Of a stretch of DNA of 64,000 nt, positions 1 through 64,000 are shown piece after piece. Numbering within the stretch: position 1 is the stretch's first letter; each line of letters starts with the position of its first letter. Under the pieces are notes generated by a model, which saw only the letters and a list, made by a program, of their open reading frames with translations, was not told the DNA's origin and searched no databases. The translations under genes were made by a program, and so were the position numbers. This stretch comes from Dehalococcoidia bacterium (GTDB lineage: Bacteria; Chloroflexota; Dehalococcoidia; Bin125): assembly GCA_963555985.3 (NCBI GenBank), contig OY820591.1, positions 1,568,001 to 1,632,000 of the forward strand. The letters are read 5' to 3'.

Positions 1-114
1 TCCGACTCCGGCCTACCGCTCTACTACAACATCCGCGACGCCGCCCGCGCCATGCGGCGCCTCCTCACCTGGAACACCCGCAGAACCGAGAGAGCCGAAA
101 GAGCACAGTCATGA
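1..114 (+). CDS. 3' end of a probable CoA-binding acyl-CoA synthetase (NDP-forming), truncated by the window edge
   Basis: Frame 1 reads SDSGLPLYYNIRDAARAMRRLLTW...*, similar to the C-terminus of 45182..46651. It overlaps the next gene by ATGA. Confidence 0.5.
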   Translation, partial: SDSGLPLYYNIRDAARAMRRLLTWNTRRTERAERAQS

Positions 115-737
115 GCAACCAGACCACCGACATCTACGAGGTCATGCAGACCCAGCGCGCCATCCGCCGCTGGACCGACGAACCCGTCGATCCCGAAGTG
201 ATCGAGCGCATCATCCAAGCCGGCTGCTGGGCGCCCAGCGGCAGCAACTCCCAGCCTTGGGGTTTCCTTGTCGTCACCGACGACGGCATCCGCGAGCGTC
301 TCGCCACCGTCATCCGCGAGATGTTCAGCTCCCGATTCGGCGGCGACATGCCCAATCCCGACGACATCCCCGATCCCACCACCCGCCGCATGATGCGAGG
401 CGCGTTCAACCTCTTCGACAACTTCGCCGCCGCCCCCGTCTGGATCATCCCCTGCCTCGTCCGCGTCCAGTCGCCCGCGCCGGAGGGGCTGCTCGCCGGC
501 AGCAGCATCTACCCCAGCATCCAGAACATCATGCTCGCCGCCCGCGCCGAGGGCCTCGGTACCGTCCTCACCACCCCGCAGGACGGCATCATGGCCGAAC
601 TCCGCGAAGAACTCAACATCCCCGACAACGCAACCCCCGTCGCCATCATCCCCATGGGCCATCCCAATGCCAACTTCGGCCCCGTCACCCGCAAGCCGCT
701 CTCCGAGTTCCTCCACTGGAACGCCTGGAACGACTAA
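111..737 (+). CDS. Nitroreductase family protein
   Basis: Motifs QRAIRRWTDEPV, APSGSNSQPW and QNIMLAARAEGLG. Confidence 0.9.
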   Translation: MSNQTTDIYEVMQTQRAIRRWTDEPVDPEVIERIIQAGCWAPSGSNSQPWGFLVVTDDGIRERLATVIREMFSSRFGGDMPNPDDIPDPTTRRMMRGAFNLFDNFAAAPVWIIPCLVRVQSPAPEGLLAGSSIYPSIQNIMLAARAEGLGTVLTTPQDGIMAELREELNIPDNATPVAIIPMGHPNANFGPVTRKPLSEFLHWNAWND

Positions 738-783
738 CTCCCACTTGACTCCGGCGCGACCTCGACGCAAACTGATCTAGGAT

Positions 784-795
784 GAACATATGGTC
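784..795. promoter_or_regulatory. Possible LexA (SOS) box, one mismatch
   Basis: GAAC-ATAT-GGTC compared with the GAAC-N4-GTTC consensus; lies upstream of the alkA-like gene. Confidence 0.3.
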
Positions 796-937
796 TCTAT
801 TGATCAGAACGCGCCTGCAATAAACACATTGACAACCGCCCCGAGCCAGCGCCGGGCCTCTGTCCAGTCCGCTTCGTCGCCCCTCCGCGATCGCCCAACC
901 AGGTGCCGACTGCCGCGCGCCAAGCCCGTACACAGTC

Positions 938-1065
938 GAACAACGCCGAACAACCAAGACTTACCAGGACTTACCAAACCTAACCACCCTGACCACACGA
1001 TTCCCCGTGTTTTACTGGAGATCGTGCTCGGCGAGGCTCCGGAAAAATTTCTCCCTAACCACCTG
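938..1065 (+). repeat. Dispersed intergenic element with 5/10-bp periodic motifs; homologous to 38345..38475 (inverted)
   Basis: Shares the blocks accaaacctaacca-cctgacca, ggagatcgt and gaaaaa(a/t)ttct..aac.acct with the reverse complement of 38345-38475. Confidence 0.6.
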
Positions 1066-1127
1066 ATCATCCAGAAACTCCTCCGCCCCCCGAACAACCC
1101 GAACAGCAGGAACGAGTAGCCAACGCC

Positions 1128-1775
1128 ATGTCGTCCGTCCGACGCAAGTTCTCGATCCGCAAGGCCTCCGCCCACCTGCGTGAGGCGGATCCGATCCTCG
1201 CCCGCCTGATCGACGAGCATGGACAGTACGAACCACGCCCTTCCAACGATCCCTGGTCGGCGCTCGTCCGATCGATCCTCTTCCAGCAACTCGCCGGCGC
1301 GGCGGCGTCGGCGATCCAGCGCAAATGGTTCGGCTTCTACGGCGACGAGCAGACCACACCGACGCCGGAACAGATTCTGGCCACATCGGACGAGGACTTC
1401 CGCGCCTGCGGCATCTCGCGCCAGAAGATGTCCTACTTCCGCGACCTCGCCCTGCACACCTCCGACGGCCGGCTCAAGCTCTCGCGCCTCAATCGCTTGT
1501 CCGACGACGACGTGACCACAGCCCTCACCCAAGTCAAGGGCATCGGCGAGTGGACCGCGCATATGCATCTAATGTTTCACCTCGGCCGCCCCGACATCCT
1601 GCCCGTCGGCGACCTCGGCGTGCGCAAAGGGATGCAGCTTGCCTACAGCCTGGCCGAGATGCCGACGCCCAAAGAAGCCATCGCGATCGGCGCAAAGTGG
1701 GCGCCCTACCGCTCCGTCGGCAGCTGGTACATGTGGCGCGCCGCCGACACGTTCACGCCCGAACAGTCTCTGTAA
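1128..1775 (+). CDS. alkA: DNA-3-methyladenine glycosylase II (AlkA/HhH-GPD family)
   Basis: Motifs ALVRSILFQQL, LTQVKGIGEWTA, RPDILPVGDLGVRKG and WAPYRS. Confidence 0.85.
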   Translation: MSSVRRKFSIRKASAHLREADPILARLIDEHGQYEPRPSNDPWSALVRSILFQQLAGAAASAIQRKWFGFYGDEQTTPTPEQILATSDEDFRACGISRQKMSYFRDLALHTSDGRLKLSRLNRLSDDDVTTALTQVKGIGEWTAHMHLMFHLGRPDILPVGDLGVRKGMQLAYSLAEMPTPKEAIAIGAKWAPYRSVGSWYMWRAADTFTPEQSL

Positions 1776-1786
1776 GGAGTCCGAAC

Positions 1787-2719
1787 ATGCCCGATTCATC
1801 GCGCGACCAGCTCATCGGCTTCATCGGGACGGGCAACATCGGCAACCCGATGGCTCGAAACCTGATCGAGGCCGGGCATCAGCTCGTAGTCTTCGACCTC
1901 CGCCCCGAAGTGATGGAGAACCTGCTCGAGCTCGGCGCGGAGTCCGCCGGCAGCAGCGCCGAAGTCGCGTCCCGATGCTCCATCGTCTTCACCTCACTGC
2001 CCGGTCCACCGGAGGTCGACGCCGCGATCAATAGCCCTGACGGAATTCTCGCGGGCGCGCAGCGTGGTGATATCCACGTTGACCTCAGCAGCAACTCGAT
2101 CACGGTCGTCAAGCGTCTCGCGCAGCAGGAAGCTGATGCGGGCGTGGCCTACATCGACGCCCCGGTCACAGGCGGCGTACCCGGCGCGGAAGCGGGCACG
2201 CTGACCGTGCTCGGCAGCGGCGACGAAGAGGCCTTCGAGCAAGTGCGTCCGCTGTTGGAGGCGATTGGCTCGAACATCTTCCATCTCGGCGAAGCAGGCG
2301 CGGGCTGTCTCTTCAAGCTGCTCAACAACGTCATCATCCTCTGCGGCAACCAGATCGTGCAGGAAGCCCTGGTCCTGGGCACCAAGGCGGGGCTCGATCC
2401 CGAAGACCTAGTGGACAAGCTCCGGTTGGGCACGGCGCGACCGTACATGGGACTCGCCCCCTACCTGCTCGGCAAGCGCTTCGACAATCCTTCCTTCACC
2501 CTGCGCCTGGCCGAAAAGGACGTCTCGCTTGCCCTCGAAGCCGCCCGCGCCAACCAGGTGCCGATGCCCGTCGCCAACGCCGCCCACCAGACCTACCTTC
2601 GAGCCCTCAGCGCCGATCTCGGAGAACAGTCCTTCCTCGCCACCCTCCAAGCACTCGAAGCCGCAGCCGGCTCGGAAATCCCCACCATCCAAATCGAAGG
2701 CGGCCGCGACTCGCTCTAA
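1787..2719 (+). CDS. NAD(P)-dependent oxidoreductase, 3-hydroxyisobutyrate dehydrogenase family
   Basis: Motifs IGFIGTGNIGNPMA, DAPVTGG and KLLNN; AAGGAG RBS before ATG 1787. Confidence 0.9.
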   Translation: MPDSSRDQLIGFIGTGNIGNPMARNLIEAGHQLVVFDLRPEVMENLLELGAESAGSSAEVASRCSIVFTSLPGPPEVDAAINSPDGILAGAQRGDIHVDLSSNSITVVKRLAQQEADAGVAYIDAPVTGGVPGAEAGTLTVLGSGDEEAFEQVRPLLEAIGSNIFHLGEAGAGCLFKLLNNVIILCGNQIVQEALVLGTKAGLDPEDLVDKLRLGTARPYMGLAPYLLGKRFDNPSFTLRLAEKDVSLALEAARANQVPMPVANAAHQTYLRALSADLGEQSFLATLQALEAAAGSEIPTIQIEGGRDSL

Positions 2720-2742
2720 CTGAAGCTCGTCCCCGCTCCACG

Positions 2743-2875
2743 GAGGCCTTTGCAAAACCCCCATTTCCGTCATTCCCGCGAACGCGGGAATCCATGCGGC
2801 GTATCGAGTGGGATGTAGATTCTCGCGTTCGCAAGAATGGCGAAACGCTCAGATCGGGGATTCTGCAAAGGCCTC
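2743..2875. mobile_element. MITE copy 1 (133 bp) with terminal inverted repeats and a target-site duplication
   Basis: Ends are GAGGCCTTTGCAAAACCCC and GGGGATTCTGCAAAGGCCTC; CTCCACG flanks both sides as a direct repeat; internal palindrome GTCATTCCCGCGAACGCGGGAATCCA. Confidence 0.8.
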
Positions 2876-2912
2876 CTCCACGCGGGGACCCGTCTGAACG
2901 GAGACACGTTCC

Positions 2913-3833
2913 ATGCCCGACTCAACCCGCGATCAATACATCGGCTTCATCGGAACCGGCAACATCGGCAATCCGATGGCGCGTCAGTTGATCAGAGGCG
3001 GGCATCAGTTGATCGTCTACGACCTGCGCCCCGAGGCGATCGAGAATCTGCTCGAACTCGGCGCCGAACCCGCCGCCAGCCCGTCCGAGGTCGCATCGCG
3101 CTGTTCAGTCGTTTTCACCTCGCTCCCTGGCCCGCCTCAGATCGAGGCGGCCACAGCCGGCCCCGGCGGCATCCTCACCGGAGCCTCGCCCGGAGACATC
3201 CACGTCGACCTCAGCACGAACTCGCTCAAAGGCGTCCAACGAATGCTGGCGCTCGAAGCCGATGCCGGCGTCGTACACATCGATGCCCCCGTCACCGGCG
3301 GCGTCGTCCGAGCTGGTCAGGGCACGCTGACCGTCTACGGCAGCGGAGACGCCGAGACATTCGAGCGCGTTCGCCCGCTCCTTGAACACATCGGCGCGAA
3401 CGTGTTCCACCTCGGCGAGGCCGGCATGGGCTGCCTCTACAAGCTGGTCAACAACGTGATCGTGTTGAGCGGCCACATGATTGTGCATGAGGCGTTGGTG
3501 CTAGGAGCCAAGGCGGGGTTAGATATGCGCGACCTGGTCGAGAAGCTTCGACTCGGTACCGCGCGACCGTACATGTTCATGGTCGATGAGTTGCTGGCCA
3601 AGCAATGGGAGAACCCCACCTCTCAGGGCTTCATCGCAGAGAAAGACCTTGCGCTCGCGTTGGAACTGGCGCGCGACACTCAAGTCCCGATGCCGGTCGC
3701 CAACGCCGTCCATCAAACGTATCTGGCAATGCTGGCTGCGGGTTTCGGCGAGCTGCATCATTACTCCGCGCAGAACGTTCTCGAGGCGGCGGCCGGAATC
3801 GAGATCCCCGCGATGGAGTTGCAGGACGAGTGA
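2913..3833 (+). CDS. NAD(P)-dependent oxidoreductase, 3-hydroxyisobutyrate dehydrogenase family (tandem paralogue)
   Basis: Same motifs as 1787..2719 and closely similar to it. Confidence 0.9.
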   Translation: MPDSTRDQYIGFIGTGNIGNPMARQLIRGGHQLIVYDLRPEAIENLLELGAEPAASPSEVASRCSVVFTSLPGPPQIEAATAGPGGILTGASPGDIHVDLSTNSLKGVQRMLALEADAGVVHIDAPVTGGVVRAGQGTLTVYGSGDAETFERVRPLLEHIGANVFHLGEAGMGCLYKLVNNVIVLSGHMIVHEALVLGAKAGLDMRDLVEKLRLGTARPYMFMVDELLAKQWENPTSQGFIAEKDLALALELARDTQVPMPVANAVHQTYLAMLAAGFGELHHYSAQNVLEAAAGIEIPAMELQDE

Positions 3834-3870
3834 GCCCCTTGTCGAAATCCCCGATCAGCTCAACGGCGCC

Positions 3871-5394
3871 CTACCAAGCATCCACAGGGTGCTTCTTCAC
3901 CGCCGGCAACGGCGCACGCGGCGTCATCCGCAGCATCGCGATCAGCCGCTCCCGCGTCTCTTCCGGCGCAATCACGTCGTCAAAGTCGTAACGCTTACCC
4001 GCATTGATCGCGGAATTCCGCTCGCGCATCTCCGCCGCCCACTCGTCCCGCATTCGCTTCGCCTCAGCCGGATCCTCGCGCTCGACCTCCCGAATCCGAT
4101 CACGATTGACTAACAGCGACGCGCCCTCAAGACCCATCCCGCCAGACTCCGCCGTCGGCCAGGCCAGCTTCAGATCGCGATTGGCGTAGCTGTTCCCCAT
4201 CGCCGCCGGACCGAGACCGTACGCCTTGCGCAGCTGAATCGTGTACAGCGGAACCGTCCGATGCTGATGCGCAATGATCGGCCGCGCATGGTGCCGCGCG
4301 ATCCCCGCCTCCTCCGCCGGCCTGCCGACCATGTAGCCGGGGTTGTCGATGAACGACACCATCGGAAGCTCATACGCATCGCAGAGCTGGATGAATCGCG
4401 CGATCTTGTCCGATGCGTCCGAGTCAATCGCCCCCGCAATCCGCGACAGCGGCTGATTCGCAATGATCCCAACCGAACGCCCGCCCAGCCGCGCCAGCGC
4501 CGTGATCAGCTGCGGAGCCCAGCTCGGACGCAGCTCGAACAGCGTGCCGCGATCCATCACCGCCCGCAGCACCTTGAGCATGTTGTAAGCCCGCCGGCGG
4601 TTAGAAGGCACGATCCCGCGAATGCGCTCAGCGCTGGGGTCGATCTCCCCATCCGCCAGGTCGTACAGGAAGTAGCGCAGATATCGACCGGCCGCGCCGA
4701 TCGCCTCAGCCTCCGTCTCAACCATCAGATCGATCCCGCCGACCCGATCATGCATCTCCGCCGGCCCAATCTCGTCCGGCGTGAGCTTCAGACCCATCGC
4801 TCCCTCAACTAGCGGCGGACCACCCATCCCGATCGCCGAATCGCGAGTCGCCACGATGAAGTCCGACAGCCCCGCAATCGAGGCGTTGCCCGCAAACGAC
4901 CGCCCCGAAACGACCGAGACCGTCGGTACCCACCCCGAGAGCTGAGCCATCCCGTCGAACGTCCCCCAGCGCCCCGTCAGTCCCATCCGCGACCCACCCA
5001 AATCATGCGCTCGCGCGCCGCCCCCGTCCGCGAAAGTAATCAGCGGCCAGCGCCGCTCATAGACCAACTCAATCAAGCGGTCGAACTTCCCGTGATTCAG
5101 CGCCGTCTGCGTCCCGCCGGCCACGGTGTAGTCATACGACGCAATCGCGACCGGATGACCCTCAATCGTCCCGAAACCCTGCACCAGCCCGTCCGCAGGC
5201 CCCTCGAACGCCTTGTTGCTCGGTACCGCGAGCGCGCCGTACTCAACGAAACTGTCCTCGTCGAGCATCATCGCGATTCGCTCACGCGCAGTGAACTTCC
5301 CCCTCGCGTGGACTCTCGCCGCCGCATCCGGGCGCGCCTCATCCATCGCGCCGGCGCGCGCTTCCAAGACCTCATTGATGATCGCTTCGTCCAT
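3871..5394 (-). CDS. Acyl-CoA carboxylase carboxyltransferase (beta) subunit
   Basis: Motifs GKFTARERI, DYTVAGGT, DGGGAR, GIIANQP and LRKAYG. Confidence 0.9.
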   Translation of the reverse strand: MDEAIINEVLEARAGAMDEARPDAAARVHARGKFTARERIAMMLDEDSFVEYGALAVPSNKAFEGPADGLVQGFGTIEGHPVAIASYDYTVAGGTQTALNHGKFDRLIELVYERRWPLITFADGGGARAHDLGGSRMGLTGRWGTFDGMAQLSGWVPTVSVVSGRSFAGNASIAGLSDFIVATRDSAIGMGGPPLVEGAMGLKLTPDEIGPAEMHDRVGGIDLMVETEAEAIGAAGRYLRYFLYDLADGEIDPSAERIRGIVPSNRRRAYNMLKVLRAVMDRGTLFELRPSWAPQLITALARLGGRSVGIIANQPLSRIAGAIDSDASDKIARFIQLCDAYELPMVSFIDNPGYMVGRPAEEAGIARHHARPIIAHQHRTVPLYTIQLRKAYGLGPAAMGNSYANRDLKLAWPTAESGGMGLEGASLLVNRDRIREVEREDPAEAKRMRDEWAAEMRERNSAINAGKRYDFDDVIAPEETRERLIAMLRMTPRAPLPAVKKHPVDAW

Positions 5395-5469
5395 GTCTGA
5401 GCCTCATCCGCTGGTACGCTCCGCATACGGTATCCGCCCGCATCGAGATCGCCGGTTGGGAGCAACAAA

Positions 5470-7403
5470 ATGGCCTCGGATATTGATCTGGTCGGCCCGT
5501 TGTACGTGAAATGCAGCGGCGAGCCTTGGACGAGCCGGACGCATTCTGGTCCGAGGCCGCCGCCCGGATCCCTTGGTTCCGGGAGTGGGATGAGGTGCTG
5601 GAGTGGACGCCCGGAGCTGTGCCTGCCTTCCAGTGGTTCATCGGCGGCGAGACAAACCTCTCCTATGCCTGTCTCGATGCGCAGGTGATTCAGGGTCACG
5701 GTGGACGTGCCGCCCTGATCGCGCTGGATGAGTCCGGCGCGCAGCGCGTCTTCACCTATGCCCAGTTGCTCAAGCGCGTCGAGCGCATCGCCGCGTCACT
5801 TCGAGCGATCGGCATCGAGCGCGGCGATCGCGTCGCCATCTACATGCCCACCAACTACGAAGCCATCGCCTTGATGCTCGCCTGCGCCCGGATCGGTGCC
5901 GTCCACCTCGTCATCTTCGCCGGATTCGGTGCCGGCGCCATCGCCGATCGCGTCAAGATGGCCGAGGCCAAAGCGCTCTTCATGTCCGACATCACCTACC
6001 GGCGCGGACGCGACGTGCCCCTCGATCACTTCGTCCGAGGAGCGCTCGAGAACGAAGGCGCACACGATGTGGTCGAAACGGTGGTCGTCGAACGTCGTCG
6101 CGCAGACAGTCCCGAAGTCGCCCCGGGCAAGGAGATGAGCTGGGAAGAATTCCTGGCCGCAGGCGAAGGCGGCGACGGCTCCTTTACTCCGATGGAGGCG
6201 AATGACCCCGCCTACATCTTGGCCACGTCAGGCACGACCGCGAAGCCCAAGCTCTGTGTGCACACGCACGGCGGCTACGCCGTCTGGATTTCGAGCATGG
6301 CCGAGTGGATGTTCGATCTCCGCCCCGAAGACGTCTGGTGGGCGACCTCCGACATCGGCTGGGTCGTCGGCCACTCCTACATCGTCTACGCCCCGCTCCT
6401 GGTCGGCGCGGCGACCATCGCGTTTGAAGGAGCGCTCGACTATCCCGACGTAAGCACCTTCTACAAGATCGTCGAAGATCACGGCGTGACCGGCATGTTC
6501 ACCTCGCCCACCGCGATCCGCCTCTTGATGCGATCAGGCGCTGAGGTAGCAGACGACGTCGACCTGACATCGCTCACGCGCGTGTTCTCCGCCGGCGAAG
6601 TGCTCAATCCGCCCGCCTGGGAGTGGTTCCAGCACGAGATCTTCAACGATCAGATCCCGGTCCTCGATCATATGTGGCAGACCGAGACCGGCGGTCCGAT
6701 CATCGGCAATCCCTACGGCATGCAGATGCTGCCGATCAAGCCCGGCTCGGCCGGCATTCCACTGCCCGGGATCGAAGGCATCGTGCTCTCGCCGGAGGGC
6801 GAAACGCTTGGCCCCGATGAGAAAGGCATCTTCGCAATCACGCGCCCCTTCCCCGGACTTACAGCGCGGCTCTGGGGCGAGCCGGAGCGCTACCAGACCG
6901 ACTACTGGGGCAAAGTCCCGGGCGAACAGGTCTACTTCACCGGCGACGCCACCTCGGTCGATACGGATGGGTATGTCTGGTTCTCGGGCCGCGCCGACGA
7001 GATCATCAAGATCGCCGCGCACCGAATCGGGACGATCGAGGTAGAAAGCGCCATCCTGCGCCATCCAGGCGCGGCCGAGGCTGGCGTGACCGGGCGTCCG
7101 GACGAGCTGCGAGGCGAGGTGATTTCCGCGTTCGTCGTGCTCAAAGCGGGCTACGAACCGTCCGAAGACGTCCGCCGGGAGATCTTGCAAACCGTCCGTG
7201 GCGAGCTCGGCCCCGTCGCCGTGATCGGCGAGCTGAACTTCGTCGATCATCTCCCCAAGACGCGCAGCGGGAAGATCATGCGGCGCGTGCTGAAGGCGGT
7301 GACCCTGGACACGGATCCGGGTGATATCTCGACAATTGAGGACGAAGGCTCGGTCGAGGAGGCGCATGCGGCTTGGCAGCGGATGCGCGCCGCGCTTGGC
7401 TAG
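5470..7403 (+). CDS. acs: Acetate--CoA ligase (AMP-forming); apparent 1-nt frameshift near 5500, otherwise starts at ATG 5511
   Basis: Motifs TSGTTAKPK, WQTETGG, GRADE and LPKTRSGKIMRR. The RBS-preceded ATG at 5470 is out of frame with the main ORF. Confidence 0.88.
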
Positions 7404-7411
7404 GAGCGATC

Positions 7412-8131
7412 GTGCTTCAACGTATTCGTGAGAGCGCACGCGACGACGAGCGGCTGGAGCGCTGGGAGCAGCGGACCAACCTGCCCTTGCTGTTGTTGGC
7501 GGCGGCGATGCTGCCGATCCTGATCGGACAGATGCTGCTTGACCTGGACGCTGCGACGGATGATCTGCTCGAGCTCGGCAGTTGGTTGATCTGGGCGGTC
7601 TTCACGGTCGACCTGGCCGTGCGGCTCTGGTTCGCCGAGAATCGTCGGCGCTTCCTGATTCGGAACTGGATCGATGTCCTCATCGTCGCGGTTCCGTTCC
7701 TGCGTCCGCTGCGCCTGCTCCGCGTGCTCATCGTGCTTGCGCGCTTGTGGCGTCTCCTCGATCGCCGCGGAGTGCGGAGCACGCTAGTGCTCGCGCTCGT
7801 CGTGATGGCCGGCGCGACCGCCGCAGTCTGGGTAGTCGAGCGCGGCTCCGGCGGCGTAATTCACGGATGGGAATCTGCGCTCTGGTGGACACTGGTCACA
7901 ATGGCGACCGGCGACGGGGTGCGCGAGGCGACCACCGTGATTGGCAAGATCCTGGGAGTCGTAGTAACCCTCCTGGGCTTCGCACTGCTCGGCATGGTGA
8001 CCGCGACGATTGCAGCCGCATTCGTGGAGTCAAGCCAGGACGCGGAACAGGAAGAGATCCTGGCGCATCTGCGTTCCTTGCAGGAGGAAGTGCGGCAATT
8101 GCGAGAGAAGCTCGAGTGGTCGGAGGATTGA
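7412..8131 (+). CDS. Ion channel/ion transporter (K+ channel-like, voltage-sensor-type) with an atypical filter
   Basis: S4-like LRPLRLLR, pore helix ALWWTLVTMAT, filter GDG and a C-terminal coiled coil. Confidence 0.8.
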   Translation: MLQRIRESARDDERLERWEQRTNLPLLLLAAAMLPILIGQMLLDLDAATDDLLELGSWLIWAVFTVDLAVRLWFAENRRRFLIRNWIDVLIVAVPFLRPLRLLRVLIVLARLWRLLDRRGVRSTLVLALVVMAGATAAVWVVERGSGGVIHGWESALWWTLVTMATGDGVREATTVIGKILGVVVTLLGFALLGMVTATIAAAFVESSQDAEQEEILAHLRSLQEEVRQLREKLEWSED

Positions 8132-8154
8132 TACCATTGAGTTGGAGAGGAACC

Positions 8155-8373
8155 ATGACAGACGCGAATCCACCGCAGGAGCATGGCGATAGCTGGCCAA
8201 CGGAACTTCCGCCTCCAGGGCCTGCATACATCATCTCGGAGACCGGATTCGGTCCGACTGGCAGATTTGAGACGGAGCCCGAAGACCGGTTTGAGTGGAA
8301 TTGGTCACGGCTGTTTTCTTGGCTCCAGCGATCCAACGGATCTCCCCAGAAAGGCCGTGCACGCGATGGCTGA
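8155..8373 (+). CDS. Small hypothetical protein
   Basis: GGAGAGG RBS before the ATG; Pro-rich; no recognisable family. Confidence 0.35.
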   Translation: MTDANPPQEHGDSWPTELPPPGPAYIISETGFGPTGRFETEPEDRFEWNWSRLFSWLQRSNGSPQKGRARDG

Positions 8374-8569
8374 CGAAGAGCCGCAGAAATCCACCATCGA
8401 ATGAGCCGCCAGTCACAGAAGCTCCTAGCCCAGTGACACTTGCCTCAACGCCGGAACTCCCGCCTCCGGGACCAGAGAACCTTGTCACTTTGGACCGGAA
8501 CACATCCCGTCAGCTGATCAAGTACATCGGTTTTTGCCGGGTCAGGCTGATTCCGCACCCGAAGACAAG

Positions 8570-9079
8570 TCACTTCTCGGCGAATCCGAGGGCGAGTGAG
8601 GCTGCGGCTGCAACCATGAGAACCGCAAGCACGGACGTGATCATTGCTCTCGTAACCCATTGGCCTTTTGTGAAGATCCTCTCTTCGTTCGCATCCATCG
8701 CCATGAGAATCTCGCGCACAGTCCAGAGAATCACTACCTCGTAAGGGTGAACTCCGGTTGCGACGGTACGCAAGGCGTCCAGGTCGGGCCTCCGGCTGCC
8801 TCGTCCTACTCGATAGGCCCACAAAAGCAACCCGATGTTAAAGACTAATACGAAGATCGTCGAATAGATGAGATATTCTAGAAACCCAGGCAGTACGAGC
8901 TCCCCAAAGCGGAGTGACGCCCCGAGCACTGCGAGCACTGCAAAATTCAGCGCGAACAGCGTGTTCAGGCGACGGTTTAAGGCCTCATGGCGTTCTGCTT
9001 GGTCATCTCGGCGCCACCTCGCTTCACTGAGGTACAAGTTCGCCTTGTCGATTGCCTGCTCTTGGGCTTGATCAGCCAT
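8570..9079 (-). CDS. Hypothetical membrane protein (3 TM)
   Basis: Three hydrophobic segments; abuts the htpX stop codon. Confidence 0.65.
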   Translation of the reverse strand: MADQAQEQAIDKANLYLSEARWRRDDQAERHEALNRRLNTLFALNFAVLAVLGASLRFGELVLPGFLEYLIYSTIFVLVFNIGLLLWAYRVGRGSRRPDLDALRTVATGVHPYEVVILWTVREILMAMDANEERIFTKGQWVTRAMITSVLAVLMVAAAASLALGFAEK

Positions 9080-10078
9080 CTAGAACGGCCGGCCAAGCTC
9101 GTGGCTCAGGCGGCGCAGACGTTCGACCCGATCCTCAGTGGGAGGATGGCTGGAGAACCACTTGCCGGGACCTCCGGCAAGGGGGTTGACGATGAAAAGG
9201 TGATTGGCTGCCTCGGCGGTCTTCATCTCCTCCGCCGCGTAGCGAGCCTCAGGCGTCCGCGATCCGGCCTCGAGCTTGAGCAGAGCGTAGGCGAGCGCTT
9301 CAGGGTCGTTGCAGTTGCGGGCGCCAGTGTCGTCGGCCTTGAGTTCGCGTTGGCGCGAGACCGCCATTTGAATGATCGTGGCGATGATCGGGGCGACGAT
9401 TGCGACGATCAGCGCTCCGGCCAGGTGCCCGGCTCCGCCGCCGCCCTCGTCATCGTTGTTGCCCCCGAATCCGCCGAACATGAAGCCCATGAAAAGCGCG
9501 AACTGCGCAAGCATCGCCACGAACGAAATCACCATCGCCATCGACGCCACAATCGTCGACCACAGGGTGTCGCGGTTGGTGACGTGCGCGAGCTCATGCG
9601 ACATCACGCCGGCGAGTTCGCGTTCGGTCAGAATGCTGAGGATGCCGGTAGTCGCAGCGACCGCCGCATGGCGAGGGCTGCGTCCAGTGGCGAAGGCGTT
9701 GGGAATGGGAGTGTCGATCACGTAAACGGTGGGCACGACCCGGGGGCACTGGCCGGGCCGGCAGTGCCCGCTGCACATCGCTTCATAGTCGAACGAGGCC
9801 GCGCCTTCGTTGCTCCGCTCTTTGAACGGCATCTTCCCCTGACAGGCGGCCCGCTGGACAATGCGGTAGAGGACAGGAGCCTCCTCGGCCGTGACTTCGC
9901 GCCCGCCCATCATCTTCGGGACCATCGAGTGGCTGTTGATGTAGGTGTAGAGGTTGATCCCCAGGGCGATCACGGCCATCACGATCAGGCCGATCTCGCC
10001 CGCGACCATCAGGCCAATGAACATCATCAGGCCGGCCATGAGGACCACGAGGAACATCGTTCGGATGCCGTATGCCAC
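9080..10078 (-). CDS. htpX: Zinc metalloprotease HtpX (M48) with a Cys-rich insertion
   Basis: Motifs PNAFATGR, HELAH, SRQRELKAD and SSHPPTEDRV; GTG start after GGAG. Confidence 0.9.
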   Translation of the reverse strand: MAYGIRTMFLVVLMAGLMMFIGLMVAGEIGLIVMAVIALGINLYTYINSHSMVPKMMGGREVTAEEAPVLYRIVQRAACQGKMPFKERSNEGAASFDYEAMCSGHCRPGQCPRVVPTVYVIDTPIPNAFATGRSPRHAAVAATTGILSILTERELAGVMSHELAHVTNRDTLWSTIVASMAMVISFVAMLAQFALFMGFMFGGFGGNNDDEGGGGAGHLAGALIVAIVAPIIATIIQMAVSRQRELKADDTGARNCNDPEALAYALLKLEAGSRTPEARYAAEEMKTAEAANHLFIVNPLAGGPGKWFSSHPPTEDRVERLRRLSHELGRPF

Positions 10079-10209
10079 GATCTCAACTCCAGTCCAAATT
10101 GCGCGGAGATGCATGCGATTGTGTGAGCATGATCGTACCATCGCAGAAAGCGCGGATCGCAGTACCGCCAGTGCCGTAGTAGCGTTTGCCGCAGAGGGGA
10201 AGTGATCCG

Positions 10210-10506
10210 ATGCCGATCTACGAATATGTGTGCCGAGCGTGCGGGGCCGAGTGGGAAGTGTTTCAGCGCAAGATGGACGCCCCCGCGCCCGCCTGCGAGG
10301 CGTGTGAGAGCGACGAACGGGTGGAGCGAATGATCGCGCGAACGGCCTTCCTCAAGGACGAGAACACCAAAATGCGCGAGATGCACCCGAAATACGCCAA
10401 GATGGTCGACGCCGCCTGGGAGAAAGCCTCCCGCAACGACCCGCTCAGCAAGACCCGCTTCGCCCCCCTAGTCGACTCGGGCAAGCGGGTCCAGGATATG
10501 ACCTAG
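10210..10506 (+). CDS. FmdB-family zinc ribbon protein
   Basis: MPIYEYVCRACG...CEAC. Confidence 0.85.
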   Translation: MPIYEYVCRACGAEWEVFQRKMDAPAPACEACESDERVERMIARTAFLKDENTKMREMHPKYAKMVDAAWEKASRNDPLSKTRFAPLVDSGKRVQDMT

Positions 10507-10516
10507 CCGCGCGAAT

Positions 10517-11455
10517 CTAGTCCGCAGGCGCGAACCCCGCCCCAGCCGAGACCCCGTTCGCGGCCGCCCAATCCCCCGCTGACTGACGGTTTCGTCCGAC
10601 CGCGATCGTGTCGATCCGAATCGATTCGCCGTCGCCGCAGACAATCGTCATTCCCTCGTCTGAAATCGCTGCGATCTCGCCTGCGCCGCCCCCGCTGTGG
10701 TCGGCCCGAGTGCTGCCCAAGAGGGTGACGCGCTCGCCGTTGATCTCGCTCCAGGCACCCGGAGCGCGATCCGATCCGCGAATGAAGTTGTGAACCGTCT
10801 GCGCGTCCTGACTCCAGTCGATCCGGGCGATGTCGCCCTCCCAGGGGCCTTCATAAGTCATGTCGGCTTCCTGCTGGATATGCCGCGGAGCCTGTCCGGA
10901 TTCGACGAGGCTGACTGCTTCGGACATCGCTTCCACGCCAAGTGGGAAGAGATACTCGCGGTAGACCGAATTGATCGTCGCGTCCGGACCAATGGGGCAA
11001 GTCTTCTGGAGCAGGACCGGACCGGTGTCGATGCCCTCATCCACCCAGAAGATCGTCACCCCGGTCATCGTGTCGCCCTGCAGAATCGAGTGATTGATCG
11101 CGGAGCGGCCTCGGTGCTTGGGCAGGATCGAGGGGTGGTACTGAATCGTCTTCAGCGGCGGGAACTCCAGCACCCGGGACGGAATGATCTGGGTGACGAA
11201 AGCCATCACATTTAGCTCAGGGGCAGTGGCCTCGTACTCCGCGACAACGTCCTCGTTGACAACCCCGCGCCGCTGCCAGCGGCGCGGCTGCACGAGCGTA
11301 ATTCCGGCGTCGCGGGCGGCTTGCGCAAGAGGATCGGGACGGCCGCCTTCGCGCTCGCGTGGAGTGAAGACTCCCACGATCTCATGTCCGTCCGAGACGA
11401 GCCGCTCGAACACGGCTGCGCCGAAGGGCGCTTGTCCGATCAGGGCGATACGCAT
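10517..11455 (-). CDS. Formyltransferase family protein (Fmt / 10-formyl-THF hydrolase-like)
   Basis: Motifs MRIALIGQ, YHPSILPKHRG and DEGIDTGPVLLQ; C-terminal Fmt domain. Confidence 0.85.
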   Translation of the reverse strand: MRIALIGQAPFGAAVFERLVSDGHEIVGVFTPREREGGRPDPLAQAARDAGITLVQPRRWQRRGVVNEDVVAEYEATAPELNVMAFVTQIIPSRVLEFPPLKTIQYHPSILPKHRGRSAINHSILQGDTMTGVTIFWVDEGIDTGPVLLQKTCPIGPDATINSVYREYLFPLGVEAMSEAVSLVESGQAPRHIQQEADMTYEGPWEGDIARIDWSQDAQTVHNFIRGSDRAPGAWSEINGERVTLLGSTRADHSGGGAGEIAAISDEGMTIVCGDGESIRIDTIAVGRNRQSAGDWAAANGVSAGAGFAPAD

Positions 11456-11949
11456 CAGGATTCCTCTCTCGGCTTGACTCGGAAAGCCCCGGCAGCGCTG
11501 CTGGCGCGCCAGATCCGAGGCGGTTTCTCGGCGATGATGTCAAAGAGCGTCGTAATGCTAATTCGTTGGGCGGGAAGATGGATCAGCGCCGGTTCGAGCA
11601 GCTCAGGTCCGAAGAAATCGTCGACTTCGTAGGGGAAGTGGGGCGAGATTTCGGTGATCTGCTGGTGATCGAAAACGATGTTCGCGGAACCGCTCAGGTT
11701 GAGGTGCCGGAAGTCCCCGGTCCAATGCAGGAGCTCGATCCGGGGATTTCGGCTGATATGACGCACGCGATGGCTGTCGGCGGGGGTGAGAATGTACGCG
11801 TCGGCACCCAGGTAGGCAGGCGTGGCGGGACGGACATGCGGCTGACCGCCATGCTCAGTGGCGAGGAAGGCGATCGGCGCGCTGCGAATCAGCTCAAGCG
11901 CCTCCGGCCAGAAGTCCGGCAGGTCGTCTGCTGCCTGAGTGTCGTCCAC
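11455..11949 (-). CDS. Pyridoxamine 5'-phosphate oxidase-like (split-barrel flavin-binding) protein
   Basis: Motifs FLATEHGGQPHVRP and ISRNPRIEL. Confidence 0.7.
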   Translation of the reverse strand: MDDTQAADDLPDFWPEALELIRSAPIAFLATEHGGQPHVRPATPAYLGADAYILTPADSHRVRHISRNPRIELLHWTGDFRHLNLSGSANIVFDHQQITEISPHFPYEVDDFFGPELLEPALIHLPAQRISITTLFDIIAEKPPRIWRASSAAGAFRVKPREES

Positions 11950-12002
11950 GTGTGACGCCTCTTCCTCACGATCGGGCTGATTCGACTGGCGCGTCCACCA
12001 GA

Positions 12003-12746
12003 CTAGGACTGATCAAGTGATTGGGGATCGACTTCGTCGACTTGGCCGTCCCGCATCAGAAACAGTCGGTTCGCCCGCCGCGCGATGTCGAGGTTGTGCG
12101 TGACCATCACGATCGTCTGCCCGGCCCGATTCAGACCCTCGAGCAAATCGACGATCTCATTGCCGGTCTGTGAATCGAGATTGCCGGTTGGCTCGTCGGC
12201 GAGAATCACATCAGGCTGATTTGCCAGAGCCCGTGCGATCGCGACGCGCTGACGCTCACCGCCGGAAAGTTCGACGGGACGGTGCTCCAGCCGCTCGGCG
12301 AGACCCACTGCGGTGAGCAGCTGTTTGGCGCGTGTGCTCCGCTTTCGCCGTGGAACGCCGGCGAGCGCGAGCGCAATCTCGACATTCTGGCGGGCGGTCA
12401 GCATCTGGAGCAGGTTGAAGGCCTGAAACACAAAACCAAGCGTGCGCAGACGCAGAGCGGCGCGATCCTCGCGCCCGAGATGCTGAGCCCTCTTGCCTCG
12501 AATCCGAACTTCGCCGTCAGTCGGCGAGTCAATCAAGCCCAGAAGTTGGAGCAGAGTCGACTTACCGGAACCGGACGGGCCGGCAATGGCGATGAAGTCG
12601 CCCTCGTGGATGTCGAGGTCAAGCGCGTGCAGAGCGTGGATCGTCTGCCGCCCCAGGCGATACACACGCTGAAGCCCGCGCACCGAGAGCAACGGCGCTG
12701 CATCAGCTTCGGCGTCTGAGCCGCGCTTCGACATCTGCTCACTCAT
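12003..12746 (-). CDS. ABC transporter ATP-binding protein (LolD/MacB-type)
   Basis: Motifs GPSGSGKST, LSGGERQR and LADEPTGNLD. Confidence 0.92.
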   Translation of the reverse strand: MSEQMSKRGSDAEADAAPLLSVRGLQRVYRLGRQTIHALHALDLDIHEGDFIAIAGPSGSGKSTLLQLLGLIDSPTDGEVRIRGKRAQHLGREDRAALRLRTLGFVFQAFNLLQMLTARQNVEIALALAGVPRRKRSTRAKQLLTAVGLAERLEHRPVELSGGERQRVAIARALANQPDVILADEPTGNLDSQTGNEIVDLLEGLNRAGQTIVMVTHNLDIARRANRLFLMRDGQVDEVDPQSLDQS

Positions 12747-13950
12747 AGCGCAGCGCAATAATCGGATCGACCTGCACCGCCCGTGCGGCCGGGAGCAAGG
12801 CGGCGATCATCGCACAGGTCGTGAGAATCCCAGCCGCTCCGTACTCGATCTCACGGGAACGAATCCCGGCTGCATCCGGTCCCAGCGCCTGCCGAATCAC
12901 AATCCGCGACATTGGGATCCCGATCAGCGATCCGGCAAGTGCGAAACCGCCCGATTCGGACAGGATCAACGAGAGCAGGGATCCCCTCGGCGCTCCGATC
13001 GCGCGCAGTGTGCCCAGTTCCCGTGTGCGCTCCAAGACCGAGACGAACATCACGATCGCGATCAGCAGCGCCGCCACGCAGACCGACGTCCAGCGAACGA
13101 CGTTGAAGAGTTGATTCACGCGGTCGAGCAGTGTGCGTGCGTTTTCGGCGAGCTGGCGATCCGAGATCACCATCAACTGATCATGTTCGCGCTCAATCTC
13201 AGCCTGGAGCGGATCAATATCGCTGGCGCGGCGGGGCGACAGCAGGATCGCGCTGACCGAGTCGGGCGTCTTCAGCATCCGTTGCGCGTCGGCAAGAGGA
13301 ACCAGGACGGCGGAACGAAGCAACTGGTTCGTCTCCGGTTCGAGGATCCCCTGAACCTCAAACTCGACGCCGCGAATGCTGATTCGCGCGCCGGTTGCAG
13401 CCAGCGCGATTGGCCCGACCGGAGAAGGAACTTCGCTCGTCGCGCTCGCGGTTGGCGCGAAATGGCGCGCCGCAAGCACGCCGAGCACGGCCGGCGGCGC
13501 GCCGCAACTCCCTGACGCCGCCGAGAAGTCCGCACGTCCGATCAGTGCGCCCGCGCCGCCCAAAAATACGTGCTCCTTGCCCGGTTCGATGCCAACCAGT
13601 AGCGCCTCCGGCGGCGCCGTGGGATAGGGCGGTGGGGCGAGCGCGGCGAAACTGACCGCAGTGGAGCGGTCGCGGTCGACCGCCCCAATATCGAGGACTT
13701 GCCAGGCTTGCTCATGGCTAATCGTGGAAGAGATAGGCGGCCACTCGATCCCCGACATGCCCGCCAGTCCCCGCGATTGCACGAAGAGCACGCCGGTGAA
13801 GCGCTGCACCTGCAAATCGAGATCATCAGTGATGAAGCGCATCACCGCAGTCACCACGATGTAGAGATTGACGCAAACTCCGAAGCCCAGCACGGTGAGC
13901 ACGGATCGGAGTCTCTTAGTCAGGAGTTGTTGGACGGCAAGTGTGAGCAT
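12739..13950 (-). CDS. ABC transporter permease (MacB/FtsX family)
   Basis: Motifs RLRSVLTVLG, SVLERTRELGTLRAIGA and DPIIALRYE. Confidence 0.9.
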   Translation of the reverse strand: MLTLAVQQLLTKRLRSVLTVLGFGVCVNLYIVVTAVMRFITDDLDLQVQRFTGVLFVQSRGLAGMSGIEWPPISSTISHEQAWQVLDIGAVDRDRSTAVSFAALAPPPYPTAPPEALLVGIEPGKEHVFLGGAGALIGRADFSAASGSCGAPPAVLGVLAARHFAPTASATSEVPSPVGPIALAATGARISIRGVEFEVQGILEPETNQLLRSAVLVPLADAQRMLKTPDSVSAILLSPRRASDIDPLQAEIEREHDQLMVISDRQLAENARTLLDRVNQLFNVVRWTSVCVAALLIAIVMFVSVLERTRELGTLRAIGAPRGSLLSLILSESGGFALAGSLIGIPMSRIVIRQALGPDAAGIRSREIEYGAAGILTTCAMIAALLPAARAVQVDPIIALRYE

Positions 13951-13970
13951 GTCTCACCATAGTAGCGGCA

Positions 13971-16900
13971 TCACCCGGAGTAGTCGGGTGGTTCAACAAG
14001 AGAGGTGGACAAGTTCGTTTGGATCCGGTCCAACCCAAAGAAGTTGCGGAAACTCGGCCAGTGGTGAAGTAATCCTAGATGGTCGGCGAACAAAAAGACT
14101 GCACCCAATGTTGCGTATCCCGTGACACCCAAAAGCAATCCCAACTCCACGTCGACAGCAGGAATAGGCCAAAGTACCAAGAAAATGGTAGCGCCAATGA
14201 CAACTAATGTTACTGTGCCTCTAACACTCATCCTATTCAGGAACAGCGAGCTGACGAACAGCCCAATTAAAGCAGCCACCGCCTCAACTGCTAGGTGCTT
14301 CGGATCAGTCAAGATATCGAGCAATCCTTTGTTCTCGCTGACGTCGGTACGAGTGGCGTTGATAGTACCAAGCAACGTTGCCTGCTCATCCCAAAGTTCC
14401 TCGATCTGCTCGGTGGCCCACAAGTATCCGTTGAGCTCGAGCAGAACCCGGTACCAGCAGCTGATATGACTTCGCAAGGTACAGCTAATTCCAAAGGGAC
14501 CGCTTCTGGCAAGTACCACATCCGGAGTATCGTACCAACATTCGGTGATTGCATAGTCGTCTCGCTTGCACTTTATTGAGAAGCCGTTCCTAGAAAGACA
14601 GCTATAGTCATTTCGCTCGCATGTAAGCGGCTCATACTCTTCAATGTATTCCCCTGCACGGTGGTAACTCTCAAGCAAGAGATACCAGAGATCGTCAGAG
14701 CCAAGACTCCTCTGAATGTTGCTTAGCCACCTGATCCGCAACGACAAAGTGCAGTCTTCTTCACCTTCGCATTCCAAACTCTCCCGATCGCTCAGGCACT
14801 CCCAATCGCCAAGAGCGCAGTATACATCGTCCTCCTGCCCTACTACAGATTCAAGAGATTTTACCGCCCCCCACAAGCCGCTCCCTTCATCTTTGGTTCC
14901 GAGTGCTTCCTGAATCGCAGAGATGGAAGCTATCAGAGCATCAGTAGTACTGCGAAGTCCGTCTACGGTGCCAGTCAATGTACTAGTTTCATCATCAAAC
15001 TGCTTCGGCATATGTTGCTTAACTAGCGCCCGGCAATCATCATCATCCCGCCATTCGCCAGCCCCGATCACAGCTTGGTGAAGGCAGATGACATTTTCGG
15101 CGGTCAGCAGCTTTAATCCAAAATCAATCTTAGCTGTTCGGTGTACGTGAAGGGCAGCCTCGGCTTCAATGTATTGCTCAGTGACACCGCAATCTGCGGT
15201 CTGATCTCCTGGATCTACTATGAAGCTGACTGTGGCCGTCGCGTCAGTCCCTGACCCAGCATCTTCGGTTATCTGCGCTGCAAAGGAAATCGCTGCAGTT
15301 TCTCCGGGAGCGAGGCAAGTGACAGGATATCCATTGGCTACCCATGTGGGCGGCGGAGAATCGTGGTCCCGAGTCTCGCCACCGCCTTGGTCAATGTAAT
15401 AGGTAGTTCGGTTCGGACCACTTTCGTGCCTATAGACGGTGTTGGTCGATAGCTGTTCCAGTACAAGAAGCCCGTTCCGGATCGTCTGGGATCCTATGTT
15501 CTCAATATAAAACCAATGCCAGATGTCATCATGTGGCTTATAGGGCTCACCTCGCGCCCAGTGACTAATCTTCGCGGCGCGTCTAGGTACAACGGTGAAT
15601 TTGAATAGATCTTGTGCTTCGCATGATATGTGCACCCCACAAGATACAGACGCCCAAAGGGACACGTTAATCCCCGGTGCCGCAATTTGGCTGACAGTTG
15701 CAGAAAATGAAATGGCGACTGATTCACCAGCAGGTAAGTTTGGAAGGTTGTAGCCGTTTTGAATCCAGTTATCTGGCACTGAGCGAGAGTTGGCATCTGT
15801 GTATTCCGCGTATGTGAGTGAGGAGCTCCCGAGATTGTACTTCAGCGCCTTAGGCAGGTTGATGCTGAGGATTGCACCGGTCAGATCTTCGGCACCAGGT
15901 GGATTCACAACGGTAGCAATAAAGATAGGCGACATGTCAGTGTGAATGATAGTTCGATTGGCTTCCAGCGATACGGTCGGGACAGATTCACTCTGGGTGG
16001 GTGCGGTAATCGTAAGGTTTTGCTTGTCAGTGAAGGATTCAAGAGCACCGTCCTCGATAAATCGGCGTGAGTCTGACGCCAGATGGTACCAAGGCGTGAT
16101 GAGGGTTGTGATGCCAACTGTTGTACCAGGGACAGCATCGTCTTCAATGCAGACTTCATAACTGTACCGCCATGTTTGGCCAGGATCGAGCTGCCTGATA
16201 TGGAAGCCTCCGAGAAAGTAATAATCCTCCATCGTTTCGTCCCACTGGCTGTTCGGCAGTTCTTCGTCAAAAATTAGCAGATCTGATGCCTGAGTCAGTG
16301 TTCCTGGGATGAAGGTCGCGATACGCGTTTGTCCGGTGCTTTGTGGCCATGGTTCGACTGAGACGTGGCGGATCGGATAATTTCCGGCGTTGGAGATTGA
16401 AATTGAGATAGTAATGGCTTCGCCCGGTACTGGAGTGGCGTTGCTGACAGTGACTATCGGGGCAGGCATGTATATGACATCGGAGAGTGAGAAACGGCTG
16501 TCGAATGGGTCGACTCTGCCGCGGATGCTAAAGAAAAGGTATGGGCTGGGATTCGTTCGGGAGTCGGTCGCCTGATCCGACTCTATCAGCAGAATGAGGC
16601 GCTGTGACGTCTCCCAGTCTATATCGGCGGCATCGTCGAGGTTGGCGAGAAACTCGAGCCGAAGCCTAGCGCCTGAATCTAGATCGCCGTATTGGACGTA
16701 TTGATCCTCGATGACCAGGCTACCCAGATCTGTCAGTCTGAGCTCGGTTTCAGTGCCATCGACGGCGGTCCTCTTTGCTCCCTGCAACGTGAGTGTAAAG
16801 GGGTCGGGATCATTTGGTGACCACATTTGCACGCGTATGTTGGTTTGGCGCTCACTCGTGTTGTTGATGATCTCGGCATAGAGTGGAATAGAATCACCTG

Positions 16901-17183
16901 GTCGCGTAAGGATGTTCCAATTTGAAGGGCGGTGAGGCCGGTCAGAGGTGGTGAAGGTGACGCCGAGGGCAGGCTGGCTCTGCTCCTCTGGTTCATCTTC
17001 TTCGTCGATTTCGGTGAGTCGGGCAGTGCATGACTCTGTAAGCGGCCCCGCTGCGTGGGCTGAGTCTGTCATGACAAAGATAGAGGTCAATACCGCGGTG
17101 GTGACTAAGGCGATGACGATCATGAAACCATATGAAGAAGTACTAGAGGATCTGGTTGAGGGGCGTGCACTGACTTTCACCAC
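13971..17183 (-). CDS. Large secreted/membrane-anchored protein with repeated Ig-like (DUF11-like) modules; lower GC than its flanks
   Basis: Signal peptide (AHA-A); repeated PG-x-T/I...N.G...L.PG modules; Cys-rich and coiled-coil regions; three C-terminal TM segments; visibly AT-richer codons. Confidence 0.7.
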   Translation of the reverse strand: MVKVSARPSTRSSSTSSYGFMIVIALVTTAVLTSIFVMTDSAHAAGPLTESCTARLTEIDEEDEPEEQSQPALGVTFTTSDRPHRPSNWNILTRPGDSIPLYAEIINNTSERQTNIRVQMWSPNDPDPFTLTLQGAKRTAVDGTETELRLTDLGSLVIEDQYVQYGDLDSGARLRLEFLANLDDAADIDWETSQRLILLIESDQATDSRTNPSPYLFFSIRGRVDPFDSRFSLSDVIYMPAPIVTVSNATPVPGEAITISISISNAGNYPIRHVSVEPWPQSTGQTRIATFIPGTLTQASDLLIFDEELPNSQWDETMEDYYFLGGFHIRQLDPGQTWRYSYEVCIEDDAVPGTTVGITTLITPWYHLASDSRRFIEDGALESFTDKQNLTITAPTQSESVPTVSLEANRTIIHTDMSPIFIATVVNPPGAEDLTGAILSINLPKALKYNLGSSSLTYAEYTDANSRSVPDNWIQNGYNLPNLPAGESVAISFSATVSQIAAPGINVSLWASVSCGVHISCEAQDLFKFTVVPRRAAKISHWARGEPYKPHDDIWHWFYIENIGSQTIRNGLLVLEQLSTNTVYRHESGPNRTTYYIDQGGGETRDHDSPPPTWVANGYPVTCLAPGETAAISFAAQITEDAGSGTDATATVSFIVDPGDQTADCGVTEQYIEAEAALHVHRTAKIDFGLKLLTAENVICLHQAVIGAGEWRDDDDCRALVKQHMPKQFDDETSTLTGTVDGLRSTTDALIASISAIQEALGTKDEGSGLWGAVKSLESVVGQEDDVYCALGDWECLSDRESLECEGEEDCTLSLRIRWLSNIQRSLGSDDLWYLLLESYHRAGEYIEEYEPLTCERNDYSCLSRNGFSIKCKRDDYAITECWYDTPDVVLARSGPFGISCTLRSHISCWYRVLLELNGYLWATEQIEELWDEQATLLGTINATRTDVSENKGLLDILTDPKHLAVEAVAALIGLFVSSLFLNRMSVRGTVTLVVIGATIFLVLWPIPAVDVELGLLLGVTGYATLGAVFLFADHLGLLHHWPSFRNFFGLDRIQTNLSTSLVEPPDYSG

Positions 17184-17221
17184 AAAGACCTTTCAATGCG
17201 CAGAGCGAAGACGACTATACA

Positions 17222-18058
17222 TCAACTTCCTACGAAGACACCGCCGTCAGGATGCAAAATTTGACCCGTGATGTAGCTGGAGTAGTCGCTGAGCAGGAAC
17301 AGCGCAGCCTCGGCGATATCGGCCGGTTCGCCAAGACGATTCAGCGGAATCGACTCAATCCGGCGCTGCCTGCGTTCCTCGTCGCTGGTGACTGCAAGCG
17401 TCATCGGCGTATCGATCAGACCCGGAGCAACGGTGTTGACTCGGATCCCGTGCGGCGCGAGCTCGAGCGCAATGCAGCGAGTGAGCATCCAGACCCCGGC
17501 CTTGCTCACGCAGTAGTCGGCCATGCCCCGGATCGGAGCCTTGGCGGCGCCGCTGCTGATATTCACGATCGCGCCGCCCTCGCCCTGTGCGATCATGCGG
17601 CGGGAGACCGCGCGATTGGTGAGCATCACACCGGTCAGGTTGACCGCCAGAACCTTCTCCCAATACTCGACCGGCTTGTGAACCACGTAGCGATGCGCAC
17701 CGCCCAGCAGCGGCTCGCCCTCGGTGATCTCTCCGCTCACATAGCCCGCGTGTGAGATTCCCGCCGCGGCGATGCACAGGTCCAGGCGTCCGTAGGTGTC
17801 GATCGCGGCCTGAGCCATCGCGTCGCAGTCGCTCTCGCGGGTCACGTCGACGCCTACATAGACCGCTCGCCCGCCCTCAGCTTCGACCAGCGCAACAGTC
17901 TCCGCTCCGCGTTCGTCCTCGGGCAAGCCGGCGACAACGACCGACGCGCCTTCACGTCCCAGCCGGATCGAGGCTTCGCGGCCCATCCCGCTCGCCCCGC
18001 CCGTGACGACCGCAACCTTGCCCTCGAAGCGGCTCGCTCCATCCGTGCTCTCAGCCAT
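17222..18058 (-). CDS. Short-chain dehydrogenase/reductase
   Basis: Motifs TGGASGMG and YCVSK; GGAGGAG RBS. Confidence 0.92.
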   Translation of the reverse strand: MAESTDGASRFEGKVAVVTGGASGMGREASIRLGREGASVVVAGLPEDERGAETVALVEAEGGRAVYVGVDVTRESDCDAMAQAAIDTYGRLDLCIAAAGISHAGYVSGEITEGEPLLGGAHRYVVHKPVEYWEKVLAVNLTGVMLTNRAVSRRMIAQGEGGAIVNISSGAAKAPIRGMADYCVSKAGVWMLTRCIALELAPHGIRVNTVAPGLIDTPMTLAVTSDEERRQRRIESIPLNRLGEPADIAEAALFLLSDYSSYITGQILHPDGGVFVGS

Positions 18059-18150
18059 CGTCTCCTCCAATCTCTGCGCGCGCCAAGATACCACCCACTT
18101 CCCCCTCACCCTCCGCCTCTCCTCTTCTCTTCCCCCCTTTGTGAGCGGCT

Positions 18151-18202
18151 CCCCTCTCCCTCCCTTGCGGGGGGAGATGTCGCGCAGCGACAGAAGGGGG
18201 GT
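18151..18202. repeat. Solo half-copy of the DUF559-associated palindromic repeat
   Basis: CTCCC..TTGCGGGGGGAGATGTCGCGCAGCGACAGAAGGGGG is the reverse complement of the right half of the repeats at 39573-40367. Confidence 0.75.
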
Positions 18203-18245
18203 CCTCTGCCCCCGGCCTGAACAGGAAGACAGAAAGAAACCAAAC

Positions 18246-18257
18246 GAACGCAAGTTC
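18246..18257. promoter_or_regulatory. Putative LexA (SOS) box
   Basis: Perfect GAAC-GCAA-GTTC about 100 nt upstream of the HTH gene. Confidence 0.5.
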
Positions 18258-18353
18258 CCCTCTCTGTTGCCCAGACAACACTCACTCTAGTCATCAACCA
18301 GCTACCATCAGAACAAGTAAGCCACACAAGAGTACTCAGAAGGAGCACCGCAC

Positions 18354-19034
18354 ATGAAGCTCTCGCCCCAGCGCCGCCGCCGCAGCCTCGAAGCCCACCA
18401 CCTGCGTCAGCACGGTATCCCCCTGCGCATCATCGCCAAGCAACTCGGCGTCTCCCACGCCACCGTGCACAGCGACCTCAAGCTGCTCGAGACCAACTGG
18501 AGCGAGATCGCCCAGGCGGTCGCCGACGACCTCCTGCTCGACCAGCTCAGCCAGCTCCGGCAGCGGCTCGCTCAGCACATGGAGTCCAACCCCTACGAGC
18601 TGCTCCAGGGCGAGCAGCTGCGCCCGCCCGACCAGATCCGCCTCTTCGCGGTGCAGATGCAGGAGTTCAACACGCTCTGCCGCGAGATTCGGCGCACCGC
18701 CGAAGCGGTCCAACGCCGCGCCCGCCAGCGTCGGAATGAGCAACCCGCCGAAGCCCCGGACTATCCCGAGGCCGAACTGACGGACGCGCCCCGGACTCGC
18801 AAGCGGGCCCGTCCCCAGCCGAGCGAGCGTCCAACCCCGGCTGAACCGGGCCAACCGGAGCTGACCACGGCTAACCACGTCAACGGGCGTTCGCCCCAGC
18901 CGGCAAAGGAAATGCGCGAGATCGCGCTGCCGCAAGAAAATGCTCTCGCCGACCCCGACTTCGAGCGCCTCTTGAGCGAAGCCGAGACCTTCCTCGCACA
19001 GCTCTCCCCCTTCGCCGACGCCGCCGGCGGCTGA
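18354..19034 (+). CDS. Helix-turn-helix protein with a low-complexity C-terminus
   Basis: HTH motif GIPLRIIAKQLGVSHATVHSDL; AAGGAG RBS. Confidence 0.75.
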   Translation: MKLSPQRRRRSLEAHHLRQHGIPLRIIAKQLGVSHATVHSDLKLLETNWSEIAQAVADDLLLDQLSQLRQRLAQHMESNPYELLQGEQLRPPDQIRLFAVQMQEFNTLCREIRRTAEAVQRRARQRRNEQPAEAPDYPEAELTDAPRTRKRARPQPSERPTPAEPGQPELTTANHVNGRSPQPAKEMREIALPQENALADPDFERLLSEAETFLAQLSPFADAAGG

Positions 19035-19085
19035 CTCCGCCCCTCCCTGACCGCTCTCCCCCTTGAGAGCCTGTCCCCGCGCAGG

Positions 19086-19219
19086 GAGACCGTCGCAACA
19101 CTCCCATCTCCGTCATTCCCGCGAACGCGGGAATCCATACGGCGTCTCGAGTGGGACGTGGATTCCCGCCTGCGCGGGAATGACGAAACGCGCAGATCGG
19201 GGAGTGTTGCAAAAGCCTG
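19086..19219. mobile_element. MITE copy 2 (~134 bp)
   Basis: Colinear with 2743..2875; ends GAGACCGTCGCAACACTCCC and GGGAGTGTTGCAAAAGCCTG; contains an inverted pair of GTCATTCCCGCG..GCGGGAATCCA palindromes. Confidence 0.78.
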
Positions 19220-19327
19220 GCCCTGGTCTGAACAGGGGAATCGGGAACCTGGTACCCAGACATGGCGGAACCGAAAGATCATGCCCAACTCTCCACAAAG
19301 GAAAAGAGAAAAAAGGCCCGCGGCCGC

Positions 19328-20577
19328 CTACTCGTTGCGCAACGCCGCGATCGGATCTACGACCGTCGCGCGCCAGGCTGGATAGATGCCGCTGAGAAAG
19401 CCGATCCCGGCCGCGACCCCGAAGGCGGCGGCGATACTCCACGCCTGTATGACGGTCGTGAGCTCTTGATCGCCGACAGTCTGCCCGTCAACCAGCAGCG
19501 ATGCACCGACCCCGATGATGATGCCGGCGAGACCCCCAATCAGACTGAGCGTCAGCGCCTCGGTCACAAACTGGGTCACGATGTCGCTGGCGGTCGCGCC
19601 CACCGCGCGCCGGATGCCAATCTCGCGCGTCCGCTCCGTCACCGAGACCAGCATGATGTTCATCACCCCGATCCCGCCCACGATCAGCGAAATCCCCGCG
19701 ATGCTGCCGAGCAGGATCGAGAGCGTCTGCGCCACATCGCCCGCCGCTTCGAGCAGTTCGTCCTGGCTCTCGATATCAAACTGCGGCTCCGCGTCTCCGT
19801 GCCGCAGCAGCAACAGTTCGCTCACCTGTTCCTTGATTCGCTCGATGTCGGCGTTGTCAACCGTCTGAATCGCAATACCGGTGACGCGAATATCGCCTTC
19901 AGGCGTATAGAAGAATTCGCGGAAGCGGTTGGCGAGACCGGTAGCGCCCACGAAGACCTGGTTGTTGATCACATTTGCGCCGTCTTGCGCGGCGCGCCTG
20001 AGCACGCCGATAACCACGAACGGGATCGTGACTTGTCCCCCGAAGAACGAAATCCGCATCCCTTGCCCGACCGGATCGATGTTTGGAAAGAGCGCTTCGG
20101 CCATGTTCGCGCCCAGTACGGCAACCAGTTGCGCCTCGTCGTCGTGGGCTGGCGCGATAAAGACGCCGTTGGCGACTTCGGCGTCAACCACACCCGCGTA
20201 GTTGGACCAGGTGAAGACGACTTCGGCAGGAACGTCGTTGACGCCGGCGATCGCCTGAGCGTTGCCGGTCAGATGAGCGGCGACATCGCTGATTTCGGGG
20301 TCCCCGTTGGCGAGAATCGCTTGCGCGTCGCCGTAGGTGAGGACGTTCAGGGCGCCTGTGCCTCCGCCGCCTTCCGCACCGACGTTTGGACTGATGAAAA
20401 TCAGGTTGAGTCCGAGCCCTTGGATCTGCTCAGTGATGCCCTTCTGGGTGCCCTGACCGACCGCGATCAGCGCGATCACCGAACTCACCCCGATGATCAG
20501 GCCGAGCAGCGTCAGCACGCTGCGGAGGCGGTTGGCGATAATCGCGCGCAGGGCGATCCGAAAGGCGTCGAGCAGAC

Positions 20578-20581
<4 letters not shown>
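19328..20581 (-). CDS. ABC transporter permease (MacB family)
   Basis: Motifs NRLRSVLTLLGLIIG and GGIGVMNIMLVSVTERTREIGIRRAVGA. Confidence 0.93.
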
Positions 20582-21324
<743 letters not shown>

Positions 21325-21338
21325 GCGAGCCGGCCTCC

Positions 21339-24300
21339 TCAGCCCGCTCCCAGCAGCACCGCCGCATAGGAGACGCCTTCGGTGTCCACCCCAATCAGCA
21401 GGACTTGGCCAGCCTCCAGACCGGACAAGATCTCGACGCTGGTGTCGTCGGATTCGCCCACCTCGACTTCGACTCGTTCCCAACCAGCCAGATTCTCGCT
21501 GGGCACAGCGACGAAGAACCCGCCCTCGATTTGACGAACAGCGGAGATCGCCACCAGCACCGCCTCGTCGCGGATCTCGGTGATGATCGTGACGCTGGCG
21601 GTCATCCCGGGCGCAGGTAGCGGCTGTTCCACGACGCCTGATTCTTCCGCTTCCGCGAGTGCTTGCTCATAGGCTAGGAACACCCCTCGGATCTGGGTCT
21701 TGAACTGCTCCGGAATCTCGAACTCGTCCGGCAGTACGACTCCTTCCGGCAGAGGATCGTCGAACACGAGGGCGCGAATCACGCTGAGCGTCTCGACGCC
21801 GGGAGGGATCGTGGCCTGAGCTTCGAACGCGGCGAATAGTTGTCTTGCCTGAGGCGTCTCAAACGGATTGGGAACGCCGCCGCTGGCTGCCCCTTCAGCG
21901 CCGATCGTGATGGCGTTCTCACCACCGATCGCAGCCAACTGATCGGCGGCCTCCGGGAGCTCCTCAGGTGTGAGGATCGAGGCGTCCACGTCGTACGTCA
22001 CCACTCCTTGCTCAATCTGCGGGACGCGCCCCGCCTCGGCCACTCGAATCGCGTATACGAAACCCTCAAGGGCGTCGAAGCTGGCGACACCGACTAGATC
22101 CGGTTCGAGCTCGAACCATTCCGCTTCCGTCACACTAAGTTCGATCACAAGCTGACCGCGCGTGCTGAGCACGAGCGCCGGGGTACTGGCTGAAACTCGG
22201 TCACCGAGCTCGATGTTGATTTCTTCAACAACGCCGTCGAACTGAGCGCGGATGACCAGATCATCAAGCGCACCCTCAGCTTCTTCGACAGTGAGCTCGG
22301 CCAGGCGGACATTCTGAGTCTGGCGGTCGATGGCGCTCGCGGTAGAACCGGCGAGAAGCTCGTCACGGCGCGTGACAGCTTCCTCCAGACTGGCGTACGC
22401 GCTGGCCAAGGAGGACTCGGCCTGTTTGATTTCCTCCTCGGTTGCAGGTTCGAGAAGCTCGCTCAAGCGAGCGCGCGTAGCGTCGACATTGGCCCGCGAC
22501 GCGGCCACGGTCTGCTCCGCTTGATAGCGATCTTCGATGTCCGGGTCGGCTTGCAGATCGTCAAGCCGCGCAGCCGCAGCGTCATAGTTCGCCTGCGCAG
22601 CGACAATCGCCTGTTCCGCCTGGAAGAGATCGTCCGCGTCCACATCACCGCGCAGGTCGTCAAGCCGCGCCTGGGCAGCCTCGAGGTTCGCGCTGGCCGC
22701 GGTGACGGCCTGCTCGGCCTGGAAGAGGTCGCTGATGTTGGCCGGCGTCAGCAAGTCGTCCAAGCGAGCCTGTGCGGACTCAAGGTTCGCTTCGGCCGCT
22801 TGTATAGTTTGCTCGGCTTGGTAGATGTCGGCCGCGTCCACATCGCTCCGCAGTTCGTCGAGCCGCGCTTGGGCAGCTTCGAGACTCGCGCTGGCCGCGG
22901 TGACGGCTTGTCTCGCCTGGAAGAAGTCGTGAGTAGTGGGGGGCGTCAACAGGTCGTTCAATCGCGCCCGCGCCGCTGCCAGATTCGCCTCTGCCGCCTC
23001 GACGGCCAGCCCAGCTTGGTAGACGTCATCGGCGTCCACATCGCTTTGCAGCTCATCCAGTCGCGCCTGGGCAGCTTCGAGATTCGCCTTCGAGGCAACG
23101 ACGGCTTGCTCCGCCTGGAAGTGGTCGTGAACAGTAGGGGGCGTCAACAGGTCGTTCCATCGCGCTCGTGCGGCTGCGACGTTTGCCTCTGCTGCCTCAA
23201 CGGCCTGTTGCGCCTGGTAGATGTCATTGTCATCGGCTGGTCGGAGCAGGTCAGCGAGCCGCGCTTGCGCGGCCTGGAGTGATTCGGTGGCGGATTCTTC
23301 GGCGTTGCGGGCACGTTCAAGAGCCGTATGTCGGTCAAGGAGCGCCTTCGCCAGTCGTTCAAGATTGGAGCCTCGCTCTTCACTCTCCTCTTCCAGATAC
23401 ACGAGTTCCTCGGCGGTCAGTGGGAGATCAGCGCGGCAAATCGAGGGCAAGACGGAAATTTCATCGCAGAAATCCTCATGCGCTCTGTCAATTTGATCGA
23501 GTGCAGTTTCCACATCGTTCTCAGCCGCGCTTAGATTTGTGCGAGCCGTGGGAAGTGCGGCGCGGGCCGAAGCCAGATCCGCCGCACTGGGCTCATCAAT
23601 CAGGTCTGCGAGAGATTGTTCCGTGCTTGAGAGTTGGCCGAGCGCACTCGCGACCGCTTGCTCGGCGCTGGCGAGCTCGGCGGCCGACGGGTCGCTGCTG
23701 AGATCGTCGAGCGCCTCTTCGGTCGTTGACAGTTGATTGCGGGCATTGGCGACCGCTTGCTCGGCGCTGGCGAGCTCGGCGGCAGTCGGTCCTGCACTCA
23801 GATCGGCGAGAGCTTGTCGCGCTGTTGAGAATTGGTTGCGCGCGTTAGCGACGGCCTGTTCCGCGCTGGCGATCTCAGCAGCCGACGGGCCGCTGCTCAG
23901 ATCCTCGAGTGCCTCCTCAGCCGCGGACAGTTGATTGCGGGCGTTCGCGACCGCTTGTTCGGCGCTGGCGAGCTCGGCGTCAGTGGGTCCGGCCCTCAGA
24001 TCAGTGAGTGCTTGTTGCGCTGTCGAGAGCTGATTGCGCGCACTCGCGATGGTTTGTTCGGCGCTGGCAATCTCGGCGGTAGTTGGACCGGTGGTCAAGT
24101 CGTCGAGCGCCTCTTCAGCCGCCGACAGTTGATTGCGGGCGTTGGCGACCGCTTGCTCAGCGCTGGCGAGGTCGGCGGCTGTTGCTCCGTCGGTGAGGTC
24201 ACTGCGGGCCTGTTCAGCGCTGGAAAGTTGGCTGCGGGCGTTGGCGACGGCTTGTTCGGCGCTGGCGAGCTCAGCGGCCGTAGCTCCCTCGGCAAGGTCG

Positions 24301-24902
24301 TTCAACGCCTCTGCGGCACCGGAGAGCTGGCTGCGGGCGTTGGCGACGGCCTGTTCGGCCTGGTGGACCTCGCTCTGGTCAGGCGGTTCCTGCAAGCGTT
24401 GCAGGGTGAGTTCGGCGCTCGCGACTTGAGCCTCGGCGGAGAGCACCGCTCGCTCCGCAGCGGCGATATCAGCGACTGCTGGATCGTCCTGCAGCTCTTC
24501 GAGTGCGATTTGGGCCAAACGCAACTGCAGTTGGGCGGTCTCGAGCCGGCGAAGCGCATCTGTGTCATCGAGCCGTGCCAGGGCGTCACCGACCTGCACT
24601 GTCTGTCCTACTTCGGCCTCAATCGAGCTGACCGTGCCGCCAACTGCAAAGGTGAGGTTTGCCGTATGCGCCGCCGCTGCGGAACCCGACAACTCGATCG
24701 TCGTGGTGAGCCGCCCCAGCGTGGCAACGGTGCGCTGAGGTTCGACGGCAACAACTTCCTCTTCGGGGCGCGTGAGAAGCCAAGCCACGACAGCGATGAC
24801 GGCGGCAATGACGAGCAGAGCGAGGACGATCCAGGGTCGCCGTGAGCGGCGCCGGCTGACCAGCGCATCGATCGCATCAAGATCCGTTGATTGGATGGTC
24901 AA
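21339..24902 (-). CDS. Membrane fusion protein (HlyD/MacA family) with a greatly expanded alpha-helical hairpin
   Basis: N-terminal TM; lipoyl half-motifs (GTVSSIEAEVGQTVQVGDALARLD and IRAQFDGVVEEINIELGDRV); C-terminal VEILSGLEAG; 33-aa internal repeats. Confidence 0.88.
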   Translation of the reverse strand: MTIQSTDLDAIDALVSRRRSRRPWIVLALLVIAAVIAVVAWLLTRPEEEVVAVEPQRTVATLGRLTTTIELSGSAAAAHTANLTFAVGGTVSSIEAEVGQTVQVGDALARLDDTDALRRLETAQLQLRLAQIALEELQDDPAVADIAAAERAVLSAEAQVASAELTLQRLQEPPDQSEVHQAEQAVANARSQLSGAAEALNDLAEGATAAELASAEQAVANARSQLSSAEQARSDLTDGATAADLASAEQAVANARNQLSAAEEALDDLTTGPTTAEIASAEQTIASARNQLSTAQQALTDLRAGPTDAELASAEQAVANARNQLSAAEEALEDLSSGPSAAEIASAEQAVANARNQFSTARQALADLSAGPTAAELASAEQAVANARNQLSTTEEALDDLSSDPSAAELASAEQAVASALGQLSSTEQSLADLIDEPSAADLASARAALPTARTNLSAAENDVETALDQIDRAHEDFCDEISVLPSICRADLPLTAEELVYLEEESEERGSNLERLAKALLDRHTALERARNAEESATESLQAAQARLADLLRPADDNDIYQAQQAVEAAEANVAAARARWNDLLTPPTVHDHFQAEQAVVASKANLEAAQARLDELQSDVDADDVYQAGLAVEAAEANLAAARARLNDLLTPPTTHDFFQARQAVTAASASLEAAQARLDELRSDVDAADIYQAEQTIQAAEANLESAQARLDDLLTPANISDLFQAEQAVTAASANLEAAQARLDDLRGDVDADDLFQAEQAIVAAQANYDAAAARLDDLQADPDIEDRYQAEQTVAASRANVDATRARLSELLEPATEEEIKQAESSLASAYASLEEAVTRRDELLAGSTASAIDRQTQNVRLAELTVEEAEGALDDLVIRAQFDGVVEEINIELGDRVSASTPALVLSTRGQLVIELSVTEAEWFELEPDLVGVASFDALEGFVYAIRVAEAGRVPQIEQGVVTYDVDASILTPEELPEAADQLAAIGGENAITIGAEGAASGGVPNPFETPQARQLFAAFEAQATIPPGVETLSVIRALVFDDPLPEGVVLPDEFEIPEQFKTQIRGVFLAYEQALAEAEESGVVEQPLPAPGMTASVTIITEIRDEAVLVAISAVRQIEGGFFVAVPSENLAGWERVEVEVGESDDTSVEILSGLEAGQVLLIGVDTEGVSYAAVLLGAG
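22330..24480 (-). repeat. Intragenic 99-bp (33-aa) tandem repeats in two arrays
   Basis: Units of type AELASAEQAVANARNQLSxAEEALxDL, followed by units of type DxxQAEQAVxAAxANLEAAQARLDxL. Confidence 0.85.
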
Positions 24903-24991
24903 TGATGACCTCGCTTTATGTTCGGGATCCGACGGCGAACACGGTGAGGTCTACTGGAAGAAGGTGTTAGGGGCAACAGCAGAGCGAGTGA

Positions 24992-25819
24992 TCAGCCGAC
25001 GAAGATACCCCCGTCGGGATGCAGGATCTGGCCCGTGATGTAGCTCGCGGCGTCGCTGAGCAGGAACAGGCTGGCCTCGGCGATGTCCTCAGCTTCGCCC
25101 AGGCGACCGAGCGGGACGGTTCTGGTGAAAGCCGCTTTGCGCTCCTCGTCCTGCGAGAGCCCGAGCGCCATCGGTGTATCGATCACGCCCGGCGCGACGG
25201 TGTTGACCCGGATCTTGTGCGGCGCGAGCTCGAGCGCGATGCAGCGGGTGAGCATCCAGACGCCGGCTTTCGAGACCGAGTACTCGGCCGAACCGGGCAT
25301 CGGAACCTTCGCAGCGCCGCTGCTGATGTTGACGATCGAGCCGCCTTCGCCTTGCGCAATCATGCGTCGCGCGACTGCGCGGTTGGTCAGCATCACACCG
25401 GTCAGATTGACGGCGAGGACTTTCTCCCAGTACTCGACCGGCTTGTTGATCACGAATCCCGGGCGGCGATCGCCGAGGGCGTCGTCGGGACCGACTTCGC
25501 CGCTGACGTAGCGGGCGTGGAGGATGCCGGCGGCTGCGATGCAGAGGTCAAGGCGTCCGAACTCATCGATTGCGGTTTGCACAGCTCGATCACAGTCAGC
25601 CTCACTGGAGACATCGGCGCCGATGTAGACCGCGCGACCTCCTGCGCTCTCGATCTGCGTAACGACTTCGGCTCCGCGCTGATCATCGGACAGCCCGACT
25701 ACGACTACGGCTGCTCCCTCGCGCGCCAAACGGATCGACGCCTCGGCGCCCATACCGCTCGCGCCACCGGTGACCAACGCCACCTTGCCCTGGAAGCGTT
25801 GGAATCCTCCGTCGGCCAT
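24992..25819 (-). CDS. Short-chain dehydrogenase/reductase (paralogue of 17222..18058)
   Basis: Motifs TGGASGMG and YSVSK; near-identical blocks shared with the paralogue. Confidence 0.92.
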   Translation of the reverse strand: MADGGFQRFQGKVALVTGGASGMGAEASIRLAREGAAVVVVGLSDDQRGAEVVTQIESAGGRAVYIGADVSSEADCDRAVQTAIDEFGRLDLCIAAAGILHARYVSGEVGPDDALGDRRPGFVINKPVEYWEKVLAVNLTGVMLTNRAVARRMIAQGEGGSIVNISSGAAKVPMPGSAEYSVSKAGVWMLTRCIALELAPHKIRVNTVAPGVIDTPMALGLSQDEERKAAFTRTVPLGRLGEAEDIAEASLFLLSDAASYITGQILHPDGGIFVG

Positions 25820-25833
25820 GACTGCACCCGTTT

Positions 25834-26370
25834 CTAGACGCCGTTGACTTCCTGCGGATAGCGCCAGGGCGTCTCCGGCTGCTCCGCCTCTTCGTCCAGC
25901 GTCCAGTGCGGTAGCGCCAGACCCTCGGCTACGTCGGCGAAGACCATCCGCATCCGCGAGCCGATGCCGACCTGCTTGACCAGCTCGGGTGCGGCGAAGT
26001 TGCCGTCTGCGTCCACGAGGTTGCCGGCGACGCGCAGCGCTTCGTGTTCGGTCGGCACACCTGACTGCGTGTCCAACTCGACCAGCAGGATCATGTAGGG
26101 CGCGCGCTCGCGGAAGGCCGGTTGGATCGCGTGGTGCACCTCGCCGTAGGAATGCACCGTGCCGCGCGCGTCGACCGGCACCCAGTTGAACTCGCGCCCG
26201 GAGCACCAGGGGCAGGCGGTACCTGGTGGATAGCGGATCAGCCCGCAGTCCTCGTCCGCGCACTGCTGGAGGTGGAATTCGTGATCAGCGCAGTGCTGGA
26301 AGTAGGCTTTGTTCTCGTTATCCAGGTCGAGGACGGTCAGCGTCATCCCCAAGTAGTCGCCCTGCGGCAT
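25834..26370 (-). CDS. Zn-ribbon/OB-fold protein (DUF35, ChsH2-like)
   Basis: Motifs LQQC...CG..RYPP..ACPWC, GTVHSY and PYMILLVELD. Confidence 0.88.
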   Translation of the reverse strand: MPQGDYLGMTLTVLDLDNENKAYFQHCADHEFHLQQCADEDCGLIRYPPGTACPWCSGREFNWVPVDARGTVHSYGEVHHAIQPAFRERAPYMILLVELDTQSGVPTEHEALRVAGNLVDADGNFAAPELVKQVGIGSRMRMVFADVAEGLALPHWTLDEEAEQPETPWRYPQEVNGV

Positions 26371-26463
26371 GGTCGGCTCCCGTTCGTTTTCGTTCGGAGG
26401 TGTTCGATTTTGGTCGAATCTGTGCGGCTGTAGCCGAGCTCGTTCGACCGGTTCCGGCCCTGT

Positions 26464-27726
26464 TTAGCCCTTGCGCATGATCAGCGAGGAGCCGGTAGCG
26501 GGCATCGCCCAGCCCAGGTTCTGGGTGATTTCGAGGTCGGGCACCTGGCGGCAGCCGCCGCCCGCCGACGGCTCGGCGTAGTTGAAGCTGTGCTGCTTGC
26601 TGCCGTTGGCGTCGACCGGACAGTAGTCGTCGACCTCGCCGCGCAGCTGACGCACGTTCTCGATGATCATGTTCATCCCGTGCGTGTAGCCCTCGCAAAG
26701 GTGTCCGCCGGAGGTGTTGTTCGGTCGCTCCGCGCCCAGACGCATGATCCCGGACGACACGTAGTCGCCGCCCTCGCCCTTCTTGCAGAAGCCGTAGTCC
26801 TCGAGCTGGAGCATCGAGGTGAAGGTGAAGGCGTCGTAGGCGCCGGTGCACTGGATGTCTTCGGGGCCCAGGCCGGCGTTGCGGTAGATCAAGTCCTTGA
26901 TGTAGTAGCCCGCGACCGTCGAGATCGGCCCGTGCTGGAAGTGCATGTCGATCCGCGGCTTGCAGACGCGCCCCACCACCCCGAGAATCCGCGCGGGCGT
27001 GTTCCTGTAGTCGTAGGCCTTGTCGACCGAGGTCACAATCAGGGCCGTCGCATTATCGGTCTCAACGCAGCAGTCGAGCAGGTGCAGCGGCTTGCAGATC
27101 ATGCGCGAGTTGACCACATCCTCAACGGTCACGCGCTGCTTGTAGTAGGCCTTGGGATTGTTCGAAGCGTGCTCCGAGTGGATCACCTTGACCATCGCCA
27201 CCTGCTCAGGCGTGGTCCCGTAGTCGTACATGTGGCGCATGAAGGTCGGGGAGAAGTTCTGTCCGGCGCTGAACCAGCCGTAGGCCGCCGCGTGCAGCGC
27301 GTCTCCGCCGACCGGTACCGAAGCGCGAGCGCCGGTGCCGCCGATCCGGACCTGCGAATAACCGTTCATCGAACGGAAGACGACGACGGTCTCGCACATG
27401 CCCGCCTCGATCGCGCCGATCGCGAGTCCGATCAGAGCTTCGGACGAGGAGCCGCCGCCCTGGACGTCCATGTAGAAGTTGAGGCGGATGCCGAGGTCGC
27501 CGGCGAGCATCGGTGAGGCGGTCGAGTCGTTGCCCGAATAAGACATCATCCCGTCGATCTCCGACGCCGGAATGCCCGCGTCATCCATCGCGTTCTTGAT
27601 CGCCCAGGTGCCCAGCGCGCGAGTCGTCATACCCGAACCGCGGGTGTAGGTTGTCTCGCCGACGCCGATGATGGCGTACTTGTCGCGCAGGTACTTGCCT
27701 GCCGTCGCGTCAATGTCGGTCGTCAC
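26464..27726 (-). CDS. Thiolase-superfamily protein (Ltp2/SCP-x-like)
   Basis: Motifs AIIGVGET, PLHLLDCC..TD, YDAFT and NTSGGHLCEGY. Confidence 0.88.
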   Translation of the reverse strand: MTTDIDATAGKYLRDKYAIIGVGETTYTRGSGMTTRALGTWAIKNAMDDAGIPASEIDGMMSYSGNDSTASPMLAGDLGIRLNFYMDVQGGGSSSEALIGLAIGAIEAGMCETVVVFRSMNGYSQVRIGGTGARASVPVGGDALHAAAYGWFSAGQNFSPTFMRHMYDYGTTPEQVAMVKVIHSEHASNNPKAYYKQRVTVEDVVNSRMICKPLHLLDCCVETDNATALIVTSVDKAYDYRNTPARILGVVGRVCKPRIDMHFQHGPISTVAGYYIKDLIYRNAGLGPEDIQCTGAYDAFTFTSMLQLEDYGFCKKGEGGDYVSSGIMRLGAERPNNTSGGHLCEGYTHGMNMIIENVRQLRGEVDDYCPVDANGSKQHSFNYAEPSAGGGCRQVPDLEITQNLGWAMPATGSSLIMRKG

Positions 27727-27875
27727 CGCCTGCTCCTCTCAAGGACGTCGCGTCAAGCCCGCCGATGCCGTCAACATCGGGCGGAACGTGCGCAGTCTAG
27801 GACAGGGACAGTGGATGTCGACCTATCCTGCGAGCAACCAAGACGAGACAGATACCCGCCCGACAGGAACAGAAC

Positions 27876-28631
27876 ATGTCCGACGCTCTGACCGACGCAC
27901 AAGTGATCGAAGCTGCCGACTTCCTCGATGAAGCGACCGCCAACGGTCTGCCGTTGCCCGCGATTCCGGAATCTTGCCAACCGCAGACGGCCGCGGACGG
28001 CGGACGCATCTACTGGGAGCGCTGGTCGCGCAACCCGAAGCCGGCGGTCGCCTGGAAGGCGGCGGTGCTTGACGGGAATATGGTGCTCGCGCCGTTCTTC
28101 GAGGGCATGGTGATGGACTCGCCCGCGTCGATTCCCGGCGACACGTTCGTCAACTGCATCCTTGAGGCCGAAGTCGCGTTCCGCGTGGGACAAGATTTCG
28201 CGCCGTCCGACGGCGGACACAGCGCGGACTCGGTGCTCGGCGGCGTGTCGAACGCCTACATCGTGATCGAAGCACCCAACAGTCGCTTCGACGGCGGCGC
28301 AGGAATGCCGAGCATGGCCGCGGACGGGGTTGGCAACCAGGCGTTGATCATCGGACCTGAGATCGACGACTGGCAGTCGAAAGAGCTAGTGACGCTGCCC
28401 TGTCAGATCCTGATCAACGGCGAAGTCGTCGCTGAGGGCCGTGAGGGACGCCCCAACCCGACCGAAGTGTTGGTCGCCACCGTCAATGAGATCAACAACC
28501 GAGGCATGACGGTCTCGGCAGGAGAGGTGATCACGACCGGCGCCGCAGCGATCCACGTGCCCGGACTGGCTGGTCAGGAAGTGACGATCCGCTTCCCCGG
28601 CATCGGCGATGTCAATCTCAGTTTGACTTAG
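27876..28631 (+). CDS. Fumarylacetoacetate hydrolase family / 2-keto-4-pentenoate hydratase-like protein
   Basis: Motifs EAEVAF, IEAPNSRF and AGEVITTG. Confidence 0.8.
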   Translation: MSDALTDAQVIEAADFLDEATANGLPLPAIPESCQPQTAADGGRIYWERWSRNPKPAVAWKAAVLDGNMVLAPFFEGMVMDSPASIPGDTFVNCILEAEVAFRVGQDFAPSDGGHSADSVLGGVSNAYIVIEAPNSRFDGGAGMPSMAADGVGNQALIIGPEIDDWQSKELVTLPCQILINGEVVAEGREGRPNPTEVLVATVNEINNRGMTVSAGEVITTGAAAIHVPGLAGQEVTIRFPGIGDVNLSLT

Positions 28632-28678
28632 AAGCCGAACCTACATCCTGTGAGTCGGCTCTGGAAAGGAGCCATAGG

Positions 28679-29753
28679 TTGCGTTACAGGATTCTCGGCC
28701 GAAGCGGACTTCGGGTGTCGGAAATCGCCCTCGGCGCGATGATGATGGGCCCTGAAGAACCCGGACGCGCCGGACCGCTTGAGAGTCGTCGGATCATGGA
28801 AGCCTACGCCGAGTAGGGCGGCAACTTCTTCGACTCCGCCCCGGTGTACAACAACGGCGCGAGCGAGCAGATGCTGGACGAGTTCGTCAACACCGACCGC
28901 GAGCGCTACGTCGTGACGACCAAGTTCACCAACGTCATGCATAGCGGTCTCGACCCGAGCATCCCCGACGATCCGAATCGCGGCGGCAACCACAAGAAGA
29001 GCATGGTTCAGTCGGTCGAGGGCAGTCTGCGACGGATGAACCTGGACTACATCGACCTGCTCTGGATCCACCTCTGGGACTACTCGGTCGATATCGAGGA
29101 TGTGATGCGTTCGGTCAACGACCTGGTGCAGCAGGGCAAGGTGCTGCACTTCGGTCTCTGCAACACGCCGGCCTGGGTCGTGGCTCGAGGTCAGACGGCC
29201 GCCACGATCCGCGGCTGGGAACCGATCACCGCGCTGCAATACAACTACAACCTCGTCGACCGCGCTCTGGAACTCGAGCTCATCCCCTGCGCCAACGCGC
29301 TGGGAATCGGCGTCACTGCGTTCTCGCCGCTGAGCGGTGGATTCCTCACCGGCAAGTACACACGAGACACCGAGCGCGAGAGCAGCCGCTACGACGGCAT
29401 ATTGGTTTAGCACGCTGGAGCAGTACAGCGAGCGCGACTTCACGGTCGCCCGCAAGGTGGACGAGATCGCCGACAAGCTCGGTTGCAGTTCTGCAGCAGT
29501 CGCCATTGCCTGGGTGCAACAACGCGGCGTGCTGCCCTTGGGCGGCGCGCGAACCACGGAGCAGATGCTCGACAACCTCACCAGCCTGTCAGTCGAACTC
29601 AGCGACGAAGATATGGACGAACTCAACCGGATCAGCACCGCTGATTGGCCTTGGATCTACAGCCTGATCCACGGTGAGGGAAGTGCTGGCATCCGTCAGA
29701 TGGCCGCCGGCGGCATGCTGGAGCAAATCGACAATCCCGGTTTCCCGGGCTAG
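28679..29753 (+). pseudogene. Aldo/keto reductase, disrupted
   Basis: TTG start MRYRILGRSGLRVSEIALG; in-frame TAG at 28814-28816; frameshift near 29398; AKR motifs D.A..Y, TKF and DYIDLLWIH. Confidence 0.85.
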
Positions 29754-29756
29754 CGC

Positions 29757-30041
29757 CTACTCGACCCGGCCAATCGCGTCGATCTTCCAGCCGAGCTCAT
29801 CCTCGACCCACTGTGTGAAGATCGTGCCTTCGCCGTCGTCACCGCGGAAGGTGATGTGGTAAAGATCGTCGCCCTGATCGGCGATCTCGTATTCGTCGGA
29901 GCCTTGCGCGGAATCCGGTTGGGCTTGCAAGGCCATTGCCTGCATCATGCCGTTGGGCGTGAAAACGGGCATCAGTCCGGCGACATTGTTGGCGACCAGG
30001 TCGCGGGCGAATTGGTCAATGGTCTCGGCGAGGTCGGGCAT
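29757..30041 (-). CDS. Small hypothetical protein (NTF2-like?)
   Basis: GAGG RBS; MPDLAETIDQFARDLVANN...GWKID. Confidence 0.6.
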   Translation of the reverse strand: MPDLAETIDQFARDLVANNVAGLMPVFTPNGMMQAMALQAQPDSAQGSDEYEIADQGDDLYHITFRGDDGEGTIFTQWVEDELGWKIDAIGRVE

Positions 30042-30239
30042 GGTTGTGTTTGCCTCACGTATGCATCGTGTTCGCGTTTGCGCATCTGCGTTCTGAGACG
30101 CAGTTGGCTTGCCTGCGCAAGGTATCGGCAGGGGTAATCTGGCGCTAGTCAGCGGTCCCACGGATGGGAGTCTCCGATGTCCCAATGGCCGAGTGAAGCG
30201 GATGTGAGTTTGATGCCGCAGAAAGGCGTGAACGGGATC

Positions 30240-30944
30240 ATGGGGGAACCGATCATCGTCGCCAGCGACGTGCATAAGACCTACGCAGCCGGAGGCCAGC
30301 CGGTGCACGCGCTGAGAGGCGTGTCTTTGTCCGTCGCGCGCGGCGAGATGGTGTCGATCATGGGACCCTCCGGCTGCGGCAAGACCACCCTGCTCAACTG
30401 CCTCTCCGGACTCGAAACGATCGAGCAAGGCGAAATCTTCGTCGAAAGCCGGAGCATCCACGATATGCCCGACAACGAGCGAACCGAGCACCGGGCGCGA
30501 CGGATGGGCTTCGTATTCCAGTTCTACAACCTGCTGCCCGTGCTCTCGTCGGTCGAGAACGTGGAACTGCCCCTGCTCCTCAGCGGCGTCGGACAGCGTG
30601 AATCCCGGGAGCGCGCGATGGCGGCGCTGGAAAACGTCGGCCTCGCCGATTGGGCCGGTCACCGGCCCGCCCAACTCTCCGGCGGTCAGCGACAGCGCGT
30701 CACCATCGCCCGTGCCCTGGTCAACGACCCGGCCATCGTCTGGGGCGACGAACCGACCGGCGACCTCGACTCGACCAACGCCAATCAGATCATGGAGCTG
30801 CTTGAAGATCTGAATCAGCGCAACCAGCAGACCTTCGTGATCGTCACTCACGACGAGAACATCGGCCGCCGCGCCAACCGCACCATCCACATGCGCGACG
30901 GCCTGATCGAGGGCGAGACGATTCACCGGCAACTGGGCAGCTAG
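30240..30944 (+). CDS. ABC transporter ATP-binding protein
   Basis: Motifs [17 protein letters not shown] and DEPTGDLD; start uncertain (30177-30240). Confidence 0.92.
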
Positions 30945-30979
30945 CGCTGGAGCCTCGGGCGCACTGAAGGAAGGACGCC

Positions 30980-33900
30980 ATGGAGGAACTGTTCGGCCTG
31001 CCCACGATCCGGCTGATGTGGATCGTCGTCGCCATCGTCGGCGTCGCCGCCGCCGTGATCGCCTTCATCTTTTTCAAGCGCCCGATCCTCGTGCGCATGG
31101 GCCTCCGCAACATCCCGCGACGACGGGCGCAGACGGTGCTCGTCACCATGGGCCTCACCCTCGCCACGATCATCGTCACGATCGCCTTCTCCACCGGCGA
31201 CTCGCTCGCGGTCAGCATTCGCAACCTGGCGCTCGACGGCCTCGAACGCATTGATCACTTCATCAGCGCCGAGGAGACCGACGCCTCGACTGAGGACGGC
31301 GGCGACGGCATTCCAAATCAGGTACTGCTCGATCTACAGGCGCACTTCGCCGACGACGAGCGGATCGACGCCATCTTCGGTTCCCGCTTCGACCTCGTGC
31401 CAATCGAACATCCCGCAGCCGGACAGGTCGAACCGCAGTTTTTCCTCGTCGGCATGGATCCGCAACTGGCCGATCAGCTTGAGGCGGTCCGCGACGAGGA
31501 CGGTGATCTGCTTCGGCTCAGCGAACTCGGCTCTAACGAGATCGTGCTCAACGAGTTGGCTGCTCGTGAGTTGGACGCCGAACCTGGAGACCAGGTGCGG
31601 CTCTACGTGCTCGGCGCTCCGCGCGCGTACACGGTCGCTGCCATCGGCCGAGACGCGGTGCTGACCGGCAATCTCGAAGCGGGCAGCGCCGGCGGTCTGC
31701 TGTCGATGGACGCCTACCAACGCCTGCTGGGGCCCGAGCTGTCGCCGCCCGACTACTGGGATTCGATCCTAGTCAGCGGCTCTGGCGGGGTTGAAGAACC
31801 GCTGGAGTTTTCGGAAGCGCTCGATGGCGACATCAGAGCAGCGTTCTCCAGATTTGAGCGTGAGAACCCTGAACTGTATCTGAGCAACGGATTGTCCCGC
31901 TTCTCAACTGAGCCGGTCAAAGCCGACAGCCTCGAAGGCGCCGAGCTGATCGCCAGCGTCTTCACCACTCTCTTCCTGTTCATGGGCTCGTTCTCGGTCG
32001 CCGCCGGCATCCTCTTGATCTTCCTCATCTTCGCCATGCTGGCCGAAGAGCGGAAACCGGAGATGGGCATCGCGCGCGCCGTAGGCATGCAGCGCAACGA
32101 TCTGATCCAGATGTTCATCTCCGAAGGCATGGTCTACAACATGGGCGCGGCCGTCGTTGGTGTGGTGCTGGGCTTGCTCTTCGCCATCGGGCTGATCGCG
32201 GCCCTCAACCAGGGCTTCGAGAGCTTCGGCTTCCAGTTCACTTGGTCCGTCACGATCAAGAGCCTCGTCATCTCGGCCGGAATCGGCGTCGTGATCACCT
32301 TCATCACCGTCGTGTTCTCCAGCTTCCGCGCAGCGCGGCTGAACATCGTCGCGGCGATTCGCGATATCCCGGAGTCGCAGTACGAGGAGACCTATCCGCT
32401 CACGCCGTGGCGGGTGCTCAGGAACGTGCTCGGCGTCTTCACCACCGCCATCGGGCTGGTGTTGCTGCTGACGACTCCGATCACCCTCATCCTCGGCGCG
32501 CCGATCGCGTTCGTCTTGAACCTGATCGGCAGCCGCTGGGCCCGACGCTTGATCCCCTGGGTACTGCTCTTCGGCTGGCGAGTCCTGCGCTGGAATCCAC
32601 AGTGGTGGATCGTTTTCATTGTCGGCGGACTGTACTTGCTCGATCTGGGTCTCAATCAAGAGAGCTTCTTCCCCTACATGACCGGCGTCTCCTTGGTCCC
32701 GCTCGGCGTCGTGATGGGACTGAACAAGCTCCGACTCGGCGGGCGGCGCATTCCTCAGCGCCTGCTCTACACCCTCGGCGCCGGCTTCGTCATGTTCCTC
32801 TGGTTTATCCCCAACGACTGGCACGAGGGCTTCTTCGACAACAACCTCAACGGTGGACCCGAACTCTTCGTCCTCGCAGGCACGATGCTCACCGCCGCCG
32901 GCACGCTGCTGTTGATCTTCAACCTCGATCTGATCGTCGGCGGCATCCGCAACGCCGTCGGCGGCATCGGACGTCTCGCGCCGGTCATTCGCACCGCCGC
33001 CGCCTATCCCGCCGCCGCCCGATACCGCACGGGGATGACGATTGCCATGATCGCCCTGATCACCTTCGCGCTGGTCAATTTCAGCACGATCAACGCCTCG
33101 TTCAGCAAGGCCTTCTCGGGTACCGACACGGCCGGCGGGTTCGAGGTGCTCGCCTTCAACACGCCGGTCAACGCAGTTAGCGACATCCGCGCCGGACTCG
33201 ATGCTGCCGGCGCGGGCGATGTCCTCGACGACATCGAGAACGCCGGACTTGTCGAGGCCGGCCCCCAGCGCGGTACGCGAGCGGTCACCGTCCTCACCGA
33301 GCGCTGGGACGCGGTCGCGGAGCGCCACATCCTCGACCGGGACGGCGACATCCGCCTCGTCGAGACCGATCCGTCCGCAGTCGAGTTGGAAGACCGCGAC
33401 GCCGTGGTGCTCGGCGGCGTCAACGACGAATTCATCGACGGCCAGGAAGTCAAACTCCAGGCCATTTCCTACCGCTACGAGGACGAACGCGCAGTCTGGT
33501 CGGCGCTGCGCAGCGGCGAACCGGTCGCGGTCGCAACCGTTGACGCCATCGACGGCGCGTTCGGCTTTGCTGGCAGTGAACTTGATCCCTGGTCGACTCC
33601 AGACTCCGTAACCGACGAGTCCACGCTCCTGCCGCGCATCGTTGTCGAGGTTGGAATCGGCGAGCGCGCGCGGCAGGTCGAAGTGATCGCGATTCTGGAG
33701 CGGGTGACCGGTGCGTTCGTCGATCTCGACGGCGAAGCCGGTGCGCTGCCGACCCTGCTCGTGCCGATGTCCGTTGCCGCGAGCGTGATCGGCGAGTCGG
33801 AGTCGACGCGACACTACATCGGAGTCAGAGACGGCGCGGACTCACTGGACGTCGCCCAGGGCATCGAGCGCGAGCTGCGCATTTACGCCGTCGACATCAA

Positions 33901-34330
33901 GGGCGAACTCGAACGCCAGCAGAGCACGCAGTCGTCGATTCTGGCGCTGTTCCAGGGCTTCATCGGCATCGGCCTAGTCGCCGGCCTGGCCGCGCTCGGT
34001 GTGATTGCGCTGCGCGCCGTCGTCGAACGACGTCAGCAGATCGGCGTCCTCCGCGCGATCGGCTTCCAAGCACGGCTGGTCGGCTTCGAGCTGCTCCTGG
34101 AAATGGGCTTCATCGCCCTCTTGGGTCTCGGTCTGGGCACGGCGCTCGCGCTCGGTCTGGCCTGGCGGCTGTTCGCCGAGGGCACCTTCGGCGAAATCTC
34201 CATGTACATCCCGCTCGGCACTGTTCTACCGATGCTGATCGGCGCATTCGCGGCGTCGCTGATCCTGACATACTTCCCGGCGAGACAAGCCGCCCGAACC
34301 ACGATTGCGGAAGCGCTGCGCTATGAGTAA
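30980..34330 (+). CDS. Large ABC transporter permease (two FtsX/MacB modules)
   Basis: Motifs EERKPEMGIARAVG and ERRQQIGVLRAIG; ends ALRYE. Confidence 0.9.
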   Translation: MEELFGLPTIRLMWIVVAIVGVAAAVIAFIFFKRPILVRMGLRNIPRRRAQTVLVTMGLTLATIIVTIAFSTGDSLAVSIRNLALDGLERIDHFISAEETDASTEDGGDGIPNQVLLDLQAHFADDERIDAIFGSRFDLVPIEHPAAGQVEPQFFLVGMDPQLADQLEAVRDEDGDLLRLSELGSNEIVLNELAARELDAEPGDQVRLYVLGAPRAYTVAAIGRDAVLTGNLEAGSAGGLLSMDAYQRLLGPELSPPDYWDSILVSGSGGVEEPLEFSEALDGDIRAAFSRFERENPELYLSNGLSRFSTEPVKADSLEGAELIASVFTTLFLFMGSFSVAAGILLIFLIFAMLAEERKPEMGIARAVGMQRNDLIQMFISEGMVYNMGAAVVGVVLGLLFAIGLIAALNQGFESFGFQFTWSVTIKSLVISAGIGVVITFITVVFSSFRAARLNIVAAIRDIPESQYEETYPLTPWRVLRNVLGVFTTAIGLVLLLTTPITLILGAPIAFVLNLIGSRWARRLIPWVLLFGWRVLRWNPQWWIVFIVGGLYLLDLGLNQESFFPYMTGVSLVPLGVVMGLNKLRLGGRRIPQRLLYTLGAGFVMFLWFIPNDWHEGFFDNNLNGGPELFVLAGTMLTAAGTLLLIFNLDLIVGGIRNAVGGIGRLAPVIRTAAAYPAAARYRTGMTIAMIALITFALVNFSTINASFSKAFSGTDTAGGFEVLAFNTPVNAVSDIRAGLDAAGAGDVLDDIENAGLVEAGPQRGTRAVTVLTERWDAVAERHILDRDGDIRLVETDPSAVELEDRDAVVLGGVNDEFIDGQEVKLQAISYRYEDERAVWSALRSGEPVAVATVDAIDGAFGFAGSELDPWSTPDSVTDESTLLPRIVVEVGIGERARQVEVIAILERVTGAFVDLDGEAGALPTLLVPMSVAASVIGESESTRHYIGVRDGADSLDVAQGIERELRIYAVDIKGELERQQSTQSSILALFQGFIGIGLVAGLAALGVIALRAVVERRQQIGVLRAIGFQARLVGFELLLEMGFIALLGLGLGTALALGLAWRLFAEGTFGEISMYIPLGTVLPMLIGAFAASLILTYFPARQAARTTIAEALRYE

Positions 34331-35162
34331 CGACCAAATCGAGCTTGAGCTGCTGAGAACGCTCGCCTTCGGCTACGACCGCGACTATCCCCTCAACGCC
34401 AAGACCGAACCGGCCGGCGAGGGTGGCGGCATGACAGTCGAGCGCTTCGAGATCACTTCGCGCTACGAGGAGCGCGTCGCCGGACTGCTGATGCAATCGA
34501 CCGACGCTGACGGCCCTCGACCGCTGATCCTCGTCGGCCACCCGGCCACGCTGGACAAGTCGAGCGACTACGTCCTCTGGCCCGCCGAGCAGTGGGTCGC
34601 CCGAGGCGCGATCTGCGCCATCATCGACCAAGCCGGCCACGGCGAACGCGCCAGACGCCCGGTCGGCATGGAGGATCTCCAGCGCTGGCCCATGCGTCGA
34701 CTCGACCAGTCCCTGCAAACGGTCGTCGACTGGATGCGCACGCTGGACTACCTCTCCGAACGCCCCGAAGTCGACGCCGACCGCGTCGGATTCGTCGGCT
34801 TCTCGATGGGCGGGGTGCGCGGCGCACCCTTTGTCGGACTCGACCAGCGCGTCAAGGCCGCCTCCTTCTGCATCTCCGGCGCCAACGCCCGCTCCAGCCG
34901 AGGCGGCAGCCCCGGCCAGCTGGCAAACCAGCTCACCGACCCCGGAACGTACGCCCCGCTGATGGCCGGACGCGCCATCCAGGTCGTCGCCGGTGAGCAC
35001 GACGACCTGATGACGCCGGAAGCCACCCAACGCTTCTACGATCAACTCTCCGAGCCGCGAGAACTGGTCTGGCTTCCTTGCGGTCACTGGGACTTCATGC
35101 CCCAGGGCATCCAACCCGTCGGCCCCTTCCTCGAGCGGCACCTAGGTTTTGGCGACGGCTAG
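34323..35162 (+). CDS. Alpha/beta hydrolase (dienelactone hydrolase-like)
   Basis: GFSMGG nucleophile elbow, GEHDDL and GH. Confidence 0.85.
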   Translation: MSNDQIELELLRTLAFGYDRDYPLNAKTEPAGEGGGMTVERFEITSRYEERVAGLLMQSTDADGPRPLILVGHPATLDKSSDYVLWPAEQWVARGAICAIIDQAGHGERARRPVGMEDLQRWPMRRLDQSLQTVVDWMRTLDYLSERPEVDADRVGFVGFSMGGVRGAPFVGLDQRVKAASFCISGANARSSRGGSPGQLANQLTDPGTYAPLMAGRAIQVVAGEHDDLMTPEATQRFYDQLSEPRELVWLPCGHWDFMPQGIQPVGPFLERHLGFGDG

Positions 35163-36403
35163 CTCAGGACGCCGGAAGCGGTGAGTTCGGCGACCTCTTC
35201 GGGCGAGTAGCCCAGCACCTCAGTTGCGACCTCGTATGTGTGCTGACCGAACAGCGGCGCGGGCGACGCGAGGTAGCCCGGCGTGTTGTGCAGCTTGACG
35301 ATCGGGCCGTCGTAGAGCGAAATGTCCGTTTCCGGGTGGTCCAGATACTCGTAGAAGCCTCGTTCGGACAGGTGCTCGTCGTGTTCGCACATGTCCTCAG
35401 CGTCGTGGACGAGCGACGCCGCGACGCCCACCGATTGCAATTGGATCGCCAATGACGCTGCATCGAACGAGGCTGTCCAAGCGGACACTGATTCGTTGAG
35501 TTCGGGTTCATTACGTCGGCGACCGCGCAACGTCGAGAATCGGTCGTCTGAGGCGAAGGCAGAGCCCTCCGCAACTGTGCAGAGTGATTCCCACTGGGCG
35601 TCGCTGCCGACGGCGATGGCGATCCAGCGTTCGCGCCCGGACGGATCGTCGGTGCAGCGATAGATGCCGTGCGGACACATCCAACTCGATTGATTGCCCT
35701 TGCGAATCTGGTTGACGCCGTTCGCCGTGTAGTCCAGCAGCGCCGGACCCATCGTCGCCGAGACCGACTCAATCTGCGCCAGCTCAATCCGCTGCCCTTG
35801 ACCGGTCCGCCGCCGGTGTCGCAGCGCAGCCAGGATGGCAACGATGGTGTGCCCCGGATTGACCGCGTAATCGGGATAGTTGGTCCCGACCCCGACCGGC
35901 CGGCGCTCCGGATCGCCGGACAGATGCGAGATGGCGGTCGTCGGCGTCAGCACTGCGCCGAAACCGAGGAAATCTCGGTGCGGACCAGTGAGACCCTGCA
36001 TCGGCTGGTAGGCGGCGATGATGTCCGGCTTGACTTCGCGCAGTTCGTCATATGTCAGTCCCCAGCGCTCGAAGATGCGCGGGGTGAGGTTGGAGAGGAA
36101 GATGTCCGACCGCTCGATCAGTCGGAGCGCCACCTCACGCGAACCCTCGGCCGACATGTTGAGCAGGAACGAGCGCTTGTCGGCGTTGAAGTTGTTGAAG
36201 TACGCGCAGACGTTGTAGCCCGACTTGCCCGGCTTCTGCGGCTGGCCCAGGCGCAGACCGTCGACGCGGGCCTCTGACTCGATCCGGATCACATCGGCGC
36301 CGAAGTCTGCGAGCGTGCGCCCGGCGATCGGCCCGGCCCCGAACCACGAGAAGTCAGCCACGCGAATGCCGTCCAGCGGTCGTGCGCCATTTGCGGATGT
36401 CAT
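35159..36403 (-). CDS. CoA-transferase family III (CaiB/BaiF)
   Basis: Motifs PLDGIRVADFS, LADFGADVIRIE, NADKRS and APLFGQHT. Confidence 0.92.
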   Translation of the reverse strand: MTSANGARPLDGIRVADFSWFGAGPIAGRTLADFGADVIRIESEARVDGLRLGQPQKPGKSGYNVCAYFNNFNADKRSFLLNMSAEGSREVALRLIERSDIFLSNLTPRIFERWGLTYDELREVKPDIIAAYQPMQGLTGPHRDFLGFGAVLTPTTAISHLSGDPERRPVGVGTNYPDYAVNPGHTIVAILAALRHRRRTGQGQRIELAQIESVSATMGPALLDYTANGVNQIRKGNQSSWMCPHGIYRCTDDPSGRERWIAIAVGSDAQWESLCTVAEGSAFASDDRFSTLRGRRRNEPELNESVSAWTASFDAASLAIQLQSVGVAASLVHDAEDMCEHDEHLSERGFYEYLDHPETDISLYDGPIVKLHNTPGYLASPAPLFGQHTYEVATEVLGYSPEEVAELTASGVLS

Positions 36404-37683
36404 ATCGCGCCCTCCCCGGCGAATGCGATCAGGTCCTCAGCAGGAATGCCGACCTCGCCGGCCCAGACTTCCTGGTTGTGCTCGCCGATCTGCGGGGCCG
36501 GCCAGCGAATGCCGGTCGGCGTCTCCGACAACCGATAGGGCGGACCGGGGAAGCGCAACGGCGCGTCATCGGCTCCGAGTGTGGTCGGCTGGTTGAACTC
36601 GAGCCACCACTGGCGAGCGTCGAGATGGCGGCTATCGCCCAGATCAGCCGGCGTTGCCACCTGTCCGATCAGCAGTCGGCGGGCCTGACCCTGCTCGTAG
36701 AGTTCCATCGAGGTCTTGGCGGCATAGAAGTTGGTCAGCACTTCCTGCGCCCGATTCATGATCGGCGCGAGTTGCTCCAGTTCCTCGGGGACCATCAGCA
36801 TCCGCATATTGAAGTTGCCGAAGGTGTCCACGTAGATCGGATCGGTCAGGTCTTCCGCCTGGCCTTCCTCGTCCATCCAAGCGATCAACGCGGACCAGGG
36901 CGCGCCGAATCCGGGAACGCCGACCATCGAGAAGATGTAGCCGTCTAGGGTCCGGTACGTTCCGATGCCGGGCATCCGGTGCTGCTCGCCGATCCGCTCG
37001 CGCGACGTGCCCTGGAAGTCCCATTGCAGATGAGCGGTCTCCTGGCAGATTGAAAGCGCCTCCTGCATCGAGGTTTCGACGCGCTGGCCGACGCCCGTGG
37101 CCTCGGCCTGTAACAGCGCCAGCAGCGCGCCCTGCGCCGCCGAGATGCCGGCGACGATGTAGGCCTGATTACCCGCGATCCGCATCGGCGAGCCGTCGGG
37201 GTAGCCGGCGAGCGTGGCGATCCCGGCCGCCGCCTGCGCCACGATGTCGGTCACCTCCCAGCCTGCCTTGAGACCGTCCAGACCGAACCCCGTGATCGAG
37301 ACCCAAATCAACGAAGGCCGCGCCTCCATGTATGTCTCCGGATCAATCCCAAGCTCGGCCAACTCCGACCGCTCAGCCCCCGTCCACGACTCGATCACGA
37401 TGTCCGCCGTCTCAACCAGCCTGCCGAACAGCCAGCGACCGTCGTACTGCCCTAGGTCAACAGTGACCGAGCGCTTGTTGGCGTTGAAGTACCAGAAGCG
37501 CAGCGAAGTCTCGCGCCCCGGCTGACCTTGCCAGAAGGGCGCACGCGCACGCGCCGGGTCGCCGCCGACCGGCTCCACCTTGATCACGTCCGCCCCGAGG
37601 TCGGCCAGCAGCTTGCCGCAATACCAGCCCATCTCGGAGGTGAGGTCGAGAATGCGGACGCCGTCGAGCGCTGCCTGGTTCAT
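36400..37683 (-). CDS. CoA-transferase family III (CaiB/BaiF), partner subunit
   Basis: Motifs ALDGVRILDL, LADLGADVIKVEP, NANKRS and APQIGEHN. Confidence 0.92.
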   Translation of the reverse strand: MNQAALDGVRILDLTSEMGWYCGKLLADLGADVIKVEPVGGDPARARAPFWQGQPGRETSLRFWYFNANKRSVTVDLGQYDGRWLFGRLVETADIVIESWTGAERSELAELGIDPETYMEARPSLIWVSITGFGLDGLKAGWEVTDIVAQAAAGIATLAGYPDGSPMRIAGNQAYIVAGISAAQGALLALLQAEATGVGQRVETSMQEALSICQETAHLQWDFQGTSRERIGEQHRMPGIGTYRTLDGYIFSMVGVPGFGAPWSALIAWMDEEGQAEDLTDPIYVDTFGNFNMRMLMVPEELEQLAPIMNRAQEVLTNFYAAKTSMELYEQGQARRLLIGQVATPADLGDSRHLDARQWWLEFNQPTTLGADDAPLRFPGPPYRLSETPTGIRWPAPQIGEHNQEVWAGEVGIPAEDLIAFAGEGAI

Positions 37684-37719
37684 GCGCAACAGCCTATCGT
37701 GTGTCTGAGGAGGCCGATC

Positions 37720-38076
37720 ATGGTGCTCGAAGACGTAGACAGCCAGTCGGAGGCCGCCCGCGCGGTCACGCCGATGTCGGAGATTCGGCGTCGAAAGTCG
37801 ATCACGCTTGACGAGTTTGATCGCCGCTATCCGGACCATGAGTGGACTGAAGGCCGCAAGGGGATCCTGTTGCAGGACCACCATGGCGGTCTCTGGGTGC
37901 CATTGGTCGACCCACTACACGGGCTGTACTACGAGTTCGATGATCCTGAGTTGACGCCGGAGATCGAGGAGGCGTTGGCCGAGGAGGCACGGAGGGCTCG
38001 CGAGGAGATTCTCGCTGGCGGTGGCATTGATTTTCGCGAGTTGGACGAAGACGAGTCCTTCTGGGCTGACGAGTAG
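37720..38076 (+). CDS. Putative antitoxin (acidic)
   Basis: GAGGAGG RBS; very acidic C-terminus (EALAEEARRAREEILAGGGIDFREL); directly upstream of the RelE-like toxin. Confidence 0.6.
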   Translation: MVLEDVDSQSEAARAVTPMSEIRRRKSITLDEFDRRYPDHEWTEGRKGILLQDHHGGLWVPLVDPLHGLYYEFDDPELTPEIEEALAEEARRAREEILAGGGIDFRELDEDESFWADE

Positions 38077-38082
38077 CGGTAA

Positions 38083-38346
38083 GTGCAACTCAAGGTCACC
38101 CTCAAGGAAGAAGCGAGGGCACAACTGCGTGTGTTGACTCCGGTACCGAAACGCGAAGTGCGAAGCACGCTGCGGGAGATGGAAGACGACCCGTACGGGC
38201 TGGACACGATTCCGCTGCAGCCGCCTTTAGATGGACTGTACCGAGTCCGCGTGGGCGACTACCGCATCATCTTCGAGCCTGGGCCTGGGCATCGGCAGGT
38301 CACGGTCACGCGGATCGGTCACCGCGATTGGGTGTATGAGGACTGA
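38083..38346 (+). CDS. Type II toxin, RelE/ParE family
   Basis: GLYRVRVGDYRIIF...VTRIGHRDWVY. Confidence 0.88.
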   Translation: MQLKVTLKEEARAQLRVLTPVPKREVRSTLREMEDDPYGLDTIPLQPPLDGLYRVRVGDYRIIFEPGPGHRQVTVTRIGHRDWVYED

Positions 38347-38475
38347 GGTTGTTCAGCGAAGAATTTTTTCTGGGCCTTTGGATGGGGTGCTTCGGCGACG
38401 ATCTCCTGTGTTTTACGGGGTTTTGTGCGATTTGGGATGGTCAGGATTGGTTAGGTTTGGTTGGCCCTGTTCAGT
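38345..38475 (-). repeat. Dispersed intergenic element homologous to 938..1065
   Basis: Shared sequence blocks; contains a + strand GGN-NN periodic run at 38434-38463. Confidence 0.6.
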
Positions 38476-38511
38476 CGAGTTCAGTGTCGCTGAATCGTGG
38501 TCAAGTGTTGA

Positions 38512-38535
38512 GCGCGGCGGCCGAAACCGCCGCGC
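38512..38535 (-). terminator. GC-rich hairpin closing the pentamer array (3' end of the putative RNA, or a terminator)
   Basis: Minus strand GCGCGGCGG-TTTCGG-CCGCCGCGC: a 9-bp stem with a UUCG-type loop and no long U-tract. Confidence 0.65.
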
Positions 38536-38608
38536 CCGTCCTTGCCCAACCCCGCCCTACCCTGCCGTGCCTGGCCACGCCATACCCAGCCGAGCCAAGC
38601 CTTGCCCT
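38534..38608 (-). ncRNA. Putative guide-like RNA: 15 phased NN-GGY pentamers
   Basis: AG GGC AA GGC TT GGC TC GGC TG GGT AT GGC GT GGC CA GGC AC GGC AG GGT AG GGC GG GGT TG GGC AA GGA CG GGC. It starts 7 nt after the stop codon of the RAMP-like gene. The repeat is directly visible; RNA status is inferred. Confidence 0.7.
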
Positions 38609-38615
38609 GAGATTG

Positions 38616-39215
38616 TCAGCTTATCTCATCGACCGCCAACACCTCAAACCTGCCGTAATGGCCACTCTTCTCGGGCCGCCAGTCGCCGAGTCCGATCCTG
38701 CGCGAGCCGATGTCCAGCCACGTTTCCAGTTGTTCCTGGTCGACGAGTTCATCATCGACCTCAATACGAAAGCGCGCTTCCCACTCTTCGAACATGGCGC
38801 GCGTGCGCAGGACGCGGTTGCGCTGCACGACAACTCCAGTGGTGAACTGCGCCTTCTTGCCGAGCTGCTCGACCGTCGTGCCGTAACGCTCGCGGTCGTA
38901 TTCGAACTTGGCGTCGCCGAGCACGATCAGGCCCTCGCGTACCTGCGGACCCTGCGTGAGTTTGCGAGCGGAGGTTTCGATCATAGATCGGAACGCCGTT
39001 CTCGGGATTGTCGGCGCTCCGCCCGCGTCGAGCCAAAGAGAGATTTGGCACTCGAGCTCGCGGAGTCGTTCTTCGTCGCTGGCGGTCCTGTTGGATCCCT
39101 TCTTGCGGGTGATTTCCGCCTTCTCGAGATTAGCAGGGCTGCGGGTGTCGAGTCCGGCCGCGCCGTTGTGCATGATGATCGGGCTGATGCCTCGGATGTG
39201 GATGTCGTACTCCAT
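38616..39215 (-). CDS. Stand-alone RAMP/Cas7-like RNA-binding protein (199 aa)
   Basis: AGGAAGGA RBS; N-terminal strand IHIRGISPIIMH; PTIPRTAFRSMI (compare RAMP P.IP.S.lKG.lR); C-terminal Gly-rich loop GLGDWRPEKSGHYGRFEV. Confidence 0.75.
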   Translation of the reverse strand: MEYDIHIRGISPIIMHNGAAGLDTRSPANLEKAEITRKKGSNRTASDEERLRELECQISLWLDAGGAPTIPRTAFRSMIETSARKLTQGPQVREGLIVLGDAKFEYDRERYGTTVEQLGKKAQFTTGVVVQRNRVLRTRAMFEEWEARFRIEVDDELVDQEQLETWLDIGSRRIGLGDWRPEKSGHYGRFEVLAVDEIS

Positions 39216-39499
39216 GCCTGTCCGATTCCTTCCTCTACGGCTGCCAGGAGCGTGTAGATGTCGCCGCCGTTTCGGGTGAAGCGGCGGAGCGTGGTCGCAA
39301 TCTTGTGGCAAGGCCGGCAGAGCGCGGTGATGTGGTCGGCGCTGACGTTGCACTCGCAGGCGTCGGGTAGGTAGACGGCGAGCCAGTGGTGGCCTTCCTC
39401 AGCGGGGCGCTGTCCGCAGAACTGACAGACGCCGTTGGAGCGCTCGCGAGCGTCCTCTTTCGCCTTGCGGGTGTTGGGTCCGTCGGTGTTGTTGCACAT
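38981..39499 (-). CDS. HNH-like zinc-binding endonuclease; reading frame runs on into the downstream gene
   Basis: CQFC...GHH...HITALCRPCH pattern in the first ~95 aa; the tail overlaps 38616..39215 in another frame. Confidence 0.65.
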   Translation of the reverse strand: MCNNTDGPNTRKAKEDARERSNGVCQFCGQRPAEEGHHWLAVYLPDACECNVSADHITALCRPCHKIATTLRRFTRNGGDIYTLLAAVEEGIGQAWSTTSTSEASARSSCTTARPDSTPAALLISRRRKSPARRDPTGPPATKNDSASSSAKSLFGSTRAERRQSRERRSDL

Positions 39500-39572
39500 C
39501 GGTGGTTCTTTCGACCTTATGAGCGATGTTAGCTGGGATTGGTCGTGGAGACAAGGGTGGACTCTTTGAATT

Positions 39573-39702
39573 CCCTCTCCCCCTGCGAGGGGAGACACAG
39601 AGGGGGGCGATCATCGCGTCGAGCAGATAGGTGACTCAGTGCGCAGCGCGGCGTTCTCACCCCCTCTGTCACTTCGTGACATCTCCCCCTTGAGGGGGAG
39701 AT
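39573..39702. repeat. ~130-bp palindromic repeat, copy A
   Basis: CTCCCCC-n-GGGGAG hairpins at both ends, a CAGAGGGGG/CCCCCTCTG stem and a GTCAC-TTC-GTGAC hairpin. Confidence 0.88.
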
Positions 39703-39717
39703 CGGGACGGCTCGGTT

Positions 39718-39847
39718 CCCTCTCCCCCCGCAGGGGGGAGATACAGAGGGGGGCGATCGTGGCGTCGAGCAGACAGGTGATTCGGTGAGTTGCGCGACGT
39801 CTCACCCCCTCTGTCACTTTGTGACATCTCCCCCTCGAGGGGGAGAT
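39718..39847. repeat. ~130-bp palindromic repeat, copy B
   Basis: Direct repeat of copy A with substitutions. Confidence 0.88.
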
Positions 39848-40221
39848 TGGCTTTGCTCATGTTGTAGCTGGTTGAGGGTGTTGAGGATGGTGTCCAGCAC
39901 CGCGTCGGTCTCTGTGAGGGCTGTGTGGTTGTCGAAGCGCAGGACTTTGAAGCCTTGGGAGCGCAGATAGGCATCTCGACGCTGGTCGTAGGATTTGCGC
40001 TTGGCGTGCTGATCGCCGTCGAGTTCGACGACGAGGCGCGGGCTCAGGCAAGCGAAGTCGGCGATGTATGGGCCGATTGGGCGCTGACGGCGAAATCGGT
40101 AGCCTGCGAGTTGGCTTTGGCGGAGGCGCGACCAGAGCCGCTGCTCAGCGTCGGTGGCGTCCGTTCGCAACCTTCGGGCGAAGTGAGTGGTCTTGGGATG
40201 CTGTCGGAGTCTTTTGCTCAA
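39814..40221 (-). CDS. DUF559 / Vsr-like (PD-(D/E)xK) endonuclease domain protein
   Basis: Motifs ARRLRTDATDAEQRLWSRLR, FRRQRPIGPYIADFAC, LVVELDGDQH and RDAYLRSQGFKVLRFDN; TTG start after AAGGA. Confidence 0.9.
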   Translation of the reverse strand: MSKRLRQHPKTTHFARRLRTDATDAEQRLWSRLRQSQLAGYRFRRQRPIGPYIADFACLSPRLVVELDGDQHAKRKSYDQRRDAYLRSQGFKVLRFDNHTALTETDAVLDTILNTLNQLQHEQSQSPPRGGDVTK

Positions 40222-40239
40222 CTGTGTCGTCCTTGTTTG

Positions 40240-40367
40240 CTCTCCCCCCGCAGGGGGGAGATACAGAGGGGGGCGATCGTCGCGCTGAGCAGATAGGTGA
40301 CTCAGTGCGCGGCGCGGGGTTTCACCCCCTCTGTCACTTCGTGACATCTCCCCCTCAAGGGGGGGAT
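40240..40367. repeat. ~130-bp palindromic repeat, copy C
   Basis: Direct repeat of A and B on the other side of the DUF559 gene. Confidence 0.88.
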
Positions 40368-41518
40368 CAGGCCCCCACCGCAACCTTCACGTTCGCCGGC
40401 AACCTCGACGTGAACACCTCCACTGCCTCCCTGACCATCTCCTCCAACACTTCCGCCGCCGGACGCAGCTCGTGCAGCAATCCTGAGATCTGGCCCGCCG
40501 CGTTCATCAACAGGTCTTCCCGCTCGCCTTGCTTGGCAGCCTCTGCGATATCCGCAATGAGCAAACCTTGGAGACCCATCGGCAATGCTTGCGTGCCGGA
40601 GCCTTCCCATGCTTCGATGAGTTCGTTGGTGATGTTGCGCATGGTCTTGCCGGAGTACAGCCGCGTCACCCGCGTGTCTTCGTCGTTGGCGGCGAGGATG
40701 CGGCGCTTGCGGAACTCGTCGAGATTGGCCTCTTGGGTGGGGATGAAGACGGTGCCGCACCAGACGCCCACACAGCCCATCGCCAACGCAGCCGCTAATC
40801 CCCGACCGTCGCCGATGCCTCCGGCGGCGATCACCGGCTTGGGGCTGACCGCATCGAGCACCTGCGGGAGCAGGGCCATCGTGCCGATCCGGCCGGTGTG
40901 ACCGCCGGCCTCGTGACCCTGCGCGACCACGATGTCGGCGTTGCCGTCGGAGACGCGGCGGGCGTTCTTGACGTTGCCCACGAGTGAGATCACCTTGCCG
41001 CCCGCTTCGTGCACTTGATCGACGAACGGGGCAGGATTGCCCAAACCGGTCGCGAGTACGGGCACTCTCATGCCGGTGATCGTGTCCACCTGATCCTGGG
41101 GAGTGAAGCGGGGCACGCGCACATCGGCGCGCGGCGCCTGGACATCGGGCAGTTCGAGGTTGACGCGAATCTCGCCGATCAAGTCCTTGTGCTCTTCGGG
41201 GAGTAAGTCGCGCGGGTCTTTGGGGCGCTGGCGTCCACTCGGGCGGCTGGCGACGTTGGAGGGCACGAGAATGTCGACACCGAAGGGTCGATCGGTGAGG
41301 TCCTGGATGCGCTTGATCTGCGCTTCGAGACGGTCGGGCGGGAATCCGGCAGCGCCGAGCACGCCGAGTCCGCCCGCGTTCGAGATCGCCGCGACCAGCT
41401 CGGGCCCGGCGACGCCGCCCTGTCCGCCGCCCACGGTCGGCCCCATCCCGGCCAGACAGATCGGGTACTCGATGTCAAGCAGGTCGCAGAGTTCGGTGTG
41501 GAGGACGGGGCGGGTCAT
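40367..41518 (-). CDS. Nitronate monooxygenase / FabK-like flavoenzyme
   Basis: Motifs AISNAGGLG, QGHEAGGH and VIAAGGIGDGRG. Confidence 0.9.
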   Translation of the reverse strand: MTRPVLHTELCDLLDIEYPICLAGMGPTVGGGQGGVAGPELVAAISNAGGLGVLGAAGFPPDRLEAQIKRIQDLTDRPFGVDILVPSNVASRPSGRQRPKDPRDLLPEEHKDLIGEIRVNLELPDVQAPRADVRVPRFTPQDQVDTITGMRVPVLATGLGNPAPFVDQVHEAGGKVISLVGNVKNARRVSDGNADIVVAQGHEAGGHTGRIGTMALLPQVLDAVSPKPVIAAGGIGDGRGLAAALAMGCVGVWCGTVFIPTQEANLDEFRKRRILAANDEDTRVTRLYSGKTMRNITNELIEAWEGSGTQALPMGLQGLLIADIAEAAKQGEREDLLMNAAGQISGLLHELRPAAEVLEEMVREAVEVFTSRLPANVKVAVGA

Positions 41519-41628
41519 GGTGGCTGCCAGTCGTTGCGTCGGGAGGGTGTTTGTCGCTGCATTGTTCCTGTGTCGGCGCACGCGGTCAATCGCGCAGGCT
41601 GCGGAGGAGGCGGGAGTAAGATGGGCGC

Positions 41629-41838
41629 ATGATGATCCGGGCTGCGCTGACTGCGGCGTTGGGGTTCGCGGCAACACTGGCGCTGCGAATCTGGGCGCGT
41701 CTGCGCAAGCCGCTCCTGATTGTGATTGGCGCAGTGATCCTGGTGATGTTGCTAATCGCGGTCTTGCAGTCGGGACTTGGCGTAGACAGTGAACAGACGA
41801 TCAAGGACAGTCAGCGCCCGGAGATCGTGGGCGATTGA
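41629..41838 (+). CDS. Small hypothetical membrane protein
   Basis: Hydrophobic segment; first ORF of a + strand run; start uncertain. Confidence 0.45.
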   Translation: MMIRAALTAALGFAATLALRIWARLRKPLLIVIGAVILVMLLIAVLQSGLGVDSEQTIKDSQRPEIVGD

Positions 41839-41860
41839 CGAGAGAGGAGCATGAGCCGCT

Positions 41861-42208
41861 ATGCCTCGACCGAGCGAGGGTCTGATTGACGAAGCGAGCG
41901 AGTGGATCGCCGAGCAGCTCTCGGAAGAGGGCCTGATGGTGACGTCCGGATTCGTCGATCTGGTGCTGCGGATGGAGTGGGACTCGATTGACGCCGGTGT
42001 GGACGGCGAGGATCGCACGGCGGTCGTCGCGGCGGTGATGGAGCGAATGCAGCAGGAGAACATCCTCGTTGGGCCGCCGCCGGACACGCTCTCGACCGAC
42101 GGGATCGATACCTCCCAGATCCGGCCGGTACCGCCGCAGTTCGTGGAGCAGGTGTTGTCCTGGGAGGACGAATTCCTCGGTTTCGCCGGCATCTCGCGGA
42201 GCGGGTAG
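41861..42208 (+). CDS. Hypothetical protein
   Basis: GAGGAG RBS; acidic 115 aa; apparently operonic. Confidence 0.65.
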   Translation: MPRPSEGLIDEASEWIAEQLSEEGLMVTSGFVDLVLRMEWDSIDAGVDGEDRTAVVAAVMERMQQENILVGPPPDTLSTDGIDTSQIRPVPPQFVEQVLSWEDEFLGFAGISRSG

Positions 42209-42213
42209 AGATC

Positions 42214-42534
42214 ATGTTTGGGTCGCAGCACACGGTCACGGTCGAGCCGTCGGGTTTGGTGGTCGAGGTGCCGGAGGGTGAGCGTCTGATGCAGGCCGCC
42301 CGCGATGCGGGTTTGTGGTGGCCGAATCAGTGCGACATGCAGGCGCGCTGCGCGGGCTGTTTCGTGATCGTCCAGGAGGGAGCGGAACACTTCTCGGAGA
42401 TGGGCAGGGCGGAGCGTGAGGCGTTGCTCAATCAGCGCGGGCGGCGGGCGCTGGAGGAACCGGTCCGGCTGGCCTGTCAGGCAGGCGTCTACGGCGCGGC
42501 GATCGTGCGCAAGACCGGCGTTCGCGTCGCCTGA
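42214..42534 (+). CDS. 2Fe-2S ferredoxin
   Basis: C-x5-C-x2-C...RLACQ. Confidence 0.88.
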   Translation: MFGSQHTVTVEPSGLVVEVPEGERLMQAARDAGLWWPNQCDMQARCAGCFVIVQEGAEHFSEMGRAEREALLNQRGRRALEEPVRLACQAGVYGAAIVRKTGVRVA

Positions 42535-42551
42535 GCGGGAGTGCGCAAGCG

Positions 42552-43484
42552 ATGCGGGGCATCAGAGGAATCGATCTGTCGCGGCTAGAGGCGTTTGTGG
42601 AGGTCGCCGAAGTGCGCTCGTTCTCGCGTGCTGCGGAGCGAATGAGTCTGACCCAGCCAACCGTGTCGACCCGGATCGGTCAGTTGGAGGCGCAGCTCGG
42701 GGTTGCGCTGTTCGAGCGCATGGGGCGGCGAGTAGCGCTCACAGACGCCGGGCGTGCGCTCTTGCCGCACGCGCAGCGCACCTTGCAGGCGGCGCGAGAC
42801 GCGGCTGAGGCGGTACACGCGCTCCGCGCAGGCGAGGGCGGCAGTCTGGTGATTGGGGCTGCGCCGACGGTGGGGACGTATGTCTTGCCGGCGCTGTTGC
42901 AACGCTTCACGGCGGCGCAACCGAATGTGACTGTGACCGTGCGCACGGGGCACTCCGAGGAGATCTCGCGGATGGTGTTGGACGACGAGGTGCAGTTGGG
43001 CTTCGAGCGCGTGCTGAGCCACCCGGAGATCGCGGCCGCGCCGCTCTACGAAGATGACATCGTGCTGCTGGCGAATCGCAGTCATGCGCTCGCGTCTCGC
43101 GGCCGCGCGAGCGTGGAAGAGGTGGCGCAGGAGTCGATGATCTTTTTCGATACGGGCTCGTCGTTCCATGGCCAGATCGAGGGAATGTTCCGCGGCGCGG
43201 GGGTGACGCCGCGCCTCACGCTGGATGTGGAGAGTCTGGAGCTGGCCAAGCGTCTGGCGCTGCGCGGTCTGGGCCTGGCCTTCCTGCCCCGCGTCGCGGT
43301 CGAAGACGAGCTCACGCGCGGCCAACTGGCGACGATCGAGATCGAGTCGGCCCGCCCCATCCGCCGCAGCATCGGCGTGATCTACCGCCGCCAGCGGGCG
43401 CTGAGCGACGCTGCGCTCTCATTTCTGGCGCTGGTTGGTCACGTTTTTGGCGTCGCCGCGGTACCGGAGGTGCCGGTTCGCTAG
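42552..43484 (+). CDS. LysR family transcriptional regulator
   Basis: HTH SFSRAAERMSLTQPTVSTRIGQLE. Confidence 0.93.
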   Translation: MRGIRGIDLSRLEAFVEVAEVRSFSRAAERMSLTQPTVSTRIGQLEAQLGVALFERMGRRVALTDAGRALLPHAQRTLQAARDAAEAVHALRAGEGGSLVIGAAPTVGTYVLPALLQRFTAAQPNVTVTVRTGHSEEISRMVLDDEVQLGFERVLSHPEIAAAPLYEDDIVLLANRSHALASRGRASVEEVAQESMIFFDTGSSFHGQIEGMFRGAGVTPRLTLDVESLELAKRLALRGLGLAFLPRVAVEDELTRGQLATIEIESARPIRRSIGVIYRRQRALSDAALSFLALVGHVFGVAAVPEVPVR

Positions 43485-44401
43485 GGCAGCAGCCTTGCTC
43501 TGTTATGTCTGCTCCGGGATGTCTGCTCCGGGATCATCGGCAACTCCGACTCATCCCGCAAGGCTCTGAGCACATCCACATCGGCCTTGCCCGGACCTTT
43601 CGTCTCATAACCCGGCACCTCCAGCAGCCAGGCGGCCTTGCGCAAGGTGCGGTTTCGCACCATGCGCCGGAAGGCGGGGAGGCCGATAGTGCCCTGGCCG
43701 AGGTTCTCATGCCGATCACGGCCCGAGCTGAGCGGCGTCTTGGAGTCATTGGCATGAATCGCGCTGAGCAGGTCGGCGCCGATCTCGCGGTTGAATTCGT
43801 CGATCGTCTCTTTGAGTCCCTGGATCGTGGCCACGTTGTAACCCGCCGCGTGCAGGTGGCAGGTATCGAGGCAGACGCGGACGCGGGGATGATCGACGGC
43901 ATCGATGATCGCGGCCAGTTCAGCGAATGTGGAGCCAACTGAACGTCCCGCGCCGGCGTTGTTTTCGAGCAGGAGCAAGGACTCGTCGGGCGTGCGCTCC
44001 AGCGCTTCGCGCATCGCCGCCGCAATCCGTGGCAGGGCGTGATCAAAGCCCGAGCCCATGTGGGAACCGACGTGAAAGATCACACCGGCCGCTCCAATGC
44101 GGGCGGCGAGCTCGAGCTCGGCAGTGAGCGTATCGGTGGACTTGCGCAGCAGTTCGTCGTCGGGGCTGGCGAGATTGATCAAGTAGACAGCGTGGATAAA
44201 GGCGGGGCCACGCTTGGTCTCCCGCAGCTTCTGGCGGAAGGCCTGCACATCCTCGTCAGGGTGGTGCTTACGCCGCCACTGCTGCGGGGCGGCGCCGAAG
44301 AGTTGGAACGACTCAGCGCCGATCGCGACGGCGTTGTCAACCGCCTTGTCGATCCGTCCGGCGGAAGAGACGTGCGCTCCCACAGCGGGGTTTCGAGGCA
44401 T
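43481..44401 (-). CDS. nfo: Endonuclease IV
   Basis: Motifs GAHVS, HAVYLINLAS, ENNAG, CLDTCH, HANDSK and DRHENLG. Confidence 0.93.
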   Translation of the reverse strand: MPRNPAVGAHVSSAGRIDKAVDNAVAIGAESFQLFGAAPQQWRRKHHPDEDVQAFRQKLRETKRGPAFIHAVYLINLASPDDELLRKSTDTLTAELELAARIGAAGVIFHVGSHMGSGFDHALPRIAAAMREALERTPDESLLLLENNAGAGRSVGSTFAELAAIIDAVDHPRVRVCLDTCHLHAAGYNVATIQGLKETIDEFNREIGADLLSAIHANDSKTPLSSGRDRHENLGQGTIGLPAFRRMVRNRTLRKAAWLLEVPGYETKGPGKADVDVLRALRDESELPMIPEQTSRSRHNRARLLP

Positions 44402-44414
44402 ATGCAGGCTCCGG

Positions 44415-44726
44415 CTAGAGGCGCATGCGTCGCGCGGCCGCAGCGAGCAAGCGCCGAACGGGAGTGAGAATGGCTGCCGATTCGACTGCGCCGGTCAGTC
44501 GCTCGGGCGCAAGCTCAGGATCGGTCAGCCGGACGGTCGCCATCCCACTATCGAGACTGCATTCGGCTTCGGCAACGCCGTCAAGTAAACGCAGCGAGTC
44601 GCGTACCCGACGAGCGCAGATCGAGCAGACAAGACCATCAACGGCGAGCGTCGCCGTGGTCTCAGTGCGTCCGACCACACGCGCAGCGGGAACGGTGAAC
44701 AGGCGTCGCGGAATGAGTACTGACAT
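44415..44726 (-). CDS. Heavy-metal-associated (HMA) domain protein
   Basis: VDGLVCSICARRV...LDGV. Confidence 0.75.
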   Translation of the reverse strand: MSVLIPRRLFTVPAARVVGRTETTATLAVDGLVCSICARRVRDSLRLLDGVAEAECSLDSGMATVRLTDPELAPERLTGAVESAAILTPVRRLLAAAARRMRL

Positions 44727-45017
44727 GACACCAGCCTAAGTCCGTCGGGCAAACCACGATCGCTCTTCCCTCATTGCGGGGAGAGAGGGCACGAAGTGCT
44801 AGAGGAGGTCGGCAGAACCAGTCACCTCCAACCCGACTGTGAGCCTCGCCACACTCCGATCAACCTCAGTTCCGACACAGAACGCCTGTCCGTATAGGAT
44901 CGTCCGCATCTCACATTCCGCCTACAACCAACGGAGCCCGCCATGACCGCCAGAACCCGTCTGAAGGAACCAGGACAAACTCGGATGAGCGTCCCCAATT
45001 CCGCTCTAAACACCCCT

Positions 45018-45060
45018 CATCCAGAAGAATCTGGACAAATCTGGACTATCTCGGACTATC
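45018..45060 (+). repeat. 10-bp periodic repeat (atctggacaa-like), related to 54410..54456
   Basis: atccagaaga atctggacaa atctggacta tctcggact. Confidence 0.55.
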
Positions 45061-45181
45061 CCTCGCGTGTTTCCCAGCCCACGCCGACAAATTCACCCCG
45101 ACCGCTCGGAAATTCACCCGCCACTGCCAGGCCAACCGCTCACCGCCCCGGTTCGCACAGAGCTCCGTCGATCGAACAGGC

Positions 45182-46651
45182 CTACAGGCTGGCGCGCGAC
45201 TGCCATTCGAGCAGCCGGCTGACGGCGCGAGCGCAGGACTCGATGCTGTGGAAGCAGGCGATCCCGCGTTCATTCAGACGGGTCTGCAACGCAAGACCTC
45301 GCCCGAAGCCTTCGCCGGTTCGCGCCTGCCGGATCACGACTGCGAGCGGCTTCGGCAACTTCCCAACGACAGCTGCCAGGGAGTTAGCGGTGCGCTCCGC
45401 GAAATCGTCGTCGCGTTCCCGGCGGAACCCGCTTTCGACGCCCATGTGCAGCATGAGCCAGTCGATGTTGGGGTCGTCGGCAACAGCGGACAGCGCCGTC
45501 TCGACATGCTCGCCCTCGAACATGAAGCCCGCATCGAGCGGGTTGCGCACGGAAGTGCCTGCGATCGGGGTGAACTCGCTCAACTTGCGCTGGGTGTCCT
45601 GGCCGAACCAGGGCACGGGAATGCCGGCGCGATCGCAGATGTCGGCGGCGAGTACGGAGACGCCCCCTCCGCCTCCGAGAACGGCGCAGCGGGGACCGTG
45701 GAGGTTGGGCATTCGTTCGATCGTCACGGCGATATCGAGCAGTTCCTCAATGCTCTGCGCGGGAATGAAGCGTCCTTGGCGCTGGACTGCGTTCCAGATC
45801 TGCTCCGAACCCGCGAGCGAGCCAGTGTGCGAAGCGGCGGCTCGCGAGCCCGCCTCTGTGAGCCCGCCCTTGAGTACGACCAGGGGCTTGCGCTGCGGAC
45901 CGGGCCGGGCCATCTCGCGCGCGATCCGCAAGAAGCGGCGACCGTCGCGGATGCCTTCGAGATAGGCGAGGACGATCTCGGTGTCCGGATCCTGAGCGAG
46001 AAACTGGAGGAAGTCGGCTTCATTGAGGTCGGATGCATTGCCGAAGGAGGCCATATTGGAGAACAGGACGCCGCGGCGCACGCCTTCCGAGGCGACCTCG
46101 GAGGCGTTCATGCCCGATTGCGAGAGCATCCCTACGCGCCCGGGCATGGACGATGCCTCTGCCATCCAGCTCACACCGCCGCGAGTCGAATGAATGCCCA
46201 TGCAGTTGGGCCCGATCAAACGTATCCCGCCCGCGCGAAGCTTGGCCAACACCTGTTGCTCAAGCTCTGCCCGCTCGGCGCTGCCGGTCTCGCCAAAGCC
46301 GGCAGTGAAGAGATGGATCACCTTCACGCCTTTGACAACCGCATCGTCCACGAGACCGAGAATCGCCGAAGCCGGAACGGCGGAGATCACCGAGTCAACC
46401 GGTCCCGGGACGTCCAGGAGCGACTGATAGAGCGGCGTGCCGTCGGAGAGTTCCCCGCCCCTAGGGTTGAGGCAGTAGACGTTGGGCACGCGACCGAGCT
46501 TGCGGATGCCGCTGAGGAACATCTGCCCGCCGCCCCAGCCGGTGTTGCGCTGCGAGACGCCGGCGATGGCGATCGACTGGGGAGCGAATGCGGTTGCGAG
46601 CGCCCGCTGCGCGCCGGCTTCGCGCTCGGTTCCGGTTGCAATCAAGGTCAT
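45182..46651 (-). CDS. CoA-binding acyl-CoA synthetase (NDP-forming), alpha-type
   Basis: Motifs RLIGPNCMG, SQSG, GNASDL, ASHTGSLAG and NPLD. Confidence 0.9.
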   Translation of the reverse strand: MTLIATGTEREAGAQRALATAFAPQSIAIAGVSQRNTGWGGGQMFLSGIRKLGRVPNVYCLNPRGGELSDGTPLYQSLLDVPGPVDSVISAVPASAILGLVDDAVVKGVKVIHLFTAGFGETGSAERAELEQQVLAKLRAGGIRLIGPNCMGIHSTRGGVSWMAEASSMPGRVGMLSQSGMNASEVASEGVRRGVLFSNMASFGNASDLNEADFLQFLAQDPDTEIVLAYLEGIRDGRRFLRIAREMARPGPQRKPLVVLKGGLTEAGSRAAASHTGSLAGSEQIWNAVQRQGRFIPAQSIEELLDIAVTIERMPNLHGPRCAVLGGGGGVSVLAADICDRAGIPVPWFGQDTQRKLSEFTPIAGTSVRNPLDAGFMFEGEHVETALSAVADDPNIDWLMLHMGVESGFRRERDDDFAERTANSLAAVVGKLPKPLAVVIRQARTGEGFGRGLALQTRLNERGIACFHSIESCARAVSRLLEWQSRASL

Positions 46652-46699
46652 ATGCGAGCCTTCCCAATCGGCAGCGGTAGCGTATCAAGCGAGCCTCTG

Positions 46700-47329
46700 A
46701 TGACCGAAGTCACCGTCCCTTCCGAACTGGGTTCAATCGACGCCCTCTGGCATCCCCCGCCGCTCAGCGCCCGGCGTGGCGCAATCCTCTGCGTGGGCGG
46801 GTTCGACGGCGGCTTCGATGGTCCGGCGGAGAACATCTACACAGACCTAGCGGAGGTTCTGACGTTGCAGGGGATCGGCGTGCTGCGGCTGGACTTCCGC
46901 GTAAAGACGTCACCCGGCCCAATCGACGACGGTACCGCCGACGTGCTCGCAGGAATTGAGTGGTTAGCGGATCAGGGTCACAACCCAGTAGCGCTGCTTG
47001 GACACTCCTACGGCGGCGCGATCGTGATTCGCGCGGCAGCGCGATCCTCAGCAGTCGCCGGAGTCGCCGCGTTGGCGACGCAAACAGCCGGAATCGATCC
47101 GCCTGATCTGGATCGGATCGCGCCGCGCCCATTGCTGCTCATCCACGGCGCGGCAGATTGGCGACTAGCGGCGCGGCTCTCGCAGTGGGTCTACAGCATT
47201 GCCGGCGAGGGGCGCGAACTGCACATCCTCGAAGGCGCAACACACTCCCTGCGGCAGCGCCGAAGTGAGCTGTGGACTCTGTTGATCGACTGGCTGGAGC
47301 GGGTGTTGCCTCCTGCGACCGGCGGCTAG
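46700..47329 (+). CDS. Alpha/beta hydrolase
   Basis: Motifs GHSYGG, LLIHGAAD and GATH. Confidence 0.85.
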   Translation: MTEVTVPSELGSIDALWHPPPLSARRGAILCVGGFDGGFDGPAENIYTDLAEVLTLQGIGVLRLDFRVKTSPGPIDDGTADVLAGIEWLADQGHNPVALLGHSYGGAIVIRAAARSSAVAGVAALATQTAGIDPPDLDRIAPRPLLLIHGAADWRLAARLSQWVYSIAGEGRELHILEGATHSLRQRRSELWTLLIDWLERVLPPATGG

Positions 47330-48717
47330 ATCGGCGGTCGCTGCCAGCCGCCGAGCGCAGATTCGAGCGCTCCGGCCAATGCCAGTGACACATCCTCGCG
47401 CCAGGGATGCGCGAGCACTTGGATGCCGATCGGCAGGCCCTCGGAGGATGTACCGCAGCGGACGACCGTTCCCGGCCAACCGGTGATGTTGTACGGACCG
47501 GTCCAGAACATGTTGCGCAGGTCTTGGTCGTAGGTGCGGCCATGCTCAGGCGCGGGAATCGCCGCGACGGGAGCCACGATGGCGTCGTACGGCTGGATGA
47601 ACTGGAGCATCTCGCTGCGGAACTGATCCTGATACTCGAGCGACTCGGTGAATTCGGGTGTGGAGGTGGGTTCCATCGTGGCGAATCCCTTCTCCAGGAA
47701 AGGAGACATCTCTTCAGTACCCCACTTCTTCAGCATCCGGTCGACCCAAGCCCTGCCGTCACCACCGCCCACGCGCGGCCAGAGATCCACGTACTCGCTC
47801 AGCGCCGGCGGCGCATCCTCGTCGACAGACTGAACGTGCTCAGCCAGCGCGGTCAGAGCCGCTTGGAGCGTCGCCAGCGTGTCTTCGTCCGGCGCGAGAT
47901 AGCCCTCCACATCGGAGTAGTAAGCGAGCTTGAGTCCGCTGAGATCCACATCAGCGGGATCGCCGAGTGGCATCGGGACGACGGTTGGGTCAATTCCGTC
48001 CGGCCCGGAGATGATCGGCAAGGCAAGCACGAGATCTTCGACATAGCGCGCCATTGGCCCGATGGTCGTCCACTCATCGATCGCGCCCATGCCCCAGGGG
48101 ACGATGTGACCGTGCCGCGAAACCCGGCCGGCGGTTGGCTTGATCCCGCAGATGCCGTTGAAGTGCGAGGGCAGACGAATGCTGCCGCCGGTGTCGCTGC
48201 CCATGTCGAGCGGCGATCCGCCCGCGCTGACGATCGCGCCTGCGCCGCCGCTGGAGCCGCCGCAAGTGCGCTCAGGATTGAAGGGGTTGCGGGTCTGGCC
48301 GTAGACGAGGTTGTCGGTTTCGCCAGAGAGCGTAAGTTCCGGCGTATTGGTCTTGCCCATCAGGATCGCGCCCGCTGCGCGGAGACGGGCAGCGACAGTG
48401 GAGTCAGCCTCCGGCACATAGTCCTTGCGACCGAGCGTGCCCCCGGTCGTGATCACTCCCTCAGTGTCGTGGGAATCCTTGAGTGTGATCGGCACGCCGT
48501 GCAGCGGCCCGAGGTCGTCGCCGCGGGCGAGTGCGGCGTCGGCCTCGGCTGCTTCGGTGCGGGCGCGGTCGGCGCAGAGTTGCACGACCGCATTGAGGGT
48601 GGGATTGACTTCGTCGATTCGCGCCAGATGCGCTTCCAGAACCTCCGAAGCGGAGACATCCTGGCTGCGAATCGCGGCGGCGATATCGGTCAGTGATGCG
48701 TAGATGAGCTCGTCCAT
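47326..48717 (-). CDS. Amidase (amidase-signature family)
   Basis: Motifs GPLHGVPITLKD, GGSSGG and GSDTGGSIRLP. Confidence 0.93.
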   Translation of the reverse strand: MDELIYASLTDIAAAIRSQDVSASEVLEAHLARIDEVNPTLNAVVQLCADRARTEAAEADAALARGDDLGPLHGVPITLKDSHDTEGVITTGGTLGRKDYVPEADSTVAARLRAAGAILMGKTNTPELTLSGETDNLVYGQTRNPFNPERTCGGSSGGAGAIVSAGGSPLDMGSDTGGSIRLPSHFNGICGIKPTAGRVSRHGHIVPWGMGAIDEWTTIGPMARYVEDLVLALPIISGPDGIDPTVVPMPLGDPADVDLSGLKLAYYSDVEGYLAPDEDTLATLQAALTALAEHVQSVDEDAPPALSEYVDLWPRVGGGDGRAWVDRMLKKWGTEEMSPFLEKGFATMEPTSTPEFTESLEYQDQFRSEMLQFIQPYDAIVAPVAAIPAPEHGRTYDQDLRNMFWTGPYNITGWPGTVVRCGTSSEGLPIGIQVLAHPWREDVSLALAGALESALGGWQRPPI

Positions 48718-48758
48718 GTGACTCTCCGTGGCGAGCGCCGCGAGAGACCTTGACGACC

Positions 48759-49565
48759 TCAGCGGCCTCTGAACTGGGCGGGACGCTTTTCGGCGAAGGC
48801 GGTCGTGCCCTCGCGCGCGTCCTCCGTGATCATGATCTCAGAATAAAGCTGCGACTCAAGGGTCATGCCGCTTGCGAAGCCCGACTCCAGCAGAACGCCT
48901 TCGTAGGCGGCTCGTTTGGAGGCTCGCACTGCAAGCGGCGCGTTCGAGGCGATCTCTTCTGCCCAGGCCTGCGCGGTAGGCAGCAGTTCTTCAGGGGGCG
49001 TGACGGCGTTGGCCAGACCAATCCGATGCGCCTCGGCGGCGTCGATGTGGTTGGCGCGGAGGAGGATTTCGAGCGCCTTGCCGAACGGCACGTAGCGGGC
49101 CAACCGCTGCACTTGTCCGCCGCCGGGCAGGAGTCCCCGCTTGGGCGCCATCGAGCCAATTCGCGCGGTCTCGCTCATGATCCGCAGATCGCAGGAGAGG
49201 GCAAGGGCGAACCCTCCCGCGAGACACCAACCGTTGATCGCGGCGATCACCGGTTTCCAGGTCTGGTCCGGTCCCCAGCTGGAGAGTCCGGCGGCGTTGG
49301 AGGGGTCGGACTCGCGCTTGGCGGCGGAGCGGGCGGCTCGATTGATCTCGTCGTTGTGCGCATCAGGACGGACCAGATCGCGACCGGCGCAGAAGGCGCG
49401 GCCCGCGCCGGTGATGATGGCGACGTGGAGATCGTCGTCGCGATCGAACTCGGACCAGAATTCGTCGAGTTGGCGCGACATTTCGGGATTGATCGCGTTC
49501 ATGCGCTCGGGGCGATCGAGCGTGACGGTGGCGATCTTGCCGTCGGTGGTGATGCGGACGGACAT
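48759..49565 (-). CDS. Enoyl-CoA hydratase/isomerase family protein
   Basis: Motifs AFCAGRDL, KPVIAAINGWCLAGG and AFAEKRPAQF. Confidence 0.9.
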   Translation of the reverse strand: MSVRITTDGKIATVTLDRPERMNAINPEMSRQLDEFWSEFDRDDDLHVAIITGAGRAFCAGRDLVRPDAHNDEINRAARSAAKRESDPSNAAGLSSWGPDQTWKPVIAAINGWCLAGGFALALSCDLRIMSETARIGSMAPKRGLLPGGGQVQRLARYVPFGKALEILLRANHIDAAEAHRIGLANAVTPPEELLPTAQAWAEEIASNAPLAVRASKRAAYEGVLLESGFASGMTLESQLYSEIMITEDAREGTTAFAEKRPAQFRGR

Positions 49566-49573
49566 CGTTTGGC

Positions 49574-49849
49574 CTAACCCCCCGCAACGGCGGGAACGAT
49601 CGAGACTTCGTCGCCCTGACCGAGTGCAGTGGCGAGCCCGTCCAGGAAGCGGACGTCCTCGCCGTTGACGAAGAGATTGACGAAGCGCCGAATCTCGCCG
49701 TCTTCATCTACGATTCGCTCGCCCATGCCGGGATACTCGGCCTCAAGGTTCTGGACGAGGGTCAGCAGGGTCTCGCCGTCTGCCTGAACGACGTCCTGCT
49801 GCCCGGTCAGGGCTCGCAGCGGAGTGGGGATGCGCACAGTGACGCTCAT
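49574..49849 (-). CDS. MoaD/ThiS family sulfur-carrier protein
   Basis: Motifs VRIPTPLR and RRFVNLFVNGEDVR; C-terminal AVAGG. Confidence 0.9.
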   Translation of the reverse strand: MSVTVRIPTPLRALTGQQDVVQADGETLLTLVQNLEAEYPGMGERIVDEDGEIRRFVNLFVNGEDVRFLDGLATALGQGDEVSIVPAVAGG

Positions 49850-49951
49850 TGGAGTCAACTCACTTCCATGGCTAGCGGCATGTTCGTGCGTGGTATCGGT
49901 TCTGAGCGTACTGCGCGCCGGTTCAGCGGTCTGTGCGGTCGACTGCAACGG

Positions 49952-50275
49952 CTATTCGTCGTCAGGATCCGAGGGTTCCCAGAGCACGCGGCAACTCTGG
50001 CAGACGAGGGCCGAGATCACGTCGCGGCCGCCTTCGTCCGGGTCTTCTGATTCGAGCGTTTCGTATTCGAGTTCGATTTCAGTACCGCAGTCCGGGCAGA
50101 GCGGGCGCAGCGCATAGTCGAAGTCGCCCGATGTCACCGAGCTGCGGTGAATCAGGGTGTCGATGTCAACCCATTCGTCGAACGGAACGGTTCGTACGGC
50201 GAAGTTCGCCAGGTCGGCGTCGAAATCCGCGCCGCCGGGATCGCCGGGTGTGCGTCCACCGCCGAAACTGCTCAT
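49952..50275 (-). CDS. Small Zn-finger hypothetical protein
   Basis: CPDC...CQSC. Confidence 0.6.
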   Translation of the reverse strand: MSSFGGGRTPGDPGGADFDADLANFAVRTVPFDEWVDIDTLIHRSSVTSGDFDYALRPLCPDCGTEIELEYETLESEDPDEGGRDVISALVCQSCRVLWEPSDPDDE

Positions 50276-50320
50276 GGGCGCATGGTAATCGGGTGTGGAC
50301 GTCCAGCCACTCTCAGGCGG

Positions 50321-50620
50321 CTAATTGACGAAACTCCGACGCCCGGCCAAGGCGTAGACCGCGAGCTCAGTCTCGCGGTCGCTGTAGCGCGGCAGCTCGT
50401 GATCGCCGCGCCTCCGACGTCCCGCGTTGCCGGCGAAGATGTCCGAGTTGTTCTTGCGCTCCTCTTCGGGGAAGGAGTTGCGGAAGTCGCGTTCGAGGGC
50501 GCACTTGCGACAACGGGCGTGAGAAATTGGCCCGTTCGGCGGTTCGATCTGCCAGTTGTGCGTGCAGAGGGAGGGGTCGTTCACAGACACGGCAGTTACT
50601 CCCAGAGATCCCGCCACCAA
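50321..50620 (-). CDS. Small Cys/His hypothetical protein
   Basis: CTHNWQIEPPNGPISHARCRKC...F.NS; start uncertain. Confidence 0.6.
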   Translation of the reverse strand: MVAGSLGVTAVSVNDPSLCTHNWQIEPPNGPISHARCRKCALERDFRNSFPEEERKNNSDIFAGNAGRRRRGDHELPRYSDRETELAVYALAGRRSFVN

Positions 50621-50881
50621 GCGGTCGCAGACGCCGATTGAGTGGGATTGCGCCTACGTTGCCCGCACGATGTATTCGCAGAGAGCGTATGTCAACTTGT
50701 ACATTTGTGTCTCTGTGGAAAGTTGTTATCTGGTGGAAAGATAAGGCAACCGTTCGTTTCTAGAATCAGTCGAGCTCGTCTTCTGGACTGACGCACCGAG
50801 CCGGCGACGGGTCTGTACAGGCGCACTACGCGATTCCGATGCGTATCGCCGGCTCATGCAACCACATCCGCGGCTCAGGAA

Positions 50882-51343
50882 TCAATCGCTTGTAAGCGCC
50901 TTCACCTGTTCGAGCGCTTCCTCCGGGTGGCGGTTGAAGTCGCGTGGCGCATCAACGATGTGTCGCACCACGCCGTCCGCGTCAATGACATAGGTCATCC
51001 GCGCCGTGATCCCGCGCTCCTCGTTGAGGATGCCCCAGGCTTTGCCGGTGCGGCCCCAGGGGAAGTCGCCCAGCAGCGGAAAGTCGAGGCCAAGCTCGCG
51101 AGCGTAGGCTCCGGCGGCGAACGGCGAGTCAACGGAAATGCCCAAGACCTGGGCGCCGGCCGCTTCGAACTCGCTGTGGAGTTCATGGAAACGGCTGAGT
51201 TCGTTCGTTCAACCGCCGGTGAACGCGAGCACATACCAGGCGACGACGACCGGCTGTCCACGGTAGCCGGACAGGGAGTGTTCCTTGCGGTCGCCGTCCA
51301 TGAGCGTAAAGTCCGGCGCAGTTTGACCGATTTCCACGGGCAT
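50882..51343 (-). CDS. Peroxiredoxin (AhpC/TSA, AhpE/BCP-like), probable selenoprotein
   Basis: GAGGAG RBS; MPVEIGQTAPDFTL...WYVLAFTGG-TGA(51209-51211)-TNELSRF...GISVDSPF in a single frame; the TGA occupies the peroxidatic Cys position. Confidence 0.85.
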
Positions 51344-51417
51344 CTTGGCTCCTCAGCAACTTGGTGGCGCGGATCGGGACGTCTGGGTTGATCCTATCCA
51401 GTCGGTATACTCGCTGC

Positions 51418-51957
51418 ATGGCCAACGGCGCGGAGTGGGACTTGGGCGAGGCGGACGCGTTGGAAGCGGAGGCGATCGGCCTGCCCGGTCAGCGCCGCTT
51501 CCGTCTGCGTGTGAGCGCTGGTGCGACAACCGCAGCGATCTGGTGCGAAAAGGAGCATGTCTCCTCTCTGGCGACGGCGATTCAGCAGCAACTGGCGCGT
51601 CACCGGCAGCGGGGCGAAGGACGCCGTCCAACCGCGCCTTCGTTGTCGCCGTTTCCTGATCGACCGACGCACGAATTTCAGCTTGGGCAGCTCGGGCTCG
51701 ACTACAACGACAGCCTCGACAGCCTGATCGTGTACGCGACGGACGTGGAGCAGAGTTCGAACCAACCGACGCTGCGATTTGCGCTCAGCCGGCAGGCGGC
51801 GCGAGTGTTTACGGTGCAGGCCGAACAAACCGTCGCGGGAGGGCGCCCAACCTGCCCGTTATGCCAACAACCTTTGGAGGGCTCGGAGCATCTCTGTCCG
51901 CGCAGCAATGGTCACGGCGACGGCGCCCTGGCGGGCATTGGCCCGCCCGACTTTTAG
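51418..51957 (+). CDS. DUF3090-like conserved protein
   Basis: Motifs AIGLPGQRRF, WCEKE and GRPTCPLC...HLCPRSNGH. Confidence 0.8.
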   Translation: MANGAEWDLGEADALEAEAIGLPGQRRFRLRVSAGATTAAIWCEKEHVSSLATAIQQQLARHRQRGEGRRPTAPSLSPFPDRPTHEFQLGQLGLDYNDSLDSLIVYATDVEQSSNQPTLRFALSRQAARVFTVQAEQTVAGGRPTCPLCQQPLEGSEHLCPRSNGHGDGALAGIGPPDF

Positions 51958-51972
51958 ACGCGGGGCGAGCTC

Positions 51973-53283
51973 TTGGCGGCGTTTGGCGGATTGGCCTCAA
52001 GCGAGCGCTGGTTGACTGCGCGCGCCGCGCCTCAACATGGGCGGCTGCGCTTGGTAGCGACGGCAGTAGGGCGGACGCTACCGCCGCTGCCGCCACAGCT
52101 CTGGACGCTGCAATACGTGCTTTCGCTGTTGGGGACGTTCTCGTTCTTTTCCTGCTTTTTCTACCTGACCACAACGCTGCCGCGCGAAATGACCGATCAG
52201 GGCGCGAACCTATTCGAGATCGGACTCGTAACCAGCGGCTATGCGGTGATCCCGATCTTCCTGCGCCCGTTCGTCGGTCGCTGGAGCGACAGCGGCTTCC
52301 GCGTGCGCCAGATGCGGATTGGCCTGATTGCCTTCGTAGGGTCATTCACGTTGATGATCTTCACCAACGACGTATGGGCCCTGTTTGCGCTGCGCTGCGT
52401 GCAGGGGGTGGGGATGGCGGCTTATCCCACTTCCGCCGGTTCGATGGTGGCCGAGATCGTGCCGCCCCCGCGCCGCGGCGAGGGATTGGGCTTTTTCGGC
52501 CTCTCGACCAGTTTCGCCCAGACCGCGACGCCAGCGATCGGCGGTTTAGTGGCGTTGGCGGGCGGCTTCGACGCGGTCTTGATTCTCGCCGCGGTCACGG
52601 CGGCGCTGTCGTTCGCAGTCACGCTGTTCCAGCGCGAGCCGACGCGGCCACAGACGCAGACGACTGCCATCTCGCTCAAAGCGTTGATTCCGGCGCGGGC
52701 GGTCTTCCCGATGTTGGTATTCCTCAGCGTCACGCTGGGCTTCTCAGTCGCGGCGGCGTTCCTCGAGCCCTTGGGCGACGAGCCAGGGCGCAGTCTAGGC
52801 CCGATCTGGCTCTTCTTCCTGTTCAGCGGCGTCGGCGCGATGATCTCGCGGCCGATGGCTGGGCGGTTGTCGGATCGGATCGGGCGCGTACCGGTGATCA
52901 TTCCGGGGCTGATCGCGACCTGTGCCGGGATGGTCGTGGTGACGCAATCGGAGACGGGGGTGATGTTCTGGGTGGCGGGCGTGTTGACCGGGATTGGCAT
53001 GGGCGGCGCGCACACTGGGTTGTTGGCGTTAGCCGTTGATCGCGTTTCAGCGACTCAACGCGGCGGCGCAACAGCGACCTTCCAATTGGCCTGGGACGTG
53101 GGGGCAGTGTGCGCTTTTCTGATCGGGATCGTGGGGGCATTTTTCGATGTGGAGATGATCTTCTGGGTCGCGGCGTTGGGCGCATTGATCGCCTTGGCCG
53201 GATTGATCCTGGGCCGCGCGATGGGCTGGACTCGTCCGGCGCCGCTGCCTGCGCCGATCGGCGCAGGCGCGGGAGGCGGGTGA
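51973..53283 (+). CDS. MFS transporter
   Basis: About 12 TM; motifs GRWSD and GRLSDRIGR; start uncertain. Confidence 0.9.
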   Translation: MAAFGGLASSERWLTARAAPQHGRLRLVATAVGRTLPPLPPQLWTLQYVLSLLGTFSFFSCFFYLTTTLPREMTDQGANLFEIGLVTSGYAVIPIFLRPFVGRWSDSGFRVRQMRIGLIAFVGSFTLMIFTNDVWALFALRCVQGVGMAAYPTSAGSMVAEIVPPPRRGEGLGFFGLSTSFAQTATPAIGGLVALAGGFDAVLILAAVTAALSFAVTLFQREPTRPQTQTTAISLKALIPARAVFPMLVFLSVTLGFSVAAAFLEPLGDEPGRSLGPIWLFFLFSGVGAMISRPMAGRLSDRIGRVPVIIPGLIATCAGMVVVTQSETGVMFWVAGVLTGIGMGGAHTGLLALAVDRVSATQRGGATATFQLAWDVGAVCAFLIGIVGAFFDVEMIFWVAALGALIALAGLILGRAMGWTRPAPLPAPIGAGAGGG

Positions 53284-53287
53284 TGTT

Positions 53288-53791
53288 GTGGCCGGTGATC
53301 TGGAGCTGCGCGAGCTACAACGCGAGCGACCGCCGTCCCGCCAACTAAATCGCTGGTGGTTCGTCGCGTCACTCGCGGTCGGCGTCTTTCTGGTCGCCGT
53401 GTTGGGCCTGAGCACTTCTATCTTCGATACCGGGCCAACCGACGCCGACGTAGAAGCCGCGTACCGGGAGGGCACCGATCGGGGCACGATCGAGGGAGAG
53501 GAGTATTGGCTCGAAGAATTGGAGCGCCGCTGGTGGCTCGGCTATCGCCACGGCAGGAATGAACAGTCGTCGATCAGCTTGGATCTCCTGCTCGCGGTGC
53601 GCGACGGATTCTCGTGGGAAGCAGGATTCGAAGCCGGGAAACGCTCGCCGGATCTGGATCCCGCAAAGGCTTACGACGACGGCTGGCGAGCAGGCTATGT
53701 GGCGGGCTGGGGGTCGGTGACTGGCGAAACCGGCATTGATGCTCCAGCGCCGCCGCGTGATCGACGGGCGGAATGGGGCGGCGAGCAATGA
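53288..53791 (+). CDS. Hypothetical membrane-anchored protein
   Basis: TM segment followed by FDTGPTDADV and G-Y/W-x-x-G helical repeats. Confidence 0.65.
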   Translation: MAGDLELRELQRERPPSRQLNRWWFVASLAVGVFLVAVLGLSTSIFDTGPTDADVEAAYREGTDRGTIEGEEYWLEELERRWWLGYRHGRNEQSSISLDLLLAVRDGFSWEAGFEAGKRSPDLDPAKAYDDGWRAGYVAGWGSVTGETGIDAPAPPRDRRAEWGGEQ

Positions 53792-54204
53792 TCGAGCTGC
53801 GAGCGCTCCTGCTGTTGGTGATCTCGTTTGCCGCCGGCGCATTGGCGACCGCAGCGATCGGCGGCGCGACCGGCGTGTTTGATCGCGGACCGACCGAAGC
53901 GGATGTCCAAGCAGCTGAAGAGCGCGGGGCGGAAGAGGCCCGGGCATTGCTAGACGTGCGCATGGCCCCGCGCGGCGAGGAGGAGGAACGACGAGGGTAC
54001 AACCGCGGCCGCGAGGCCAACGAGTGGCTCTCGCTGGAGCGACTACCGAATCCCGACGGTTGGTTCGCGGGCGTGATGGCGGGCCGGGCAGAGCGCGAGC
54101 TTGAGACGCAGGAGGCCTACGCGCAGGGCTACGCCGACGGCGAGCTACAGGGGCGGGACGAGGCGGTGGGCGCGCTCCGGCAGCGGAGTGAGCGTGAGGA
54201 TTAG
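53788..54204 (+). CDS. Hypothetical membrane-anchored protein, paralogue of the upstream gene
   Basis: ATGA overlap; FDRGPTEADV; GYxxG repeats. Confidence 0.65.
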   Translation: MIELRALLLLVISFAAGALATAAIGGATGVFDRGPTEADVQAAEERGAEEARALLDVRMAPRGEEEERRGYNRGREANEWLSLERLPNPDGWFAGVMAGRAERELETQEAYAQGYADGELQGRDEAVGALRQRSERED

Positions 54205-54409
54205 GGCGCGCTATCTCCGCTGATTCCAATGCGCGACCTCGTCAAGCAGTCTGCCCAAATCTGCCCAAGTCTGGACAGATTCGAACACTTTCAGCGCGAA
54301 TTCCTCAGACATGTTCAGACTGCGCGAAGTGTATCGGCGCTGTTTGACGGGAGAATTTCGGAGGGATTGACCGGATCTCCTGTTGAGCGCTGAGGATCGT
54401 GCGTTTGTG

Positions 54410-54456
54410 GGTCTGGATTTGTCCAGATCTGTCCAGATCTGTCCAGATCCGTCTGG
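54410..54456 (-). repeat. 10-bp tandem repeat (atctggacag)n
   Basis: The + strand reads ttgtccagat ctgtccagat ctgtccagat ccgtctggat. Confidence 0.7.
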
Positions 54457-54836
54457 ATTGATCTCGATGCGGGTGGATTTTTTCCAGGCGAATCCGGGCA
54501 TGTCCGGCGCCGTCCGGGTTTGGAGCGAGGCGTGCACGGGACACAGCGGTCTCCTATGGATTCGTGCGTGTATATGTTCTGAGCATACCCGGTTTCGCCT
54601 CGGTTGAGGAGGGCGGGGCAGGGAGCGCCGAGGCTCAGCCTCGAGACCAGCGCGCGTGCGGGCCGACCGCGCTCGTGGTTGTGTGAACAGGCCCTAGTCA
54701 GCAGCACCGGTGCTGCCCAATCCGCCCAAAATCCCCGCACCGGCTGAGCGTGTCGGAGGATCGACAGACGTTTCGTTCCGCTATCGTGACGTTTGCTGAG
54801 AGTTGACAAGAACACGGTCGAAAGGGTGACATCACG

Positions 54837-56012
54837 ATGTTTCACTCCGGTCAACGCATTTCGCGCCAGACACTTCTGATTGCCGCCCTGGCGGGGGCGG
54901 TGCTCATCCTGCTCGGGATATTGCTCAGCGATGTCACGGCGGGAGATGGGGGCGATGGAGACGTTCGGCTCTCGGCTCGACGGCTGGACGACGGACGAGT
55001 GGAGCTGGCTCTGCAAGAGCGAAGCGATGGTCAGTGGAGCGCGCGCCAGCATCCTGAGGCGCGGTTCCTGCCGACCGACGCGGACGCAGGCGTCTGGCAC
55101 GCGAGCTCGCCGCTGAGAGTCGCAGCGTCGCGCTTGCTCGATGGCGCGCTCGGCTGTGTGGTTCACCACGGCAACCCAGGCGACCCCTTCTGGCGCGACC
55201 TCGCGCCGGCCGGTCACGACTTCAACCTGAACTTGCGGATCACCGGCTCGCCGCAGCCAGTCGAGCAGGCGGCGTTGCTCGACGAATGCGTCGCCGACGG
55301 CGCGGTGGTGATCGCGACGACCCTCGCCGCGCCCGACACGTTGGCGGACGCGATCGCCGCGGCCCGCGCAGCCGGTACACCGGTCGTCTCGTTCAATTCC
55401 GGCGTGAGGCTGGCGGCCGGGGTCGGCAGCGCCATCCATGTCGGGCTCGATGACAAGGACGCGGGCACGATTCCCGCCGAGGCGTTCAACGAGGCTGGTG
55501 TCGAAGGTGTGATGCTTTGCGTCATTCACGAGGAATTCAATGTCGGCCTCGAAGAACGCTGCGACTACGCGGAGACGATCTACGCCGGCGAACTGGAGCG
55601 CTTCCGCGTGCACGAGTTCGGCCTCGCGGATCCGCAGGGAGTTCGGTCGGCGATCGCCGAGCGGCTGCGCGCCGGCGATGTCGGCGCCGTCTTCACCTTG
55701 AATCACGAACTGCTGGAAGTCTCGCTCGCCGCCGCTGAGGATGCGGGCGTGCAGGTCGAGCATGGCACCGTCGGCTTCGACCCGGCGCAGTTGCCCCTGG
55801 TCATTTCCGGCGAGGTCCTGTTCGTGCTCGACGACCTCGCGCCTTTGCAGGCCTATCTGGGAATCGCATCGTTGGTGATCGCGGGCTTCTTCGCAGCGCA
55901 GGGGCTGGATGCGACGGACATATTCGGCAGCGTCGACATGAAAATCGAGCCGGTGCTGATCGACCGGGAACGCGCGCAGGAGGAACTGCAACGGCTGGAG
56001 GACGGCAGCTAG
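54837..56012 (+). CDS. Sugar-type periplasmic-binding protein with an extra N-terminal domain
   Basis: Motifs HGNPGDPFW, AGTPVVSFNSG, HVGLDD and LEERC; N-terminal VRLSARRLDDGRVELALQ module. Confidence 0.8.
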   Translation: MFHSGQRISRQTLLIAALAGAVLILLGILLSDVTAGDGGDGDVRLSARRLDDGRVELALQERSDGQWSARQHPEARFLPTDADAGVWHASSPLRVAASRLLDGALGCVVHHGNPGDPFWRDLAPAGHDFNLNLRITGSPQPVEQAALLDECVADGAVVIATTLAAPDTLADAIAAARAAGTPVVSFNSGVRLAAGVGSAIHVGLDDKDAGTIPAEAFNEAGVEGVMLCVIHEEFNVGLEERCDYAETIYAGELERFRVHEFGLADPQGVRSAIAERLRAGDVGAVFTLNHELLEVSLAAAEDAGVQVEHGTVGFDPAQLPLVISGEVLFVLDDLAPLQAYLGIASLVIAGFFAAQGLDATDIFGSVDMKIEPVLIDRERAQEELQRLEDGS

Positions 56013-56022
56013 CGGTCGCCCG

Positions 56023-56682
56023 TTACGGCGTGCGCTGGCCCCACTGGTTCCAGTGGATGATCTCGTCCAGCGGCACGCGCGGCGCGGGCTTGAATGTTTC
56101 GCCGGTGAAGTAGGCCATCGGCAGCAGCACCGCCTGGGTGACGTCTTCGGGGATGCCGAGCAGTTCCTGCGACAGCGACTCGTCGCGCAGATGCAGCGTC
56201 GTCCAGGCCATGCCGATCCCGCGCGCGCGGGCGGCCAGCATGAACGACCAGGCGCCGGGGATGATCGAGCCGTAGGTGGCCGCCTGCGCCATCTGGCCGG
56301 CGTCCTCGACCCTGCCCGTAATGCAGGCGATCAGCAGCGCCGGGCAGCGGTGCATCTCGTTGGCCAGATAGGTCGCCGAGCGGGTCACGCCCTCGGCCGC
56401 GGCGGCCCGCGAGTCGCCCTCCGGCCAACGCGGACCCTCGTCCTCCCGCGCGGCGGCCAACTCCATGAAGCTGTCTCGGTAGATCTTGGCGATCCCCGCG
56501 ATCTTCTCCGGGGCGGTCACGACCATCCATTGCCATTGCTGCGAGTTCGACGCGGTCGGCGCTTGTAGCGCGATCTCGAGACACTCGGTGATCACGGCCG
56601 GGTCGATCGGGCGCTCGAAGTCAAGTCGCAGCCGAACCGAACGGGTGGTGGTTAGAACTTGATCGGCGGACAGCTCAGGCAT
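56023..56682 (-). CDS. Nitroreductase family protein
   Basis: Motifs TTRSVR, APTASNSQQW and FMLAARARGIG. Confidence 0.9.
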   Translation of the reverse strand: MPELSADQVLTTTRSVRLRLDFERPIDPAVITECLEIALQAPTASNSQQWQWMVVTAPEKIAGIAKIYRDSFMELAAAREDEGPRWPEGDSRAAAAEGVTRSATYLANEMHRCPALLIACITGRVEDAGQMAQAATYGSIIPGAWSFMLAARARGIGMAWTTLHLRDESLSQELLGIPEDVTQAVLLPMAYFTGETFKPAPRVPLDEIIHWNQWGQRTP

Positions 56683-56711
56683 GGGGTGGCTTCCAGACGC
56701 TTCACGCTTTG

Positions 56712-57626
56712 TTAGTGAGTGAGTTGGCTGAGCCGGGTGATCGTGATCGGCTCCGGCTGCGACTTAGCGTAACGTCGCACGAGTCCGGCCATCACGTTTC
56801 CGGGGCCGAGCGTGAGGAATCGGCGAACGCCTTGCTGATAGAGAGTCTCCAGGGCGTCGTACCACTCGACCGGGCGTGTGTATTGCCCGCGAAGCTCCTC
56901 TCGCAACTGCTCTGGCGACTGGATCAGTTGGCCGCAGTGGTTACCGACGATTGGAGTGAATTCGTCTGCCAGTTGCAGCCGATCGATGAGCACCCGATTA
57001 GCGCGGTCCGACGAGCGGAAGACGGGCGTGTGAAACGCCCCTGCGACTCGCAGAGCGACGGCTTGCACGCCCCGCTCCGGCGCACGCCCTGCCGCGCGCG
57101 CGAGCGCGCGCTCCGATCCGCCCAAGACTGTCTGATCGGACGCATTGTGGTTCGCCAGCACAGCCCCGCTCTCGCTGGCGATCGCTTCGGCTGTTGCCCG
57201 ATCGGCGCCGACGAGCGCGAGCAGACCGCCCGGGTGATCGAGGCAGTCACGGTCCATTGCCCGGCCGCACTCATAAGCGAATCGCAGCGCAGCCTCCAAA
57301 GAGGTCGCGCCGGACAGGGCAATGGCGCTGTTCAACCCGCTGGAGTGGCCCGTCACGCAGGCGATCCGATCGTCGATCCGATCTTGCGCAGCTGCATACT
57401 CCGTTGCCGCCCAAGCGATCAGGTAGGGCTGTAGGAGCGACGGCCGTCTGAGCGCGGTGACATCGGCCGGCTCTGAGCTTTGGCCTAGCTGCCAGAGATT
57501 GCGGTTCACGATCTCGGAGGCGAGATCGAACGAAAGACGGAAGCGAGCCGGGAGATCGGCCAAATCAGCGAGGCCGCCGGGCCGTTGCGCACCTTGACCG
57601 GGACAGATGAGAACAGCGTCAGTCAT
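56712..57626 (-). CDS. fabD: Malonyl-CoA:ACP transacylase family protein
   Basis: Motifs PGQGAQ, GHSSG, VAGAFHT, PVEW and GPGNVMAGL. Confidence 0.8.
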   Translation of the reverse strand: MTDAVLICPGQGAQRPGGLADLADLPARFRLSFDLASEIVNRNLWQLGQSSEPADVTALRRPSLLQPYLIAWAATEYAAAQDRIDDRIACVTGHSSGLNSAIALSGATSLEAALRFAYECGRAMDRDCLDHPGGLLALVGADRATAEAIASESGAVLANHNASDQTVLGGSERALARAAGRAPERGVQAVALRVAGAFHTPVFRSSDRANRVLIDRLQLADEFTPIVGNHCGQLIQSPEQLREELRGQYTRPVEWYDALETLYQQGVRRFLTLGPGNVMAGLVRRYAKSQPEPITITRLSQLTH

Positions 57627-57701
57627 GCGGTTGCCGCGCGCATCCACGCGGTAACTCGAAGCACAGCTGCCGTGTGGCCGGGTCGGCGCACAGGAGCTCG
57701 G

Positions 57702-58094
57702 CTAAGACTTGTGATGATCGGGGCCCATGTCGGTGAGCTCGATAATGTTGCCGTCCGGGTCGGTGCAGAACGCGGCCCAGATGCCATCGTTGGGCCGCTG
57801 CGACGGCTCGCGCATGATCGCGACGCCGCCAGTGCGCAGGCGTTCGACTTCGCTATGGAAGTCGTCGGTGGGGATGTAGAGCGCGAAGTGGGGACCGATC
57901 CCCTCGGAATCCTGGTCGAGTTCACGCTGCATCAGGTGCAGCTGCAAGGCTCCCACCTCGTACCAGGCGCCCGGGAAACCGAAGTCAGGGCGGTCGATCT
58001 CGGGCAGGCCAAGCTGCGCGCCGTAGAATTCTCTGGACGCTTCAACATCGGAGACACAGATGGCGACGTGGCTGTATCCGGCGACTGCGGGCAT
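57702..58094 (-). CDS. VOC (glyoxalase) family protein
   Basis: Motifs HVAICVSDVEASREFY and DPDGNIIEL. Confidence 0.9.
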   Translation of the reverse strand: MPAVAGYSHVAICVSDVEASREFYGAQLGLPEIDRPDFGFPGAWYEVGALQLHLMQRELDQDSEGIGPHFALYIPTDDFHSEVERLRTGGVAIMREPSQRPNDGIWAAFCTDPDGNIIELTDMGPDHHKS

Positions 58095-58204
58095 GACGGA
58101 CCTCTCAGACTGCGCGAAACGTGTAATTTTGAGACTGATGATACACATTCAGGAGCGCTGGTCGGCGCAAGCGCGATCCGGCCCGCAAGGGGAAGGCGGA
58201 GCGG

Positions 58205-59677
58205 ATGTCTGAGTTGCGCTGGGAACCGCCGGGCGGCAGCTCCAGCCGTGGACCCGCCGAGGCGTCAACGAGCGACGATGGGCGCGGTCCGAGCCGGTGG
58301 TCCGTCTGCTTGCTCGTGTTCGTGATGTTGGGCGCGGCATTCGCGCTAGGCGTCGGCGTCATGCGCGTAATCGACGAAGACGACGGCTACGGGCAGTTCC
58401 TTCGCAGTTCGCGCGGCGGCGAGATCATGACTCCGGTCCCGGCGGCTGTTGAGACTGATGAAGAGCAATCGTCCGAACGAGGGCCTGTGGTTGAGTCGCG
58501 TGAGGCACGCGCATCGCGGTTCTCGTTGCTTGATGAGATCTACGACGTGCTCGACCGCGACTTCGTCGACCCCGAGAAGTTCGAGTCGATCGACGCTCGC
58601 AAGGCTGCGATCCAGGGCGTCATCGACGCGCTCGAGGATCCGCACACCGTCTTCATTGACGCGGAAGACTACCGCTTGTCCAGTGAGGACATCGGCGGTT
58701 CGTTCGAGGGCATCGGCGCGACAGTGCAAGAGATCGACGGCCAGATCGTGATTTCTCGACCGTTCAAGGGATCGCCGGCGGAACAAGCCGGAATCCGAGC
58801 GGGGGACATCATCCTGGAAGTGAACGGCGAGTCCACCGAGGGCTGGTCGATTCAGTTCGCAGTCCAGGTGATCCGCGGTCCCAAGGGCACGGATGTCGAA
58901 CTACTCGTGCGGCACACCGACGGCACTGAGGAGCTCATCGTGATCACGCGCGATCGCATTGTGGTGCCAAGTGTGGGTTCGATTGCGATCACCGATCGAT
59001 CCGGTCAGCCGGTGGCAGACATCGGCTTCATCTACATCACACAATTCACCGAGCGCACGCGAGATGAGTTGATTGAGCTTCTCGACGCGGCGAACAACGC
59101 CGGCTTGACCAAGCTGATTATCGACCTGCGCGGCAATCCCGGAGGCCTGTTGCGGGCGACAGTCGATACGGTCGGCGAGTTCATCGATAACGGCGTGATT
59201 CTGCGCCAGATCAATCGCGACGGCAGTGAGGAAGTGTTCCGCGACGAGGCCGGCGGCACGGGCATCGAGCTCGAGTTGGCCATTCTGATCGACCGCGGTT
59301 CCGCCTCAGGTTCGGAGGTCATGGCGGCTGCGCTGCGCGACTATGGCCGCGCGGTGTTGATCGGTGAGACGACCGCAGGCAAGGGCACGGTCAACGTCGG
59401 GCGGCGGCTGTCCGACGGCAGCGTGCTCTACGTGAGCATCGCTCGTTATGTCTCGCCCGAAGGCGATCAGGTCGAGGGCGTTGGCGTCGTGCCCGACATC
59501 GAAGTCGTACAACCTGAGACTGGGTTCGAGGCAGAGCTGGATGTCGTCCTGCAAACCGCGATCGACTACCTCCGGGGCGAATGGTCGCCTGCTCCGTCCA
59601 ATCAGCAGCCTGCCGAGTCAGCGGACGAGATTGACGCTGAGGGCGCAGAGGCGGCCGAAGAAGAACCAGAGGAGTAG
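58205..59677 (+). CDS. C-terminal processing peptidase, S41 family (CtpA-like)
   Basis: PDZ (GIGA, GSPAEQAG), DLRGNPGG, SASGSE and GKG. Confidence 0.92.
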   Translation: MSELRWEPPGGSSSRGPAEASTSDDGRGPSRWSVCLLVFVMLGAAFALGVGVMRVIDEDDGYGQFLRSSRGGEIMTPVPAAVETDEEQSSERGPVVESREARASRFSLLDEIYDVLDRDFVDPEKFESIDARKAAIQGVIDALEDPHTVFIDAEDYRLSSEDIGGSFEGIGATVQEIDGQIVISRPFKGSPAEQAGIRAGDIILEVNGESTEGWSIQFAVQVIRGPKGTDVELLVRHTDGTEELIVITRDRIVVPSVGSIAITDRSGQPVADIGFIYITQFTERTRDELIELLDAANNAGLTKLIIDLRGNPGGLLRATVDTVGEFIDNGVILRQINRDGSEEVFRDEAGGTGIELELAILIDRGSASGSEVMAAALRDYGRAVLIGETTAGKGTVNVGRRLSDGSVLYVSIARYVSPEGDQVEGVGVVPDIEVVQPETGFEAELDVVLQTAIDYLRGEWSPAPSNQQPAESADEIDAEGAEAAEEEPEE

Positions 59678-59714
59678 CCTGTCGCCGAACGCACACGGCC
59701 GGAAGGAACACGTG

Positions 59715-60563
59715 ATGACCTCAGACAGCAACGGATGGGCACGGCCTGAGCTGATCTGCGAAACCGACTGGCTGGCCGAGCACCTCGACGACGAAGACCT
59801 CGTGGTGCTCGACTGCGATCTGCTGGACGCTTACCTGCGTCTGCACATTCCGGGCGCTGTCTGGTCCGTGTCGCGCTATTGGAAGTCCGATCCGCGCGAC
59901 GATTCGCAGATCTACGGACTCGAAGATCCCGAGCAATTCGCCCGGCTGCTCGGGCGTATGGGGATTGGTCCCGACACGCAAATCGTCGGGTACGACGGCT
60001 CCGGCAGCCTCTACGCAGCTCGCGTCTGGTGGACCTTCAACCGCTACGGCCACACCAATTTCAAGATTCTGCACGGCGGACTCGACAAGTGGTACGCCGA
60101 GGGCCGCCCGCTGGTGAACACGAACTTCAGGCCCAGTCCAGTCGAATACCCGGTTCCGGCTGCGCCGCACGATGAATCCATCTGTCGCCTGTCGGATATT
60201 CCCGAGGCGCTGGACGACGACTCACACGTGTTCTGGGACGTCCGCTCGGACGGCGAGTGGACCGGCGCGAACAAGCGGGGCACGCAGCGAGGCGGCCGGA
60301 TTCCAGGCGCGGTGCATCTGGAGTGGCTGGATACCTTGCAATCACCGGTGCGGACCCTGAAACCGCCCTCGGAGCTGCGGGCGATGCTCGCCGACCTGGG
60401 GATCACGCCGGACAAGACGGTCACTACCTATTGACAGGGCGGCATCCGTGCGGCGCACGGATACTGGTTGCTCCGCCTCCTCGGTTTCGACAACGCGCGG
60501 AACTACGACGCATCCTGGCACGAGTACGGGAACGCGCTCGATCATCCGATTGAAACCGAGTAG
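59715..60563 (+). CDS. Two-domain rhodanese/sulfurtransferase (SseA-like), probable selenoprotein
   Basis: Motifs HIPGAV and GRIPGAV; VTTY-TGA(60432-60434)-QGGIRAAH...NYDASWHEYG continues in frame to TAG 60563; the TGA occupies the catalytic Cys position. Confidence 0.88.
60444..60462 (+). promoter_or_regulatory. Candidate bacterial SECIS hairpin
   Basis: ATCCGTGC-GGC-GCACGGAT begins 9 nt after the in-frame UGA; the loop starts with G. Confidence 0.6.
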
Positions 60564-60614
60564 GGCTGCGAGCGTTTGGTCGCAGCCACAGCCCCGCCTC
60601 TGAGCGTCGAAGTC

Positions 60615-61811
60615 CTATCCCTCGATCAGTTCGAGCAGGGCTGCTTCGACTTCCTCGAATGGCGCGAATGCCTCGAAGCGTGCGTGAACTCGGCCGGCGG
60701 CGTCAACGACGAACGTCCACTCGTCCGTGTGCAGGCCCCACTCTTCGAGGATCGGCGTCTCGATCGGGAGTTCCCCAAGCTTGACCGCCTCAGGGTTCTC
60801 ATAGAGGTCGATGTGGATGTAGTTCACGCCGGTTGGGTAGCGCTCGCGCAGCTCTGAGAGCACTTGCGCCTGCGGACCGCAGAATGCGTTCGTGCAAAAT
60901 CCCGGCGAGGCGAAGACGACGATGAAGGGCTGGCCGGCGGTAATCGCGTCCTCCACGGTGAGCAAGTAGAGGCCGGGGTCAGGCTCGTCGCCAGTCGAGA
61001 GGTCGCCGATGTTCGGGACCGTGAGGATGGTGCGATTCTGCGAGGGCGGGGCTGCGTCTCCGACCGACGGCGAGGACGTGTCCGCCGCTACGTGCACAGC
61101 GATCGCGACGGTCTGGAAGCCATCGCTGTGCGGTATGGACATAACGAACGCCCAGCGCCCGGGTTGATCGAAGTTCACTTCGGCCACGTGGAAGCCGCGT
61201 ACGCCGTCTGGGAACCGGCTGAAACGCGCAACGATATCCTGAACCATCGCCGGATCGTCCTGAGACATGGCGGTGACGCCGATCGCAGGAAACTCAATCA
61301 ATCCTTCCGGTCCCTCGATCACGACCGAGATACGGTGGAAACCGGGGCTGAGATCGGGCGTTCCGAGCGCGACGGTGTAGCCGCCGGGGTGGATATACAC
61401 CGGATAACCGGCATCGCTGAGCAACTGGAGGCGCGGGCTGAGACTGTCGTAGTCGGCTGGCTCAATTACCGCTACTGCATCACCCGGACCCATGCCCGCG
61501 CCGTCGCCCGAAGCGGACTCTGTCGCTTCCTGAGCCGATTCGGGTTCCGGCTGCTCAGTCTGCCGCTGCTCGGCCTGTGCTTGGCCTTCTTCTTCAGACT
61601 GGGCGGCCTGTGCCGGTTCCGCACGCTGAGTGGTACCAGTTGCGGGGGACGTCGTCGTGGTGGTCGTTGTCGTGGCCGTCTCGGCGTCAGCGGGCTGTTC
61701 CTGCTGTCGTTGAGTCTGGTCATCGCCGCCGCTCGAACAGGCGGCGAGCGCTACAGCGGCCGCGACGGCCACTGCCACAGCAGCGCCGCGCAGAAAAGTC
61801 GATGTGCGCAT
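60615..61811 (-). CDS. Lipoprotein with a C-terminal thioredoxin-like domain
   Basis: Lipobox LAAC; low-complexity linker; FASPGFCTNAFCGP. Confidence 0.78.
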   Translation of the reverse strand: MRTSTFLRGAAVAVAVAAAVALAACSSGGDDQTQRQQEQPADAETATTTTTTTTSPATGTTQRAEPAQAAQSEEEGQAQAEQRQTEQPEPESAQEATESASGDGAGMGPGDAVAVIEPADYDSLSPRLQLLSDAGYPVYIHPGGYTVALGTPDLSPGFHRISVVIEGPEGLIEFPAIGVTAMSQDDPAMVQDIVARFSRFPDGVRGFHVAEVNFDQPGRWAFVMSIPHSDGFQTVAIAVHVAADTSSPSVGDAAPPSQNRTILTVPNIGDLSTGDEPDPGLYLLTVEDAITAGQPFIVVFASPGFCTNAFCGPQAQVLSELRERYPTGVNYIHIDLYENPEAVKLGELPIETPILEEWGLHTDEWTFVVDAAGRVHARFEAFAPFEEVEAALLELIEG

Positions 61812-61816
61812 CGTGA

Positions 61817-63421
61817 TTACTCCCCGCCGAGGTATGAGCCGAAGGTGAATGCGAAAATCTGCAGCTGATCTGAGTTTGAGCGCAGTTTCAACTCGTGTCT
61901 ACTCCACACATCGAGCTTGACCAGCCGGTAGAGGTCGTTCGTTGTCACGCGAATGTACGAGCGTCCCTGGTCGTCCCAGCGAATGTGTTCCCCGGCCTCT
62001 TCGGACCGGAGCCAGCGACCGTCCATCTCAATGAAGACGTCGAACGGGTCTCCGTCCTCGGCGACGGTCAGCACCACATTGACGGTTCTGGCCTGGAAAT
62101 CGAACGCGAGATAGTCCTCGAGATTCTGGGTTTCGCGCGCGTGGACAATGGCCTCGGGTTCGTTGCGCCAGAGTCCCTGGAGATACCACTTGTGGTGCTC
62201 GCGCTGCTCGCGGGAAGTGTCGATGTCTTCGTAGAAGATGTCAGCGTTCGCCTGGAGGTAGTACTCGCCCTGAGCGGCGTACTGGACGCGACCGTAGTTC
62301 CGGTGCGTGCCCCCGTAGAGTTCGCGTGTCTGGCGGCCGCGATCCGGGTCTCTCACAGGCTCAACGGCGGTCGTGCCAAGCGGGATGCCTGAGACATCCC
62401 GGCCCGCGTCGATCAGCGCTTCACGGATGGCGACTTCGGTTTCGTGATAGTCGCCCTCGCCGAAGTGGAGGTAGCGCACATCCATCGTCGGGCCGATCAG
62501 ATACTTGGCCGGCCAGTAGCGATTGTTGAACGCGCGCCAGGTGCGGTAGTCGTCATCCTGGGGAACGCGGTACTGAATCCCGTACTGCGCGATCGCCGCG
62601 CGGATGTTGTCCGGGTCCTTCTCGAACTCGAACTCCGGCGTATGCACGCCGATGATGACTAGTCCGTGCTCGGCGTACTTGTCGTGCCATTCGGTCAGGA
62701 ATGGAAGGGTACGGATGCAGTTGATGCAGGTGTAGGTCCAGAAGTCAATCAGGACGACGTTGCCTTTAGCCAGTTCCAACGCGATCGAGGTCTCCTCGCC
62801 GTTCAACCAGCGAACGATCCCCGTGAGATCCGCGACGGTCGCATCCGCCGCGATCTCCTCGGCGCGAAGTCGGAGACGTTCGGTTTCACTTGGCCTTGGA
62901 TCGGGTTCTGGCTCGGTCTCAGCCTGCTCCGCTTCCTCCTCGTCCTCCGGCTGCATCGGTTCCGCTTGCTCTTGCGATTGCTGAGCCTGCGATGGCTCCT
63001 CTGCCTGCGACTGACCCTCCACAGGTTCGGGCTGTGTCTGTCCCTCGTCACTCGTATCGCTTGATGATTCGGCCTGCTGTTGCACCTGCCCGCCCGCGGT
63101 TGCCGCCTCTTGCTCCCCTTCCTGCGACTCCTGTGTGGTTGCGGCTCTCGCCTGCTGTGTCTGTGTCTCCGCTTGCTCATCGCTGCGGCTGACAGTCACG
63201 GACTCTTCAGCATCTTGCCGCTGCTCTGTCTCTGTTTCTGTTTGTTGTTCCGTCTGCTCAGTTGCCGCTGCTTGCGAAACAGCCGGCTGCGAGTCAACTG
63301 ATTCGCTTACTTGCTGATCGGTCTGGGATGTCTGTCTAGCTCCGGATTGTGACTCGTCCGAGCTGGAGCAGGCCGCGAAAAACAGGGCGATGCCGAGAAC
63401 AGCGAGGGTGAGGTATCTCAT
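61817..63421 (-). CDS. Lipoprotein redoxin (DipZ-like thioredoxin plus C-terminal domain)
   Basis: Lipobox FAAC; Q/E-rich linker; motifs DFWTYTCINC, GVHTPEF, NRYWPA and FGEGDY. Confidence 0.87.
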   Translation of the reverse strand: MRYLTLAVLGIALFFAACSSSDESQSGARQTSQTDQQVSESVDSQPAVSQAAATEQTEQQTETETEQRQDAEESVTVSRSDEQAETQTQQARAATTQESQEGEQEAATAGGQVQQQAESSSDTSDEGQTQPEPVEGQSQAEEPSQAQQSQEQAEPMQPEDEEEAEQAETEPEPDPRPSETERLRLRAEEIAADATVADLTGIVRWLNGEETSIALELAKGNVVLIDFWTYTCINCIRTLPFLTEWHDKYAEHGLVIIGVHTPEFEFEKDPDNIRAAIAQYGIQYRVPQDDDYRTWRAFNNRYWPAKYLIGPTMDVRYLHFGEGDYHETEVAIREALIDAGRDVSGIPLGTTAVEPVRDPDRGRQTRELYGGTHRNYGRVQYAAQGEYYLQANADIFYEDIDTSREQREHHKWYLQGLWRNEPEAIVHARETQNLEDYLAFDFQARTVNVVLTVAEDGDPFDVFIEMDGRWLRSEEAGEHIRWDDQGRSYIRVTTNDLYRLVKLDVWSRHELKLRSNSDQLQIFAFTFGSYLGGE

Positions 63422-63470
63422 GGGTTGAGCGTACCTCGTTAGCCGCCGGACGCATGGGCGGTCGATTCGC

Positions 63471-64000
63471 TCAAGCGCGGTCTTCAGCCCAAGCGCGAAT
63501 GAGCGTATGCGCGATTGCCATTGGGCCAGGCAATGAGAGCGCGCCATCCGGCAATCCGGGCTGACCCAGTTGCGCCGCCGGGCGATCAAGCGCTTCCAGG
63601 ATTTCGGGCCGCGTGAACCACTGCACATCGTCCATCTCGAACTCGTCGTAGTCGATCTCTGCGCTGCCCGCGTCGGCGTGACAGCCAATCATCAGCGAGG
63701 AAGGAAACGGCCATGGCTGCGAGGAGTGGTAGCGGACATTGATCGCCGCGATCCCCGACTCCTCCGCTACCTCGCGGCGCACCGCATCTTCGATCGACTC
63801 ACCGTGATCGATGAATCCAGCCAGGGCCGAGAACATACCGGCCGGCCAGGAGGCCTGCCGGCCCAGCAAACAGCGATCTCCCGCGGCGTCGATCACCACC
63901 GTGATCACGACCGGATCGGTGCGCGGAAAATGCTCGGCGGGACAGCCGATGCAACGACGGAAGATGCCGCCTTGGGCGGATTCGGTGGGCGCTCCGCAGA
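63471..64000 (-). CDS. nudC: NADH pyrophosphatase NudC, 5' end outside the window
   Basis: Motifs FPRTDPVVI, AGFIDHGESIEDAVRREVAEESG and SQPWPFPSSLM. Confidence 0.92.
   Translation of the reverse strand, partial: CGAPTESAQGGIFRRCIGCPAEHFPRTDPVVITVVIDAAGDRCLLGRQASWPAGMFSALAGFIDHGESIEDAVRREVAEESGIAAINVRYHSSQPWPFPSSLMIGCHADAGSAEIDYDEFEMDDVQWFTRPEILEALDRPAAQLGQPGLPDGALSLPGPMAIAHTLIRAWAEDRA

Follow-up and report, generated by a model that had tools for sequence, protein, structure and literature searches.

The minus-strand region at positions 38512–39499 of the window, i.e. the whole 64,000 nucleotide stretch of Dehalococcoidia bacterium DNA that was analyzed (GCA_963555985.3, OY820591.1:1568001–1632000), raises the question of whether it encodes an RNA-guided system that is distinct from CRISPR-Cas. 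A preliminary description, made from the nucleotide sequence, had proposed such a system and had pointed to a resemblance to the VIPR systems of viruses. Direct reading of the sequence displays, in order, an HNH open reading frame, a 199 amino acid open reading frame, a run of 16 xNNGG pentamers in phase and a GC hairpin whose loop is UUCG. Both open reading frames, one starting at position 39499 and the other spanning 39215–38616, are found on the minus strand as first described. The unit is also compact, as had been claimed, with the HNH gene, the 199 aa gene and the repeat RNA encompassing about 1 kb in all. However, the HNH open reading frame does not end before the 199 aa open reading frame; it continues to a TGA codon at 38983–38981 and overlaps its neighbor by 235 nt in another frame. 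The locus is very probably a complete minimal chromosomal VIPR system that consists of one operon with a vap gene (HNH nuclease), a vipr gene and a single vrRNA gene.

Systems of the VIPR kind (Viral Interference Programmable Repeat), which are the subject of three 2026 preprints, consist of the Vipr protein, accessory vap genes and vrRNAs of about 100 nt that have 9–16 YNNGG repeats and a structured 3′ tail (10.64898/2026.04.26.720920). Double-stranded DNA is recognized by a 1-nt skip rule, NN-x-NN-x. The text of the same preprint gives seven VIPR types, with 25.5% of the loci in prokaryotic chromosomes; types III–V have predicted nucleases or helicases, and the nuclease types are found in defence islands. 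An HNH domain is named among the Vap proteins in the legend of its figure S21. This resemblance is real, as the preprints give the same logic, in which GGY is bound by the Vipr protomers and NN is displayed. The kind of system seen here, a nuclease-bearing chromosomal VIPR, is thus already known from the 2026 preprints. The suggestion that a chromosomal copy coupled to an HNH gene would be notable either way is therefore unsupported, since the preprint already reports chromosomal loci (the 25.5% above) as well as nuclease-encoding types in defence islands.

The vipr gene is at 38616–39215 (minus strand), with an ATG at 39215 and a TGA at 38618–38616, and is the only copy in the genome. A phmmer search of all PDB sequences with the 199 aa protein gives one credible match, the SUSP1 Vipr protein (36pp_D), with an E-value of 5.1e-9, where positions 5–193 of the query align with positions 6–188 of the chain. 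The amino acid identity is about 25%. A profile made from the 22 members of the clade reaches the SUSP1 protein with an E-value of 7.7e-17 and no other PDB protein below 0.1. In the cryo-EM structure of SUSP1 Vipr, residues H17, D177, R138, W178 and R179 are described as holding G1, G2 and Y3 of the GGY (10.64898/2026.04.26.720927). These residues align with H16, D178, R139 (in the thumb), W179 and R180 of the protein encoded here. D178, W179, R180 and R139 are invariant across the 22 clade members and H16 varies (H, N or R). The G-loop, GLGDWRPEKSGHYGRF, displays G175, L176, G177, D178, W179, R180 and P181, all invariant in the clade. The residues predicted to read GGY are thus shown by alignment to be conserved.

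The proposal of a RAMP/Cas7 fold holds up well. The AF2 model of the protein has a pLDDT of 87.8 and a pTM of 0.82, and comparison of this model with known structures by Foldseek gives Csm3/Cas7 as the best match (E-value = 1.8e-5). The best matches also include Cmr4, Csf2 and type VII Cas7, with E-values from 1.8e-5 to 8e-4 and TM scores of about 0.5, and all of the top matches listed are Cas7-family RAMPs. No Vipr entry is among the matches from the Foldseek library, which extends to April 2026. The protein falls in an unnamed phage family of PHROGs (phrog_4652, 8e-30), and no model in Pfam, NCBIfam or PADLOC matches it. On the basis of these analyses the 199 aa protein is a Vipr, and it is predicted to polymerize on a guide RNA.

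The repeat array begins six bases (CAATCT) beyond the vipr stop codon and consists of 16 pentamers in one phase, positions 38609–38530, each with GG at its positions 4–5. The NN dinucleotides of the 16 units are AG, AA, TT, TC, TG, AT, GT, CA, AC, AG, AG, GG, TG, AA, CG and GC. The base that follows GG is a pyrimidine throughout, except for the A after unit 14. The earlier count of seven nucleotides followed by 15 phased pentamers is correct in the NNGGY register, however GGY is present in 14 of the 15 units and unit 14 has GGA. The array together with the hairpin has a length of about 100 nt, which fits the published 9–16 repeats and ~100-nt vrRNAs. Rfam has no match for the array. A second run of pentamers, on the plus strand, was considered as a second vrRNA and was set aside as unsupported by the relatives.

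The predicted hairpin, with nine G-C pairs and a UUCG loop, is present at 38512–38535, where the arms GCGCGGCGG and CCGCCGCGC pair perfectly. RNAfold extends it to 12 pairs at positions 38510–38537, including two G.U pairs, with a U.G-closed UUCG loop. A 133 nt sequence folds with −63.6 kcal/mol (z = −4.1), and none of 200 shuffled sequences folds as well. In related loci the vrRNA typically ends with ...GGC(A/G)(A/G)GGA, and after this end there is either a short linker (ACTTC, AAATC or ACATC) and the next vrRNA, or a GC hairpin. Unit 14, which reads CAAGG followed by A and is the last unit of the guide tract, matches this conserved end. Because the relatives share this ending, the guide probably consists of units 1–13 or 1–14, with units 15–16 belonging to the hairpin. 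The guide tract of 14 YNNGG units would then be at 38540–38609 and the 3′ tail, also a likely operon terminator, at 38510–38539, with units 15–16 within the 5′ arm of the 12-bp GC-rich hairpin. By a strict criterion, 16 of the 32 terminal arrays of the relatives are followed by a hairpin with an unbroken stem of 6 bp or more, and the hairpin sequences differ. The hairpin in the window may simply be a terminator.

A promoter scan of 38200–39900 shows no sigma-70-like promoter on either strand, and in many relatives the array begins 0–30 nt past the vipr stop codon. Co-transcription of the array with the operon is therefore likely from its position near the stop codon and the result of the promoter scan. 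In four DNA-contig runs there are co-occurring vipr variants, as well as contigs in which the array part differs, with joints that skip 65–93 nt within 38546–38640; as these contigs are short and come from metagenomes, no weight is given to them.

One might suppose that the pentamers are a mere G-rich 3′ untranslated or terminator region whose resemblance to a guide is a coincidence. A ParE-family toxin gene on the plus strand at 38083–38346, which belongs to a toxin-antitoxin pair outside of the VIPR unit (Pfam PF05016, E-value = 4.6e-6, with 27.6 bits where the cut-off is 23), converges on the same hairpin as the vrRNA 3′ end, and an ordinary terminator serving this gene as well could account for the hairpin. 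However the 16-unit run is unique in the 3.33-Mb genome, where the next longest are three runs of seven units, and the expectation for a run of this length is 3.6e-11. In addition, arrays accompany vipr in related loci across phyla. When each GTDB species was represented by one genome, 48 related loci were found, with 50%–76% identity, and arrays of at least six phased units are beside the operon in 44 of these. In 36 the array is on the vipr strand and downstream of the gene, and in eight it is upstream only. The loci without such an array are L028 (five units), L035, L045 and L049. Pentamer arrays are almost never found elsewhere in these 8.5-kb loci. Coincidence is extremely unlikely, and this explanation is effectively refuted by the co-occurrence statistics. 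The NN dinucleotides differ from locus to locus. Homologs with adjacent arrays that differ in NN, the occurrence of which had been anticipated for a guide, are thus found in the same 44 loci. Most relatives have 2–6 or more vrRNAs and the window has one; relatives with a single vrRNA include L013, L025 and L041.

The vap-like HNH gene is at 38981–39499 (minus strand), with an ATG at 39499, and has a translated sequence of 172 aa. The HNH part encompasses residues 1 to about 97 and the tail extends from about residue 95 to 172. The protein has similarity to phrog_144 in PHROGs (4e-7), and the clade profile matches the ZRANB3 HNH domain (9e-5) and, more weakly, IscB and Cas5-HNH. The AF2 model of the 172 aa protein has a pLDDT above 90 for residues ~10–100 and the tail is of low confidence. 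The top Foldseek matches of the model are the Cas5-HNH Cascade and the HNH protein of phage GVE2; the HNH domain superimposes on that of the Cas5-HNH Cascade with an rmsd of about 2.1 Å over 66 columns. Residues C25, C28, G29, H37, H38, Y43, C61, R72 and R73 are invariant, and C64 and H65 are present in at least 90% of the rows. The motif CxxC...HH...CxxCH is conserved in the HNH proteins, and the predicted active-site motif is thus shown to be intact. A prediction of a complex between Vipr and the HNH protein returned “no answer” (score 0.00) and is evidence neither for nor against an interaction.

An HNH gene is found directly upstream of vipr in 34 of the 48 related loci. In the window there is no stop codon in its frame ahead of vipr, and the last 78 residues of the protein are encoded in the +1 frame of vipr. 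The dual-coding stretch of 235 nt is at 38981–39215 (minus strand), where vipr codons 1–78 are in frame 0 and the vap tail is in frame +1. The 78 aa tail, in which S, R, A, T and P are abundant, has a net charge of +9. The frame is open past the vipr start in all 34 HNH-bearing relatives, over 234–258 nt in 33 of them and over 336 nt in one. In no HNH-bearing locus does the +1 frame of vipr have a stop codon before codon 78, even where the GC content of vipr is 44% and 53%. The +1 stop codons come at codons 78–86 (codon 112 in L044), often with more thereafter, and the +2 frame has stop codons throughout. Five full-length loci that lack the HNH gene show +1 stop codons at codons 75, 22, 1, 5 and 1.

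Shuffling of synonymous codons within each gene gives an expectation of 9.0 loci out of 33 with no stop before codon 78, whereas the frame is in fact open in all 33; the set includes the window and leaves out L037 and L049, which have a shortened vipr. The summed log10 probability of the open frames is −24.7 when loci are treated as independent, and this value is overstated because the loci are related. Third-position entropy is 0.94 bits in codons 2–77 (38 columns) against 1.37 bits in codons 88–195 (57 columns), with a Mann-Whitney p of 2e-4; the columns compared are those with a conserved amino acid, and as the amino acid composition differs between the two regions the result is supportive, not decisive.

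The HNH gene appears, as a reading that is favored to a modest degree, to be overprinted on vipr. It would encode a Vap of approximately 172 aa whose last ~78–86 residues come from the vipr +1 frame, with selection keeping this frame open and the sequence constrained. Through the tail, how much nuclease there is or where it sits could be tied to the Vipr filament, and the overlap could enforce co-inheritance and co-translation. A −1 frameshift fusion of HNH and Vipr was also considered and is less apt, as it leaves the open +1 frame of 78 codons unexplained and its product is without the N-terminal strand of Vipr.

A search of a database of 5.8 billion proteins shows 1144 Vipr relatives at E-values up to 1e-3, almost all of them unnamed metagenome proteins, against two matches to the 172 aa HNH protein. 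Both of these carry the tail, although one is incomplete because its contig ends there. Evidently gene callers drop the overlapping HNH open reading frame. Same-strand overlaps of this kind are forbidden by gene callers, and the nuclease is therefore almost absent from protein databases; loci of the clade may for this reason have been taken as lacking vap or may have been mis-typed. The text of the preprint (10.64898/2026.04.26.720920) does not mention a vap/vipr overlap, although its figures and supplements may show one. In a search of literature full text, vrRNA together with HNH is found in that preprint only, and vrRNA with an overlapping gene is found nowhere.

The 48 related loci are in MAGs labelled Dehalococcoidia/Chloroflexota, Alphaproteobacteria, Binatia, Thermodesulfobacteriota, Limisphaerales, Vicinamibacterales and others. 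This spread over MAGs of several phyla points to horizontal transfer of the cassette. Among closer relatives the distribution of vipr is patchy, i.e. it is in two of 24 genomes of the same family and is absent from the 16 genomes that represent other families of the class. In three genomes of the same family (L004, L005 and L009) the cassette adjoins the same nitronate-monooxygenase (NMO) gene as in the window. Compared with the window, their NMO sequences are 89% identical, Vipr 71%–74% and HNH 75%–78%, and the guides are entirely different. Relatives in isolate phages (158 records) all have less than 34% identity and are all annotated as hypothetical, and IMG/VR has two loci at 41% identity. 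Because the phage relatives are distant, this VIPR clade is essentially chromosomal.

The genes that neighbor the cassette encode an FtsX permease, a hydrolase, two CoA-transferases, the ParE-type toxin pair and a DUF559 protein whose gene has 145-nt flanking repeats; further neighbors are the NMO gene and genes for a ferredoxin, a LysR regulator and an AP endonuclease. The locus is a 2-kb islet and is neither a prophage nor a large defence island. A class 1 CRISPR-Cas system (type III or type I) was considered and was rejected. Here the preliminary description, which had reported neither cas1 nor a CRISPR array, is upheld: Cas1 (PF01867) has no match in the 96%-complete genome, where control genomes scored, none of the repeats that Tandem Repeats Finder reports for the window resembles a CRISPR array, and there is only the one copy of Vipr.

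Possible targets were written out by the 1-nt skip rule. In the organism's own genome the best site agrees at 20 of 30 NN positions, compared with 19–22 for 30 controls with shuffled units, and thus no self-target stands above shuffled guides. Exact patterns of ten units (units 1–10, 6–15 and 4–13) each give no matches in IMG/VR. An eight-unit pattern (units 4–11) gives 17 matches there, the best with 21 of 30 positions, which is the chance level. JGI metagenomes have no match to units 3–12 or 4–13. With up to three mismatches allowed, a 15-unit pattern found no site in 401 genomes from the class, a search of low sensitivity in that its pattern included units 14–15, later judged to be tail, and a 13-unit pattern found none in 65 genomes from the order. 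These blanks are weak evidence because exact-match scans miss targets with scattered mismatches. Ten-unit exact patterns from the guides of L041, L013 and L025 also give no matches in IMG/VR. When 115 guide windows of the relatives are compared with this genome, five reach at least 80% and five shuffled controls do likewise; 297 guide windows compared with all loci and the window give score distributions that are alike for real and control guides. Since no target was found in the viral, metagenome and related-genome searches, an antiviral role can be put forward by inference only.

The distribution and the target searches bear on two further explanations. The cassette might be a guide-directed selfish element, comparable to the OMEGA systems (IscB/TnpB), whose guide would direct cutting of empty sites for homing and not for host defence. 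It is compact and self-contained, it is patchy in close relatives and has copies of the above 50%–76% identity in MAGs labelled as several phyla, and it has no other recurrent neighbor gene, the next cluster being common to only six of 49 loci in a crude clustering of open reading frames. However, no match to the guide was found in the flanks of the cassette or in the genomes of the order and class searched, guides differ between loci that are at the same chromosomal position, and no transposase or integrase was found beside the cassette. Homing of this kind is considered very unlikely.

The locus might also be a domesticated or decaying remnant, with intact genes and a guide that has no living target, or a system that silences a gene of the host or of a resident element without cleavage. 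The presence of one vrRNA, where most relatives have several, and the absence of a target in any search made would agree with this. However both open reading frames are intact and have all of the clade-invariant residues, the array is perfectly phased, and there is no self-match above the shuffled controls. A single vrRNA is also the condition of L013, L025 and L041, and the text of the preprint describes single-vrRNA systems that were confirmed by sRNA-seq and have no self-targets (10.64898/2026.04.26.720920). Decay or domestication is thus considered very unlikely, and a complete VIPR system is the preferred reading of the locus.

A nuclease-domain Vap adjoining vipr is a feature of VIPR type III, the host-defence type, and is present here as the predicted HNH protein. 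Of the types with a nuclease Vap, type III is the most likely one for the locus. Compared with the nuclease-Vap systems (types III–V) as given in the text of the preprint, it has in common the Vipr protein, a nuclease vap, a GGY/NN vrRNA, a chromosomal location, the occurrence of single-vrRNA loci and the lack of a self-target. Unlike that text, there is a 235-nt overlap, a 2-kb islet with the ParE pair and DUF559 in place of a large defence island, and no viral target was found.

The type II system of Escherichia phage SUSP1 (PDB 36pp) has in common with the window full-length Vipr homology, the D-W-R of the G-loop, the thumb arginine and the β-strand histidine, as well as YNNGG repeats that are followed by a 3′ tail, predicted here to be structured. 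The same mechanism is expected here, with one protomer per repeat, a 1-nt skip and an R-loop triplex. Unlike SUSP1, whose accessory protein is the DNA-binding Vap1, the window has an HNH nuclease upstream of vipr. The tail is a simple GC hairpin where that of SUSP1 is a pseudoknot, and a chromosomal single guide abuts the vipr stop codon, whereas SUSP1 is phage-borne with four intergenic guides.

The likeness to the Cas7 backbone of Csm3/Cmr4 encompasses the RRM core, the G-loop, the thumb and periodic base flipping along the guide. However the period here is 5 nt with two informative bases, and Cas7 effectors have a contiguous spacer with a 6-nt periodicity. The Cas5-HNH Cascade (a type I-E variant; 8zp7, 8yha) similarly combines a RAMP filament with an HNH cutter, though there the HNH domain is fused to Cas5 and here it is a separate protein. 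Unlike class 1 CRISPR systems, the locus has no CRISPR array, no cas1 and no other cas genes.

The following mechanism is proposed. The array is 6 nt past the vipr stop codon and no separate promoter is seen, so that the guide would probably derive from the 3′ end of the operon mRNA, either by cleavage or by protection of that end. On the model of the published SUSP1 and P. fulva work, about 14 YNNGG units of the transcript would each bind one Vipr protomer, and the protomers would sequester GGY and present NN. The filament would then pair with double-stranded DNA, reading it as NN-x-NN-x and forming an R-loop triplex. The predicted HNH nuclease would cut the bound DNA, and foreign DNA would therefore be destroyed and not merely silenced. 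The 78 aa tail, which is basic and probably disordered, may serve as a tether that keeps the nuclease on the filament or on DNA.

Several points follow for the study of this family. In the text of the preprint the nuclease branch is represented by bioinformatics and sRNA-seq, and the binding, repression and phage assays are of type II (10.64898/2026.04.26.720920). Surveys that start from annotated proteins will find too few of the VIPR loci that have a nuclease, and the nuclease will be truncated in constructs in which only the annotated genes are cloned. In a GC-rich 3.3-Mb genome such as this one, shuffled guides reach the published 80% NN threshold as often as real guides (5/115 each), and target calls from large databases therefore need shuffled controls. 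The locus itself represents a clean minimal example of the nuclease-coupled chromosomal branch of VIPR.

The vrRNA guide of the VIPR operon, encoded on the minus strand, is followed by a GC hairpin. RNAfold pairs the final guide units (GGUUGGGCAAGGA) with UCAACACUUGACC immediately past this hairpin, and the result is an outer helix that encloses it (positions 38490–38560, minus strand). In this folding model the outer helix and the hairpin may together constitute an extended tail structure. A downstream stretch complementary to the locus's own last units is also present in some of the related Vipr loci from other genomes, e.g. L022.

A second, short pentamer run is found at positions 38431–38460 on the plus strand, i.e. 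the strand opposite to the operon, and is about 50 nt away from the same palindromic hairpin. It consists of six phased xNNGG units (TTTGG GATGG TCAGG ATTGG TTAGG TTTGG), and its GGY positions are imperfect. Only 10 six-unit runs are present in the entire genome, thus the placement of one so near the hairpin is unlikely to be due to chance (roughly 1e-3). No convergent array is found at the matching position among the loci of relatives. Three relatives (L040, L042 and L044) display opposite-strand arrays, yet these are upstream of the HNH gene.

The VIPR operon is separated from the monooxygenase gene by a region that contains a DUF559 gene and a 145-nt repeat, three copies of which flank the DUF559 gene at positions 39571–39850 and 40240–40371. 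The repeat is REP- or MITE-like, as its 52–57-nt core gives approximately 100 BLAST HSPs around the genome. Its summed depth in metagenome contigs is very high, up to 3562. Neither the 145-nt repeats nor DUF559 are present at the corresponding site in L004, L005 and L009, the loci of same-family genomes where the cassette is beside the same monooxygenase gene. A long tandem repeat with a period of 99/198 nt (3–7 copies, 65%–78% matches) at positions 22553–24363 is probably within a coding region and has no connection to the VIPR locus.

In two related loci, L014 and L019, an open reading frame starts about 250 nt 3′ of the vrRNA, and its start includes ...WTVAEAKARLSEVLR..., a sequence typical of Phd/YefM-type antitoxins. 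The similarity suggests that other genomes may likewise have a toxin-antitoxin module next to their VIPR cassette, like ParE in the window.

Distant Vipr relatives are encoded in 158 isolate-phage records, including those of Gordonia, Mycobacterium and Felixounavirus-like coliphages, and all are annotated as hypothetical proteins. In Gordonia phage Trine the relative is gp41 (L071, positions 1501–2076); its gene comes after DNA polymerase I, and there is no HNH gene upstream of it.

The published threshold for a guide target is an NN match of at least 80%. In the window's own genome (3.3 Mb, 65% GC), 5 of 115 windows taken from relatives' guides reach this value, as do 5 of 115 shuffled-unit controls (13 units). 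Since real and shuffled guides pass equally often, target calls at this threshold in very large databases need shuffled-unit controls.

Follow-up and report, generated by a model that had tools for sequence, protein, structure and literature searches.

A pentamer array beside a RAMP gene and an overlapping HNH-like gene in a Dehalococcoidia chromosome is probably the guide of a nuclease-linked VIPR locus

VIPR is a CRISPR-like system of RNA-guided DNA recognition that was first described in April 2026 (10.64898/2026.04.26.720920; 10.64898/2026.04.26.720927). Its parts are a ~20-kDa ancestral RAMP protein (Vipr), VIPR RNAs (vrRNAs) and accessory vap genes, with each vrRNA built from 9-16 YNNGG repeats, in which GGY is conserved and NN is hypervariable, and a structured 3′ tail after the repeats (10.64898/2026.04.26.720920). 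The NN dinucleotides alone specify the double-stranded DNA target, with one base skipped between pairs, and this skip rule is based on pangenome searches, competitive binding and GFP repression with systems of phage SUSP1 and of a Pseudomonas fulva prophage (10.64898/2026.04.26.720920). A contiguous reading of the dinucleotides was rejected (10.64898/2026.04.26.720920; 10.64898/2026.04.26.720927). Filaments resolved by cryo-EM contain one Vipr protomer per repeat; in the SUSP1 protein, H17 and D177 contact G1, R138 and W178 contact G2, Y3 is surrounded by R179 together with E71, M72, C173 and T175, and K33 lies near the skipped base (10.64898/2026.04.26.720927).

Seven VIPR types have been proposed, and those numbered III-V are associated with predicted nucleases or helicases (10.64898/2026.04.26.720920). 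Types III and V were reported from defence islands, and their guides matched viral contigs at 80% or more of the NN in 44/63 and 23/39 cases, respectively; some VIPR systems have one vrRNA, and self-targets were reported as not found (10.64898/2026.04.26.720920). The experiments described in the two founding texts concern phage type II systems rather than HNH-linked ones (10.64898/2026.04.26.720920; 10.64898/2026.04.26.720927). Satellites and solo or decoy vrRNAs are covered in a third preprint (10.64898/2026.10.15.759431), and 99 VIPR-like clusters have been recovered from 5-nt entropy periodicity (10.64898/2026.10.21.760802). All four of these sources are preprints.

The 64,000-nt stretch of chromosomal DNA analyzed here (the window; Dehalococcoidia bacterium, contig OY820591.1) carries on its minus strand, in this order, an HNH-like vap gene, a vipr gene and a single vrRNA, as we interpret the features listed in Table 1. 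We hold with good confidence that this vrRNA has the pentamer array as its guide part and belongs to a chromosomal, nuclease-linked VIPR locus, probably of type III. The VIPR assignment is supported by family membership, that is by homology, the predicted RAMP fold, the contact residues and the same-strand linkage of gene and array. The type, which was derived from preprint text, is suggested as III because an HNH domain is named for Vap proteins of types II, III and VII (legend of fig. S21) while the vaps of types II and VII are called DNA-binding proteins (10.64898/2026.04.26.720920). The locus or its clade may already be within the preprint set of 667. With the VIPR kind known since April 2026, the value of the locus lies in the instance and in its overlap architecture and not in a new principle. 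Within the nuclease-linked branch, the one studied least, it is compact: ~1.1 kb of chromosome holds vipr, one guide and an HNH gene that overlaps vipr. Its close relatives were found in very different phyla. It also illustrates that a VIPR guide is recognizable in raw sequence from its 5-nt register alone.

Table 1. Features of the putative VIPR locus (positions are those of the window)
Feature	Position	Strand	Basis
Candidate vap-like gene, small HNH (CxxC..HH..CxxH) protein	38981..39499	-	PHROG matches, conserved upstream position
Out-of-frame overlap of vap and vipr, 235 nt	38981..39215	-	Frame-openness counts
Predicted vipr gene, 199-aa RAMP protein (P0001)	38616..39215	-	AF2/Foldseek fold, SUSP1 homology, contact residues
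Putative vrRNA repeat tract, 15x NN-GGY	38534..38608	-	Sequence, genome uniqueness, family consensus
Predicted vrRNA 3′ tail hairpin	38510..38537	-	Fold: 12 pairs including 2 G-U, UUCG loop
GG period-5 run, 6 units, T-rich	38434..38460	+	Genome-wide run count; Tandem Repeats Finder row 38438-38462

Direct reading of the minus strand from 38608 to 38534 gives 15 NN-GGY pentamers (11 GGC, 3 GGT and 1 GGA), namely AG-GGC AA-GGC TT-GGC TC-GGC TG-GGT AT-GGC GT-GGC CA-GGC AC-GGC AG-GGT AG-GGC GG-GGT TG-GGC AA-GGA CG-GGC. An earlier sequence-only reading of this DNA had reported GG in 15/15 units, the same triplet counts and the same list of dinucleotides, all of which proved exact. The array starts 7 nt past the TGA of vipr on the same strand, and a 16th in-phase GG (38531-38530) falls within the 5′ arm of the GC hairpin. 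Unit 14, which is GGA, has a purine at the expected Y position. The array dinucleotides had also been described as richer in A/T than the host DNA. This is true but modest in the array itself (17/30 against a background of 36.4%; one-sided binomial P = 0.019), and it is clear across 1837 units of the family, with A+T of 62% at position 4 and 54% at position 5 against 36%.

The GG register is a singular feature of the genome. A 7-unit GG period-5 pattern gave 10 overlapping matches in the window, all of them inside the array, and the sole match to a 9-unit pattern in the 3.33-Mb genome was this array; the genome-wide runs comprise 71 of 5 units, 10 of 6, 3 of 7 and 1 of 16. These counts bear on the possibility that the array is a microsatellite made by slippage, a G-rich run due to chance or a piece of coding sequence, for which one could cite the period-10 and period-25 rows that Tandem Repeats Finder reports on the array and the two plus-strand ORFs (38349-39257 and 38231-38845) that cross it. 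The repeat rows are weak, with 75-84% matches, because the units are not homogenized, which agrees with the earlier view that the array is no slippage microsatellite, and a 7-unit run appeared in 0 of 100 shuffles. The plus-strand ORFs are antisense to a conserved gene in a genome of 64% G+C and are without family matches. As the same architecture recurs with different NN beside homologous genes in distant phyla and in phages, we give this explanation next to no credence.

Homologues of the vipr gene are regularly accompanied by such arrays. Counting arrays of at least 6 units on the strand of the gene, same-strand GG period-5 arrays were found beside the homologue in 72/78 genome loci, drawn from contigs of one genome per species, and in 20/21 viral loci from IMG/VR. 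The genome loci without arrays are L036, L072, L078, L085, L087 and L089, several of which are partial matches. By strand, 165 arrays lay on the same strand as the gene and 9 on the opposite strand, the 9 being confined to 3 loci, and 573 kb of unrelated viral DNA, taken as a control, contained 1 array. In the phages Trine, LittleE and Mijalis the arrays flank the vipr homologue and are absent elsewhere in the three whole genomes. Most arrays in homologous loci begin 10-60 nt past the stop codon and some lie upstream; their length peaks at 14-15 units.

A unit logo was built from 1837 units of 110 distinct arrays of at least 10 units. Positions 1 and 2 are G at frequencies of.95 and.96, a conservation that is partly built into array detection, and positions 3-5 are free of such bias. 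Position 3 is C in.77 and T in.16 of the units (C/T.93), position 4 is A.42, G.27, T.20 and C.11, and position 5 is near-uniform. At the 3′ end the pattern changes: the last one or two NN of family arrays are purine-biased and the final GG no longer has a pyrimidine behind it. The two positions of the last NN are A/G in 91% and 82% of 141 distinct ends. Because the AA-GGA unit fits this purine-biased end motif, units 14-15 (AA-GGA, CG-GGC) are probably part of a constrained 3′ end, and the free guide is probably made up of units 1-13, about 13 units rather than 15. The dinucleotides had been taken as variable throughout, which probably holds for about units 1-13 and not for the last one or two NN.

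The strand and base statistics also speak to a DNA-level explanation, in which the array would be a row of protein-binding sites on double-stranded DNA, or would form two-tier G-quadruplexes that regulate or terminate vipr, with NN as spacers. GG every 5 nt could in principle make G-quartets, the array sits between the end of the gene and a hairpin, and the bias at positions 4 and 5 is weak, all of which such an element would accommodate. The conserved orientation relative to the gene is harder to reconcile with it, as are the 5-bp period, which places successive sites on opposite faces of the duplex, and the conserved pyrimidine at position 3, which quadruplexes do not need. The neighboring gene, moreover, encodes a RAMP homologous to a protein that binds such RNA (10.64898/2026.04.26.720927). 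We regard a DNA-level element as very improbable. A TRAP-like attenuator, a CsrA-type sponge and primase-site arrays were also weighed and dropped.

The protein encoded beside the array (P0001) had no match in Pfam, NCBIfam or PADLOC, and matched phrog_4652, a family of unknown function, over its full length (E 1.5e-29). A tblastn search returned 140 matches in phage records, including Felix-O1-like, Mycobacterium and Gordonia phages, and its relatives amount to 1144 proteins in 90% clusters and to 2665 clusters at 50% identity. An AlphaFold2 model made with an 82-sequence alignment reached a pLDDT of 97.1 and a pTM of 0.90; it is this alignment-based model that was used, the single-sequence prediction having a pLDDT of 35. 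In a Foldseek comparison of the model with the PDB, the top matches were all Cas7-type RAMP backbone subunits (Csm3, Cmr4, type VII and IV Cas7, and Cas7-11), the best being Csm3 (8do6_E; E 3.2e-5, TM 0.52, probability 1.0), and 54 matches had an E value of 0.001 or lower.

Homology to the characterized Vipr was evident at the sequence level. SUSP1 agp039, a gene of 195 aa located between two long intergenic regions in NC_028808.2, is 27% identical to P0001 in BLASTP (E 2e-15), and hhalign aligned the 82-homologue profile with it at a probability of 99.96% (E 8.9e-39) over 187 columns. Alignments showed that all five of the GGY-contacting residues examined are kept, SUSP1 H17, R138, D177, W178 and R179 corresponding to H16, R139, D178, W179 and R180 of P0001. 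Among the 82 aligned sequences the histidine is present in 63, the thumb arginine (R139) in all 82, the aspartate in 78, the tryptophan in 71 and the second arginine (R180) in 81. A minimal RAMP fold consists of an RRM core, a thumb and a glycine-rich loop, and this G-loop (GLGDWRP) is nearly invariant among P0001 homologues. The SUSP1 Y3-pocket residues E71, M72, C173 and T175 were not kept (T73, A74, I174 and L176 in P0001), and K33 is replaced by A33, with K32 adjacent. The Y3-pocket residues and K33 are specific to clades and do not define the family, and the difference in the pocket may be tied to the preference for GGC in the P0001 clade compared to GGT in SUSP1. On the strength of the alignments and the predicted fold, we take P0001 to be a Vipr-family RAMP with its GGY-holding residues intact. 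The sequence-only reading had set an invariant GG apart from the variable dinucleotides, which amounts to a scaffold role for GG(Y).

Compared to the type II system of SUSP1 (agp039, vap1 and four vrRNAs), the locus has a homologous RAMP of ~195-200 aa with the same G1-, G2- and Y3-stacking residues, same-strand GGY/NN arrays of ~12-15 units beside the gene (our array scan of SUSP1 found a 12-unit GGT-NN array upstream of agp039), a 3′ end with structure in the predicted fold, and no self-target. It differs in its low identity to the SUSP1 protein, in a unit that is mostly GGC rather than GGT, in the Y3-pocket residues, and in having one vrRNA instead of four, with a tail that is a simple hairpin in the predicted fold. 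An overlapping HNH-like gene lies upstream here, whereas SUSP1 has a DNA-binding vap1 downstream, and the locus is set in a chromosome with metabolic genes around it, not in a lytic phage. With the nuclease-linked types III and V the locus appears to share a cellular location, a predicted nuclease partner, a single vrRNA (as in some of those systems) and the lack of a hammerhead ribozyme, a permissive Rfam scan of 36000-42000 having returned no family.

The class 1 CRISPR-Cas filaments (Csm3, Cmr4 or Cas7 on crRNA) resemble VIPR in the RAMP fold, in placing a protomer on each RNA segment and in a base-flipping thumb. They differ in their period of 6 nt with one base flipped, as opposed to the 5 nt of VIPR, of which three are sequestered and two presented, and in that the guide is here interleaved within the repeat. 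A type III CRISPR-Cas system was considered and rejected for this locus: neither Tandem Repeats Finder nor the ORFs scanned near it yielded a repeat-spacer array, Cas10 or other cas genes, and PADLOC gave no match.

An oligomeric protein that reads a short conserved RNA triplet about every 5 nt with loosely constrained spacers is also known in TRAP, the trp RNA-binding attenuation protein, which binds (G/U)AG repeats spaced 2-3 nt apart. Its spacers are not known to carry information, its sites lie in the leaders of regulated operons and not beside its own gene, and its fold and role are unrelated to those of Vipr.

By analogy with the systems in the preprints, the locus could work as follows. 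The repeat tract would be transcribed with vipr or just after it, and one Vipr protomer would bind each repeat, with G1, G2 and Y3 flipped out and locked and N4N5 presented. The presented dinucleotides would pair with a DNA strand, skipping every third target base, such that ~13 x 2 = 26 informative bases may select a site in foreign DNA. We would further conjecture that in this clade binding does not end in a mere block to transcription by the complex, and that the DNA it holds is cut by the HNH protein. Cutting of DNA chosen by a gapped code would make this branch a proposed link between the phage-borne silencing systems and destructive CRISPR-type immunity, and would turn the locus into a programmable nuclease of very small size. 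A target encoded by the NN string, plausibly in a phage or a mobile element, had been suggested earlier in a contiguous and in a gapped form; VIPR family membership and the 1-nt-skip rule of the preprints favor the gapped one (AGnAAnTTn...), and the contiguous one is disfavored by its rejection there.

Searches for a target were conducted in several collections. In the host's own genome, with the array masked, gaps of 0-3 (gaps 2 and 3 being tried in this genome only) and four orientations, the best match was 8/15 dinucleotides (7 in one setting), and shuffled controls (20 per setting) gave a mean of 7.8-8.2 and a maximum of 11. The array has no self-target, as expected of VIPR. Neither the full 1-nt-skip pattern nor the contiguous 30-mer had an exact match among the viral contigs of IMG/VR. 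Exact 8-unit seeds matched these contigs 13 times for units 1-8, 17 times for units 4-11, 12 times for units 6-13 and 24 times for units 8-15, about the number expected by chance, and when the 66 seed matches were extended, 45 reached 8/15, 15 reached 9/15 and 6 reached 10/15 dinucleotides, again at chance level. The best base-level viral match, 23/30, is below the 80% used in the preprint. The six best viral matches come from related contigs and all hit the same conserved peptide motif. The skipped base is there codon position 2 and not the wobble position, and we read these matches as chance. A match of 11 or more of the 15 dinucleotides, which the sequence-only reading had named as strong support, was found nowhere, the best being the chance-level 10/15.

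An exact 10-unit seed had no match in JGI metagenome contigs, and no match with up to 3 mismatches was found in 401 genomes of the class. A guide directed at a homing site is disfavored by this last search, in which relatives without the cassette had no match. When 127 guides of homologous loci were compared with 4.3 Mb of local sequence, 16 matches at 80% or more were obtained, compared to 12 with shuffled guides. The scans of the large collections were for exact matches, and hence speak to exact matches containing the seeds and not to imperfect ones, and viruses of the relevant habitat are possibly missing from those collections.

The lack of a target in any search is what would be expected if the locus were a VIPR locus whose RNA is now a scaffold, a decoy or a relic, so that Vipr binds GGY while NN has no living target. 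This could follow from loss of the target or drift of the guide, or the RNA could serve only to titrate Vipr and the HNH protein or to regulate them. The single vrRNA and the departure of unit 14 from GGY could be taken in the same sense, and solo or decoy vrRNAs have been described (10.64898/2026.10.15.759431). The guides of close copies are also common across genomes, as if carried along and not renewed: in these copies, the Vicinamibacterales loci, the NN strings are largely shared and the last five units identical, with scattered changes mostly at N4, N5 and Y3. Yet both genes, vipr and vap, and every GGY-contact residue are intact here, and the array is of modal length with a proper tail in the predicted fold. 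A blank search is moreover common, as 19/63 type III guides had no IMG/VR match (10.64898/2026.04.26.720920), and the searches made here depended on exact seeds in collections that may lack the relevant viruses. We therefore consider a scaffold, decoy or relic unlikely, and retain the reading of the array as the guide part of a vrRNA.

The ORF of the HNH-like vap gene is open up to 39598, with the ATG at 39499 as its likely start. Its product matched HNH endonuclease families in PHROG (best E 1e-6) and, weakly, the ZRANB3 HNH domain in the PDB (E 0.057); Pfam gave no match at E 0.01. Nine residues (C25, C28, G29, H37, H38, W39, C61, C64 and H65) are invariant in 18 aligned vap sequences. Immediately upstream of vipr, an HNH-like gene was present in 49/78 genome loci and in 0/3 phage loci.

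The last ~78 codons of vap overlap vipr in the +1 frame. This frame remained open 187-256 nt past the vipr ATG in 24/24 loci measured, compared to a median of 29 nt to the first stop of the third frame. Over the first 186 nt of vipr, the +1 frame had 0 stops in 40/40 HNH-linked loci and the +2 frame had 73, and the +1 frame accumulated 145 stops in nt 261-571; among loci without HNH and viral loci, the +1 frame was stop-free over the same 186 nt in only 1/13 and 2/16, respectively. These loci are related, with protein identities of 47-76%, and are not independent trials. Because the frame stays stop-free despite this divergence, the counts argue for a maintained overlap. We tentatively propose, as a possibility short of an even chance, that throughout the HNH-linked clade the nuclease gene is built into vipr, with its last 62-85 codons read out-of-frame over the first third of vipr. 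The main text of the first preprint, as far as it was available to us, makes no mention of a vap-vipr gene overlap, and its supplements might show one (10.64898/2026.04.26.720920); the conserved overlap is possibly undescribed so far. The overlapped vap tail is basic and rich in S, T, R and P. Should it exist as a peptide and link the HNH domain to the Vipr filament, or should it couple the translation of the two, the locus would be a ~1.1-kb self-contained RNA-guided DNA cutter with a noncontiguous code.

The vipr locus is surrounded by genes for CoA-transferases, a ParE toxin-antitoxin pair, a DUF559 gene, a nitronate monooxygenase and a LysR regulator, the rest being metabolic, and no prophage was found among the neighboring ORFs. 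The distribution of vipr is patchy, with 2/24 genomes of the family and 0/16 from other families of the class containing it, yet copies that are 50-76% identical occur in records labelled as Dehalococcoidia, Alphaproteobacteria, Binatia, Vicinamibacterales, Acidimicrobiia, Thermodesulfobacteriota and others. This combination of patchiness in relatives and similar copies in distant lineages points to horizontal transfer, and the cassette appears to have spread across six or more lineages of phylum or class rank, with proteins at that level of identity. The nearest relative of P0001 in IMG/VR is 41% identical.

The hairpin stem behind the array is present in both the MFE and the centroid structures, and the 156-nt stretch folded has a z of -3.0. 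No U-tract follows the hairpin, which is therefore not a canonical terminator, and a consensus scan of the locus found neither a sigma-70-like promoter nor a minus-strand terminator. At other loci, too, the terminal arrays have GC hairpins behind them.

Contigs from four DNA runs contain the exact locus. The contigs of the same four runs also include variants that agree with the locus at the end of vipr and in the tail and skip 65-93 nt of the array body, which gives a weak hint of alternative guides. A T-rich run of GG period-5 units lies 50 nt beyond the hairpin on the strand opposite to the array (Table 1). Its status is uncertain, a relic and a solo element resembling a vrRNA being two possibilities. 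Since the whole genome has only 14 runs of at least 6 units on both strands, chance would rarely place one within ~100 nt of the array, with an estimated probability of ~1e-3.

The VIPR cassette, comprising the accessory gene vap, the RAMP protein gene vipr and the vrRNA array of variable dinucleotides (NN) and fixed GGY, has relatives well outside the Dehalococcoidia. Copies of Vipr that are 50-76% identical to the protein in the window were found in widely separated lineages, as named in the sequence records (loci L012-L089), including other Dehalococcoidia, Alphaproteobacteria, Binatia, Vicinamibacterales, Acidimicrobiia (among them 'Candidatus Poriferisocius'), Thermodesulfobacteriota and Arenicellales. 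Within the window's own family, only 2 of 24 genomes contained vipr. This level of identity across distant lineages, together with the rarity of the gene in its own family, points to recent horizontal transfer of the cassette. Multiple copies of Vipr were present in some genomes (e.g., OZ244229.1 and OZ244228.1).

In the window, as in related loci (L012-L076, around position 3001-3256), the two protein-coding genes of the cassette overlap: the HNH-like vap, read in the +1 frame relative to vipr, runs through the initial 62-85 codons of the latter. In all 40 loci with an HNH-like gene upstream, this overlapping frame contained no stop within the first 186 nt of vipr; the same stretch was stop-free in only 1 of 13 loci lacking HNH and 2 of 16 viral loci.

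Downstream of vipr, many relatives contained three to eight arrays in series, each of 13-19 units and separated by gaps of only 8-40 nt (L016-L018, L026, L050, L060, L068-L069), and some of these were merged, with combined lengths reaching 40 units. In L060, three near-identical 15-unit modules differed at NN positions only. At the 3' end of all arrays (e.g., window 38539-38545), the final one or two dinucleotides were purine-constrained, giving a consensus of roughly GGC-RR-GG-R-A that was observed even in phage LittleE. Given this constraint, the units closest to the 3' end seem to form a conserved end signal and not part of the free guide. In phages Trine and LittleE, hypothetical coding sequences are annotated over the GGC-NN arrays (gp40, L009 3091-3894, and gp35, L010 2057-2446, respectively), and both may be vrRNA regions wrongly annotated as protein-coding.

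Features near the cassette and other repeats in the window
Feature	Position	Strand	Remarks
vap/vipr overlap	38981-39215	minus	+1 frame
T-rich run	38434-38460	plus (opposite to array)	6 GG at period 5
Tandem duplication	39571-39847		145 nt, 1.9 copies, 87% matches
DUF559/REase-like gene	39814-40383		directly upstream of VIPR cassette
Imperfect large tandem repeats	22553-24363		99/198 nt, up to 7 copies, 65-78% matches

A second, shorter GG run is located 50 nt past the vrRNA hairpin, just after a terminator-like site (38404-38420) downstream of parE. GG period-5 runs of at least six units occur only 14 times in the genome, so the closeness of this one to the main array looks non-random; it could represent a relic or a solo element resembling a vrRNA.

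The 145-nt tandem duplication adjoins the DUF559/REase-like gene, and the same short peptide-like motifs are repeated there across several overlapping ORFs. Their recurrence suggests a REP-like dispersed repeat. The larger tandem repeats are probably a repetitive coding region and bear no relation to the VIPR finding.
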